From Patellaria atrata CBS 101060 (Eukaryota), in assembly GCA_010093705.1 (NCBI GenBank), contig MU006092.1:564623-628622 (forward strand): a stretch of DNA of 64,000 bases, written 5' to 3'. Positions 1-64,000 of the stretch are shown in pieces. The first letter of the stretch is position 1; each line of letters begins with the position of its first letter. Both the position numbers and the translations under genes were made by a program. The notes beneath the pieces are model-generated. The model did not search any database and was not told where the DNA came from. It was given only the letters and a program-made list of their open reading frames with translations.

Positions 1-527
1 AACGCTGATGAGTATACCATGGGGCTCGGATACAGCAGTTGTGCCTTCGAATCCTGCATAACCAGCAAATAACGCCTAAGCCTTTCAGTCCCTTATTACG
101 CTAGTGATCAAGCATCTTACGGACTTCGGATACAAAAGCTTGACGATCAAGGTCAGGGGAGTTCTTAAGCCAGTCGATCCACTCAGCCGGGACAATAAAT
201 CTGGATCCTGGGGTCGTGATGATGCGAAATGGTCCATTGAACTACAGTTACCGTCAGTTGAGGCTACTTCTCTGCTGGGAATAGGAATCCACATACCCTT
301 CGAAAGCCTTCGATGATCAAACCGTTTGCGTCTTTCAGGAAAGCCTCATGGGCCTTCTCACGAGTCCAATCCCAAGGGTAGGCATTGATGACGGGGATAC
401 TGTCCGTCCTAGAGAAATTAAGGAATATAAGACTGAGAACAAGGCTCGAAAAAGAAACTAGTAGAGCGATCTTGAACTAGGTAAGTAATTTAGGGCATAA
501 AGTGTTTCCTATCAGCTCAGGCATCAT
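1..527 (-). CDS. Cytochrome P450, 5' part only (continues off left edge); in-frame TAG at 477-479, so possibly a pseudogene
   Basis: Not in the ORF track. Manual splicing (exons 527-297, 241-125, 75-1; GT..AG introns 296-242 and 124-76) gives MMPELIGNTLCPKLLT*FKIALLVSFSSLVLSLIFLNFSRTDSIPVINAYPWDWTREKAHEAFLKDANGLIIEGFRR|FNGPFRIITTPGSRFIVPAEWIDWLKNSPDLDRQAFVSE|ALFAGYAGFEG. The N-terminal membrane anchor plus PVIN, GPFRIIT and FAGYxGFE segments resemble CYP68/ent-kaurene-oxidase-like fungal P450s. The heme motif lies outside the window. Confidence 0.75.
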
Positions 528-1237
528 GATAGTAGGAGATTCAGCTATATTATTTGGCTTCTTATCTCAAATATAGCTGGCAAACGAGGAACCTTACTCC
601 ATCTTATAGAGTACAGATTCATAGGTATTGTGTTGATACTTAGACGATTGGATGAACTGGGCTATTTGATTAGTTCGAGTTGATGATTCAAGACAGCATC
701 ACGATGAACCATCACTTTCTTCCAATACTATTGGCCGAGTCACCACCAAGACCCTCGAGCATTTTGACAAGTACAAGGGTGTTTGTTTCTGGTGAATGTC
801 AATTTGGACTACCTAGATTTCACACTTTGATATCATTCAGTGGAAAATAAACCAAAAAAGCTATAGTCATCTTCACCGCCCTCCACAGACCACATAGCAT
901 TTGAGAAGACGATGTGCCTGTAAGGCCACCAGTGTCGCACATGTCCTTTCTAACATATGCGGTTAGAACTAGATCTACATAGTACTTCCGCACTCTTAGG
1001 CAGTTCCCACTCATTCATCTTTTGGGATTCTTCCATTCTTCATATTTATGAGCTCTAGGGTCACGATATACTACCGATCAATCTGTCTAATTCCGGATAC
1101 ACTAGGTAATAACTTGTTGGACTCCGTACAAAGCTTCTACTGTAGTCCCTAGTTCTCCTGGTGCATTAGAACTAGTCTAGAGTTCGGTTCGTCATCCTGG
1201 ATCCCCCTCCAACCCTTCTCCCGTCCCAAGTTGCTTC

Positions 1238-1279
1238 CCACCACCACCACCACCACCACCATCACCATCACCACTACCG
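1238..1279. repeat. (CCA)n-type trinucleotide microsatellite
   Basis: ccaccaccaccaccaccaccaccatcaccatcaccactacc in the P450/ALDH intergenic region. Confidence 0.85.
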
Positions 1280-1714
1280 CGATAGGGGTCGGAAATAGTA
1301 GAAGCATAGGAAGATATAGCGCCGCAATTCACCTACAGTAGTCGAAGCTAGAGATGCATAGAACTATGCAGTTCTCCCTTCCCGACTGTCGCCACGAGGG
1401 CGGGAATCCTGTCCGACAGCACCTCGTCTTCGATCGATTCCGTTGATTCGTTGCGCAAAACGCCTTCTCCTGTCGCCGAGAAAGAGTAACGCAGAAGTTC
1501 TTTTTCAGGTTGGCACATCAGCAGCCTAAAGAACGGTAGATGCATCCGTCTCACCCTCGGGTCGGTATATAAAGTATGCTGTGCCTCTCGGATACAGTAG
1601 CGATACATTGTTGCGCCATTGTTCGTTAAACAAGACTATAATACCCGTCTTGATTTATTTCCTTACTCTGAAAGAAATTTGAACTACAGAGAACAATTCG
1701 AAGAATACTACGAT

Positions 1715-3640
1715 ATGGCCCCAGTTGCTTTCAATGACAGCGGTAGCGTCAATGGTCCTGCAGACCTTGATTTCACCAAATTTTATAATGTTATCAATGG
1801 GAAGTTAACATCAACTAAAGTCACCAGACATGGTGTCAATCCTGCCACACTTAAAGATCTTCCAGAAGTTCCAGTTTCTACACGGGAAGATGTAGATGCT
1901 GCTATGAAGGCTGCGGAAGCGGCTTTTAAGCCCTGGGCAACCACATCCTACGATGAACGGAGAAAACTTGTACTTGCCTTCGGTGACGAGTTTGAGAGAC
2001 AGATTGGATCTTTCGTCAAGTTTCTTACTAAGGAACAGGGGAAACCTGTGAGTATCTGGAATATAACTCATCACAGTCCTCACATTGTCCCATATAGTTA
2101 CTGTTGTCCCTGTCTGAGTCTGAACGTAAAGTCCAAATATGAGCAGTCTGTAGAATATATTATATCGATCTATACATGCTAACGTTACGCTATTACAGAC
2201 TCACCTTGCCCGGCTAGAATGCGGTGCTGTCCAAAAATGGATCAAAGCCCTCTCCGCCCTTGACTTCGAAGAAGAACTAATCTCAGAGACCGAAGAAAGA
2301 CAAACAATCATCCGCTACACCCCGCTCGGCGTCGTGGTCGGCATAGTCCCCTGGAACTTCCCCGTGCAGCTCGCAGTCGGCAAGATCGCTCCCTCCCTCT
2401 TAACCGGGAACCCGATCATCATCAAGCCCTCCCCATTCACCCCCTACTGTGGGTTGAAGCTAGGCGAACTAGCGCAGAAGTTCTTCCCTCCGGGTGTGGT
2501 GCAAGTGTTGAGCGGTGACGACAATTTGGGTCCTTGGTTGACGGCTCATCCCACACCTGCTAAGGTCAGCTTTACGGGGTCTTCGGCGACGGGGAAGAAG
2601 GTCATGGAGAGTGCAAGTAAAACTCTGAAGAGGGTGACGCTTGAACTGTAAGTCTGCGTATCTATACCACCTTATCCCATCCATCCCTTACCCATTGCGA
2701 CACCCCTCGCCTACCGTGAGCTCGCCCAAATATATCTTCAAGCATACAACACANNNNNNNNNNNNNNNNNNNNNNNNNNNNNNNNNNNNNNNNNNNNNNN
2801 NNNNNNNNNNNNNNNNNNNNNNNNNNNNNNNNNNNNNNNNNNNNNNNNNNNNNNNNNNNNNNNNNNNNACCCCAGCGGCGGCAACGATCCCGCCATAATC
2901 TGCCCCGACATCGACATCGCCGCCACAGCCCCCAAAATCGCCTCCCTCGCCTTCCTCAACTCCGGCCAAACCTGTGCAGCTATAAAACGCATCTACGTCC
3001 ACTCGTCCATCTACGCCGCCTTCCTCGCCGCCATGGTGGCCTTCACGCGCACCCTCCGCGTCGGGCCCGGTACTGAGGACGGCGTTGCGCTTGGCCCGAT
3101 ACAAAATGCTGCGCAGTATGAGAAGGTGCGGTCGTTTTTCACGGACTTGGAGAACGATGGGTCGAAGATCGCTGTTGGTGGGGATGGGGATGGGGAGGGG
3201 GAGGAGGGGAAGGGGTATTTTGTTAGGCCTACTATCGTCGATAATCCTCCCTCGGACGCGAGAGTCGTGGTTGAGGAAGCGTTTGGTAAAAACTCTTTCC
3301 TAAACCCCCCCCCCCTAAAAAAAAAACCGTCACTTCTAACACCCGAACCCCAGGCCCCCTCCTCCCCCTCCTCCCCTGGACGCACGAACGCTCCGTCATA
3401 GCCCGCGCCAACAGCTCTAAGATGGGCCTCGGCGCCTCCGTCTGGTCCCGCGACGTGGAGCGCGCGAACCGCATCGCACGCCAGCTGGACGCCGGCAGCG
3501 TGTGGGTGAACGCGCACCTGGCGCTAGACCCGCGCGCCCCGTTCGGCGGACACAAGGAGAGTGGGATCGGGGTCGAGTGGGGTGTTCAGGGGTTGAGGGG
3601 GTTTTGTAATTGTCAGACGCTTTATTTGGGGAGGGTGTGA
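1715..3640 (+). CDS. Aldehyde dehydrogenase (NAD(P)-dependent), 4 exons
   Basis: Motifs NPAT, EQGKP, GIVPWNFP, IKPSPFTP, SFTGS, TLEL|GGND, NSGQTC (catalytic Cys), EEAFG|P, PFGGHKESGIG. Introns at about 2048-2199, 2648-2876 (contains the N gap) and 3286-3353. Confidence 0.95.
2754..2868. other. Assembly gap (115 N) inside ALDH intron 2
   Basis: Run of N. The coding sequence joins cleanly across it (TLEL|GGND). Confidence 0.99.
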
Positions 3641-3902
3641 TGGTTCTTTGATGGGTTGGGATGGGGATGGAGTCTGATCTTTTTGGTTCTATGGGGACTC
3701 GTACAGTGCAGGAGGATGGATTGAGATGGAAGGAAGGTTATTCAGCATAGAGAGCTAATACGGTATCTAAAGGAGCGACGATGCAATAAAGAAAGTAAAC
3801 CCCACGGGTAAGAAACGAGCAACACATCTTACCCCTTATCCCAAAATCCATGCAGTCAAAGATTCTCCTCCTCCTTCCGTTGACCCCTTTCCCCATCCCG
3901 CT

Positions 3903-6900
3903 CTACAGAAAAGCCACACTATCCCCCTCACCCGCTCCACCCCAACCCCCCCGTCCCCTCAAACTCCCCCACCGCCCCTCATTCTCCACACTAACAACCT
4001 TCTTTCCGCGTCCCTCACCCATCCTGATCCCGCTCCCTCCCCTCCCCGCACCATCCTCTCTACTCCCCGTACTCGCATTACTGATCACGCTAAGGGGCGT
4101 CCTCCCCCTGCGGCCCCGGACCCTCAGACTATCATAACTCTTCCGATTCTCCAGCTTCGAGCGTCTCGCTTGCGATATGCGTCCGCTTACCGCGATGGCT
4201 ACTTCCTCGATCGTCGGCTCCTCGAGGACGCCGTAGCCGGTGACGTTGCCGGTGGCGTCGCGGTGGAGCGTCGGTGTCGCTGCTGCGTTGTCCTTTCGGT
4301 GGTACAGACAGAGCTGCTGCTGCGGTTGTTGCTGCTGTTCTTTGAGGCGGCGGCGGCCGGTGCGGGTGAGAATTGGTGGCGGGCCCGGGAGGACGAAGGA
4401 GTCTTCGTCCCTCGTGACGGGTCCTTCTTCTACTTCCTCTAAGGTGGAGGTGTAGGACTCATAGTCATCGTCGTTGTCGTCTGGGAGGATCGTGATTTCG
4501 TGATCGACGCTTTTGGACGGCGAGGAGTGTTGAGAGTAGATACTCGAGACCTCTGTCGCGCTGCCGAATTGGCGGCTGCTTTTTGCAGTCGAGGGTACTG
4601 AACAGGGATATCCCTCGGCGTGGCTGAGGAGACGCTGGTGCCATCTTTTGCGAGGTCGGGATGAAGGTTCAGCTGATGATGCCGTACAGGTCGTCGCTAC
4701 GCTCTTTTGCGTTCGGTGTCGGCGCAGACTATCGGGAAATAAGGGGTTAGGTTCTAGTACGGATGTGGATGCCAGGCCAGGTGCTTGGTGGACCCCGGAG
4801 CTGGCGCGTGACGAGCCTCCCCCTGCAGCGAAGAAAGGAGAAGTGCGTGAAGCGCGGTTCTTGATGAACGAGTCTCGCTTCTCTTGGATAGACCGGCGGT
4901 CAGGGCCACCATCGGGTGTCGCAGAGAGCATGCGAATGCTTTTATATCTACGATCTAGTGGAAGAGATTTATGCCCTAGTCCCCTCAATGAAGACCTTGG
5001 AGGGGGAACGAGTAGAGTACTGGGAGCCCTCGAAAGCATGTCAGTTGATTGTGTATCATAAGTGCTGACACTATTGCAGTGGCATCTATGAGGAACATAG
5101 ACACTGCTCATGCTACTGCGTAGCCCTCGCACAGGTGAACCGTATGTTCCTCTGCCGTGTCCCAATCCTGAAAGGCGTCTGTTAACAGGGAGCCCGATAT
5201 TTCTCGTAATGGATGTGCGTGTGCTCTTTCTGTAATGCTGTGGACGGCTCTTAGTTAGAGTTGACGACTCAGATACGCGAGACATTCGTGCAAGTTCCGT
5301 AGGGATCTTCATTGATTCGCTAGGATTATGTCTGTGAGCAGTTACAGAATCCCCGTATGAACGATCAAAATCTTTAAGTATTGCTGCCTCATTATCGCCA
5401 AGCGATATTGCTAATGAATTCGGTCTATCTTTTAACTCACGAACAGACTTCATGGGTAGTACAATATCGATCTGTGGAGGGCGTTCCGGTGTTCTAATTA
5501 CCACCTCTTGAGGACCCTTTTCCAAATCATCTCCATTCCCATCCAGGTTATTGTTTGGCCATTGATCTACCTGGATGATTGGTCTTGAGATCTCAGGCTT
5601 TTTTATACCCCTGTTCTTTCTTCTCCAGCTAATCGGACGTCGACAGAATAGAATAGAGAGTACTAAAGCAAGGATAGCAACAACGATACATGGTACAGTA
5701 GCCGCGATGATTGTAACGATCTTAGATTTTGAATGGCCGTTGTGGGAATCCTCATCGCTACCTGACTCTGAAGAGGACGCTTCATTCTTTGACGAATGGT
5801 CATCTGTCGTATCGATCCCTTGATCAAAAGCTGTAGGGTCAACAGAATGGACGTTGATCTCAAGAGCTTGAGATTCTCCAGAGGAAGAGTTCGGTTCGGT
5901 AGCTATTATCGAGCCAGTAATAGTTCCTGGTTTCACATCCTGAGGGACTTCACCGTAGATGGTAAGAGACTGCGGGTCAAAATGAAGCCATTTGCCAGTA
6001 TCACCCAAAGATACTGTAATATCGACATCTGGTCTACTGAACATGGCCCTATCGATCGTATAATTAAAGTGCTGTCCTTGAGTTACATTTAAAGGCTCTA
6101 GCTGGTGATGGAAAAAACCACCATGCAAGGCCAAATGAATGGTAGTAGTAGCAGTATGTCCGTATACATCGTGCACCGTTACCTTGATTACATTCAACTT
6201 ATTGTCTTCCGCTAATGTACCGGTAATAGAAAGTGTGCCTGGATCGAAGGAGAGCCCGGAGGGGAGTTCCGCACTGGCACTCTGGATATCACTATCCTTG
6301 CATTTTTGGCCATTCAATAATATCTGATCTCGAAGTGAACTGAAGTGAATCGAAGCACCCTTCTGAACGTTCAGGTATTGGTCTTGCTTCTCAAACGCAA
6401 GCTCAGTACTGATCACCGTGACATTAAAGGAGAACCAAGCTGAAGCGAATCCAGGTATATCCGATGCGATCAACATTAACCCAAAAGTTCGTGGTAGATT
6501 GTTCATACTGGGAACTTTCCCAGAGAAGCGTAAGGCTTTTGAATCGAATGAGATCCACGAAGGGAGAGGAGTGTGGTCCTCCATGGTCGAGTAATAGGAC
6601 AAACTCTTCCCATTTCCATCGAATAGATTGGAAGGAAAAGATATTTGAAGGTCTGACATCGCAAATGCTGAGACGCTATTGGATCCTGTCGCAGGTCCAT
6701 CCTTCTCAAGCACATCCTGAACGTTCACGGTCGCCGAAGGAGCCGCATCTGCAACTACGACGAGTGTGGGTTGTAGTACGGCAGCTCCACTGGAATCTGC
6801 AGCGGTCAGAGTGAACGAAGTAGTTCCAAGGTCGCTCGTTCCAGGGGTACCCCACAATGTGCGAGTAGCGCTATCAAGAGACAACCATGCTGGTCCTCCC

Positions 6901-7079
6901 GAGATAGTATACTGGATATTGTTTGAAATAGGCGCAAACGTTGCTAATGGGAATTGAAACCAAAAAAATTGTCCGACTCGAGCCACAGGAGGCACTTGAG
7001 AGTTCAGAGGAAGCGCAACTTGAAGTGCTAGTGCTGTCACGTCGCAAAGCAGGAAGAAGATGAGAGCGACTTGAAGCAT
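3903..7079 (-). CDS. axl2: Axl2/Bud10-like polarity landmark; type I membrane glycoprotein with cadherin-like (CADG) repeats
   Basis: 1058 aa single exon. Signal peptide, PLNSQVPPVARVGQ start, repeated (P)xWLxFD..L.G.P cadherin-like units, one TM helix (IVTIIAATVPCIVVAILALVLSILF), then EISRP and a long S/R/P-rich cytoplasmic tail. Confidence 0.9.
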   Translation of the reverse strand: MLQVALIFFLLCDVTALALQVALPLNSQVPPVARVGQFFWFQFPLATFAPISNNIQYTISGGPAWLSLDSATRTLWGTPGTSDLGTTSFTLTAADSSGAAVLQPTLVVVADAAPSATVNVQDVLEKDGPATGSNSVSAFAMSDLQISFPSNLFDGNGKSLSYYSTMEDHTPLPSWISFDSKALRFSGKVPSMNNLPRTFGLMLIASDIPGFASAWFSFNVTVISTELAFEKQDQYLNVQKGASIHFSSLRDQILLNGQKCKDSDIQSASAELPSGLSFDPGTLSITGTLAEDNKLNVIKVTVHDVYGHTATTTIHLALHGGFFHHQLEPLNVTQGQHFNYTIDRAMFSRPDVDITVSLGDTGKWLHFDPQSLTIYGEVPQDVKPGTITGSIIATEPNSSSGESQALEINVHSVDPTAFDQGIDTTDDHSSKNEASSSESGSDEDSHNGHSKSKIVTIIAATVPCIVVAILALVLSILFCRRPISWRRKNRGIKKPEISRPIIQVDQWPNNNLDGNGDDLEKGPQEVVIRTPERPPQIDIVLPMKSVRELKDRPNSLAISLGDNEAAILKDFDRSYGDSVTAHRHNPSESMKIPTELARMSRVSESSTLTKSRPQHYRKSTRTSITRNIGLPVNRRLSGLGHGRGTYGSPVRGLRSSMSSVYVPHRCHCNSVSTYDTQSTDMLSRAPSTLLVPPPRSSLRGLGHKSLPLDRRYKSIRMLSATPDGGPDRRSIQEKRDSFIKNRASRTSPFFAAGGGSSRASSGVHQAPGLASTSVLEPNPLFPDSLRRHRTQKSVATTCTASSAEPSSRPRKRWHQRLLSHAEGYPCSVPSTAKSSRQFGSATEVSSIYSQHSSPSKSVDHEITILPDDNDDDYESYTSTLEEVEEGPVTRDEDSFVLPGPPPILTRTGRRRLKEQQQQPQQQLCLYHRKDNAAATPTLHRDATGNVTGYGVLEEPTIEEVAIAVSGRISQARRSKLENRKSYDSLRVRGRRGRTPLSVISNASTGSREDGAGRGGSGIRMGEGRGKKVVSVENEGRWGSLRGRGGWGGAGEGDSVAFL

Positions 7080-7310
7080 TGTGTCCTAAACCCGGATTCT
7101 GTCAGCCGAGTACTGAGGTTCTGCTAAGATATACTCACCTGTCTAACTAAAAGTACTCTATCGCCCCTGATATACTCAACAAGATCCTGCTGTTATAGAA
7201 ATTTCTGCCAGATATAATACATGAATTGTGAAGAGATTTTTTTTTTTTGATACAGATGAAAGAAACGGAAATGAACTGAAGTAGCTTGGAGTACGGTAGC
7301 AGGCCAATCT

Positions 7311-7336
7311 ACGCGTATTTCGCGGCCTCATCGCGT
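7311..7336. promoter_or_regulatory. MCB/SCB-like G1/S cell-cycle elements upstream of axl2
   Basis: ACGCGT at 7311-7316, TTTCGCG (=CGCGAAA) at 7318-7324 and TCGCGT at 7331-7336, about 230-260 bp upstream of the axl2 ATG. Confidence 0.55.
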
Positions 7337-8196
7337 ACATATTTGCGTGATACCAGCCCTGGGGAGGTTGGCGTGCCATTGGAATGTAAGAATGAATAGC
7401 CTGCCTTTGAGCTCAACCGGGCAATATCGCAAGGGGTGTAATGAGAACATTACCTACCCGCCTCCTTACCACATCTTAAGAATGTTAAGTCTGAGCATCT
7501 ATGAAGGAGTTGAGTCTATGTAAATACAGTGCGGAATATGAAATAGAGGACTCTATGGATAGCGCATGACGCTATAGAAGACTAACAACTACAGAGAGTG
7601 TCAACTTAATACTAACTGAGATCTCAACATCTAATAACAAATATTAGATCATTAATTGAGTTTACGTCCTCGTCCTTTGAATTTCCAGGCATTGTACGGT
7701 ATGGTACTTCATTCGAGGTACCAGGAAACGAATCGTATTTCATTGAGATACAAGGTGATAAATCATCAAACACGTTGAGTCCACTATTAGCCCATTAAAC
7801 GCTCAAGTGATATCTGGAGAATCACTGTTGGATACGACTCTGATGGATGGAGGTGAGACGAGGGTGTCGGGATGAGGATGAGGTCGAAGATTTCCGCAAT
7901 CTTGGCAGTGTCCTGGCAACTACAGTGTATTTTTGAATGAATTTCGTCCGGGATTGAAATCTATGTGAGTATAATTATTGATAATGTTGGATGTAGTCGA
8001 CACCTACTAGATTTTAGAAATTATTCTCTGCTATACTTTCCCATAATGCGTGACTGCTTTTACTCTCAGGTAATGAAGGGTTCAGAGGAATTTCATCATA
8101 TCATACTGTATCATTCAAAACGCTATCAAACCTAATATGTACAGGGTGTCATCTGCGTCTTAAACTCATACAAACTCATACTCCTTATTTAATAGT

Positions 8197-9868
<1,672 letters not shown>

Positions 9869-11088
9869 TGTGGATGGTAGACAACAAAGTACAAATATCA
9901 ATTGGGTATCAAACAAGTTTATTGGTAGAACAGACTGTAGTATAGACCGAATTAAAGTGAGATGAAGGAAAAAGGATGGGCGTGAGGCCAGAGATATTTA
10001 TCAACAGAGGAAAAGCAATGCTACAAGAGATGGCGGATTAGAACTAGCATTGAAGAACGTCACCCCTCAGGACCGTTCTCGCGCTTCCCCCCAGATCCCC
10101 GGCGGGGCGAAGGTTGTCCGCCAGGTGAGATGTAGCTGTAATTGGTCGAGAGGCATTTTCGCAGGTGTTTAGGAACCTTTAGGGTGGCCGTATCTCGAAG
10201 AAAGTCGGGACCGAGGAGACATTGTTAGAAGCTCTTGTGTGATACCTTCAAGAGAGACTTTCTTCATCCTTATCTTATCGCTGTAATAACATTGGATGGA
10301 TGAAACCGGAGGGGAGTTTGTTAGATATCGTTGGAAATCGTAACCACTTATCCAATCATTGTTAGAACCTGCCCATCAGTTTCTCGCCTTGAGTATTCTC
10401 ATTGCCAATTCGTCAGGGTCATCACCGAAAGTCGCTAACAGTTCTCATTACTGAAACTTAACTGAACCCGTGGGAAGCGAAGAGTTTTTTAAGCAGTCTT
10501 TTAGAGCCTATGCCGCGCCGTGCGGTTTCGCACCGAACCTTTTGGGTAATTCTTTACGTACAATAGTGAAGCCACCTAGTTTTAGGGCACGGGAGGTTTA
10601 CGATGAGAATGTGGGATGAGGGGAATAATAAAGAGGGACATTCTCTCCGTGGGAGCCTGTGAGGGAGTCCAGAGGAGCTGGAAGTGGCTGGAAGCTATGG
10701 CCCCTCTAGACCCTCGATTAAAGACGAGAAATTTTGCACCCACCGATAACCTTTTGCATGATGGGCTCTCACTCTCCAACACAAGAACATCTCGAAATCC
10801 TACTTCAACCCACCACCCGTGACCGGCCTTTGCATTCATGTACAGAACAGTACAGGGACAGAATATTCCGTCGCCAACATTTCACACCGGGTCACGCGCA
10901 AATGCTCCAGGGGATGTAACTTTCAGCTGGATTTGAGGGCTTGCATGTACCTACAATACTTACCCGACTTGATATCTTGTACGACCGGAGTGCTGGGAGG
11001 AATCGCTTGACTCTCCCGCCTTCCCCCACGACGGATTGACCACGACTTATTGCTATAGAAAATACCACCCTCATGCATTCTCTAGCAT

Positions 11089-12282
11089 TCATGGACAGTC
11101 TGTGGGGTCCCAATCTGCAAAGATTTTCACATATCAGCTTAGGAACACACTTCAACCTACATCTCGCACGATTCTCATCCGAGATACGGACCGACTTACC
11201 AGTGACTAGATTCTCATCAAGATTATCCAAGGCCTTCATGTCCTCCTCGTCAATCTCGAACCCGTCAATATCAGCATTCTCGATTATCCGCTGTCTCTTC
11301 ACGCTTTTAGGCAACGGGACATATCCATGCTGCAAACTCCACCGTACTAGAAGTTGCGCAGGAGTGCAATTGTACTTTTTAGAAAGAGAGACGATTTTTG
11401 GATGCTTCATCCGAAGAGCACGGGTAAGGGGCGCGTAGGCCTCTACAATGATTCCGTTCTGTGCGCAGAAGTGCGTTATATCCGTTCTAGTATTGAACGG
11501 ATGGACTTCTATTTGATTCACAGTTGGCATGATACGCGGTTCAGAGTTTATCAACTCCTGCAGCTGTTACACAATGTGTTATCAGTTCACAGAACAGGGT
11601 AGGTAAGTTGGAGGAGAATTTTTTTGTAGCTCACATGCTTCACGCCATAGTTACTGACACCTCCGCTTCTAATCTCACCGTCGTCAATGGCGTCTTCAAC
11701 TGCCTTCCAACACTCAAGTCTGGCTTTCTTTCCTCCGTACGGGCTGTGTAGGAGGAAAAGATCGATGTAACCAAGTCCACACGCATATAGAGATTTCTTG
11801 ATGGATTGGCGTGTAGCGTTGTATGAAGTATTGGATGCTAGTTTCGTTGTAAAATGAACATCTTCCCGAGTGAGTCCTGAGGTGTCTGCCTCGCTCGATA
11901 GAAACGCTGCTATTGCTCGACCCACCTCTCTCTCATTGTGGTACATTTGGGCCGAATCGATACTATTGCACCAGAAGAGGTCAATTAAAATTCAATTAGA
12001 CATTCTGGATAAATATTGATATTCCGAAACGTACGCTCTATATCCGGCCTAATGTTTCGATTTAGCTAGCTAGAATCAATAAGTAGATTGACTCACCTCC
12101 AATGCCGACTTTACTGCTTGAACGGTCTCGTTACCCGAAGTCAGATATACTCCGAGATGAATCTGGGGCATTGATAACCCATTCGATAGCTGAATTCGTT
12201 AGCTTTTTTGTGCAAGCTGTCTTGAGCAACCGTGGATGCTTACTTTGACGCGGGTAGCGAGTGAAAACGACTTTTGTGCCAT
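11089..12282 (-). CDS. Aldo-keto reductase (2,5-diketo-gluconate reductase-like), multi-exon
   Basis: [30 protein letters not shown] (catalytic D,Y), [33 protein letters not shown]-terminus DWDPTDCP*. Includes a 14-nt micro-exon at 12035-12048. Confidence 0.93.
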
Positions 12283-14365
12283 TGTTGGGCGTTGAATACG
12301 AGACCTTCTATTGAAGGGCGAGTAACGCGAAGTATATTTTGAGGTGCTACAGTAAGGTACTGTTGTCCTACATTGACGAGTTTCTCAGCACTCGTGGGTC
12401 AATCACGATGACGTGCCGGCTCTCTCGCTTCCCATTGCGCCGGGCATTTCCATCCCAACAGTGTGGTTAAGGTCACAGAGGCTTTTCATGTCTTGCAGCT
12501 GGCGACTGTGCACCAGCTCAACTTCTGCCACTAGACTCTTAAAGGGGAATTTCTTCACGTGGCGTATTATCCTACCCTTGGCTAAAGTATTGAACTCCCT
12601 TCCTCTATGAATCCTTTTGGCTTGGAAATATTCCCTCGGAGATGCATTTGTAAAATCCGTCCGGATAGTTCTGTTTGTTAGGGAAAACGGAGAAATTGAT
12701 GTCAGTTACAGCTTCCCCTATTCTCTGACGGTATCACCTGAGAAAAGATGACGAGTCTCAATTGAGCTTTCAGATTGAGCCTTGTTCCTGCACTGCACTA
12801 CTGCTGAAGAATCCGACCTAGACCTTATACCTGGGCACATAATCAGCCATTTTCCTGTAGGAGGGAACCGATTAGAAGGCCCAAGCAGCTAAGGGCGCCT
12901 CCAGCCCAGCAAACGCAATCATCAGGACAATTTCCCATAGCGAAAAGTGTGGCATTCTGTACAGCAGTAGGGAATGCGCCGGGTTCCTTGCAGTTAGTTC
13001 GAGCGTGTGAGTAAGCAATTTGGGTTCAAGAGGTGATTGAACGAGTGAATATGCAGGTTGAGAATCTAGAATTCGGCAAGGGGAATGCTCACCGATGCTC
13101 TCTGATGCTGTAATTCGGTGCTTCCGACGTAGCCGATGCGCCCCAAGCGAAGTAGGCATGAGGCGCAGGCATGCTAGTGGTTGGCTCTAATCCGGGGTAT
13201 AGGTTACAGTTTGTTTTTTGTTTGGATATTCAAGAAAAGTTGTTGACGGCTCAGACTCTTTCGAAATAGAAGCTGTGAATTGCAGACGAACCTTGTCTAT
13301 GCATTTCATTCAGCTGATGCGGGCTCTAATGAGCAAATACTTACTATCTATCCCGTCCCAGGGGGCAAACAAAAAGGACTTCTCAGCTCAGAAGTCAGAA
13401 GACTCAGCATAGGAGATGGAGAGCCTTGATAATCCTCCTTCCAAAAGACCTGGATGGCAAGTATGATTCGTGTACGGAGTATATACAGATGCATATACAT
13501 GTCATTGAACAGTGTCGTAGGGAAACTAAAGGACATGTACGAGTCAATACCTTTTAAAAACCCCAGCGGATGACGATTATCCCGTCTCAGGGATATCCAG
13601 GGCCATCGCATCGCCAACCGCCAAACTCATCCTCTCTCCCAGTTCGCGGGTCCAGATTCACGGGAGCATCTCCTCTTCCAGAGATTGGATCAAGGATTGA
13701 ATCAAGGGTTCTCTGGGTGCGAAGCATGAGGCGCCGACGCCACATCATGGCCCTGCAGTCGATCATGGCTTTTTCAGAGCCTCGGCGGACTCAAACGGGG
13801 GGTTGACGGGACATATTCACTTCCAGTTCTGAAGGTATTTGATATCATCCTTGCGCCAGAAGTCCAAAAGCATGTTCCTGTTCTCAATAAAGTCACCTGC
13901 AGTCCACGAAAGACCATTCACATACAGAACATGTCTCCCCACAACTCGGATAGGCTCAGGAGTCCGATGCAGGTTCATTTATCAATGCAATTCCACCCTC
14001 GAACTGAGCGTTCTGTAACTATAGTCGTGTTCGTTTAACTAAACTCTACCACCTCCAGTGTGTTTTCGTGTTGGATGTGTCGTGTCGACTTGCGCGAACC
14101 ACTGCAAAGCTCCCTTCGAACCAAACTTTGGTTCGGATTGTACGCTAATCGGCCCGGCTCACCATCGATATACCATCTTTCGAAGCTACTGTAAGCCATC
14201 ACGGAGTACTACAGTTTAAACAGGCAGCAGCGTCGAGCCGCGATACTACGCAACTTGGGTATGTTCCTCAACTTCTACTCTCACTATGGGCACTTCACAC
14301 TCGCTCATGTCTCCGAAGTATGCTGACATCCCTTTCCGGCCTCCGCAGCCCCGCCTTCCCCCATC

Positions 14366-15106
14366 ATGTCTTTCGTCGGTGGTCCTAACGGCTTTCTTCC
14401 CCGCGCTGGGCCTTCAAATCCATTTGGTATCCATCAGGGTCCAAGTGAAGCTGGTCCTACCATGATCGGGGACCCTCAGTTTGATATTTTTGAGTGGCAT
14501 CCTGCTTATCAGTCATGCCAACGATACTTCCTCGACCACGCTCAGCATGACGGCACTGTGCAAGCTGTTGCGGCTCTGGTCAACATCACACTGCCCTTTC
14601 AGTGGTCAACAAGCCCAGTGTTCTCAGCGTCAACTACACCCCCGCATTCCACAGGTCCCGCGGCTTATCCTATGCCATGGGCGCCTAGACCTGTCCCTTC
14701 TTCATCTCATCTACCTCGACCCGGTCATCCGTCGTCAGTCATCAACTGGGTTTCCCTCGTACCCTACATCCGTCGACTAGTCGTGACTGGCTTCGACACT
14801 TCGGGCATCCTCCACGGCTTCTTTGGTGACGACTGGCGGAAAGGGATCGGTCCTCTGCAAGAATGCGAGAGGAGGAACTACCTTTTCGCAGCAAAGAGCG
14901 TGGGTTGGGCCAAAGTCAAGTTTCAGTACGACATGAGTCCTCATGAAGCGGTACCCTTCTTAAAGCCTCTGCAGAACGTCAAGCTGGAAGAGATCGAAGG
15001 TGCCGAGAAGACATGGAGCCAGTGGCTCGCGATGGAAGACTGGATGGTTGGACCTCGAGCTCCTGAAACAATGGATGAAGCTCCAGCACCGTCAGTAGAA
15101 GATTGA
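14366..15106 (+). CDS. Conserved fungal hypothetical protein (246 aa)
   Basis: Looks coding: FDIFEWHPAYQSCQRYFLDHAQH, SLVPYIRRLVVTGFD, GFFGDDW, ERRNYLFAAKS, WSQWLAMEDWMVGPR. Probable 5' UTR intron at about 14259-14349. Function unknown. Confidence 0.85.
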   Translation: MSFVGGPNGFLPRAGPSNPFGIHQGPSEAGPTMIGDPQFDIFEWHPAYQSCQRYFLDHAQHDGTVQAVAALVNITLPFQWSTSPVFSASTTPPHSTGPAAYPMPWAPRPVPSSSHLPRPGHPSSVINWVSLVPYIRRLVVTGFDTSGILHGFFGDDWRKGIGPLQECERRNYLFAAKSVGWAKVKFQYDMSPHEAVPFLKPLQNVKLEEIEGAEKTWSQWLAMEDWMVGPRAPETMDEAPAPSVED

Positions 15107-16882
15107 TCATGCTATATGCCAGTCAGTTGTCTCATAGCGGTATAATAGGGACCCTTTATACGGGTATTAGTGAGAGTTTTCACTATAAGGGTGGGGAACG
15201 TCCAGCTTAGCAGATTTAGCATAGGGATAACGAAGGTTTTCATTAAGCGTGGCGTTGGACAATCAAGATCATGAGCTCAGACGGCTATCGTGAGTCTTCA
15301 CATGTATATATGACGGTGTAATTGAGGATGGCTACAATACTGCCCACAGAATGAGCGGAGCCGAGGTTTTCCTTCTTCTTTTTATCTACCTTTATTATTT
15401 ATTTAATCAGCCTATTATCAATGCGGAGCGCGCTTTATGGGTGGATAGTTCAAGTAATTATTTTCACATGTCCTACTCTTCATACTGGAAATATCTATGG
15501 TAACAAAGGTGGTGTCTCTCCTTTCTCGTTATACCTTTTCATTATGAAGTGTACTTTGGCACAGTAGAATATTGAACCATAGTAATAGCGCGAAAGTAAT
15601 TTACCACTTACATTTTCACTTGTACTGTACGATTGACAACAATCACGCATCGAACATTCCACATTAAGCAGGAAATACGATGAAGGATCATATTCCATCT
15701 TCTCTTTCCATAGAATATCAGTCCAAATGGTCAATCAGACGAGATATTTGACTAGAAGAAGAAGAATCATTCGACGCCGCAACAAGGTCGTCATATCGAT
15801 CTTAAAGAACTAGACCCAATAGGCCGCTAAACTGGCGAATATCAATATTGCCAAGGTATTAAGGTTCTCGATAGACAATAATAGCAGGGAACAGTATAGG
15901 AAGTTGTGAATTCAAGAATTTGGCTAAAATCTTGTCGTCAAAGATAAGACATTATCGGACATTGCGTATTAAAGGTTTCAGCCAGTGAAATGGCAGTGAT
16001 TCCTTCAATATCACTCCAGCATATCACCTCAGGGGTAACTCCCACGCTATTCTATATCGATAATCTAATCGCTTAGGTTTTAAGGTTGAGATCTGCATCT
16101 TGCACCGCCACACCTTCTCTACCAGGTACGGTAAACTTCCAAGCTTCAATTTCTCACATCACATCACTCCCTCCATCAGGTTTACTATTGCGACTGACTG
16201 GAACACCTTCATATATGAAATCTTTTTGCTACTTTGTATTTCAGCCTTAACATTTCGTGATTTTGTTTACCGTGAAGCCAACGCTGAACGTGCTGTGTTG
16301 TCACACGGCTTCCATATTCCGACCACGCGGTCGCGTTATACTAACCTTCAAGCCATACAGCGAAACCGGCATGTTTTCTATCATTTTACGCTACCCGTCC
16401 GTGTACGGCGAGCGTATGAAAAAGTAAAGCAGGTATATGGCCAGGTGACTGGTGCAAGAACATGGAAGCGAAAGGGTCAGGGCCGAAAAATTCACAAAAA
16501 ACTTTGGAGATGATTTATCTTGTGCAAATCCACTACATTCCCACATCAAATCCAACATGTAGCAAGCAGATGCACTGCAGATAGGTAGTTCCATCGTAGC
16601 TTTCAAGAAATTGTAAGTCGGATACCTGTACAAGACTCATATTTCACACTTCACGTAGGCAGTGAACGTCAAGCATATTTACGAGACGAGTAAAGAATCT
16701 GTATTCCAAAATCCCAAAACCTGCCTGACGTAAAACTAACGATTGCTAAACTGAATTCGCTCAAAGGCGAGGGTATCCGCGAAAAATTTCATCTCTTCCA
16801 AGTCATTAAACCCACTCGACCAAGTACGCCAGCGAAAGACCCTAGTTTCCCAGAATACGCCAAAGTAAATCATCCGTTCCCA

Positions 16883-17226
16883 GTACAAAAAAGAAACCAG
16901 ACATATGCTGTGAAGTGGATTACGATGACGGTGCTAGAGGCTCGCGGCCGAACCGTTTAGCTAGTCCAGCAGGCATACATCGAGTCCACAAGACCATACG
17001 CTGTTACAAAAGATAAACCGACACACAAATTCCTCCGTACAAGAATAATACAGACATATGCCGTGAAGAGGAGGTTGATGACGCTGCTGAACGGCTCGCT
17101 GCCAAAACCGTTTCGCCAATCCCCTACGATGAATATCCGTACAACTGCGAAGTTGGCTAGGAAACCAGAGAGGCTAGTCCAGCGGCTTCGTACATCGAAT
17201 CCCAAGCACCATATGCTGTTACAAAA
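16883..17226. repeat. Degenerate tandem duplication (two copies, about 130 and 190 bp)
   Basis: cagacatatgctgtgaag..gatgacggtgct..ggctcgc..aaccgttt (16898-16958) matches 17051-17113; gctagtccagc..tacatcga..ccata.gctgttacaaaa (16960-17011) matches 17173-17226. Confidence 0.8.
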
Positions 17227-18165
17227 TTTGAATTCACCAGGTCTTTCGCCGAAGACACTGGCTACAGAATCCTCACTCACCGCAACCCGAGCGACCCTGC
17301 ATCCGATCCAAAGGGGCGAGAGGCTATCCAGCTCGGTGCTGAAAACCTGTTCGAGATTGACATGTGTTGTCTTCTCGAGCGCGTCGCTATTCGGTGCAAC
17401 ATCGAGGGCCGGAAAGTTATCATGGTGATAAGCATTTCCGGCGTCGATGACGCGATAGCGGCGCCTCCCCCTCCACGCGGTCGGATATTTCTTCATCAAC
17501 AGTGTGTTGTTCAATGATGTACACAATACGACGACGGCAAGAGCACTAGGTTTCAAGGACAGGAGGAGTGCCGGGTGACCAACCGCACCTTCGCACTTGC
17601 GTGCGGCCAAGTTCTGTCCTAAGATGGAATCTTTGGGTACGCTGTTGTTGATGAAGTACAACGCATTGACCTCGGCGAGCTCTGGTGTGAACTCACAACC
17701 ACCCCGTGACTGGGTACTGGTTGCAAATGCGGTGGAGAGCAGGCTGCTCGCTGCTCCTCCGGCCCTCCGAGCCTCCGGGACTTCGTCCTTGGCGACCCAC
17801 TGGATTTGTAGGACCGGCAATGAGTTAGGCAACGGCTGTGTCGTGGCCGCTTCTTCGTTCGGTTTAGTCGGAAGAGGCTGTGACGAGGCCACCTCCGGTT
17901 GAGGATCTGGGCATGGAGTTGCCCCTGAAGAAGCGGCCACGGTCGGTATGGCCGGAGTTTCCACCGATGGAATTGGCTGTGGTGGTGTCGTTGGCGCTGG
18001 TGGACCCACCGTTTTCCTCCAGTCGTTGTTCGCCCACGCTCTCGGTACGTTGCACGGCCTCGTTGCTGGTAAGGGGGCGCTATCTGCTTGGCGCTGCCTG
18101 ATATGCGGCGGTACGTAACACTTGACCCCGATCGGACCAGCCGAATTTGGATTACTCACTGGCAT
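16957..18165 (-). CDS. Hypothetical protein: Pro-rich N-terminus plus possible PemK/MazF-like domain; 3' end uncertain
   Basis: First ATG at 18165 (ctcaccATG). YVPPHIR motif, Pro-rich linker, then GHPALLLSL..AVVVLCTSL..KKY..RRRY..I..H..PAL..LEKTTHVNLEQVF. Confidence 0.65.
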   Translation of the reverse strand: MPVSNPNSAGPIGVKCYVPPHIRQRQADSAPLPATRPCNVPRAWANNDWRKTVGPPAPTTPPQPIPSVETPAIPTVAASSGATPCPDPQPEVASSQPLPTKPNEEAATTQPLPNSLPVLQIQWVAKDEVPEARRAGGAASSLLSTAFATSTQSRGGCEFTPELAEVNALYFINNSVPKDSILGQNLAARKCEGAVGHPALLLSLKPSALAVVVLCTSLNNTLLMKKYPTAWRGRRRYRVIDAGNAYHHDNFPALDVAPNSDALEKTTHVNLEQVFSTELDSLSPLWIGCRVARVAVSEDSVASVFGERPGEFKFCNSIWCLGFDVRSRWTSLSGFLANFAVVRIFIVGDWRNGFGSEPFSSVINLLFTAYVCIILVRRNLCVGLSFVTAYGLVDSMYACWTS

Positions 18166-19684
18166 GGTGAGAGGTATTGTACAGGCGATCGTATTGACAA
18201 ATGGTGGCCTTGTACAGAGAGGAGAGGAAGAAGTCACTGTCACTTCACCATACAGAGAGGTGGTGATAGTAATGATAGAGGACAGTTATACAGATGGTAG
18301 ATATGATACAGGTTGAGGTGTTGTACGAGGACAGTGAGGGTGTGAAGGGAATTCTAGAGAAGAGAAAGTTAGGATGGGAGCAGAAGAAATTATGTCTTTT
18401 GGAAAACTCACCAGGACCCATCGTACCGTGGATTCTCACGAGAATTGCAAGGAGCATTATGAGCGAGTTTTCAGATTCATCTCGTCGGTACCATAGAAAT
18501 CGACTCCTGAGTTCTGTACCGCTGGTTTCTCGATAGGGACATCTCCACACTAGACTATATTGCAATTGTAAGTAAGTACTCTTCAGTCCAGAACGATCAC
18601 TATGGATGACAGTGGAAGGAGATGGTACCATTGTATAGCTCCCGATTGGCCCTCCCATGATTGACAGGACACTACGGATCAGCATATTGACTGATGATCC
18701 TGTCAGGCTCAGTTCAATATCAAAGAGCAAGGAGGTCAATCCCGAAACAGTAGTATCAACTATGGGACAGGAAATATCTGCAAAATTGGGTAGTGTTGGG
18801 AATAGAAGAGAATTAAGAAAGAGGTCTTCTAGGAAGAGGTGAGGGAGGGTCTTATGATATCCACGGAACCAATCAATCCTGCCCGAGTACGATATGCATT
18901 TTCAAAGGTCAGTGCGATTTTTGCGGAGCATCTATTCGCACTTGCGTACATTATATCAATTTCTACAGCATAACAAGCAAGTCCAATTCAAAGGCAAGAC
19001 TATCCATTTCTACTATAGTCGCTCTATCCAAACCCCAAAACTCATATTTACTATTACCCATTGGACTCATGTCCCCCTGACCCCCCTATTCTTCATTGAA
19101 AATTTGACCGACCTATGGAAGTCTCCCTTAGGACTGTTTACTGCTTCGATATTCTCGAGTGAAGTCTGGTACCTGTTAAATCCAGGGGCAATAGCTCTGT
19201 ACCTTGGTTGACGTCCAAGGCACACACCTGCAACAGTTAAAATCAAAACTTCCATTGGGACAACGCACAGAAGGTACGGATAGCTTCTTCCGGGAGTTTT
19301 TTTTTTTTTTTTTATAGGGGCAATCACCAATTCCGCTTTGCAACTGCAGTTAGGTTCTTGTGCGTCATGGGAGTGCTTCTGTTGTACTTCATTTTCTGTA
19401 GTTTGGTTCTGTTGAGATAAGGAGAGTTGCTACTGTGGATACTCGCGAAAATATGGCATTTCATAATGTCCTTCCCAATGCAATACTCAGATATTAGTTC
19501 AGAAGTCACGTTGTAAATAGTTGTGAGTTGCTACCCGATTAGGCCTCCTTACAGAAGTCACATCCAACAAACAACGAGAGCGACTTCCCACCCACACACT
19601 CGCGAGGAACTGGCCTTCGACGTACGTATTTACAAACAAACCCAGTCGCGAATCAATACAGCAATCGTGTCTGAAGAAATACAA

Positions 19685-19990
19685 AAGCACCACCTCATCT
19701 AGTTGACCCTTCGTGCGCAAGTTATATTCAGACGGGACAAGCAGCAGGGCATCCGCTTCCATAGTATAAATCGTGAAGGAAATAGAACACCTCATAGAGA
19801 CCGCCCCAAAGACTCATATTCATATCTTCACAGACCACTCAGCCGTCACAGCGACAGCCGAGCAAATCCACTTAATCACCACCACCAGTACATACAAGTT
19901 AAACTTGCGGCTAGCGAGAGCCTCGCAATACGGGAATCTCATCTACCGCCCAGATCACACTCAGCCGATGCCAGACGCGTTGAGTAGGTC
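19685..19990 (+). mobile_element. Ty3/gypsy LTR retrotransposon relic (RT connection/RNase H fragment)
   Basis: VKEIEHLIETAPKTHIHIFTDHSAVTATAEQIHLITTTSTYKLNLRLARASQY..YRP..MPDALSR matches the fungal gypsy RNase H pattern (IYTDHS..KLNLRLVRASQY..H.PG...PDALSR). Internally deleted; no LTRs seen. Confidence 0.85.
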
Positions 19991-21454
19991 TACACGATTT
20001 TGGCGCGTTAGGGGTTGGGTATGAAGTATATGGGTTCAGAAGGTGGAGGATAGGGGAGTGGATGGGTAAGAGCGCGTGTTTGGAAATACTTTGGAGGTTG
20101 ATATAGGCTTGATTGGTGACAGATGGGTGTAGGCAAGTCGGATTTCTAAAGATACCGTGGACATGGAAGAGTCAGGGGATATGTGTGGCCAATCATGTTT
20201 TAAGAGAGTTTATGATATTTAGAGAAGTTTGGATGACAGGTTTGCCACTCGGTTGGGGATGTGGTAAGGATGGCAATGGGGTTTGACTGAGATAGGGGAG
20301 AGTATGTATGTTCCAAATGATGAAGATAACTGTATTGTGTCTGAGGGTATATGATTGTGAAATGCGCTTTGAGAAGGCGACAGTGGGATAATGTAGAGTA
20401 TATTCCACTCTACTACATAAGGTAGATTTTTGAACACTTGGCCTAGGCTTCCGAGGATACGTAGTATAGTGCAGCACTGAGCTCAGATAGTCAAAATCTT
20501 CATGTAACTTGAGTACCCTTCTGGTGCTACATATTTTTGGGAGCATGTCGGGTTAGATCGCTATGTCGACGCTGGTTTGTACTATGGCCTCGGTTTCAAT
20601 ACCCACCTCTCATCAGATGGTTTCTTAAGCTGGACGTCGTAACGGACAAAGGTATGTCTAAAGGTTTCCTTCTGCTTCCTGGAGGGAATCGATAGAAACG
20701 TCCTTGTTTCCAACATCCCTTGTAGACTCTGTGACAGTGATACGAAAATGTAGCAAAGCTTTTGTCTTATAAGCAGTATTCCAGAAAAACAGTAAGCAGG
20801 CCGATCAGTAACGTCCATCTCTTATCACATCCTCCTCCTATACAACTCATATATGAGATCCATACTGTTCTCAGCAGAGGATTAGGTTAAAACTCCATGA
20901 GAGAAACGTAGCCAAGGCATTTGTTCGCAATTATGTTACGGTCTAGATGGATCAATCTAGAGAACGCGGAGCCTCACGATGAATGCGAAACTATCCGTCC
21001 CGCGCTGATCGAGCCCCTTTGGAACGCTGATGCCCGTGACTTGTAAGGAGAGATGACTGTGTGAGACTTTCATTCAACATGAGGGAGGCTGTAACGAAAT
21101 GCACGTCTGATCCCTTGGCACGAAACCCCCAATCTGCAGCCACCCAGGCCACGAGTCCTCTCCAAACGTTCAAGGGTGCCACTCTCAACACCATCTAACA
21201 TTCGTTCATTTTTTGTGCTTTCCAGATAAACAGCAAAACCACGATAAACGCCCGTTTCTTGTGTATAACCTCCTGAAAAGTGCTTATTATTACCTACAGA
21301 GAGATATTTTCTTTACTGGCTGGGAAATAGGACCACAGGTCCGCCGAGCCACAACCCTTTCTACATTCCTTCGGATGAAAATCTCTCGATGAAATAGGAT
21401 TGCATCCTCTCCCTACGCTTTTGTATCTGGAGTCAGGCTTCTGTCTCTCACTTC

Positions 21455-23501
21455 ATGGGTTCCTTTACCTCCCCGCCGTCTCAACGGCGGAGTTTCAGTG
21501 CGATATCCGCTCTACTGGGGAGTCTCCTACTGTCAACCCTCTGGATACCTACAACATGGGCGCAGGTACCAAAGAAGTCCTCCGCAGACTATTTCATACA
21601 TAGACTTCCAGGACAACCGGATGGACCTCTTCTAAAAATGCATGCTGGGTGAGTGACATGTTCTGGACCCACTGGCTAAGCGTATGCTAACTATGAGGTA
21701 TACAGTCATATCGAGGTCTCGGCTGAGAATAATGGACACCTTTTTTTCTGGCACTTTCAAAACAGACATATTGCGGATAGTCAAAAGACGGTAATATGGC
21801 TCAACGGAGGTCCTGGTTGCAGTTCCATGGACGGTGCTTTGATGGAGATCGGGCCATATAGGGTAGGGCCGGGTGGCAAGTTAAGATACAACAATGGATC
21901 GTGGGATGAGTTCGCCAACGTTCTGTTCGTGGATAATCCAGTCGGAACGGGGTTCAGTTATGTGGATACTAATAGCTATGTGCACGAGTTACCCGAAATG
22001 GCGGAGCAGTTCATTACATTCCTGGAGAGTTGGTTTTCCATATTTCCAGAGTATTCACATGATGAGGTTAGTATACTTGTTGGAATATCTGAACCGACTT
22101 TAATATTTTATTTAGATATACCTTGCGGGAGAATCCTACGCAGGTCAGCATATCCCGTACATCGCAAAGGCGATCCTAGATCGTAACAAGGTTTCTCAAG
22201 AGCCATGGAAACTCTCTGGTCTCCTTATAGGTAATGGCTGGATTGCACCCGGACAGCAATACTACGCATACCTTCAATATGCCTATAAAAGTGGTTTGAT
22301 TCAAGGCGGTACTGATAAAGCAAAAAAGGTAGAAGCACAACAAGCTATCTGCCAGAAAATACTTGAAACTACCGGCCAAGACGCTGTTGAGATTCCCGAA
22401 TGCGAGGAAGTCTTACAGGTCATTCTTCGACTCACTAATGATCGCAGCTCAAATCAGGGGTGCGTAAACATGTACGATATCCGTCTCCGTGATTCCTATC
22501 CCAGCTGCGGCATGAACTGGCCCCCGGATCTTGACCACGTGACCCCATACCTGCGTCGAGAGGATGTTATTCAAGCACTTCATGTTGATCCAGCCAAACG
22601 TTCAGGATGGACAGAGTGTAATGGTGCTGTTGGATCGAACTTCAGGGCCAGAAACTCGAAACCATCTGTTGAACTCCTACCAGACCTTCTTGCAGAGCTC
22701 CCAATCATCCTTTTCTCCGGTGATAAAGACATGATCTGCAACCACATTGGAACTGAAGAGCTCATCAACAATCTTAAATGGAATGGGGGCGTTGGCTTTG
22801 AGCGGTCTCCTGGGACTTGGGCACCACGCCAGGACTGGACGTTCGAAGAAGAGCCTGCTGGTTTCTATCAAGAAGCTCGTAATCTAACTTACATCGTATT
22901 CTACAATTCGTCGCATATGGTTCCATTCGATTACCCCCGAAGGACCAGAGACATGCTTGATCGTTTCATCGGCATCGATATTGGCGATATTGGAGGAGAG
23001 CCTGCCGACAGTCGCATAGGTGGGGAGAAAGGCCCCTTGACAAGTGTCGGTTCGCATCCAAACAGCACCGCCGCCGAAGAAGCCGAGGAGCAGAAACTCA
23101 AGGACGCAACATGGCACGCCTACTACAAGTCTGGAGAGGTTGCTTTAGTCGTTGTCGCTATCGCGGCAGGATTGTGGGGATTCTTTGTCTGGCGAGACCG
23201 GCGCCGGCGTCGTGCAGGATACACCAGTCTTTTCGGCGGTAATCCTCATGATAGTCGTCCGGGATCCAGCCGCGGTGGTGCGGGTCTGGAGGGTTTTAGG
23301 AATAAGAGACATGGAAGGGATATTGAGGCTGCTGATTTCGATGAGAACGAGTTGGATGAGGTGAGTAGTTCAGAGAGCTTGAGGAAGCAGAGTGATAAGG
23401 ATAGGGAGATGGAGAGGGAGAGGTATAGCCTTGGAGAGGATAGCGATGATGAAGAGGTTGGTGGCTCGAGAGAAAAGCTGACGGGCGGTCAACCGCGTTA
23501 A
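21455..23501 (+). CDS. kex1: Kex1 pheromone-processing serine carboxypeptidase (S10), 3 exons
   Basis: Signal peptide, [41 protein letters not shown] (catalytic Ser), [15 protein letters not shown] helix and acidic tail DFDENELD. Confidence 0.96.
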
Positions 23502-23929
23502 CATTTGTAAATACTGAGCATTCTTTGCGTGGTGTACGGACGTAGTAAGTTTTGGGTCTTTGGAAGGAGTTTCTAAGGGAAATCGATGTTTTTAGACACA
23601 TAAATCGATTACTACATCGTTTTCATCATTTAGTAACTTATTTAATGAGATTCTACTCACACAAAAATAAACGACTTTCACTTTCCCGTCGTTGTCGAAA
23701 GGGAACGAGAACGTGCGTCACGTGCGCTGAGGCAGAAGCGCGTTTCTTGGCAAGAACATAGTCGCGTCTACGCCATCTGAACCTCATGAAGTACCTCTAC
23801 GGATACAACAACTGCGCAAAATCACGATTTTCACAATTCTACCTTCACCTACTCAACAGATTGCTCCCGGATATATATATCTTGTTAGAATCTAGCGGGT
23901 TTCATGAGCAGTCTCAAAGCCTTCTTAAT

Positions 23930-25825
23930 ATGCCTTCGTAAGCCGTATCATGTCGCATCATCGATGAACAACAACTAACACTATACAGGCCAGAGGAACT
24001 AAGAAGCATGGCAAACTCTATCCTCAACCCCTTTGAAGCAAGGCCCACACGAATGAGCGAATACACAGCCCAAGAAATAGCCACATTACAAAGTCGACTG
24101 GACAAGCAACTAGGGCCAGAGTATATTTTGACACGAAAAGGACCCGGCAATAGGGATTTACCGTATATTTCCGGGAATAAGGCTATAGAGATTGCGAATG
24201 AGGTTTTTGGGTTCAATGGCTGGAGTAGTGCTGTGCAAAATGTACAGATTGATTTTGTGAGTTCAGATATGATGTCTTGATATGTAGAGTGGCTGATATG
24301 TGATGCGAAGGTCGATGAGAGTCGGAGTTCTGGGAAGATTTCTATGGGGATATCTGTCACTGTCAGGATTACTCTGAAAGATGGGACGTATCACGAAGAC
24401 ATCGGATACGGCCATATCGAGAATTGCGCAAATAAAGCTATGGCGTTCGAAAAATGCAAAAAAGAGGCAGTCACAGATGGTAAAAAGAGAGCACTGCGTA
24501 ATTTTGGAAACGTCTTGGGAAATTGCATCTACGACAAAGAATTTGTCAAGTGGATCTCGAGGGTCAAGCCATCCGCTACAAATATGAGCGAAGTTAATCT
24601 CCTTCGACCTAGTCTCACTGCTGCACAGAGAGAGGCTGTGATTAAGTCACGCCAACAGGAAGAAGACATCAAACTAGAAACGATACCGGCCGTGGAGATA
24701 AAACCCCGCGATGCCGAAATGGACGAGTTTGGAGGAGACTTTTTCGATGAGGTCAACTTTGGCGTTGATTCTGAATTTGTACCAGGCATTGATGACTCCG
24801 GTATCGATATATCAGAAGAACCAGTAGATATGAAGTCGAACCGCCCGACGGGACCACCATCTGGGCCACCGAACCGACAAGCGGTTCCAAGGATACAGTC
24901 AATGCCTGCTCTTAACCAGCAAAATGAAGGCGATCAACCTCAACGACCTGGTCACCATATGCCGCCGCGTGCACCCCAAACTCCAAATTCGAACGCCCAT
25001 GTCAAGACCGAGAATCACCAAGCAAGAATGGGTCCTCCTCAGTTCAACGGGCAGAATCAAGGCAGACCGCAGCATCCACCTCAGGCTAACCATCATCACC
25101 CAGCCCTCCAGAATAATAACGCAAATCAAGGCCAAAACCGATCCAATCCCGTCTCCGCTCCCGGACAACATCACCCTCGAAACATCCCCAACGTCACAAA
25201 ACCAGGTGAGAAGGACTCGGAACAGAACCCTCACACAAACGCACCCCCACAAACCCACGAACAACCGATGGGCTTCGTCGCATCCCGCGCCGCCGACATA
25301 ATCAACAAAGCAGAAGAGGCCAAAGCGCCCCTCCCAGCTAACCTCCCAACCTTCAACCCAAACATCGAAAGTCCTTCTCTCCGCCGCACCCCCGGAATCG
25401 ACTATAAAAAGTCCGCCCCGATCACCAAGCAAGCTTTGAACAGCCGCCTCGCCCAGCAGAGCGGCGCTCCCAATAATCTATCTAACCATCCACACTCGGG
25501 CGCTGTGCCTGGACCGGGACCGCCGATGTCGAGACCGAATTTCGTCAACCCCCAGGCGGATATGAATCGCAGGATCGGTATGCCGAACGCAGGGATGAGC
25601 CCGTTGGCTAATCGAACGAGCTATAAACCCCCGGGACCTGCGGGGGTGAAGAGGGGACCGGAAGCTATGGCTGGGGGGAGGCCAGCGTTAAGTGATGTGA
25701 GTAATGTTAATGGGGGTGCGGGTGTGAATGAGCCTGTTGGACAAGATGGAAAGGGGGATGTGAAGAGGGTTAAGGTCGGGGAGAATGGGAGCGCTGGGGC
25801 GGGGAATGGTGTGAGATCACAGTAA
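23930..25825 (+). CDS. rad52: Rad52/Rad22 DNA repair and recombination protein, 3 exons
   Basis: [80 protein letters not shown]; low-complexity C-terminus. Confidence 0.97.
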
Positions 25826-25900
25826 GCTTATTGGAATAGAGATATTGTTGAGCGAGTGAGTTTGCAATTTGTGGAATTAGTCGCATGATGTTTGGTGTTG

Positions 25901-25979
25901 ATGGGTTCGCTATCATGGGTTCGCTATCATGGGTTCGCTATCATGGGTTCGCTATCATGGGTTCGCTATCATGGGTTCG
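25901..25979. repeat. 14-bp minisatellite (ATGGGTTCGCTATC) x5 plus a partial copy, downstream of the rad52 stop
   Basis: Five identical units at 25901-25970, then ATGGGTTCG. Confidence 0.97.
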
Positions 25980-28679
25980 GATGGTGGGTCGGTACGGGAG
26001 TTCGAGTCATTAATTTTCACATTTATACGGGACGGAAAGTATGTTCGTTCGGTGGAATATATTCTTGATATCGTATAGACAACGTTTGAGTCGATGCCAT
26101 TCATGTACTCCTGGCTACAAGCTACTTCCTACACCTCAGATGAGGGCCATATCCTCCCCAGCATGCTCTCTATCACCTATCCCAGCACGGCTAGCATTTG
26201 TCAACTCCTATACGCTCGTTGAATGCTTACTGAACCTGTGATTGCCTCGTATGATCCGCATCCCCGTTTACTTGTACTGCACGAGCAAGTGTTACGTACG
26301 GCTGGACGTCATCAGTACATTTAGGCTTCTCTATACGGGAGAGTGTAGGGTACAGTAGACAAGGATGTCGCTTACGAAGGGTTGAGCTGGGTTGTTCGTT
26401 ATCACTGGGAATTGTTCAGATATTTAGTTCTAGATTAGCCCGGGGTTTGTACTATGATGAGTGATATTTGCACGGATCACTAATTTTGGATGGTCCAGTC
26501 ATTTTGTATTGTATCAGCCAGTCATTCTGTACGGGCCAGTCGATTGGGTACAACAACGCAGAGACATACCCAGAGACAAACGGTACCACACAACCATCAT
26601 CTGTACCAACGGAAACTGGGCGACTCTCGTGGCCAGGGTGCAGTATCTAAAGTCTGGAGTGCCCTTATTCTATTCTATAAGGTTCGCTGTCATCATCTGA
26701 GGTCCTTAAGGGTATTGTCTGGAAGACGAAGCAGGTCTCCTTACGGAGTACTCTCTTCAGGCTACCCTGTCTACTCTGAAGCGAGTCATTCACCTGAATC
26801 ACTTGTCAAAGAATCAACTGCTTTTTCTTCGAAGCTACATCATTTGACAGAGTTGGAACATGACAGAGGTGGCGTAGCCGCGCTGAAAAAAAGCTCGGAT
26901 AGGGGCTCCATGATAATGAAAAAACGCTCTGACTACAATTGTAGGTTGAGCTTCAACATAGCGGGAACAGGGTATCGGTTTTGAGTTTTCAACCTCTTCT
27001 TCTCTATCGACACTACACGGGTGATAACGCGGCTTATACGGCCGTAGTATCCAGGCTTGAAGACAGTAAGTGAACGGGAGACCTTATACTTGCCTATATT
27101 GATCCCTATATCGCGTCATTTTCTCGCCCGTATCTTCGCTTACCCTAGCGATGTGTACTGGAGTTATAGAACTACGGTCCGCTCTGACTACCTGTATGTG
27201 CCCCACAACCACATGTCGTACAAACAAACTCATTCTCGGGCCGCTCCAGATCCCCTTCAGGGTCGAAAACGGCCATAAGCTCGTCTTTCTATACCGTAAC
27301 CGGAAGAGCGTGCCCGGATGTGGCAAAGCTTGGCTGACTTGGCATGCCTGTTTCAGCTCCAGCTCTTCATAGAGACAGGAGTTATATGGTCAGGTCTGCC
27401 GGGAATCGCGCGGCTCGGACCCATGTTGATATAGTCGTTATCTCAATTGCCATGGAGATAGTTTGCGCCCAAGAGCCTTATTTTCTTCAATTTGAAAACA
27501 TATTGATAAAAGGAGCTTGGAAGAATTTGTACCCCACGAGGCTGTGACTGCGGGAAATGGTCAAAGAAATTTCACTTACCCACCTCTGAAGGTTACCTAT
27601 ATTATTTCTTCCGTACTGACCGAGCGTAAGGCTGAGACATTAAGGGTCGCTGGCCCTAACACCGAGTCTGGATGATCATCAGTCTGGGGTTAGTGCACCA
27701 ATGTAGGTATTTTCTCCAGAGAAACTCCTGGCGAGGATCAATGCACCATCAAGGAGCAGGGTCTTGGGCCAGCAGCATGTCAGATATGCACTGGGTTTGT
27801 TCTTTGACGCACTCTCTTGTTTATGTACACGTTGTCTTGACTTGGGCCACCAGGGTACGCTTCCTAGGGAGGATCTCTAGACTCTAGTTCCATGGAAGTG
27901 CCATGGCATGACAAGCACAGTACCTGGTCAAATCACTTTTTTCATGGACGAGTAGGTGGTGCTGGGTACGATTTGAGCCTCCGAGCTGCAATAAGACTCT
28001 ACTGTTGACTATGGACGGAAGAAAAGAATAAGACAAGATGGTATAGAGTAGAGACTAGGATTAGTAGGATCCAACTAGATCATTCTGATTACCTCCATCC
28101 ACAATCAACATACTGGGTAGCTGTCACTCTAGTTGACCGCTGTTATCCCTACCACAAAATGCCGATTCCTTTGGTATTGCGGTACGGGGAGCATGAAGTA
28201 TTTCCCTCTTTCAATCATGACTTGAAAACTTTGTGAGAGGTCGAATTTTGAGCCTTGGACTTCTAGAGGTCATCCTTTCCTAAGCTATATCTCGTAGTTC
28301 TTTCAGAGCCACTCAGTGCAAACAGTGATCTACAATTCTTGATTATTCTTCCCGTCTGCAGTCCATCAGCAAATCACAGAGTCCGTTTTCCACTACGTTT
28401 TTCTAAGGTATAAATGAAGCCCGGTACAAATGCTGCAGCTATCATCCAGCGACCAGGGAACGTGGAACTCAGCTCCTGATATTGACGCCACCTGCAGTGC
28501 CATGGTCGAGGTGCATATATAGCCCCCGATAAGTCAACTGCTTAAAAGAATCCTAGACGTGCTAGTTGCCTTCTAAAACCTGACTCGCCTTGTCCTCTTT
28601 AAGCTCTCAAAATCGCCGACCGAATTTGAAATAGAGCATTGCAAATCTCCATCTGCACCTATTCAGCACTAAACACAAG

Positions 28680-30893
28680 ATGGAAGACAAAACCTCCAAG
28701 GAGATTACCGCGGTCACGGTTCCATTATTTACTCCGACTCCTATGGAAGAGTCATTCAATCCTCTAGAAGAAGAGACCTCACCCCCTCACGGTGCAAAAC
28801 GGGCTCGAAGCCGATTTCTGAGCATTTTATATCATTTCATCTGTCTGCTTTGGATTGTCCCCATAGTTGCTCTCATTGCTCTCAATGTAACCGGGTATGT
28901 AGTGGGTGCGAGCTTTGGGTGTCCTCTTGGCTGCCAGATCACACCATTAGAACCAACTACCACGACAAGGAGAGCCATGCGGCTAGATGTCGACGACCGT
29001 AATGCACTTGGTGGCCTCCAGTTCGCAGCAAAAGCTCTAGAAATCTGGTTTATCGCAGTCATGGTTGCGTTGGTATACGATGTGACAATGTTTTACGCGA
29101 GGAAAGATGGAGGCGGTCTTCCCATGCAATACCTAATGTCTCCTTTGCAATTCGCTGATCTTCGGCAGTTGTTCTACCCGTCCTTTTGGACGTCTATTTA
29201 CTCCTTAGATGGGAAAGAGCACTGGATATCGCGCAAGAAGTTGATGCTCTACATATATCTCCACTTGTTGATCTTCTGCGGGATTATTTCGAACATTATG
29301 GGTCCTGCAACCGCGGTTCTCCTGTTACCAAAATCAGAATGGGTTGAAAGAGAGGTTTGGTCAGCTAAAACATTCAGTTCGTTCAAATCCAACGAAGTAC
29401 CTACGCCTGATGACTTTGACTTCGGTTGTCAGTCCCTTGTCGACAACCCGGGAGATTACCACTGCGCGTATCCGCTTGACAAATATATGGATCTCTTTCT
29501 GACAACCACATTTCTGGATAATGGGCGTCTTCAACACCTCTCCGAGGAAGATAACCTGTCGTTCGCTCTGAATAACTCAGATACTGGCCTACTGAACCAT
29601 ACAATGCGAGCTCCGAGTCGCCAGGTTCTGAGAGAAGTTCGGTATCTCAGAGACAAGTATGAGACAGCTGCGCAAGCTCCAACTTACCAGAATGCCTCTG
29701 ATATCTTGTCCGCTTACTACCCGGACGATCCAGAGGTGTCCTTCCCGAACTTCCGCCTCTTTCAAAACTCGATACAAGGCCAAATTGTTCATCTAGGACC
29801 CAGCGTGGAGTATGCTTCTGGATGTGCTTTCAACGTCTCTGAGATCGTGGTCTCCTCCGACCGATCCGTTCGATGTTACAATATGCCAAATCCCGATGGG
29901 TTAAATAATGACACTCCGGTACATCTCCCGTATCCAATTTCAGATCCCGAGCTAGATGTTTCCACGATCTGCATCAGAAATGGGTCCGGCTGGGGAGAGG
30001 CTACTGATTATACTCATATGCACGTTACGAACTCTAAACATGGAAATCTCTCAATCAATGTTTATTCAACTGAGGGAGCCATATATCTCGATTCGAAGAA
30101 ATTCGGCTGCGTTACCGGCGATCGGGTTCAAACAGAGTCATCATGCAATTGGGAAGCATGGTTCAACGATGAGATTCCCCAAGAATTTAAAGGAACGCTC
30201 ATGAACTCCCACATAGTCGAGTATGAGATTGACGAAGTAGGCGTCACATGGTGCCAGACGAGTGCATTCCTGAGGTTTTCGAATTATCAGTATGATCTTT
30301 CTAGTCTCACAAACCCCCTTAACCTCGTTGTGTTGGATAACGTTGGACCATTTATTGAAGGACAAGAACCTCTACGGATCCACCCGAGCTGGTTTCGTGC
30401 CGCATGGTCAGTAGGTCTAAACGACGAACCATTAACAGGGGAGAGAGATGCAACGGAGCTCATCGTCGGGGAGACAAAACGGTTGTATCCAACTGAACCA
30501 ATAACAAGATATCATGAAGCAATTATGGGCCAAGTCTTATCAATAATAACCCACGAGCAAGATACACTTAGCAGTTTCCCAACATCACCTCCAGGCGCAG
30601 GCCCGACTCCTCTTCTGAGATCCTTCTTCAGAAGCAGAGTCTGGTCCTATAATTTGGGGAGCCGAACCTCGAAGTTAGGAGTAATGGTCGCGGTTACTGG
30701 CTGCTTTATGGTCTTAATGCATTCCTTCGTAGCATTATTCATAGCTAAAAGGGTCAAAAGAGAGCCTTTAGATCTGGTTGTTGCTGGCCTGCTACAGAAG
30801 CCACCGGGGGGATTCACTGCAAATGCGACTTGGAACAGGGTGCGATTCGAGATGGACAACGAGTTAGGTGCAGAGTTTGTTTTAAGGCGATAG
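28680..30893 (+). CDS. Uncharacterised membrane glycoprotein (737 aa, single exon)
   Basis: About 3 N-terminal hydrophobic helices, a large Cys-containing loop with many N-x-S/T sites and one C-terminal TM helix; no catalytic motif recognised. Confidence 0.85.
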   Translation: MEDKTSKEITAVTVPLFTPTPMEESFNPLEEETSPPHGAKRARSRFLSILYHFICLLWIVPIVALIALNVTGYVVGASFGCPLGCQITPLEPTTTTRRAMRLDVDDRNALGGLQFAAKALEIWFIAVMVALVYDVTMFYARKDGGGLPMQYLMSPLQFADLRQLFYPSFWTSIYSLDGKEHWISRKKLMLYIYLHLLIFCGIISNIMGPATAVLLLPKSEWVEREVWSAKTFSSFKSNEVPTPDDFDFGCQSLVDNPGDYHCAYPLDKYMDLFLTTTFLDNGRLQHLSEEDNLSFALNNSDTGLLNHTMRAPSRQVLREVRYLRDKYETAAQAPTYQNASDILSAYYPDDPEVSFPNFRLFQNSIQGQIVHLGPSVEYASGCAFNVSEIVVSSDRSVRCYNMPNPDGLNNDTPVHLPYPISDPELDVSTICIRNGSGWGEATDYTHMHVTNSKHGNLSINVYSTEGAIYLDSKKFGCVTGDRVQTESSCNWEAWFNDEIPQEFKGTLMNSHIVEYEIDEVGVTWCQTSAFLRFSNYQYDLSSLTNPLNLVVLDNVGPFIEGQEPLRIHPSWFRAAWSVGLNDEPLTGERDATELIVGETKRLYPTEPITRYHEAIMGQVLSIITHEQDTLSSFPTSPPGAGPTPLLRSFFRSRVWSYNLGSRTSKLGVMVAVTGCFMVLMHSFVALFIAKRVKREPLDLVVAGLLQKPPGGFTANATWNRVRFEMDNELGAEFVLRR

Positions 30894-31311
30894 TTAACTT
30901 GGAAGAGCACAACCAGGCGAGGTGGTGAGAAGGTTACTGGTGTTACTTTATTCCGGCACTAAGGTTTTTGGTGCAGATGTCGATCCAGTTTTAACCTTAC
31001 CGTAGAACTACATATTACGTAGATTAACTCTTATCAAACCTAGTACAAATACCAATGTATGAAATTCGTGTTATCAGCCATAGTAAAGAAAAACGGTATA
31101 TCTATGTATTCAGTTTTGTACCAAACCTAATAAGACACTCAACTAGAACCGCCATAGTAGTAGTAGAAGGTGTTATAGCATATCATGACCTTGCCCCTTT
31201 TGGTCGAGTGATGACATATTTCGCTAAAGCTTGGAGGCCTGAAACAATTTGAATAGTACTGGAAACATTAAATCTGTAACATGTAGTTCTCATAACACAA
31301 TTTTCGTAAAT

Positions 31312-32316
31312 ATGTTACTTATACAAGACTGGTTCCCCCCCTCGAGGGAGAATTGGGAGCTCATCCTCAAGGTCTGGCAGTGGTTTCCAATTGTAAGTCT
31401 TCAATTGAACGGTCTCATAACATTGGATGGAACTTTGCATACTACGGCTCAGTTCTCACCAAAGCTCACAATGCTGTTCTGCAGGTCACAACCCTACAAT
31501 GGGTCCTAGAATGGTACCCAGCCGGCAAAACCTCGAACTCCTCCCCATTGAACCTCCCTGGAAAGTTCGCTTGGGCAGCAATGGAGTCGCCAGGCTTCAT
31601 AACACTCCTTTACATCATGTACACGCTACCTGAGCAAGAAGGCCTCTCATCCCTTCCCTGGCAGAACTGGACAATGGTAGCACTCTTTGTAGGCCTCCAA
31701 CCACCAATCCCAGTTTACACATCTAACCCCCAATTAGACAATCCACTACATCTACCGCGCCCTTTTGTCCCCTCTCCTACTCAACCCCACCATGTCTCCC
31801 ATCCACGTCTCCATCGCCAGTCTCGCAGTTCTCTTCCAGCTCTCCAACGCTCTCTCTCTCGGCGGTTGGCTCGGTGGTCATGGCCCCGTTACCCCCCATG
31901 ACTGGGCCGGCCACCTCCCCTACTTCTTCCTTGGCTTCCTCATCTGGACCCTCGGCCTCGCCCTCAACATCTTCCACGACGAAGATCTACGCGAGATTCG
32001 GCGCGCAGCCATGCGCAAACAACAACGGGTAGCGAAAGAGCAGGGAAAGCCGGTCGAAAGTGTGCAGAAGATATATATGGTGCCAAAGAATGGGCTGTTT
32101 AGGTGGATATTATTTCCTCATTATTTGTGTGAGTGGGTGGAGTGGACGGGATTCTGGATGATGGGGGGATGGCACTGTATGCCGGCGAGGTTCTTTGTGC
32201 AGAATGAAGTTGCGACGATGTTTCCTAGGGCATTGCAGGGGTGGAGATGGTATGTAGAGAGGTTTGGAAGAGAGAAGATTGGGAGTAGGAAGGCGATTAT
32301 TCCAGGGATGTTGTGA
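31312..32316 (+). CDS. 3-oxo-5-alpha-steroid 4-dehydrogenase (steroid 5-alpha-reductase) family protein, 3 exons
   Basis: WYPAGKTS, AWAAMESPGF, HYIYRA, NIFHDEDLREIR, VPKNGLFRWILFPHYLCEWVEW, RKAIIPG. Confidence 0.92.
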
Positions 32317-32653
32317 GGGTGGGTGGATTAGAAGAGCAGGTGAAAAATGTCATGAGTTAACAGCGTTGAGTATGAGCATATGCGAAAAATGATGGTAGGG
32401 AAACCAATTCATCTATATGAAAATGTGAACCGTCACTCTGATAAGGACCTCCTATAAAGACGTAGGCGGGCCTCTAACCGGTAAGGCATTATCTATCACC
32501 AAACTTATATTCAAGAAATGGGCAAAACGCCCGTGCCACTGTCCCAATATCTTTTCGCCATTTTATGTACCATTAATACTAAACGACAGCCTGAGTAATA
32601 CTACTCCGATCTCTACCTCCCCATCCTACTTAACCGAGCTGATGTGGAACCAT

Positions 32654-33392
32654 TTACAACGCGGCAAGGATCCCAGCAAAACCCACAAGACCTGCAGCGT
32701 ATTTCCCGGCTCCGTTGATCGCAGCGGCGCCTGTGCCGGTAGGTGTTGCAACCGTCTCCCCCAAGGTGCCCGTCGGAATAACGGTAACAAAACCGCCAGT
32801 AGGCGTCTCAACAGAGGTAATAGTGCCGGTCCTTGTGCATGAGCAGTCCGAGTCAAAGGTTGCAGTGGTATAAGTAGCAGTAGTCGGTTCAGGGGTGACA
32901 GTCATGGTGTGTCCAGTGTGTTCTTCCGTGTCTGTTGCAGTCTCGGAAGCGCTCTCCGTTGCGGTATCTGAAGCTGTCTCAGAGTCCTCATTGGACTGGG
33001 TAACGCGGCCTGTAGAGGAGGATTCTTCAGCTGAGCTGCTAGGACTGGATATGGATGTGGATTCTGGGACAGATGAAGATGACGAGGACAACATACGGAC
33101 GGTGTGCCCTTCGCCCTCGCAAATGGAGACGTAGGCGTCCATTGCGGCGCGCTTGAGATTACCATTGCAGACGCGGTTGATGATACGCTGCATACCAGGG
33201 CTGTCAGAGCCGCAAATGGCTGCGATGTCAGAGGGCTCTTCATGGGTGCTGTTCGATCGGTCAGAATCAAATCATAATTAGAAGTGTGTTTGTTTCATAC
33301 TTGACGGCAGCAAGCAGACAGGCCGGTGGAGTAGCAATAGCCAACTTCGAAACGGCAAGGAAGGCGAAGAAGAGGGTCGACTTAGAGAACAT
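32654..33392 (-). CDS. GPI-anchored Ser/Thr-rich cell-wall protein, 2 exons
   Basis: Signal peptide MFSKSTLFFAFLAVSKLAIA, PPACLLAAVN..AICG..C..C Cys domain, S/T/E-rich stalk, hydrophobic C-terminus (GAAAINGAGKYAAGLVGFAGILAAL). Confidence 0.88.
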
Positions 33393-34489
33393 GATGATAG
33401 ATGTTTGGTTGGCGCGCCTTGAGTGGTCTTCAATATGTTCCGGAAATTGGCTTTAAAAGAAAAGGGTATCGTTTGCAATGGGAGGTCCAAGAAGGCCGAG
33501 TGAGTGACAGAAAAACAACGAGTGTAAGTTAGTAAAGAAAGGAAATAAGTCTGTAGGTTAGTCTAAAGAATGTATGAAGGGTTGAAGGTGAAAAACAATC
33601 AATCGAGGACTGAGTTGGAGTGCGTAAAGAGGCGTTGAAGAGAAACCATCCCCTGGGCGTTTCGCGCTTGACGGATGAAGTTTAGACTGTTTCCCCTAAT
33701 CGCCATCCCATTTACAGTCTAGCTCACCTTGAGTGATATCTTCACAAAACTCTTCAACCTCACCTCTTCCCGTCAGATACCAAACGAGGTCTCCATATAC
33801 CCTTGGGATGTCATTAACCCGTTGACTTTCCACATTCCCGAGTGACCAAGATACACGAGCCTTTCTAATCCTGGTGATCTCTGATTCTGTGAGGACATCA
33901 GGTTCGCTTTAGGCCTACATACCATCCCCTCCAATTCTACAATTTCTCTTCCGCTTCATCAATTACTTCATTCCATTTGGAGCACTATATTATACACCCT
34001 TAGTCTTAAGTAGTATCAATCATTGTCAATACAGCACGATCGTACCTGCTAAGTGTGAGATTCAGTGAGTATGTTGAATAGACAGGCTCTGAGTACCCGG
34101 TACACCGACGCCAATCCCCCAGCCATGCTCGCCCGTCGCTACCGTAAATGCCAGTCAACCTAACAGAAAATATATTCATTCACTATATGCGTGTCGCACA
34201 TACCATAGGGGATAGAGTTTATCTCAAGGTTAACAGCCACAAGCTATGGGTGGAAAGAGGATGAAGGACGCAGTAAAGCCATCAGACTCAGATGAGGAAC
34301 CATTTGGCACAAGCAATGTACTCAGATGTTTGACAAGACGAGAATTCCTCTTCATAGTGTGCCCCTTGGGTACTTCTCAGCAATCGGAGGGCTGAAGGGT
34401 TTAAAACTCTAACATCAGACGAGAGTCAGGTTTTCAGCGCGATGAGTGGCTAGTATCATTTAACTACCCCTTAAATTCTCAACCTCATT

Positions 34490-35205
34490 GACATGTCACG
34501 CAGCTTGGACATAAGTCACCGTCCTTCCGCAGATGAGCACGCTAGCCACTTTAAGCTGAAGACGTTGAATCGTCGAACGTCTTAAAATCCAACCTCGCAC
34601 CTCGATTTTAAGCAACTAATCCTATGAACACATAAATGTAATCGTTTTATTCAATAACAACGCTAACAAATAATTTCTCTATGTTGACAAGATACAGTCG
34701 GAATATCCAAAGTCATCCCTCCAAAAACTTGCTATTAATATTTAGAGGAGCAGTAAGTTACTGTTTTTTGTCTCTCGTCTATATATCATCAAGTTCTCCC
34801 AGCTCCTCTCTTCGACTTCGTGGCCGGTTACCAACAAACGAAACAAACTACGTGCTAACCCCCAACCTCGCACCTATATTTTGAAGCATTCAGAACATGC
34901 TGCAGACAAATATAATTGTGCCCGTTCACAGTAACACTTATGTATAGTTTTCGAATGGAATATGTATCAATCAGTGTGCCTGAGTCTGCCTCTAGGAAAG
35001 TGCATGCTCAATTTGTGAGGAACTATGGGTTACGCTTTTCTGCATTCTTATCCACAGTCATCAGCCTTTCACATGCTATCCAGCTTCAACATCGTCATCG
35101 CTCCCCACAAACGAAACAAATAGGACACTTAGCCCCTTTGAGCCGGATACATAAATCGTCGAACGTCTTGACCCTCAACCTCACACCTCGGTTTTGAAGC
35201 ATTTG
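34490..35205. repeat. Three degenerate direct repeats at about 280-310 bp spacing
   Basis: aatcgtcgaacgtctt....caacctc(g/a)cacctcg.tttt.aagca at 34568-34614 and 35154-35201; caacctcgcacctatattttgaagcatt at 34863-34890; acaaacgaaacaaa at 34834 and 35107. Confidence 0.75.
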
Positions 35206-35887
35206 GCACACGAGCGGCACGATTATATTCGTAAGACCGACCCACGACTGATTTATAAAAAACTATGTATATGCGTCCCTTTATGGGATATACTATAATC
35301 ATCCCTTTAAAATTCAATACCCAAATCTTTAGAAATAGTAGTTTACTGGACTTTGGAGAACGGAGAGGCTTATTTCATACGACCCCTTAACGGAGGGATA
35401 TACCTCCAAACTTTGTACAGTACAAGGAACAACTAAGTCACGTCAAGCAGTTTTCTAAGACTAAAAGTTATGGTGAATTCAATGTTATTATATTCTCCTT
35501 TTGTCTCGAGTTTCTGTTACTATCCACCATGGTTATTTATTACGTATATCTACGCATCTCCCTGGCATTGAGAGCTACGGTTAATGTGGCATTGGTTATA
35601 TCATATGGCGTAGTTCTATCTTGATAATACTCTCGCCTCGGTGTTTTTTGAAGAGCTTCTCAATTCTTTCAGTGGAAAATAGACAATAAGAAGTGTACTC
35701 TATTGATTATAGACCAATATGTATGAATGGTTTCCGCAATTGACCCAATATCAGAATCAAATCCCGTCCTCGGTAGCGCTAACCCCTGACCCCACCACCC
35801 CCCACCATTACCCCTCCACCTTACGTTCTAACATTTCCTATCCAAGATTCAATCATTCTTGACATCTACAAACCCCTATATTTACGG

Positions 35888-36475
35888 ATGGCCGCCACCG
35901 ATCCCTTTGAAGCTCTTCTCAATCTCGAAGAAACCTACTACAACGAAGGCTATGCCCTAGGCACCTCCGACGGCTCTCGCGCGGGCCGCATCGAAGGCCG
36001 CCTCTTCGGCCTCGAAAAAGGGTTTGAGAAATTTGTTTCTATGGGCACATTGCACGGGAAAGCTACCATTCTAGCCGCAAGATTACCGCGGAAACGCTCC
36101 ACGGAAGAGGAAGGATTGGAAGAGAAGGAGCTAAGTACAGGCAATAAGAGAGGGGGAGAAGAGGTTATGCCGCAGTTAAAAGGTGGCGAGCGGCTGGAAA
36201 AGCATGTGAGGACATTGTATGCGCTTGTCAAACCTGAAAGTCTAGATACTAGGAATACGGAGGATGCGATTGCGGAGTTTGATGCCCGGCTTAAGAGGGC
36301 GCAGGCAAAGGTTAAGGTCCTTGAGAGGTTGATCGGGGAGGGGGAGAGGGATGGCAAGAAGGAAGATTTTGAAGGGACTGGGAGTCCGAAAAGAGTGAGC
36401 AGGGTGAAGGTCACGGCGAAGGTGGAGGCGGGGAGTATGGAGGATTTCGTTGCGCCAAAAGGGCTTGGGATTTGA
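35888..36475 (+). CDS. lto1: Lto1/ORAOV1-like Yae1_N-domain protein (Fe-S delivery to Rli1)
   Basis: DPFEALLNLEETYYNEGYALGTSDGSRAGRIEGRLFGLEKGFEKF, the GxxxG repeat typical of Lto1/Yae1. Confidence 0.85.
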   Translation: MAATDPFEALLNLEETYYNEGYALGTSDGSRAGRIEGRLFGLEKGFEKFVSMGTLHGKATILAARLPRKRSTEEEGLEEKELSTGNKRGGEEVMPQLKGGERLEKHVRTLYALVKPESLDTRNTEDAIAEFDARLKRAQAKVKVLERLIGEGERDGKKEDFEGTGSPKRVSRVKVTAKVEAGSMEDFVAPKGLGI

Positions 36476-36981
36476 GATGGAGGTTGAAGAGTTTAAACTA
36501 TAGGAAAGCGGCAAGACGACAGAAATTCTCGCACAGATACCCGTACCGTAGGTATTTGGAAACCCCGGGGTTATGGTTGGTTCCTAAACATGAGTCAAGG
36601 CACAGGAAGCCTTAAGAACTCTTCGGACTCTACAAGGCATCATCTGAGTCACAGAAGCTCATATTCAGACCAATTTGAGGAGTAGATAAGTATATCACAG
36701 GCAAGACGATCACAGTGAAGTATGTTACCAATATTTGGAGGCTATATTTCATTTAACGTCTCTTTAGATAAATAGCCGACTTTCTTCCCTGAATCCTGTC
36801 CTGGAAATCCGTTCACCGATAACCCTGCGATCTCTCATACACACAAACAATCTTTTCCTATGCCGTCTTATTCCTCCTTGAACGCCGTTAAACACCATGC
36901 ATACAATGACTCCGTTAAGACACTCTTAATACATCCTCATGCTGCGGAATTCCCCTAAGTCAAACGAGAAAGCGATGATGT

Positions 36982-38165
36982 CTATCGCTTCTTTGTTCCG
37001 GGTCTAGGCTTGCACTCGTCTCCGGAAACAGGGTGCAACATGATCTTGCAAGGATAATTGGGCTTGTTTTCTGAGTATCCTTTACTCCAGTCGTAACTGA
37101 TGCCATACGCGAAAATGTTGCCGTTCCGGTTGAAAGCGGTTGCCGAGATAGAGCCTCCAACTTCTGGATAACCCTTTAGACGATGTTTTGCGTCTTTATC
37201 CCAGAAGTGGAATGTGCCATCACTTCCGGCAGTGCTAAAGGTACCGTGTACCGGGTGGAACGAGATAGCGTTCACCGAGTAGACTTTCGATACGTCCCGT
37301 TGCGTCGGATCGGTTGCGCGGTGACACTTGAAGGAGAAATTTGAGCTATGGGAAGATCGATTTAGTATAATAGAGCTAATTATTATAATGCATGATGACT
37401 TACGAGGCGTCTTTGTCTTGAACATACTGGATTGCGCATCTGCCCTCAATGCTACCAATAGCAAACCCAGTAGCGTCCGTAAAGCAGCTTACAACTCTCG
37501 TCTGCCACTTTAGGGGACTTTGTACCCTTTTAAACACAGTTTGAGGGTTGCTTAGATCGATAATATTAATATAACGGTCTGCTGTAGCTACGGCGAGAAG
37601 CTTTTCTTTGACGCTCATTGAATACACGCGCTCCTGAACCGACACCGTTGCTGCAGGCGTCTGCTGTCGGATGTCCCAGTACTTGATTGTCTTATCCCAA
37701 GAGCCGGTAACCACCATATTCCCGACAGAAGGTGCGGTGAACATTGCTACGCAACGGATCGTATCGTCGTGTTGGGCAACAACTTGGCTCTGGCCGGATG
37801 CGACGTCAAACATGCGGGCTACTTTGTCTGCACCCGCGCTAACAACCTGCGCACCATCCTATGAATCGATTGATTAGTTGTAGTCTTGGGTATTATCGTT
37901 ATAGTAATCGTACCGGTGACCAAGCGCAGCTTAAAACAGCATTTTCGTGGTTGTAACTCGCTTTTCCTTCTGTAGATCCGTCGGCTTTGATTTCGTAAAT
38001 GCGCGTAGCCTTATCCCATGAAGCAACGGCGAGATAGTCCGCTTGTGGTGAGAAGGCAAGATCAGATACACTGTCAGACGGAGGTTGAGCGACAGCAACA
38101 TCTTTTGAGATATCGCCTTGCGTTGGGTTCGAAGGGCTGCTCGAAGAGCCGAAAAGAGACGACAT
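36982..38165 (-). CDS. rae1: Rae1/Gle2 (SonA) WD40 mRNA export factor, 3 exons
   Basis: PPSDSVSDLAFSP, LAVASWD, VTGSWDKTIKYWD, SPLKWQTR, GSIEGRCAIQY, FSFKCHR, TAGSDGTFHFWDKDAKHRLK, YDWSKG. Confidence 0.97.
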
Positions 38166-41100
38166 TGTGGTGGAGGATAGCAGTTAATTTCTTAGAATAG
38201 ATCGTTAGGAGGACAATGATGCGGAGCTGAAGCTTCAAAAGACTTTTTGCAGTGTCGGATGCGAGGACAAGGTTTGGAAGAGTAATTGCCTTTGTATGCT
38301 GGGACTCGAAGTTATATCTACATCCGCATCAGGCAACGCCGCATTTCAGCGCGTTTGCCTAGCGCGCGGTTCGGAGAAACTGACCTACCGACCGACCTTT
38401 CTTAAAGAAAATTCCTCGCCAACTACACGCAACCTTTCTCTTCAACCTCTCATTCATAAGAATCGCAATCAAAGCTCACAAACAGAGAACTTCGTTTCTC
38501 AGATCATGCTTTGGGAGAAAGTCCCCGGGCAACTCTTGACCTTCGTGGTTAAGGGCACTCGTGGTAACACGTCGCCATAGAAGCATTGCGGACCTCTCAC
38601 GCTTCCATCATATCCAACCCGCCTACTCGCCGTTCGTACTCTAGGTCATCGCGTTCTCCTACCACTTCGACTATGTTTGGAAACCATATGGACGAAGATA
38701 TGAGTCCGAGTTCCTAGCAGATGTTGAATGTGAAGGGTGATGTTATGTGCCTGGAGGAGGTGTGTTGGACTGTTCAAAAGCGGTCGGCTATGCTGGGTCT
38801 TAAGCTTGATGAGGATCTTTTCGCCAAGTTGGATAGTTATGCGATTGCCCTTGTCGTCTCTACCTTCGGGTCGAGTATGAGATGGGTAACTCAATGGGGC
38901 TCATTCTTGGAGCGAGAGGTCAATCGCTTTTTTTCAGGGTTCTCAAGGGTACCGCAAACCTTTACAAACTCTCTGTTTTTGGTTCTTTTTTGGGGCGAGA
39001 AGACAGTGCGGCACGCCTATGCTCTGTCAAAGGAGCGGAACCCATGTTATTTTTCGTTCAGGTGATGACACAACAAATAGAGTCAAGCACTGAGGCTTCT
39101 CCAGTACCTTCAGTGGTCTATGAGAGCTAAAGATGCGATCAATTTGTACGACGGTATCTGATGAACGAATCAATAACAATCTGTATGGTAGCTCTTCATA
39201 GTCAATTTGTCAGTTTAAGATGCCATGATTCGTTGAGAGCTTTTCTTCGTTCTTAAATCTGTTCTTTGTTCCAATTCAAATTGTATAACAAAATTATCTC
39301 CAGTGCTCACATTGAAGGATTACTCAAGTACATTTTACTGACAGGTTGCATCCATGAACTATTCCTCTGGGGAAAATTCCGAAAACATTCAATTTCCCAG
39401 TGATGCAATTGGTATGTGACTTCAAGTTTCCTGCCAGATGCACCACGGGGCAATATCAAATTATTACGCAATGACAAACTAGCTATTTCTAATACTGTCA
39501 TAGCTCGATGGTAGTGTTATTATAGTATTTATCACGCTGTGCCCTAGTTGATCCAAATATATCTCTTTTCTCTCAACTTTGGACGCTGTGGTCCATGAAG
39601 GTACTTTGTAGGATTTCTCTGATTTTATACTGATTGATTCGATTGATTTGGGACATTTAAAGCATTTATCGTATATTTCTTTAACTACAACTAACTACAG
39701 CAAGTTCTAGCTCTCATTGACGGCAATTGTAAGCTGCTTTGATTTGTAGAATGCCCCCAGTGAGCGTTCAGCCGACGGTGGTGATTTTCCGAAAGCATAT
39801 AGGAAATTTAGAATCTCCTTCATACCTTACTTAATGAAGGCACATGACTAAGCACATGTTCCACTCGTCCGCTCGACGCGAAAACATCTTTGACTTAATA
39901 TGCGTTATCATCAACCCTAGAACCGAAAGCCCGGCTGGTCGGATCCGACGACTATTTTCTTTCCCGGTTTTCACTTCGGGTTTATTTGGTTTCAGGACTC
40001 CTAGTTTAGATGTGTGATACTTCATGAGCTTAGACTCATTCCTCCAAAGACATAGCTTTAGAGGTGTGATGTCATCAACCGAGACATTGACGCAAATCTG
40101 AGAAAGGAGATAATGATACTCTTGGTAAGCCTCCTGGAAACGTCTTCCCCATGAACAGTTATTGTCGTATTCTATGCTGGTTGATAAGCACCAGTACAAA
40201 CTGTTAAATATAGATCTCCTCCACGATTGGTGGGAATAGACTACTGTTGTAAGAGCTTGTCCAAAGCTGGGTGTAGGCCTCTAACCCTTATCGTACCCCT
40301 ACGTATGGTCCATCAAGAATATATATCTGCAGCAAAAAGGGAGATGTTCTTGACAACAAGCTATTGAAACTCCACCAGTTGAAAAAAAGAAAGGGGGTAC
40401 CTTTCCAGGTTAAAATCAGGATCACGCCGACATAATGCACCGACGACAAAAGAGGAAGAGGCAGAGATACATGTGTAGAGCTCATCAAAGTGCCTTGTAA
40501 TGGTTCTTTTAGAAAGAAGAAGCATCATTGTGAAGAGAGATTTAAGATGTGAACATATACGGACGATCTCGCTTATTTATATCTGGATATCTTCAAATTG
40601 CTTAGATTCGGGTAATCTGTTTAAGAAATTATGAAGAGAAACTTTTTGGGGGATAGGATTTTGATTACAGCATTCCAAACCCTCGAGAGCAAGTCGCATC
40701 GATTGGCATGCTAGTAGATCAGCTTCTCTTTCGTACAGGAGTGTCATAGCGACCTCCACTGGATAGCAAAACAGGAAGTCAAATATTCCACGGGTGGTGA
40801 TTCGTGGATTGTTGATGTAGCGTGTGAACGCTATTTCGGGTATCAAGATACATTTCGCCCCACAGATTGCCATCAAGTTCCGGTTAAGTCTTCAAAATGG
40901 GTCTCGATTCCGAGGGATAAGTGAATAGATTCGGATAATCCAAAGAATGAGTAGACAACAAGCTTGGTTTCAACAAATTTGTTTTCACAAGACTGCCTTA
41001 CCTGGAAGCGCTTCCTGAAGTCACTATATAGATCCCTTTATGGTAACTCTGCGGATAAAGTCTTGGTTTCCACGTTTAAGGCGAGGATTAAGGTCCTGAG

Positions 41101-42159
41101 TAACGGTTGCTTAATGGACTGGATGATCCGGAAGCGTGAATCGCACGTTTACTATCAGGATTCCGGGTTCATGGATTCTCGGAATCGGTAAGACACGTTA
41201 TGAAACGTGAAGGACTGAAGGAGCTGAATGTCTTTATTTCGTTGTTAATGTCTAACTCACCGTTTCTATGGACGTTCTGCTCCTCAGGGCCATTTATTCT
41301 TTTTCTCTTCCTCCTACTTTAAGATTATATCCTAGATTCTGAAGAGTTTAAGGAAGCAATTTATATGCCAGTATGCCATGTGCGGAGTTAGATCCAAGGG
41401 ATCGATTGTGTGATTGAAGAAGTTTATGGTGGTCGAATAGGGAAAGCTTTGGGATAGATTAAAGTTATTGGCGGATAAATTCCCGTCGTGGCCGGCAACC
41501 CATCGATCCACCAAAGTCCCAAGGGTTCCTATGAGCAGAACGCCCAGGAGCCCCAAAACAATCTAAACAGCCCACTAGGCGGCGAATGGATAATTGGAAA
41601 GCCGAGAAAGAGGGGAGATTCTCCTAGATCACAGAAAGAACAATTCCGCGTTGCAACTTCATTCCGAACGTCAGGCCTGCGGCTAAGAGTCGCTCAATTT
41701 GATGCTCTCTCGGCATTGTTCTATGGCCTCCTCGAGCTGTAACATCCCAATTTCTCTGCGTTGTCGATACCTTACTTAATAAGTCAGCTCTCCTGAAGAT
41801 ACCGTTGAGGTTGACATTCCTGCATGACTGTACGCTACCCTTCGGAGAGCATGCCCTCCTGTCTAACAATCAGCAGCAATTCACTTGCTCTACGCTCCGA
41901 TCCAATCCGCACCCCAACCTTGTATCGTATATCTCTATTGTAAATATACCCTCCAGTACCCTGACCACCGGCAACGTAACTGTTAGAAATTGCTCGTCAT
42001 TCCCATCACTGGAAATCCAGGAAGCACTTCAAACATCTTTGGAAATGCGAACAACAGTCGCAGACACCTGTCAGCTGAATACCGCGCGCCGAATTCGCGT
42101 AGAGACTGAACTACGCATCAACGGCTTCAACACGTACGGATAAGGAACGCCGCATTTGC

Positions 42160-44196
42160 ATGGTTCAATATACTCAACAATTTCACATGGCGACTCAGCT
42201 GATTAGCGAAATAGCTACACCCACCCGTCTAAAGGGGGGCGAGGTAGTCCAGGTCGAAGAGATTTCTTACTCAGAGAAACCGCGCGTGTGTATCTTGTAT
42301 AATGAGGGTGAAGAGAGCATAGTCGGATTGATAGCGGAGATATTGGGTCAGGATGTGGCACTTGTGAATACTGTTCAAGACGATTGGGACAGCTCAGATG
42401 GAAAGGTTCTAGGTATCCCGGGCATATGTGTGGGGTCACATCTAGAGAAAAGACAAAAAACAAGGACTATCATTAACACTCACTGTGTGGACGGCGACTA
42501 CACTCGAAATGAGTACCTCAGCAATAGCTCAGACTACGAATACCTTTACACACGGAGCCCGTACCTGAGGAGAGACCTAACTAGGTTCCTGTCGTTCATC
42601 TTAGGCCAGAATAACCCTCATCGAGACCTAACCAATAAGACTAGGACAACACTGATATCGACCACCTTTCCAGATGTCCATGCAGCGTTACCTAACCTTG
42701 ATATTCTCTCCGTTGGTGCCGATGCGGTCGAAATCCGCGTCGATTTGTTGAAAGAGCCGCTCCCAGATGGCTCCATGAGCCAGGTCCCTAGCATTGAATA
42801 TGTTGGGGAGCAGGTTATGATTCTGCGGCAACGGACCGAGCTGCCTATCATTTACACGACAAGATGTACCAACGAAAACGGCCGATTCCCTATGGAAGAT
42901 CCGCAGTTATTTCTGAAATATCTCTTCAAAGCAATCCAGTGGGGCTGTGAGTACGTCGATGTCGAGCTTTGGTTACCAGAAGATATTAGACGAACCTTAG
43001 CAGAGCGTAAAGGCAACAGTAAAATTATTTCTGCATTCCATGACTTTTCTGGAACCTTCAAGTGGACCTCTGGCGAAGCTCACGAGCTTTTCAAAAAAGG
43101 TGCCGTCTATGGAGATGTCGTTAAAATGATCGCACTTGTTACTTCAACTCAGGAAAACTACGAACTGGAGTATTTCAGGTCTTTAGTTCAAGCACACTAT
43201 AAGCACCCCCGATTCTCTGGCCTAAATATGGGTCCTATGGGTCAATTATCCCGAACCGTTAACAAGATCTTCACACCAATAACGCATCCGCTTCTCCCGA
43301 TGATAGCTGCTCCAGGTCAACTCAGCGCTGCAGAAATCAACCAAGCTCTTCATACTATGGGTCAAATGCCCAAACTCTATATCTATGGAATTGGCAGCTT
43401 CCGAAAAGCAACACAGGGAATGTTCTTTGAAAAATGCTTCAACGAATTGAGTCTTCCTCACCAGTTTATATACGTTGAGAAGGGACCAAAAGGCTCAGTT
43501 GACTTACTCATGAAACGACCAAATTTCGGCGGTGCATATATCAACCCACCAGTATCAGCAGCAACGGCCCCTTTACCTAATTTGTCTGAGGCGGCTAGAG
43601 CTATCGGTCAAGTCGACACCGTTTTGCTTCGCTCAGATTCAACGCAGCCATCTTTCATCGGGGATAATGCTACATGGAAGGGCATCAGGGCCACTTTGAG
43701 TCGGGATTTTGTTCCGTCTGCATATTCAGGCCGCGCTGCCTTGATACTGGCCAACGCAGAATCTGATGCCGCCGCTGCAATTTTCGCTCTGAAAAGCCTT
43801 GGCATCGGTCCCATTTACACCATCGGGTTCAAGACTCAGGGATACCTTGCTTCCGAAGTACAGCCAGTGAGATTAGTAGAGGACGCGAAGATGCTCCAAC
43901 ATCCCTTCGTAATTATATCTGCATTGCCCGCAGAGAAGTCGATGCTTGTGGGACCTTTACTGAAACACTATAGCGATAAGAAGAGCCCTCCAGGTTCTGG
44001 TGGAAAGGTCTTCGTTGACTTAGCTTCGGGATCTAGAAAGGTTGATATCTTATCGACAGCGGCCCTCGCAGGTTGGACAGCATACGGGATCGCGGATGTG
44101 ACAGCATGGACAACGGTTGAAACTATGAGATTGCTTGTCGGACAGAACGTGCCATATGATTTCGTACGATTGGCATCGGGTCGAAGTCTGTACTGA
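42160..44196 (+). CDS. AROM-derived protein: degenerate shikimate-kinase-like region + type I 3-dehydroquinase + degenerate shikimate-dehydrogenase-like domain (QutR/QA-1S-like architecture)
   Basis: 678 aa, single exon. DHQase I motifs AVEIRVDLL, PIIYTTR..ENGRF, YVDVEL, IISAFHDF, GDVVKMI, NMGPMGQLSR, AAPGQL. SDH-like remnants NFGGA, AIGQVDT, GDNATWKGI. Confidence 0.9.
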   Translation: MVQYTQQFHMATQLISEIATPTRLKGGEVVQVEEISYSEKPRVCILYNEGEESIVGLIAEILGQDVALVNTVQDDWDSSDGKVLGIPGICVGSHLEKRQKTRTIINTHCVDGDYTRNEYLSNSSDYEYLYTRSPYLRRDLTRFLSFILGQNNPHRDLTNKTRTTLISTTFPDVHAALPNLDILSVGADAVEIRVDLLKEPLPDGSMSQVPSIEYVGEQVMILRQRTELPIIYTTRCTNENGRFPMEDPQLFLKYLFKAIQWGCEYVDVELWLPEDIRRTLAERKGNSKIISAFHDFSGTFKWTSGEAHELFKKGAVYGDVVKMIALVTSTQENYELEYFRSLVQAHYKHPRFSGLNMGPMGQLSRTVNKIFTPITHPLLPMIAAPGQLSAAEINQALHTMGQMPKLYIYGIGSFRKATQGMFFEKCFNELSLPHQFIYVEKGPKGSVDLLMKRPNFGGAYINPPVSAATAPLPNLSEAARAIGQVDTVLLRSDSTQPSFIGDNATWKGIRATLSRDFVPSAYSGRAALILANAESDAAAAIFALKSLGIGPIYTIGFKTQGYLASEVQPVRLVEDAKMLQHPFVIISALPAEKSMLVGPLLKHYSDKKSPPGSGGKVFVDLASGSRKVDILSTAALAGWTAYGIADVTAWTTVETMRLLVGQNVPYDFVRLASGRSLY

Positions 44197-45154
44197 GAGG
44201 GCGCCGGTTGTATAGTGTCCCGGTTTCGGTGCATGGTTCACTGTCCCGGCAGTCTGCATATGCTTCTTTAGATGGGAATTCCAGTTCCCTGAATTGTTTT
44301 GCTAGCAGGTTTGCAGATAATATCTAGCTACATTTCTCAGTTGCGTGCTCAGTTGCGTGATACAGCGCAATAAACACTTTATAGACAGTTCCGGATCGTT
44401 TCAGGCATTAACGCCTCAGTCTCAATTAAAGCACACACAGGTAGGTTTGCGATGCAGTTGCATTCGTACATAGTACGGGACGGCGGCTTCTTCAGATTTC
44501 TCGATGCATTCCATATTTCTAGATTCAATCATTAGTCTCTACTAGTTCAGTGCAGCCCCGTACAAGTGAATGTTAGTTTTATTCTCCGCACACACTACTG
44601 TATCGCGAGCGGACATGACCCCGTTATAGGATCAACTAGCAAAGAGTAAAAGAGATAGTCAGCAGCAGCCGACTCACTAGACGATCTCGGGGCACATGTC
44701 GCCCACGCTGTACCAGGTATCGATTGCGGCGACGATGCATACGGACATCCACTTGATAGGACGAGAAGTGATAAGCTTTGGTCTGCGAGTCGTAAGTCAC
44801 TCGTAACACAAAGAAAATCATAAGGGGCAACGAACAAGGTGTAGACACTGCGTCAGATGTCAGATGAGCTTTTGCAATTACCTGGTAGACAACGCCAGTT
44901 ATCTGCACGATGCAGTATACGAACGGTAAGGGTCTTGCTTTTGGCGCACTTTTGCTTTCGTACTACTGGTTGATACTTTGTGCTGTTGGACAAGACCCTA
45001 TAGACGAATGCTTAGTGTACTCTGTAGCATCTTAGGCTTGTATGGAGTAGTTCTGCGGGCTCAATGATTGCGCTCATACACTAGCACACTACAAGTCTTC
45101 TACCAGGTCAAGGTTAGGCATCCTCACACCCCCCCCCCCCTTGACCCCCCTTGC

Positions 45155-45181
45155 CCCCAGGCCTTCCCCGGGCTTCCCCAC
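45155..45181. promoter_or_regulatory. Three CreA/Mig1-type sites (SYGGRG on the minus strand) upstream of the Zn2Cys6 gene
   Basis: CCCCAG 45155-45160, CCCCGG 45166-45171, CCCCAC 45176-45181, preceded by a poly-C tract. Confidence 0.5.
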
Positions 45182-45313
45182 ATCTAATTTAGACGTAAGT
45201 CCTCGGCACCGGGACAGGCGAAACTACTAACCCAGAAATGACTTGCCCAATGCGCTGCACTTTATACTTCTACCTTTAGAACCTTTTGAAAGCCTGCTCA
45301 CCTGCCTCTCACT

Positions 45314-45465
45314 ATGGCTATTTGAATCTTCCCCATAACCAAGACAGTCCCACCTCAAAGCAAAGACTTGCCATGTTCTTGCCCTCTCGAATCTACCTAG
45401 AGGACGGCGTGCTGCACCATCTGCAGCGCCTGGCCAGCTATGTCAAGACCGCAAATAGGTATTGA
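45314..45465 (+). promoter_or_regulatory. Two upstream ORFs ahead of the Zn2Cys6 gene
   Basis: uORF1 ATG GCT ATT TGA at 45314-45325 (actATGG). uORF2 at 45373-45465 (30 aa, gccATG) overlaps the main ATG at 45440 out of frame. Confidence 0.6.
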
Positions 45466-48210
45466 TCGTCTTCCTCAACGACGGATGAGTAACAATGAAC
45501 CACGAGAGTCTATGAATTGCAAAAGCTGTCGGAAACGAAAGGTAGACAATCCTATCAGGTTCTTGCCAAAGTAAATCACTCAGCCCAGCTAATAACTTGA
45601 GTATAAGATCAAATGCAATCGTTTACGGCCATGCGAAGCCTGCCAGGTGTTTGCATGTCCATGTGTATACGGTATGTCATCGAAGCCGGAAAAACTCAAA
45701 CACCACTGGAAAATTTTGGTTAATTGATTTTGTTCAAGATGCCGTACCAAAGAAGAGAGGTCCTAAGACGGATGTGCTAGAAGCGCTTCTTAAACGTGTG
45801 GATGGCTTGGAAAAGCGCCTCCATACGGAAGGGAAATCAGATTCCCCTCCCGAAAAAGAACAAGAACACATTGAAGACTTCAACGATCCTCCAAAGAGCG
45901 CTGAATCAGTCCCTCAGAGACCTTTACTCGAAATCGCTCCAAATCCAGACCAAGCGCCTACAATCCTCTCACCATCGGATCCGAGGTAGATCATCTTAAC
46001 GGCACAATTGAACCGTCCTTAACTTACATTCCATACAGTAACTCTGCGCAGATTCCTCCCACTCCAGGTATTCATCCTGGTGTATTGCTAGACATCTATT
46101 TTGCTCGAATTCACGGGAAGCCGTATCACATCTTCGATGAGAATACGGCTCGGCAACGAATTCAGAGCAATCAGCTTCCAGAACACTTGACTTGCGCCAT
46201 CTATGCTATAAGTGCACGGTAATGGTTAAATATTCTCCCATTCACTAGCTACTCGTCTGATCGTCAATAGTTATGCTTCTCAATTCGGTGGTTTCAGCGC
46301 CTCTGTGGAAACAGGCCTCGAATATGCCAACCGTGCTCGCATGGAACTTGACGTTGAGCAGCCATCAATTGAGGGTCTACAAACCCTCTTGCTCTTGACA
46401 CAGGCTTACTTTCAGATGGGTAAAGGAAAGAAAGCGTACATGCTATTGAGTAAGTTCAGAAGCGATCATATATGGAATTTAACTAAAGCATATCCAGCAT
46501 CTGGTATAAGCATGGCCTTTGCGCTTGAGCTTCATCGCGAGTTGCCACAATCCATAAAAATTCACTCTGCGGAAAGAGAGGGAAGGAGAAAGCTGTTTTG
46601 GTCGTGTTACCTATTAGATCGATTTGCAGCATGTGGCTCGAAACGACCCTCCTTAATAACGGACGAGTCCATTGTGTTACGTCTTCCATCCTGGAACATC
46701 CACCCTGGATCTGTACTCATTCAGGGAGACTATTTCCCAAACGGTTCAAACTTGCAGTACATGGGAGGACCTGACACTCGGAATCAAGGTGGTGCTGCGA
46801 TGCTCATAGGAATCGTTAGGATCTTGGGTATCACTAATCGGTATCTTGCTGCCGGTGGTGTTAAGGGAGATTCTCACTTCCCATGGCATTCTCTGTCCAA
46901 CTTATCGAAGATCCGACAAGAACTCGATATCTGGATATCAGACACCCAAGAGACCTTCGCATCACTGGAGACCCTCTTTGGACAACCTGATAGTACCGTT
47001 CTAGTTCTAAGTAAACTCATTTATCACTTGATACACTGTCTTATATATCGACCGTTTTTACCTATTGATCTCACAGAACTAGCTGGCACTGGACAACATC
47101 AATCCTGGCAGATCGAATCTACCAACCTTTGCTTTCTTCACGCAAACGCAATCGCTGAGCTTGTCGAGATTGGTAAGGCTTCTGCATCTATCCCAGATTG
47201 GCCTGCTTTCGTTGCCTATTGTATCTGTACGGCCGGTACCATTCACGTCCATGGCGCATACTATCGAGGTCGAGAAGGAGAGGTCTTTTCCGCTAGTGCA
47301 GAGTTTCTGGCAAGGGAGATGCAACAGCTTATGGATCTACGTTTCACTTGGGCTGGTGTTCAACACCAACGTGATACTCTTCAAAAGATTTACTTGTGTC
47401 ATTCTGAGCTAGTCAGAGCTCTCACTGCAAACCCTGTGCGGTTCTCACCAGGTTTCCAGTTGGAAGATTTCTTTGATCGATATCCAGGACAATCATTCAA
47501 TGCAGCGCACGTCATATTCTTTGACGTCGTAACGGATCCGCTACTTGAAAGGTAAGTCGACCATGGCCTCAGAATATAGATCTTCCTTAGCTAATTGCCG
47601 TAGTCCGTCATACAACGTGGAGTCTCGCAGTAACATCTACAGAGGCCCAAATGTCAGCAATATCCAAACCCAGGCCCAACCCCAAACTCATCCGACTTCC
47701 GTTCCACAACAGCGACCAGTAAAACCATTACCCTCGTCAGACGGTACTAGAAAACGCCGAGGTACAAAAACTGCACAAATAGCTATCCCTCCTACCCTCA
47801 AGCAATTTGCCACAACGAAAGCACTAAATAGGGACGTATCAGAACCGCTTTCGGGCCTATCTCAGCAGAATTCGCAACCAAAACAAGAGCATCTCTCACT
47901 CAGTACGTCTGAATCGCATGAACTTTCACTCCCAGCGGACTTTCCAGCCTTACCACCATTTTCGCCTAACTTTGCCTTGACCGGTCTCGACACAGATACG
48001 GTCGGCCAAGGCGATATCGGGGATACTCTGGTCAACGTTAGTTCAGCGTACGAGCAGCAAGGTACGCCCGGTGCGGCGAGCGCCTCGGGGTCTGCACACA
48101 CTGAGCCTGACAAGGATCCTTTCCTCAGTCTCCTGGAACAGCTGGCGGAGAACGAACATTCGCAAGGCGGGCCGAGCGAACTGGATTTCTTCCTTGGTGG
48201 CCAAACATAA
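45440..48210 (+). CDS. Zn(II)2Cys6 transcription factor with fungal-specific TF domain, multi-exon
   Basis: Spliced N-terminus [65 protein letters not shown]. Middle region [18 protein letters not shown]. Acidic C-terminus [20 protein letters not shown]. Confidence 0.93.
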
Positions 48211-49802
48211 AGGGTATCTTACCAGTCGTCAGACCTAGGGTCTGCGTCTACTTCACCTTTGTATCCATATTCTTCTTCGACCCTTGTATATCAACCAGGA
48301 CAATTTGGGGGAAAAGCCAAAAGCGTTCGGGGATAGGATGTGCAGCGTTGGGATGGGAATTCGGCGTTCAGCGGGACTGATGATTGTTTATCATGATGAT
48401 GAAGTGTTACTATCGTTCAGTGGTGTTCTGGGCCGAGGAAAAGAAAGGAGGAAGCTGAAAGGGATGTGCGTTTACGATGCTTTCACTTGAGTGAGCGGAA
48501 GGTGTATCGACAATATATTGGTAGCGCTAGGGAGCGGATATGATCGTTTGCATGACTAGATATCAGCTAGTGTGAGCTGGAATGAAGGCCGAAAGAACGT
48601 CCTATGGTTAGTTGAACATGATGTTGTTTACTCAGCTATGAGCCTTCCATTCCGATCATTCATACTTCAGCCATCCCTCCTCTCTCTCTCTCCCTCCCTC
48701 TCTCTCTCCATTCTCTTCCCAAAGCCTCACCCTCCCGTCCGTATTCCATCATTTAGTAAAGGTAAAGTGAGACGTCAAGCAACCCAATCAGGTTAAAAAG
48801 CTCAAATTGCTCAATTGCTATGCTGAAATATTAATCCTAGCTGCGGGATAATAATCCTCGTAGTAAACAACAACCATACAGCAAACACAGATAAGAAGTG
48901 AACAAACCGGCCTATACAGTACCGTTCCTATCCCACTCCAATCCCCCGTAAACTCCGCTCCACACAAAACCCTATTTCCCTCCCATTCACATATTTCCTT
49001 AGCACTTCGGGTTTTTTAAATGGAGCCTCTTTTCTTGTTAATATTTTTTTTTGACCTTTTTGATTGGCAGGTGTAGCTAGGTTTATACGGTGTAACGACA
49101 TGACATATCAAAACTATGTAAGAGTCAATTTTGTACATATCGAACTCGCCAAAATCATCAATATCAAACATCAATGCTCTTCGCTCGAACAAAATATATC
49201 AAGGGAATCAAACCCGAACCTGAGATATAATCTACCCCATATCAACATCCTTCACTCTTCTTCTAAACTCGTAAACGGATCTCTAGAACTACTAATTGTG
49301 TATTTGGTTTGCCACGGTTCGATAATTCGGTGTGGAGAGAGTTTCTATGAATAGGAGTGTGTGTTCGTAACAGCACAAGCATAAGGTAGCGCGTGCAAAA
49401 GGGGTAAGGTGTGGCTTGCTTCAGCTCCCAAGTGGGCTGCACAATTGCACAATATCCACGATAATGTCCTCTTTCGGCGCTTTATGCACACCCACATTCG
49501 TGTTTGGACTCTCTTCGATCGGGATTCCAACCAATGACTGTACAGTTAAGAAACTCCCTAAATTTCCTCCCGAGAGCCACGGGGTGGGTATCGTGACTCG
49601 TGAAATTTATATGAGCGCCGAACCCCAGCGCGTTCGTGGATTTTTGGTTTCTACTTCTTCAAGTCTCGACTGTTGCAATACTGTAGTACCCATCACTCGT
49701 TCTGGGTTGCTTTATAGTCACTTTCTATATATCTAATAATTATCTAATTCTCTACGCTCGCTCACCTTTTCTTTGTCTTCGGCGTGATATATCAAATCCA
49801 CC

Positions 49803-50442
49803 ATGCGTTTCGCTGCTACCGTTTTCCTCGCATCAGTCGCCGGCTTCGCCGCCGCGCAGACTTCCACGGCCCCTGCTACTTCCCCTCAAACTACTTCAGA
49901 ATGTCTAGCTCAGAAGTGAGTAGAATCGAGAAACGAGGATAGACAGCGCCATCATACTCACATGTCCCCAGCATCGTCGACGCCTGTCTCGCCGGCCAGC
50001 TCGCCCAAGCCGACACCTGCGAAGCCAACGACTGGATCTGCCTCTGCGAGAAATACACCAACGTCCTGATGTACGTATCCGATCGCTACCCCATCAGAGG
50101 AGAATAGGGACGGGATGCTTACACAGGAAACGATAAAGCTGCTTCGACAACTGCCCCGGCTCCCCCGACCGCTTCGGCTACTCTCAGCAGAAAGTCTCGT
50201 ACTGCAACGCCGCCGCTCCGCTTCTAGCTGCGAGCAGCGCGTCCCGTGCCAGCGCCCGCAGGACCGCTTCTTCGACTATGGAGACAGCGGCTGCTACGAC
50301 GACGGAGAGCGAGGCGAGCGAGACCGCGTCGACTACTGAGAGTGCGGCGGCTGAGACTTCTACCGGCGCTGCGAGCCTGAGCTTGGTCGTTCCGGCTGGT
50401 GGGCTTTTCGCGCTCTTTTTGGGTGTCGTTGGGGCTCTGTAG
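49803..50442 (+). CDS. Small GPI-anchored Cys- and Ser/Thr-rich protein, 3 exons
   Basis: Not in the ORF track. MRFAATVFLASVAGFAAAQ..CLAQN|IVDACL..CEANDWICLCEKYTNVL|CFDNCPGSPDRF..SYCNAA, S/T stalk, hydrophobic tail. Confidence 0.9.
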
Positions 50443-51596
50443 GGGCTCTGTAGGGCTGAGGTGATGGGATATCAGAGCGCCTCGGATGGGTGTAGGGTAC
50501 GGACTTTAGGGGGAGAGAGAGGGGGTATGGAGAAGGAATTGGGGGCGCCCGTGGTAGATATGTTTCAGGCCATTTGGCTGCGTTCAGTATGTAGTGTCTA
50601 ATTGGATCATACCTTAAGCAAGTGCACAGATGTCTCGTAAAGTTTGATATTCTCCGGGCGACAAAACGTGGGCCTTGAGCTGGCTGGACCCGTTGGAGCT
50701 GTGTTGAGGTCCCACCACTAAACTCAAAGACTATAGCGGCTTAAGCTTTTGGTGCTGACGTTTGGGGAATATGATGGTTTTCCGGCGCATATCTATCTTG
50801 GATGGTAGGTGCTGGTCGTCCGAAGGAACCTAAGGAGCGATGGGAGTCCGCTGAGCTGTGACGGAAAGTCGGATAGAGTAGAGTGCTCTGGCTAATAAAG
50901 CATAGCGCATTCGATGCGAGGTTACTCGAGTATTCAGCCAGATGTTTTGAAAACCCGAAACATCTGTCGCCCGAAACAGTGGAGAGACAACAGAAAACGG
51001 GTTGAGATGGAAGTTTTGTGGTTCAGGTTGTCAAACATCCGGATGCCTCGACCACGACGTCGGTTTGGAGGCCTTGAAGGTTTGTTCCAACGAGTGCCGG
51101 TAACCGAATTCCTCTTCCAGCAAGGTCATGACTTTAGCAAAGCTCTACCTTATTAGCTGATTGACAATCTTGCTGCTTAAAGCCCGAATCTACAATTATG
51201 ACGGCGCCTGACAGTTACTCCACCCCCAAAACCAATCTCGAGCTCCCCGATCCTCCCGCCGTCATTGGCCCCTTTGGCCCCCCAAGGCACCTTTTTCCCC
51301 CGCCCAACGTAAAAAGAGGTCAAAAGTGAAAGTCCCGTAGGATTTTGGCAAATCACCATCACGAGCCCAGATCTGGGATTTGCGTCCCTTAGTTTAGATA
51401 GCGGATCGATTGCTTTTAAGCCGATGTCACAGCCATGTCCGGATCCCAACTCTTGGGGAATCCATAGCCGCGATCCTCTGTCATTTCTACCTTAGCTGGC
51501 TTCTGTACCTCTCCGCGCTTTTGCTGTGCGCTGCTTTGCCATCTTTACCTCGAGTCCGTCTTGCGTGATAAGCCCTTCCTGGGAAAGCTATGTATC

Positions 51597-51665
51597 TGAC
51601 GCAGTGAGGAGTGACGCAGTGAGGAGTGACGCAGTGAGGAGTGACGCAGTGAGGAGTGACTCAGT
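51597..51665. repeat. 15-bp minisatellite (TGACGCAGTGAGGAG) x4 ending in TGACTCAGT
   Basis: Four identical units at 51597-51656 and a variant partial unit at 51657-51665. Confidence 0.97.
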
Positions 51666-51780
51666 TCCTGTCCTCTCGAACCTTCAATTGCTGCGCCTAC
51701 AAGGGGCCTGATCCAGCTCGTACACCTCCATTTCATAGCAATGGGCTGGACTTCCACGCCGCCGTACTGCGAAAACTACC

Positions 51781-54543
51781 ATGGAGTCGACTGACGAGGG
51801 TTCCGAGTCGAGACAGGATGTAGTCCTCGCCGTGACAATCGCTTTCTTGGCTTGCTCGACTGTTTTTGTGACTTTGAGACTCATATCACGCTTTGCGATT
51901 GTGCGCAAAGTCAATTGGGACGACTATTTTATGATATTTGCATGGGTAGGTTGAGACCCTGTTCTACGGTGGTGAAAATGATGCTGATATGTCCTCTAGT
52001 TGATATCGTTTGGACTATCTTTTGCCATATGTTATGGGACCTCTAAAGGCCTTGGACGACATCAGTATGATGTTCCGCATGAGTGGAACGCAGCTTTACG
52101 ACGATCTGAATATACATTTTCTGTTCTTTATGTCAGTCCTTTCTCATGTCCTGTCTCCCATTGTTTGACCCCTACTAATTCTCCGCAGAATCCAGCCTTG
52201 ATGGCAACGAAGACATCAATTCTAATCTTCTTTTTGTCATTGTCCAAGTCTCAGAGGATCTTCCGATGGGCCACGTATTCTACCCTCGTCGTCGTCAATG
52301 CGGCCGGGTTCGCCCTGACGATACTCAATATAATCCAATGTAGGCCACTTGGTGCTGCATTCAAAACACCAATCCCAGAATCTGCGACCTGTACAGATAT
52401 AGTTACTTTATACCTTTCCTCCGCCCCTGTCAATATCATTACTGACTTGGCAATCCTAATATTACCGATGCCTATCTTAACTAGTATGAGATTACCGAAG
52501 AAGCAAAAGGCAATCTTAGTAGTCACGTTTGGATTTGGTATCTTTGTAGCAGTGGTGGATGTCGTCCGAATAGCCTATCTCCAACAAGCTGCCGAACTTC
52601 GACTGAGGAACATCCAGGACATATCCTCTAATGGTGACACGAAGAACGCGGAAAGGAACGACTTTTCGTGGTACGCATCCTACACTTTTATGTTTTCCGC
52701 TATTGAGGTACATGTCGGTATTATGTGCGCCTGCGTTCCTGCCATGAAACCGCTATTTTCCAGGTATATGCCTCGACTCATTCGCGATGATAGCGATCCA
52801 GAAACTTCCTTTGGCAGCGCGTTTGGACCCGCAATGGATTCGATCAAAGCTGCTCAACGGAGGTCTCCCCCTGATCTTGACCCGATACCTAGTCCAGAAC
52901 CTACTCGTGGCACCAATACGGAAGACCAGGTAGATATGGTCGATTTTCTAACAACACCCGATATGCAGACTCTACCACCCGTGTTTGACTCGACCCAAAC
53001 ACAAAGGACAAACACGACTAGACTTACTATGACGGAAACACCGACTTTCTTCGATTTCGTTAATGTGAAAAAGAGGAAGAGCATGTTGCAGATGACCAAC
53101 AAGGAATCCTACTTTCCGGTTGCGATGGTAACTATATTATTCTTCGTCTGGGGCTTTGCGTACGGCCTCTTGGATGTTCTCAATTCTCAATTCGTGACAG
53201 TTTCACATATGTCGGTTGGTCAGGCCATCGGAATCCATAGCTCCTACTTTGGAGGGTATCTTGTCGCCTGCTTAACTTTCGGACGACTGGTACTCAAGCA
53301 TTGGGGGTTCAAAGCATGCTATATTGTCGGTCTTTGTGTATACGGATGCGGAACTTTGGTATTTTGGCCTTCTGCGGTTCTCACATCCTTTCCGGCATTC
53401 CTTGTCTCAAACTTCATTGTGGGTATGGGCCTTTCAACGTTGGAAATCTCCGCGAATCTTTTCATTACCTTGTGCGGACCTCCTCAATGGGCTGAGGTAC
53501 GGCTCAACATTTCTCAAGGAATTCAAGCAATCGGGACGGTCGTATCACCGTTGCTTGCACAGAAAGTCCTATTCAAGGCAGATGCATCATCTCTTATCCA
53601 AGTCCAATGGACCTACCTCGGTATATGCTTCTTCACCATCCTGTTAGCCCTGGGATTCTACTACGTCCCCCTCCCAGAAGCCACAGACGACGAATTAGAA
53701 CGCAGCGCAGACCGATGCGACGGGGCAAACACAGCCCGCATTGGTGGTGTCCAGGTGGTCACGATATCACTCGTTCTCGGGGTGATGAGCCAATTCCTCT
53801 ACGTCGGTGGCCAGGAAGCCATTTCCACTTCTTTCTCCGAATATCTCGCCGTCGTGAAGCCATCCATCAACCCCGTTAATCACCAAGCAATCGGCCACTC
53901 CGTCTTCGCTATCAGCCGATTCATCGCCGCCGCCTTGAATCTTTGGTTCCTCCAGCGCCACATCCTCACCTTCTTCTACCTTGGCACCATCGCCTTTGCG
54001 GCCGCAGCGATGAATTTTAAAGGAGATATCCCCGCCGCGATGGTCATTCTGCTGTATTTCTTCGAAGGTCCGATATTCATTCTGGTCTTTGCGATGGCGA
54101 TAAGAGGACTAGGTCGGCGGACGAAGGATGGCAGCGCGTGGCTTACGGCCGCGATAAGCGGTGGTGCGTTTATTCCTCCGATCATGCATGCGGTTAGTGA
54201 GAATAAGGGGGTCCAGTATTCGTACTGTGTTGTTGTGGCGGTTTTTGCGTTTGGTAGTTTACTGCCGTTGTATTATCAGGTGGTGCCGAGGGCGAGGAAG
54301 TTGGTGGATGATCCGCCCTTGGCCGGGGATTGTTATGAGCATGGGATGGAGGAGGATGCAGCAGCTGAGGAGGGAGAGGGTCGGGGTCAGGAGGAAGTGG
54401 AACAAATAAGGGATGAGGATGAAGCGCCCAGGTCGCCGGCGAGTGATAAGAGATTCATGAAGATTGTGCACACCATCTCGAAGAGGAGGAAAGATACGGT
54501 GTCCACAGAGCTAGGGGAGGGGAGTTCTTCCGGGCACAGTTGA
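51781..54543 (+). CDS. Fusion protein: Pth11-like (fungal rhodopsin-domain) 7TM receptor + FucP/glucose-galactose-type MFS transporter
   Basis: Introns 51946-51999 and 52132-52188. N-half: LRLISRF..WDDY, GLGRH, KTSILIFF, QCRP, NIITDLAILILPMP, IEVHVGIMCACVPAMKPL. C-half: FFVWGFAYGLLDVLN, FIVGMGLSTLEISAN, RLNISQGIQAIG, FLYVGGQE, FEGPIF, ISGGA. No stop between the halves. Confidence 0.92.
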
Positions 54544-54982
54544 GTCTTTATTTTTAGCAAGGGAATAGCGTGGTGTTAGGAGTTTATGCATGCGAGGAAA
54601 ATACATGGGACTGGCGGCTTTGTTTGTCTTGCTGTTTATGTGGTGGATGAGATGTACATAGGCTTTGATACCCTGTATGTATGGAAGAAGAGACGCTGTG
54701 GAGTAGAGTGTGAATAGATTATTGCTTCTGACTACTGTACACCAATAAGAATTTATATATTGATGTCTAGCTCAACAGCAAAATACTAATGTCCTTGAGT
54801 CCCCTTTCTAGTAATTTTGGGGTAATCCTATGAGGTCTTGCTAGACCTTACTTCTGTAATTTTATTCTAACCTCAACGCTTGATTCACCTTTCACCGCAA
54901 ATCACACTTAAATTCGGGTCTAGAGGAATCCAACAAAAGAGATGCCAATCATTCTACCGACTCGATTAAAACGAAAAAAAAA

Positions 54983-55350
54983 GGGAGCTGTTATGTTGAC
55001 AACCCCTTCCCCCTAAACAAGTGTCTTCCACTTGCGGGTTATGAACAAACAAACCGTAACTGCTTTCTATATATCCCAGAGATCCGTGACCTAGTGGTGA
55101 GAAATTTCCACCACACTGATCAGACTATAGAACCAACCGGTCCAGAGATGGTCGAACCTGAGAGAGGGGGATAATGCCCTCAAGCAGAAGTACCACACCG
55201 CTCCATGGATCTTGATTCGTGGGGAGCGGGTGGGAACTGTTTTGCTTTTTAAATTCTTATTTTTTTGTTTTTGTTACTTTTTTAAAAAGCTTTTTAGGAA
55301 CTTTTTAGAAAAGGGCGTCAAGGAACGGGGTTGTCAAAATAACAACTCCC
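54983..55350. mobile_element. Probable MITE (non-autonomous DNA transposon), about 368 bp with 24-bp terminal inverted repeats
   Basis: Left GGGAGCTGTTATGTTGACAACCCC (54983-55006), right GGGGTTGTCAAAATAACAACTCCC (55327-55350): 22/24 inverted match. A-rich flanks, no coding capacity. Confidence 0.7.
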
Positions 55351-55963
55351 CCCCCCAAAACAAAAATAAAAAAAAAAAAAAAGTCTTGACGCAAGATATT
55401 TCCATTTTTCTCACCTGGAGTCATTACAAATCAAATATTTCTTCGGTGTTAAACAGTTCTCTTCCACTAAATGAGCGATAATTCTATTTCCCGTTCGAGT
55501 ACTCCATGCGAATTATTTTCTAGTAGTCTGGTAAGTTAAAGTAAAGGTCAGCATGTGCGACGTCCTGGAGATATGGGCTCTAGCAGGCCGTGTATGAGGA
55601 TGTCACGATGACGGATATGTAGGGTTCTATATCTCCGGAGCTTCGTCTACACTCGACTACACTCCTTCCATCATTATTCTCTTGACCAAGGAAGGTGATG
55701 AGGCGGATATACGGCTGAGGGTAGGTTTTGACTGTTTCGGGGATGAGTTGCAATATCCGAGGAAGATATGATTTCTTCATTAGATGACGAAAGTATATAA
55801 AGAAAAGAGCTAGGGCACAAGGTTTAGATATCAGCATCATTATTTCTTTCGTGGTCATTGAGTCTATATAAACATAATCACCGTATCTTCTTACAATACT
55901 GATTGCTATATATCAACCATCGCTGCATCTTTGTCTCTTGAACTTTCGTATATCCACCACGAA

Positions 55964-57192
55964 ATGTCTCCCACACTCCCAACCCGCCGTCTAGGCAAGA
56001 ATGGCCCTTTGGTTCCTGCGATGGGATTAGGCCTCATGGGACTGAGGTACGTGGATCACCCCTTTCCACCCATTCTCCATTCTTCGAGGATTCAAAATAA
56101 TGATTACAGCGCCTTCTATGGGCCTCCGAAACCAGATAATGAGCGCTTCGCCCTCCTGGATGCAGCGTATGACCGTGGAGAGCGATTCTGGGATACTGGT
56201 TCGTATCCTTTCTCCATTCCTCCTTTCCCCTCTCCTTCCCATCCCCCCTATCCCCAACGCTACCACCACTCTTCGAAAGTCCCTAACCAACCCCCCCCCC
56301 CAAAGCCGACATGTACGCCGACTCCGAAGACCTCCTCGGCCGCTACTTCACCGCCCACCCTCAAAAGCGCGCACACATCTTCCTCGCGACAAAATTCGGC
56401 AACAAGCGTGCCCCCGACGGGACCACCAGCATCGACAGCAGTCCCACCTACTGCGTCACCGCCCTCGCCAACTCCCTCAAGCGCCTCAACCTCCCCGCAG
56501 TAGACCTCTACTACGTGCACCGCCTCGACGCCCGCACGCCAGTCGAACACACAATGCGCACCATGGCCCGCCTCCGCGACGAGGGCAAGTTCAAATACAT
56601 AGGCCTGTCCGAATGTTCCGCCGCCTCGCTCCGGCGCGCGAGTAAAGTCGTTCATGTCGATGCCGTGCAGGTCGAATACAGCCCCTTCGCGCTAGACATC
56701 GAGACCGAGCAGACCGGGCTCCTGGCCGCGGCCCGCGACCTCGGTACCGCGATCGTGGCTTACGCGCCCCTGGGACGCGGTATGTTGACCGGGGCACTCC
56801 GCTCGCCGGATGAGTTCGCGCCAGACGATTTCCGCGCTTTCGCGCCGCGGTTCTCGCGAGAGAATTTCCCGAAAAATGCTGTGCTGGCGGAGAAGATTGC
56901 TGATGTCGCAAGGAGGAAGGGGGTTTCGCCCGCGCAACTGGTGCTGGCGTGGGTGATGAAGCAGGGGGAGGATGTGATTCCCATCCCTGGGACGACGGAT
57001 GTGGGGCGCTTGGAGGAGAATCTGGGGGCGCTTTGGGTGGAGGTTACGGAGGGGGAGGAGGAAGAAATTAGGAGGGCGTGTGAGGAGGTTAGCGTTGTGG
57101 GGGAGAGGTATCCGAAGCAGTTTTTAGATGCTTTGTTTGCGGATACGCCTGAGGAAGAGGAGATGAAGAAGAAGAAGGAGGAGGGGGAGTGA
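55964..57192 (+). CDS. Aldo-keto reductase (YakC/pyridoxal-reductase-like), 3 exons
   Basis: LPTRRLGKNGP..MGLGLMGL|SAFYG, FWDT|ADMY, IFLATKFG, DLYYVHR, IGLSE, QVEYSPF, AYAPLGRG, IPIPGT. Confidence 0.95.
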
Positions 57193-57309
57193 ATCTGCAA
57201 TATAGGCAGGTGAAAAACCGTGTGATTTGTAGTGAATAGGGAGAGAATGTAGCTACTTCATTTCCCCCGTTTTCGATGTCTACCCCTGATACCCAACCTA
57301 TCCCCGCAT

Positions 57310-58569
57310 TCACCTCCCAGCGTTCGCACTCGTCAAGACCCCCACCTTCTCCCACGCCCCCTTAACGCTCAAAGCAACAGACTCCCCATAAAGCATCCTC
57401 GCCATCTCCACCGTGACCTTCGCAAACCCCGCAAAATCCACCCTCGACCCGATCTTCCCCCCGGTAAGCGTCTTATACCAAATCTGTCCGGGCTTCTCCC
57501 AGCTATTCCCCCCCAACGCCATAGCAACGAGGTAAAACGCATGATTCGGGATGCCGGAATACAGATGGACGCCGCCGTAATCGTTATCCGCGTCGTCGGG
57601 GAGGGGCCTATACCCCGCCATAGTAGCGGGCTGGGGATCCCTTCCCAGGATCTCATCATCGTACGCCGTCCCCGGGGCCTTGAGACTGCGCAACGCGGCC
57701 CCCCTTCTCGCGACGGGAAATAGCGTCTGACCTAGCAACCAATCCGCGGTGGCCGACGTCTGACGAAAATGCCACTGCTCGGCCATGCACGCGAAAACGT
57801 CGGACACAGACTCGTTCAGGGCCCCGCTCTGCCCGCTGTACTCGAGCCCCGCGGTATACTGCGTGACGGCGTGGGTGAGCTCGTGGGCGACGACGTCGAG
57901 GGAATCGGTGAAGGCGTCGAAGTAGATGCCGTCGCCGTCGCCGAAGATCATGCGCGTGCCGTCCCAGAGCGCGTTGTTGAAGTTGCGCTCGTAGTGCACA
58001 CTGCCGAGGAGCGCGAGGCCGTTGTTGTCGAGGCTGTTGCGCCCGAAGACGCTGAGGTAGAAGTTGTATGTGATGCCGAGGGCGTCGTAGCAGTTGTTGA
58101 TGGAGCGGTCGACGACGCGGGCGGAGCCTTCGCGGCGGGCGAGCGTGCCGGGAAGGGAAGACCGGTTGTTGCAGGTGTAGATTGCGCGGGTTAGGGTCGT
58201 GGTTTTAGTTGCGGCGGCGAGGATGGATTGTTCTTTGCGGGCGTTGCGGACGTCTTCGGCGAGGTGGAGGGCTTCTGTTGCGCGGTCTTTGACGCTTTGA
58301 GGGGCTTTTGGCGCTCTTGCTACGTGGGAGAACACGTGTGGTGGGAGGAATCCCGATGCTGGGTTGATTGGGGAAACGACGGTCTTGCGGAAGGTATGGA
58401 CACCGTGAGCTGCGTTCAATGCTGCTTGAGCTCCAGCGCGGGTATCGTCATGTGCGTTAGGAGCATTGGCAATGTTCACGAGAGTGAAAGGAGCGATGAA
58501 ACCACAAGAACGTCCTGCGTGGCTGCAGGACTGTGAGGGGATTGAGATATCTTCGAAAGAGGTAGACAT
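57310..58569 (-). CDS. Peptidase M4 (thermolysin family), protealysin-like zinc metalloprotease
   Basis: NNALWDG..MIFGDGDG, DVVAHELTH, SGALNESVSD, DYGGVHLYSGIPN. No signal peptide, intronless, likely ATG at 58569. Confidence 0.95.
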   Translation of the reverse strand: MSTSFEDISIPSQSCSHAGRSCGFIAPFTLVNIANAPNAHDDTRAGAQAALNAAHGVHTFRKTVVSPINPASGFLPPHVFSHVARAPKAPQSVKDRATEALHLAEDVRNARKEQSILAAATKTTTLTRAIYTCNNRSSLPGTLARREGSARVVDRSINNCYDALGITYNFYLSVFGRNSLDNNGLALLGSVHYERNFNNALWDGTRMIFGDGDGIYFDAFTDSLDVVAHELTHAVTQYTAGLEYSGQSGALNESVSDVFACMAEQWHFRQTSATADWLLGQTLFPVARRGAALRSLKAPGTAYDDEILGRDPQPATMAGYRPLPDDADNDYGGVHLYSGIPNHAFYLVAMALGGNSWEKPGQIWYKTLTGGKIGSRVDFAGFAKVTVEMARMLYGESVALSVKGAWEKVGVLTSANAGR

Positions 58570-59208
58570 TGGTAGGTGAATGGTAGTGGAAATATGCTCG
58601 TTATACAGATTTAGGTAGGACGAAGGCTGGAAGTATGAATACAATATAGTGATACAGAAGAGTATGGAGATGTGAAGAAGCGATTTTACAGAATTTGAAG
58701 GAATCGACTTGATATAGGAGAGTAGTCCTTCTTCCAATGGCCTTTCTACTACTATCAATATAGTAGAGGTAGGTACTGTACAGCTGACGGACAGCAGGAG
58801 TAGTTCCCTGAACCTGTAATAAAGTCCCTCGAATACAGCGACTCCTGGAAATATGATATGACTTTCTACCTACGTTCTGCCTCAACCTAACAGGTTCGCT
58901 CCTGAAACCCTATAAAAGGTGGAATCTCGATGTGCGGATTGCTCCTGCATATTTGAGTCTTCATCCTATGCCCCGGGAAACTATGTCCTCGACCTCTCGA
59001 GTTTGGGTATATCGCCTGTTGCCCTCCAAAGTAGACCAGAGAGGTAGATCAATCCCAAAATAGAACAAGTCTCCTCCCACCACCTTAGGAGATACCCGTA
59101 GTAGTGTACTTGGAAACGGTGCCTTCGAGAAGAACTGCATCAAAAATATGGATGCAAGTAGACATTATGCCGTAGATAAATTGAATATATCTAATCCGAA
59201 CCTCAACC

Positions 59209-60231
59209 TCAAGATTTCGGTAAGACGGGTGCTCCTTTACAAGGTTTAGGTGGCATATGAAGTGGTTGAAAAGTATCCAATAATACATTGATCAGAAACG
59301 CAGATGTCGTACTAGACAGCCAGTATAGCATGATACCACTTGGAACATTCAGAGTCAACCCTGGAATGCATACTGCAAAGCCTAGCATGCCATTTCTTAT
59401 TACTCTAGCCAGGAATGGTAATTGGTAGTTGGGATCGTTCTTCTGAAGGGCTCGGTGGGAGCCAGTTCCCACCCAAATGGTAAGAAATGTCATTACGCCT
59501 ACGGTTACTGGTAATATAGAAGTTGGATCTGCTTCTATGAGATTCTCAAGCCAAAGGATTTGTTCCGTAGCCAAACCGGGCTCGATCCAAGATTCTTTAA
59601 GTGCTGCTATAGCCGTCTCTGGGTTACCATCGAGATACTGCTGCGCTCTCGGGGATATCTTTTCCGCCATCAAACCCAATAAACTTGACCCACTACCGAT
59701 CATCCGTCTGATCGTCTCTGTCAAGGTAAGGAATATAGGTAATTGAAGAAAGTGAATGTTCGTTCGCCAGAATTGGAACCCCCAGTCTTTAGCCATCTTC
59801 TTTTGCATTTGTCTTCGCATGGTGAGCGCCGCTTTCTTCATTTGCAGAGGCTTATCAGCCAAGGGAGATTTCTTGAGCCTCTCGTTGTAGTTCCGACTCC
59901 TAGCTTGTATGATCGGTTGCGCATCTAACTGGCGCTGTTGCGCAAACCGACTAGGGAGAGTAAGAAAGGGAAGGACAATGAGAGACCGGACTATGACTGC
60001 GCTTAAGGGTAGGATAAAGGCCCAAGAAAGGCCCGAATTGTGTGCGCTATCAAATAGGACCTGGATAGTAGTACACTGAGCATCCAGAAGTTGCGTTGCG
60101 GAGGGGAGATTGGAGCGAGGGGAGACATGAAAGCTGCGATATCTAATTTTTGAACACTTGAAGGGAGTCTGGCGGTAAAAAGGAATACTAGAGTGGAATT
60201 TAAGACAATTATAAGTTCGACTTGAAAACAT
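59209..60231 (-). CDS. cox18: Cox18/Oxa2 mitochondrial inner-membrane insertase
   Basis: Basic N-terminal presequence, HNSGLSWAFILPLSAVIVR, FLQLPIFL..ETIRRM, WLENLIEADP..ILP, PSGIMLYWLSS (YidC/Oxa1 family). Confidence 0.88.
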   Translation of the reverse strand: MFSSRTYNCLKFHSSIPFYRQTPFKCSKIRYRSFHVSPRSNLPSATQLLDAQCTTIQVLFDSAHNSGLSWAFILPLSAVIVRSLIVLPFLTLPSRFAQQRQLDAQPIIQARSRNYNERLKKSPLADKPLQMKKAALTMRRQMQKKMAKDWGFQFWRTNIHFLQLPIFLTLTETIRRMIGSGSSLLGLMAEKISPRAQQYLDGNPETAIAALKESWIEPGLATEQILWLENLIEADPTSILPVTVGVMTFLTIWVGTGSHRALQKNDPNYQLPFLARVIRNGMLGFAVCIPGLTLNVPSGIMLYWLSSTTSAFLINVLLDTFQPLHMPPKPCKGAPVLPKS

Positions 60232-60433
60232 TGGGACAAAAGAAAGTCAACGGGACGCAGATAACGCAGATGTTGTTGGGAATGCTTCCTACACTTTATC
60301 GAATCTGAAGCTGGAGCTCCGCCGGCGGAAGATCTTCGGCAAGCGCGAGTGTTCAAGAAAAAATAGTTCAAAATCACAAAGATTCTTGAACTGATAGCCA
60401 ACTTTCGACCTTACCCAGCCATAACGCAACACA

Positions 60434-62090
60434 ATGGCTGTAGAGTCAAAGTCCAAGAAGCGCAGGGGTAAGTACTCACTGCGACTCCATCTTCAATAAC
60501 TTCTAACTAATTCTGCTAGGCGCTGAACCTCCTGTCGAAGAAAAGAAGAAGCTCAAGAAGAGCACCGAAGCTACAGCCGCGCCTGAAAAGGTTTCTAAGA
60601 AATCGAAAGCTGCTCCCCCCGAAATGTCCGGAGCTATCGTTGGGCTAATCAAAGACAAGAAGCATTCGAAGAAACGCCCCGCAGATGTTTTGATTGAAGA
60701 GCGTGAAGCGAAAATCGGGAATGGTGTAGAGGAAGCCCAGCCGAGTAGCAAGAAAGCAAAGAAGACTAAGAAGTCTGCACCTGAAGACAAAGTCGAGGTG
60801 GAAGCCAAAGATATCAACGGGGCAGCAAAAACTCAGCCGAATGGCAGGAAGGCAAAGAAGTCTAAGAAGACTGTCCCAGAAGAGGTTGTAGTGGTAGCGG
60901 AAGAAGTTGTTGTGAAGCAGCCCAGGAAGGAAAGGAAGAAGACGTCTGCGGCGGAGATCGAGGATGAAAAAATAACCGCACTCTCTAACGGCGCCACCAA
61001 GGAAGCTGACGTTGAGGACGAGGAAGAGGACGAGATCGACGATCAAACTGCAGCTCTACTCAAAGGTTTCGAGACCGACTCAGACGAAGACAAAGGCGAA
61101 GTCCAAAACCCAGATGCAGACGCTGTAGCAATCGATAAGGTCCCCGATATCCCATCCAGCAAGAAACTCCGCAAAAAACTTGATGCAGTATCTTCAGATG
61201 AAGAACCTGGTGTCATCTATATTGGGTAACATTTCCCCAATGCCCCCTTTACTCCATAAAATCACTGATATGTTTTTTTTAGACGTATCCCTCACGGCTT
61301 CTATGAACATCAAATGCGCGCATACTTCTCCCAGTTCGGCGAAATCCTCCGTCTGCGTCTGTCCCGCAACAAGAAAACCGGCCGCTCCAAACACTACGCC
61401 TTTGTCGAATTCGCGAATTTGTCTGTCGCGAAGATCGTCGCTGATACCATGAACAAATACCTCTTGTTCGGACATATCTTGCAAGTGAGGATGATCCCCA
61501 AGGATCAGGTGCATCCGGAGTTGTTCAAGAATGCAAACCGCCGCTTCAAAACGATCCCGCGAGCCAAGATTGAGGGACGCAAGCTCAGGTTGGGTATGGA
61601 GAGGGAAGGTTGGGAGAAGAGGGTCCAAAGGGAGTCGGAAAGGAGACAGAAGAAGGCGGAAAAGCTCAAGGAGTTTGGGTACGAGTTCGATGCACCAACG
61701 CCGAAGGGTGTTGATACCGTCCCAGTCCGTGAACAGAAGAGCTTAGAAAATGGTGGTGACGTCAAGTCGATCACCGAAGCGCCGGAAATTATTGAAGACG
61801 TTGTGAACGAGCCTGAAACCAAGAGGGCGAGGAAGCCAAGGAGGGCGAAGGCTGAGGCTAAGTCCATCACCGAGGCTCCGAAGGTGGTTGAGGAGGTTGT
61901 AACAAAGGTTGTGAGCGAACCTGATGCGGTGACCGTCGCAGAAGTCAAGAGCTCAAAGAAGGAGAAGAACGCCAGCAAGGGGAAGAAAGAGGAAGCTCCT
62001 AAGGTAGCAGAGGAGACTACCCAGGTTGAGGAGGTGACCAAAGACGGCAAGACGAAGAGGACGAAGAAGTCCAAGAAGGTCGTCGCTTGA
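60434..62090 (+). CDS. nop15: Nop15-like nucleolar RRM protein (60S biogenesis), 3 exons
   Basis: GVIYIG|RIPHGFYEHQMRAYFSQFGEILRLRLSRNKKTGRSKHYAFVEF..TMNKYLLFGHIL; K/E-rich flanks. Confidence 0.93.
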
Positions 62091-62602
62091 AGAATGTCTC
62101 CAAACTGTTCTCATGCCACTGCTATGACTGATGTCTTCACGGGATTGTTGATGCATTAGCGTCCAGCGGTCATATTAGCTTCGACTTGGGGAGCTGTTGC
62201 AGCCTTTCTAGGAAAATGTAATGTATGATGAGATTCCCCAGCGAATTTTCCGAGATACCCCCTACATTCGGGTTTATTTCAGCAGCGTGAAGTAGTTAGT
62301 TGCGAAGGTATCTCCCTCTTTGGGGAACCCGTACTGCATATAATGAAATGAATCAAGAACAAATTCTCCTGCAAAACATAGTGACACTATCATAATTCTC
62401 CCTTGTCATAATTGCCTAAGCGTGTTGTGGTTAAAACCATCCTCATTTTGATTATCCTACTTCTGTATTCAAGTACGGTATCCTCCCCATAATTTTCTAC
62501 TTTGGACACTCCGATTCCCTAGTTACATCTACTCCGAGCCCTCTCAACTCCTCTCTCATGCCCCAAACGCCACACCTATGCAATAAGGGTCCATCCAAAC
62601 AT

Positions 62603-63532
62603 CTATCTCACGATGAGGGCCGCACTTGGCACCATACCAGCCTCTTTCAGCGTCATACCAAAGTCAGTAGAATCGAAGACCTTCTTCGGAAAGTTCTGCG
62701 TGAAACTCTGCACCTCGAGTCCCGACTCGCTATTCAGAGCGTGGGCAACCTCGAAAAGAGTCGTCTCAACAGGGAAGTTCTTCATGACCGTCCCACTCGG
62801 AGTCTGCAGTCTAAGTCTCGTCTCGGTATACGCGGAAGCGGGTTTCGATGTCGTGGGCCCGTGAGACGTGGGACCGGTAACTTCAGGCTGCGGCGGAGGA
62901 GCGATCCCAGCCCGCGCAGCTTTCTCAGCGTCTGCCTTACGCTTCCGCTCCATCTTATCGGCTTCGATCTTCTCGAGGGCACGTTTACGGGCGTCGGCTT
63001 CGGCCTTCTTCTCCATCTTTGCTTTTTGCGCGTCTTTCAGTTGCTCCCTCTTGCGTAGATCCTCCTTGATGTCCGCCGACTCCTTTGTCGCCTTCCGTCT
63101 GATTTCCTCGTTTTTCTTCTTGTCCAGCTTGTCCTGTTCGCTACCCTCGGCCCGCTTTGCCGCCAGACGTGCCCGTAGCTCTTCCAGCTTGGCCTTCTTC
63201 TCCTCCTCGGTAAGTGGTGCGATTATCTCCGTGCTCTGCGAGAACTCATCGTGGCCGGACTTGGTGGCGTGGAACTGGGCCTCGCTCGCGTTGCGGAACT
63301 TCTTGCCGCACACGTCACACTGGAGACTGTTTGCTTGGGCGTCGGGATCGACTTCGGGGATGTTGGAGGTTGAGGACTCGGCGGCTTGCTCTTCTTGCAG
63401 CTCTTCAAGGGACTTCTCTTGGTTCTTGTCCAGCCAGTCGATGGCGGAGGTGAGGTTGCCCGAGGCTTTGAGCGCCATTTGCGCCCGCTTCTCTTCGAAG
63501 CCCATGTCGAGGAGATTTTGGAGGTCGGTCAT
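62603..63532 (-). CDS. UBA - C2H2 zinc finger - coiled coil - UBX protein (Cdc48/p97 adaptor, UBXN1/SAKS1-like)
   Basis: LLDMGF..A..AL..AIDWL (UBA), CDVCGKKF..AQFHATKSGH (C2H2), ETRLRLQT..FPKKVF..TLKEAGMVPSAALIV (UBX). The start could be 63550. Confidence 0.93.
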   Translation of the reverse strand: MTDLQNLLDMGFEEKRAQMALKASGNLTSAIDWLDKNQEKSLEELQEEQAAESSTSNIPEVDPDAQANSLQCDVCGKKFRNASEAQFHATKSGHDEFSQSTEIIAPLTEEEKKAKLEELRARLAAKRAEGSEQDKLDKKKNEEIRRKATKESADIKEDLRKREQLKDAQKAKMEKKAEADARKRALEKIEADKMERKRKADAEKAARAGIAPPPQPEVTGPTSHGPTTSKPASAYTETRLRLQTPSGTVMKNFPVETTLFEVAHALNSESGLEVQSFTQNFPKKVFDSTDFGMTLKEAGMVPSAALIVR

Positions 63533-64000
63533 TTTTGGCGACCTTTGCATTTGTGTGAGGCTAGTACCTGTAGATCTGATGGATCGGAGGAAGTCAGTAT
63601 GTTGTGGTGGGGAAAATGTTCGAGGTAGACCTTATATTGGGAGAAATCGTTGTGGAAATTTGGAGAATTTTGTTAAAGATTTACGTAGAGTTAGAAAGCT
63701 TACACTTACAGGGTTGTCAAGAGTTCCGTTCTATTCCCGAACGATGGTTGAATAAGTTGTGTTGTTGGTAGACATTTTCGATAAAGCTGTCGACAGCAGG
63801 CAACGAGGGGGAAACGGGGGGAAGATGCAAAACGTCAGAGGGAGCTGACTTGACGGACGGAGCGAGTGCAACTAATCCAAACCAAACCAGCCTCCTCCTA
63901 GATACCTCCGCCCTCACACACGAAGCCTGCTTTGGGATTATACTGCCTTGATACTGGAATAGCTCGGTGTAACGTACACCATTTCTAAGTTTCACCTCGA

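Follow-up and report, generated by a model that had tools for sequence, protein, structure and literature searches.

In filamentous fungi, Pth11-like proteins make up the largest GPCR-like class, and for most of them no ligand is known. To our knowledge, G-protein links within this class have been studied for Pth11 of Magnaporthe oryzae alone. In yeast, Snf3/Rgt2, Gap1, Pho84, and Mep2 embody the idea considered below for the protein described here, namely a transporter fold that is also involved in signaling, and their signaling depends solely on that fold and its tails; we know of none among them with a separate 7TM receptor-like domain. Human GPR155/LYCHOS combines a transporter-fold half, which is PIN-like rather than MFS, with a GPCR-fold domain in one polypeptide, and a DEP domain is also present. 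Published work describes this lysosomal protein as a transporter–GPCR hybrid, or 'transceptor'. On the transporter side, E. coli FucP is an L-fucose:H+ symporter (3O7Q/3O7P, TC 2.A.1.7), and its Asp46 is given as the putative H+ site in the available text of PMC4882079. Aspergillus niger RhtA is an L-rhamnose transporter and, according to the available text of PMC5161314, the first validated FucP-domain transporter from a eukaryote. RhtA, the only validated transporter among fungal members of the fucose:H+ symporter (FHS) family, shows that such members can genuinely import sugars; a second domain is unmentioned in the available text of the same paper. The gene described here joins a Pth11-like 7TM domain to an FHS-type domain, a pairing whose role seems to have been studied by no one. 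In a literature search, with subscription journals and supplements outside its range, none of the papers listed appeared to describe this fusion; a Monascus genome report contains both PF20684 and PF07690.

The gene lies at 51781-54543 of the window, the whole 64,000-nucleotide stretch of Patellaria atrata CBS 101060 DNA that was analysed, and all features given below are on the + strand. It has three exons and encodes a product of about 883 aa; the spliced CDS measures 2649 nt as far as the stop at 54543. In exon 1 (51781-51945, residues 1-55), the start codon and a short extracellular N-terminus are followed by TM1 and the first part of TM2. Its N-terminus is that of the deposited protein P0001, and the PF20684 match there is weak (0.0095). 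Intron 1 (51946-51999, 54 nt, GTAGGT...CTCTAG) is followed by exon 2 (52000-52131, residues 56-99), which completes TM2 and encodes the first part of TM3. Intron 2 (52132-52188, 57 nt, GTCAGT...CCGCAG) is in frame, and the 19 codons that its retention would insert are missing from the homologue consensus. Both introns are spliced out in P0001 at identical splice sites. Exon 3 (52189-54543, residues 100-883 and the stop) encodes the rest of the 7TM domain, the linker, the entire MFS domain, and the C-terminal tail in one frame, and the stretch 52000-54543 contains 847 codons without a stop. The cytoplasmic C-terminal tail and the stop of the open frame occupy 54283-54543. The deposited model diverges at 54397, where a 735-nt intron (54397 to ~55131) leads to another tail that takes the place of the open frame's final 49 codons; a protein end at 54543 is therefore plausible rather than certain. 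Similarity between the open-frame tail and the tails of relatives is weak. Two public DNA read sets, from one sample of one study, cover 51631-55195 with one contig of 3565 nt, in which no differences were seen. The public runs containing this stretch are DNA contigs only, with both introns retained and no splice joints, and are therefore silent on expression. No sugar-catabolic gene was found adjoining the fusion gene.

The preliminary description of this DNA had read it as a Pth11-like 7TM domain, a hydrophilic linker of about 110 aa, and a 12-TM MFS domain in one frame, with neither stop nor intron at the junction. This architecture was borne out, as Pfam finds both domains in the same frame, the linker measures 105 aa, and both introns sit in the 7TM half.

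The Pth11-like 7TM domain spans 51781-52782 (residues 1-297, both introns inside the span) and comprises seven helices and a short helix 8. Its match to PF20684 (Fung_rhodopsin) is strong (4.5e-45, 154.5 bits against a cut-off of 27), with positions 28-237 of the 237-position profile in exons 2-3 and positions 1-25 in exon 1. C150 and C167 in the TM4-TM5 loop are both invariant, and the AF2 models contain seven long helices in this half. Loops 36-47, 116-123, 197-208, and 282-300 are rich in K and R, and the positive-inside rule would thus place the N-terminus outside and the C-terminus inside. The side of these loops makes the linker cytoplasmic, where the N-terminus of an MFS domain must sit, so the predicted topology fits the fusion. 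For the 7TM model of a relative, the best structural match was the yeast GPCR Ste2 (7ad3_B, Z 18.2, rmsd 3.7 over 247 residues), followed by matches of Z 15.5 and lower. LYCHOS chain 8z8z_B also turned up in this structural comparison (Z 12.3), and Foldseek matches of the 7TM model to GPCRs were weak (best E 3.2e-03). These models suggest a GPCR-like, Ste2-like predicted fold, although the same fold by itself shows no function. The likeness to Pth11 comprises PF20684, the seven helices, the conserved loop Cys, and the GPCR-like predicted fold. In contrast to Pth11, the fused protein has no Pfam match to the CFEM domain (PF05730), only 11 residues precede TM1, and the cytoplasmic tail runs into an entire MFS transporter. 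Because CFEM is absent, the 7TM half is termed Pth11-like rather than a Pth11 orthologue, and the fused proteins form their own conserved family across classes, apart from Pth11.

The 12-TM MFS domain occupies 53098-54282 (residues 403-797), and twelve long helices are found there in the AF2 model. PF07690 (MFS_1) is matched barely above its cut-off (7.8e-09, 35.3 against 33.4 bits), and TIGR00885 is matched at 6.7e-44; the NCBIfam matches are fucP, gluP, and NagP. The sole sequence match in the PDB was E. coli FucP (3o7q, 1.2e-30, HMMER), which was also the best fold match in Foldseek (E 1.4e-12, TM 0.79 by target). Foldseek returned at least 500 matches, 338 of them with E <= 0.001, and all among the matches listed were MFS transporters. 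Among characterised MFS families, this half appears closest to FHS (TC 2.A.1.7) by sequence and predicted fold. Identity to FucP is about 24-25%, and the fucP equivalog cut-offs were missed (150.7 against 280.4 bits for TIGR00885, 114.8 against 427 for NF007524), so that the name 'L-fucose permease' is unwarranted. With MFS_1 barely above and the fucP equivalog below cut-off, no substrate was assigned to the MFS half. A further difference from FucP is the 7TM domain fused in front.

The preliminary description had also pointed to a TM1 Asp and a TM4 Glu as counterparts of FucP residues, and the HMMER alignment pairs them in this way. Asp428 (GAT, 53173-53175), the D of GLLDVLN in TM1, aligns with FucP D46, and Glu518 (GAA, 53443-53445), the E of LEISAN in TM4, aligns with E135. 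Acidic residues at these two positions are expected of proton-coupled FHS symporters, and both are present in the protein of the window. W38, N139, R154, and Q159 of FucP are kept as well, and Gln occupies the position of N162. Across 69 diverse members, R537 never varies, and conservation reaches 90% or more at E518, N522, Q542, and Q545. The TM4 position is Glu in 169 of the 178 relatives. The TM1 position is Asp in 125 of them, Asn in 30, and another residue in 23; the Asp is absent from a Leotiomycete/Sordariomycete clade, the Tremellomycetes, Microsporum, Talaromyces, and Trapelia. Since the TM1 Asp is replaced in so many relatives, proton coupling is not family-wide and the family is not uniformly proton-symporter-like. 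The Asp and the full FucP-like residue set are kept in the protein of the window, in all 15 named Dothideomycete relatives examined, and in stand-alone Mycena relatives.

Between helix 8 and TM1 of the MFS domain lies the cytoplasmic linker (52783-53097), which is 105 aa long, hydrophilic (mean hydropathy -0.82), and predicted to be disordered; residues 306-389 have pLDDT below 50 in the AF2 model. It contains two short conserved motifs with the consensus MDFLTTPD and FFDFV. In relatives, none of 52 distinct linkers, 132-207 codons long, is interrupted by a stop, and the chance that a random frame would stay open is 0.0018 to 0.00005 for each. The linker core has dN/dS of 0.01-0.37 in relatives (12 pairs, about 6 of them independent), and these substitution rates point to purifying selection.

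Both domains are present in all 120 of the best database relatives, and 174 of 178 relatives of at least 700 aa span both. Among 80 environmental (metagenome) loci, motifs of both domains were found in one ORF in 67, in separate ORFs in none, and as one motif kind in 13. No poly-A tail was found at 19 ends of metagenome contigs of ~3-3.4 kb with a full-length uninterrupted ORF, and introns are likewise absent from longer genomic contigs belonging to that lineage. Carriers of the fusion come from no fewer than seven Pezizomycotina classes and from Tremellomycetes. The preliminary description had expected it in other fungi under permease names and had made its reading depend on the presence of the fusion in related genomes; it was found across many classes, under the database names 'MFS', 'fucose permease', 'L-fucose permease', and 'MFS monosaccharide transporter-like', with the second domain unmentioned. 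Judged from these sequences, the fusion is real, of old standing, and spread widely among fungi.

In Drechslerella and Mycena, relatives of the MFS half also occur as stand-alone proteins. In an MFS-domain tree of 54 rows, the fused and stand-alone labels need 5 changes, and the starred branches force at least 2. Two 'stand-alone' rows nested among fused ones, P0212 and P0234, are probably cut gene calls; the former bears the linker motif and the latter lies on a 1587-nt contig. A second tree of 34 rows was built by a quick tree search from named rows only, with the long-branched P0189 and P0162 left out. In this tree, the grouping of the classes follows the species tree, and the Tremellomycetes fall inside the fused group of Pezizomycotina (SH-aLRT 92). 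Ascomycota as a single clade was not rejected by the AU test (p 0.218), and horizontal transfer into Tremellomycetes is thus not shown. In the available text of a recent survey, Pth11-related GPCRs are stated to be confined to Pezizomycotina, and counts of Pth11-like proteins are connected with MFS_1 statistically only (PMC12842992). Contrary to the former statement, the PF20684/PF07690 family is also found in Tremellomycetes.

The full-length AF2 model has a pTM of 0.82, with 137 of 882 residues under pLDDT 50. Since such a pTM would otherwise be hard to reach, the two bundles are presumably placed confidently relative to each other, and the model implies that the 7TM and MFS bundles pack together. 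Atlas models of two family clusters superpose with a TM of 0.87 over 797 residues. When the 7TM and MFS bundles were given as separate chains to a complex prediction without alignments, the scores were 0.12 and 0.14 (mark 0.34), values that count on neither side of the question of binding. The observed single frame, conservation in fungi, key residues, two folds, and linker selection are joined by the reading that we favor with moderate confidence. According to this, one gene would give rise to a single membrane protein with 19 helices in about 883 aa, arranged as 7TM, linker, and 12-TM MFS. The MFS half would most likely function in the proton-coupled import of a sugar or deoxy-sugar. The 7TM bundle, which is permanently joined to it, probably lies packed against this half in the membrane, where it would probably control the MFS half through its activity, sorting, or turnover, or report its state.

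Several other readings bear on the same evidence. The preliminary description took the fusion for a covalent receptor-transporter that couples sugar uptake to signaling and hints at a sugar ligand. On this view, the 7TM half could be a true GPCR that senses the same sugar or the MFS cycle and signals via G-alpha, cAMP/PKA, or MAPK. Such a receptor-transporter is in keeping with membership in PF20684, a predicted fold that is GPCR-like and best matched by the fungal GPCR Ste2, the rigid packing implied by the AF2 model, and the 'transceptor' precedent of human GPR155/LYCHOS, and the conserved cytoplasmic linker could hold docking or phosphorylation sites. However, a common 7TM fold is no proof of function, the CFEM domain of Pth11 is absent here, and the G-protein links known to us concern Pth11 alone, so we regard this reading as possible yet improbable. 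It is decidedly unlikely that the MFS half serves for ligand binding alone, as in Snf3/Rgt2, and that the whole protein is a non-transporting receptor. Many relatives without the TM1 Asp do keep the cavity residues E, N, R, Q, and Q, a pattern that fits binding without proton coupling, and the long cytoplasmic linker and tail recall the sensor-type MFS proteins Snf3/Rgt2. For the gene in the window, however, retention of the Asp with the full FucP-like set, as in the named Dothideomycetes and the stand-alone Mycena proteins, makes a transporter the simpler reading.

The single frame may also yield two products, either from an internal promoter or start or because the linker is cleaved, with the halves working independently. 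A Met occurs 12-45 residues upstream of the MFS motif in 45 of the 52 linkers, so an internal start is compatible with the sequence alone; disordered stretches such as this linker are accessible to proteases, and stand-alone relatives of the MFS half are known from Drechslerella and Mycena. In contrast, separate translation would keep neither 132-207 linker codons open and in phase across 52 sequences nor the linker core at its low dN/dS, and the fusion persists through fungal classes. These arguments do not touch cleavage after translation; overall, we consider two products very unlikely. That two adjoining genes were misread as one, by gene merging or misassembly, is scarcely credible. The unusual 3' end of the deposited model is the sole oddity in that direction, and no other support was found. 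The frame is uninterrupted, the 3565-nt DNA contig over the gene is identical, and the fused frame recurs in 67 of 80 environmental loci and in many classes. A merging artefact, dismissed already in the preliminary description, was rejected on these grounds.

The nearest known architectural analogue of the favored 19-helix protein appears to be GPR155/LYCHOS, in which the domain order is opposite to that of the fungal fusion. The only Pfam matches here are PF20684 and PF07690, with no sign of homology to LYCHOS domains, so the sequences suggest a likeness of architecture rather than of descent, and any similarity of function would therefore be convergent. A bolder version, which we hold to be rather doubtful, is that a Ste2-like 7TM bundle docked to an FHS symporter reads its alternating-access cycle and converts sugar or deoxy-sugar flux into an intracellular signal, independently of GPR155/LYCHOS. 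The lineages lacking the Asp, namely Leotiomycetes/Sordariomycetes, Tremellomycetes, and some Eurotiomycetes, would then be pure sensors. If true, such a docked flux-reading hybrid would assign a ligand class to a Pth11-like protein for the first time.

Hundreds of entries called 'fucose permease' or 'MFS general substrate transporter' conceal a second domain. The fungal fusion would be a second, independent hybrid of a GPCR fold and a transporter fold besides human LYCHOS. For the Pth11-like class, a conserved subfamily with a sugar-transporter fold attached leads to a concrete hypothesis, testable in yeast, on both the molecule and the partner involved.

The fused gene begins with an ATG at 51781 on the + strand. 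Exon 1 comprises 55 codons and ends at a GTAGGT donor, which opens a 54-nt intron ending in CTCTAG at 51999. From 52000 to the stop at 54543, 847 codons are open in the + frame. A second intron (52132-52188, + strand; 57 nt, GTCAGT...CCGCAG) lies in frame, so the ORF is unbroken by it. Both junctions are exactly matched by the best database hit, P0001, which is the deposited protein of this gene (882 aa, 98% identical), named 'MFS monosaccharide transporter-like protein [Patellaria atrata CBS 101060]'. With the stop at 54543, the coding sequence has 2649 nt (883 aa). At 51597-51665, 116-184 nt upstream of the start codon, is a tandem repeat with a 15-nt unit, TGACGCAGTGAGGAG (4.6 copies, 98% matches); both public runs have contig breaks at this point.

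Pfam analysis placed Fung_rhodopsin (PF20684; 4.5e-45, 154.5 bits) and then MFS_1 (PF07690; 7.8e-09, 35.3 bits, cut-off 33.4) in one frame. Between them lies a linker of 105 aa (nt 52783-53097, + strand, residues 298-402) with a mean hydropathy of -0.82. In NCBIfam, the MFS half is nearest to fucP (TIGR00885, 6.7e-44), with weaker matches to gluP and NagP. The only solved relatives by sequence are two entries of FucP, the E. coli L-fucose:H+ symporter (3o7q, 1.2e-30). When aligned with FucP, the Asp of GLLDVLN corresponds to D46 and the Glu of LEISAN to E135; the equivalents of W38, N139, R154, and Q159 are kept, and Gln occupies the N162 position.

The full-length protein was modelled with AlphaFold2 from 69 diverse relatives (mean pLDDT 83.8, pTM 0.82). 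The model contains seven long helices (residues 12-281) with a short helix 8, and twelve helices at 403-797; residues 306-389 fall below pLDDT 50. FucP was the top Foldseek match for the MFS part (E 1.4e-12, TM 0.79 by target). The anatomy given in the preliminary description, namely a 7TM domain, a linker, a 12-TM MFS domain, their junction, and the D46 and E135 equivalents, was right in every checkable particular. Loops rich in K and R follow TM1, TM3, TM5, and TM7, and two invariant cysteines lie in the TM4-TM5 loop. By the positive-inside rule, the N-terminus would be outside and the linker cytoplasmic. The N-terminus of an MFS domain must be cytoplasmic, so a 7 + 12 fusion would be topologically sound. 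In total, 137 of the 882 model residues are below pLDDT 50, and the pTM is near the maximum that the ordered part would allow. This value suggests that the bundles of 290 and 400 residues are hardly placed independently in the model. The ESM Atlas models of two family clusters superpose with TM 0.87 over 797 residues.

That the two domains form a real single polypeptide is highly probable. Two public DNA read sets gave one 3565-nt contig over 51631-55195 with zero differences. Among 1661 relatives with E <= 0.001, all of the 120 best carry both Pfam domains, and both are covered by more than 70% in 174 of 178 retrieved relatives with a length of at least 700 aa. In 80 metagenome loci, which were chosen by likeness to the fused query and are not an unbiased census, a single unbroken ORF contains a 7TM motif together with the MFS TM1 motif in 67, and the two occupy separate ORFs in none; only one kind of motif matched the strict patterns in the other 13. 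All 52 distinct linkers, taken between the TM7 and MFS TM1 motifs, were open over their 132-207 codons, and a random frame of this length would be open with a probability of 0.0018 to 0.00005. The linker core shows dN/dS of 0.01-0.37 between close relatives (12 pairs, about six independent). This core is therefore translated in the fused frame and under constraint despite its predicted disorder. The linker contains two short recurring motifs, with the consensus MDFLTTPD and FFDFV. The 120 relatives and 67 loci bear out the earlier view that this is a true fusion and not a gene-merging artefact.

The deposited model leaves the open frame at 54397 through a 735-nt intron to a short exon near 55131, and one further intron and exon complete an alternative tail of 48 residues (region 54397-55350). 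This tail resembles relatives nowhere except in a weak match (E 0.099), and the deposited 3' end may be a gene-prediction artefact. The open-frame tail weakly resembles the tails of relatives in a stretch of the type KRF.K...KRRK, the best E in a small local database being 3.6e-05. Because the deposited model departs and this likeness is weak, the 3' end at 54543 is plausible rather than certain, which leaves the fusion unaffected. In the same region, the base at 55165 is absent from one contig in each public run, and an A-rich low-complexity run (55347-55388) breaks the public-run contigs.

Carriers of the fusion are numerous in Dothideomycetes and also occur in Lecanoromycetes (Pleopsidium, Trapelia), Geoglossomycetes (Geoglossum), Eurotiomycetes (Microsporum, Talaromyces, Aspergillus heteromorphus), Leotiomycetes (Pseudogymnoascus, Halenospora), Sordariomycetes (Berkeleyomyces), and Pezizomycetes (Rhizina). 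Carriers in the basidiomycete class Tremellomycetes (Kwoniella, Cryptococcus depauperatus, Cryptotrichosporon) were unexpected. A recent survey limits Pth11-related GPCRs to Pezizomycotina (PMC12842992). Five Tremellomycete fusion proteins were found (P0150, P0165, P0167, P0169, and P0154, including one from 'Tremellales sp.'), four of them on contigs of 1.3-13.6 Mb. Pfam confirmed both domains in ten distant members, including Rhizina, Microsporum, Talaromyces, Berkeleyomyces, Pseudogymnoascus, three named Tremellomycetes, and the 'Tremellales sp.' protein. The MFS half has stand-alone relatives in Drechslerella (Orbiliomycetes) and Mycena (Agaricales), and a partial model is found in Trichophaea. 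The tree built from named MFS domains recovers the class groupings of the species tree, a pattern consistent with vertical descent within Pezizomycotina. The same tree places the Tremellomycete clade inside the fused Pezizomycotina group (SH-aLRT 92); monophyly of Ascomycota was not rejected by an AU test (p 0.218). The Tremellomycete carriers may reflect either an old fusion followed by losses or one transfer between phyla.

At the FucP D46 position in TM1 (53173-53175), 125 of 178 relatives have D, 30 have N, and 23 another residue; the TM4 Glu is kept in 169. D is present in all 15 named Dothideomycetes, in Pleopsidium, Geoglossum, A. heteromorphus, and Rhizina, and in stand-alone Mycena proteins, a spread suggesting that it is probably ancestral. 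Replacements outside Dothideomycetes are N, S, G, A, or T overall: N in the Leotiomycete/Sordariomycete clade and in Microsporum and Talaromyces, A in Trapelia, and G, S, or N in Tremellomycetes. Equivalents of R154, Q159, and N139 are mostly kept in the clades lacking Asp. Such lineages may be uncoupled carriers or sensors, and the residue pattern points to two functional classes among the fused proteins.

Several neighbouring genes were recorded. An aldo/keto reductase gene (PF00248, 6.8e-55; 55862-57192, +) follows about 1.4 kb downstream in the same orientation. Of 35 distinct metagenome loci whose downstream flank is 2.5 kb or longer, 7 carry a homologue on the same strand 0.85-1.5 kb downstream; one additional locus, with less flank, has it too. 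The two genes could be a co-used pair or simply retained synteny. Upstream, at 42103-44196 (+) and 45546-47555 (+), are a long ORF encoding a type I 3-dehydroquinase domain (PF01487, 6.6e-54) and a gene with a fungal-specific transcription factor domain (PF04082), a pair reminiscent of quinate-pathway regulators. In one metagenome locus (L072), the fused gene is preceded by a homologue with 67% identity to the transcription factor. A thermolysin-type M4 metallopeptidase (PF01447 + PF02868, HELTH motif) occupies one 519-codon frame at 57310-58869 (-).

For the MFS half, the putative FucP proton site is kept, and cavity residues R537, E518, N522, Q542, and Q545 show no or almost no variation in the family. 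Asp46 of FucP has been named as the carboxyl analogous to LacY Glu325 (PMC4882079). A. niger RhtA, a fungal member of the fucose:H+ symporter (FHS) family, is a proven L-rhamnose importer (PMC5161314). On these grounds, this half is read as a proton-coupled importer, which would carry a sugar or deoxy-sugar. The 7TM bundle would be its permanently attached partner, controlling the transporter or reporting its state, and we hold this composite to be somewhat probable. The preliminary description proposed sugar uptake coupled to signalling, with G-protein signalling by the 7TM half. The 7TM part was modelled for a relative with 67% identity, using 20 intron-free sequences (pLDDT 78.1); Foldseek matches of this model were all weak, those among the top 49 being animal GPCRs (best E 3.2e-03). 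The top match in an exhaustive VIA search was Ste2, a class D GPCR of yeast (7ad3_B; Z 18.2 with an rmsd of 3.7 over 247 residues), above the Z of about 14 that helical bundles reach by arrangement alone; designed GPCR-like folds, bitter-taste receptors, and adiponectin receptor 2 followed at 15.5 and below, and dozens of class A receptors at 12-14. The modelled fold is GPCR-like, which does not imply function, and G-protein signalling, with fold and family name as its sole basis, is unlikely. The earlier interpretation as a whole is partly supported.

The protein belongs to PF20684 but is not a Pth11 orthologue, because the CFEM domain is missing; likewise, it belongs to the FHS family, yet is no fucP equivalog (150.7 bits for TIGR00885, far under the cut-off of 280.4). 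Human GPR155/LYCHOS is the closest known architecture. However, the domain order is reversed in the fungal fusion, and Pfam shows an MFS domain, not the transporter type of LYCHOS. Therefore, any functional likeness would be convergent. ESM Atlas clusters of 60, 184, and 97 members are automatically named 'Fungal rhodopsin/Major Facilitator Superfamily domain-containing protein', so the architecture is visible to automatic annotation. Source names of carriers ('MFS...', 'L-fucose permease', 'fucose permease', 'Rhodopsin domain-containing protein') agree with the prediction that similar fusions in other fungi are annotated simply as permeases. Literature searches of openly accessible articles found no paper describing or testing the fusion. 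The fusion is a combination of known kinds, catalogued automatically and unstudied as far as found, and it is readily testable.
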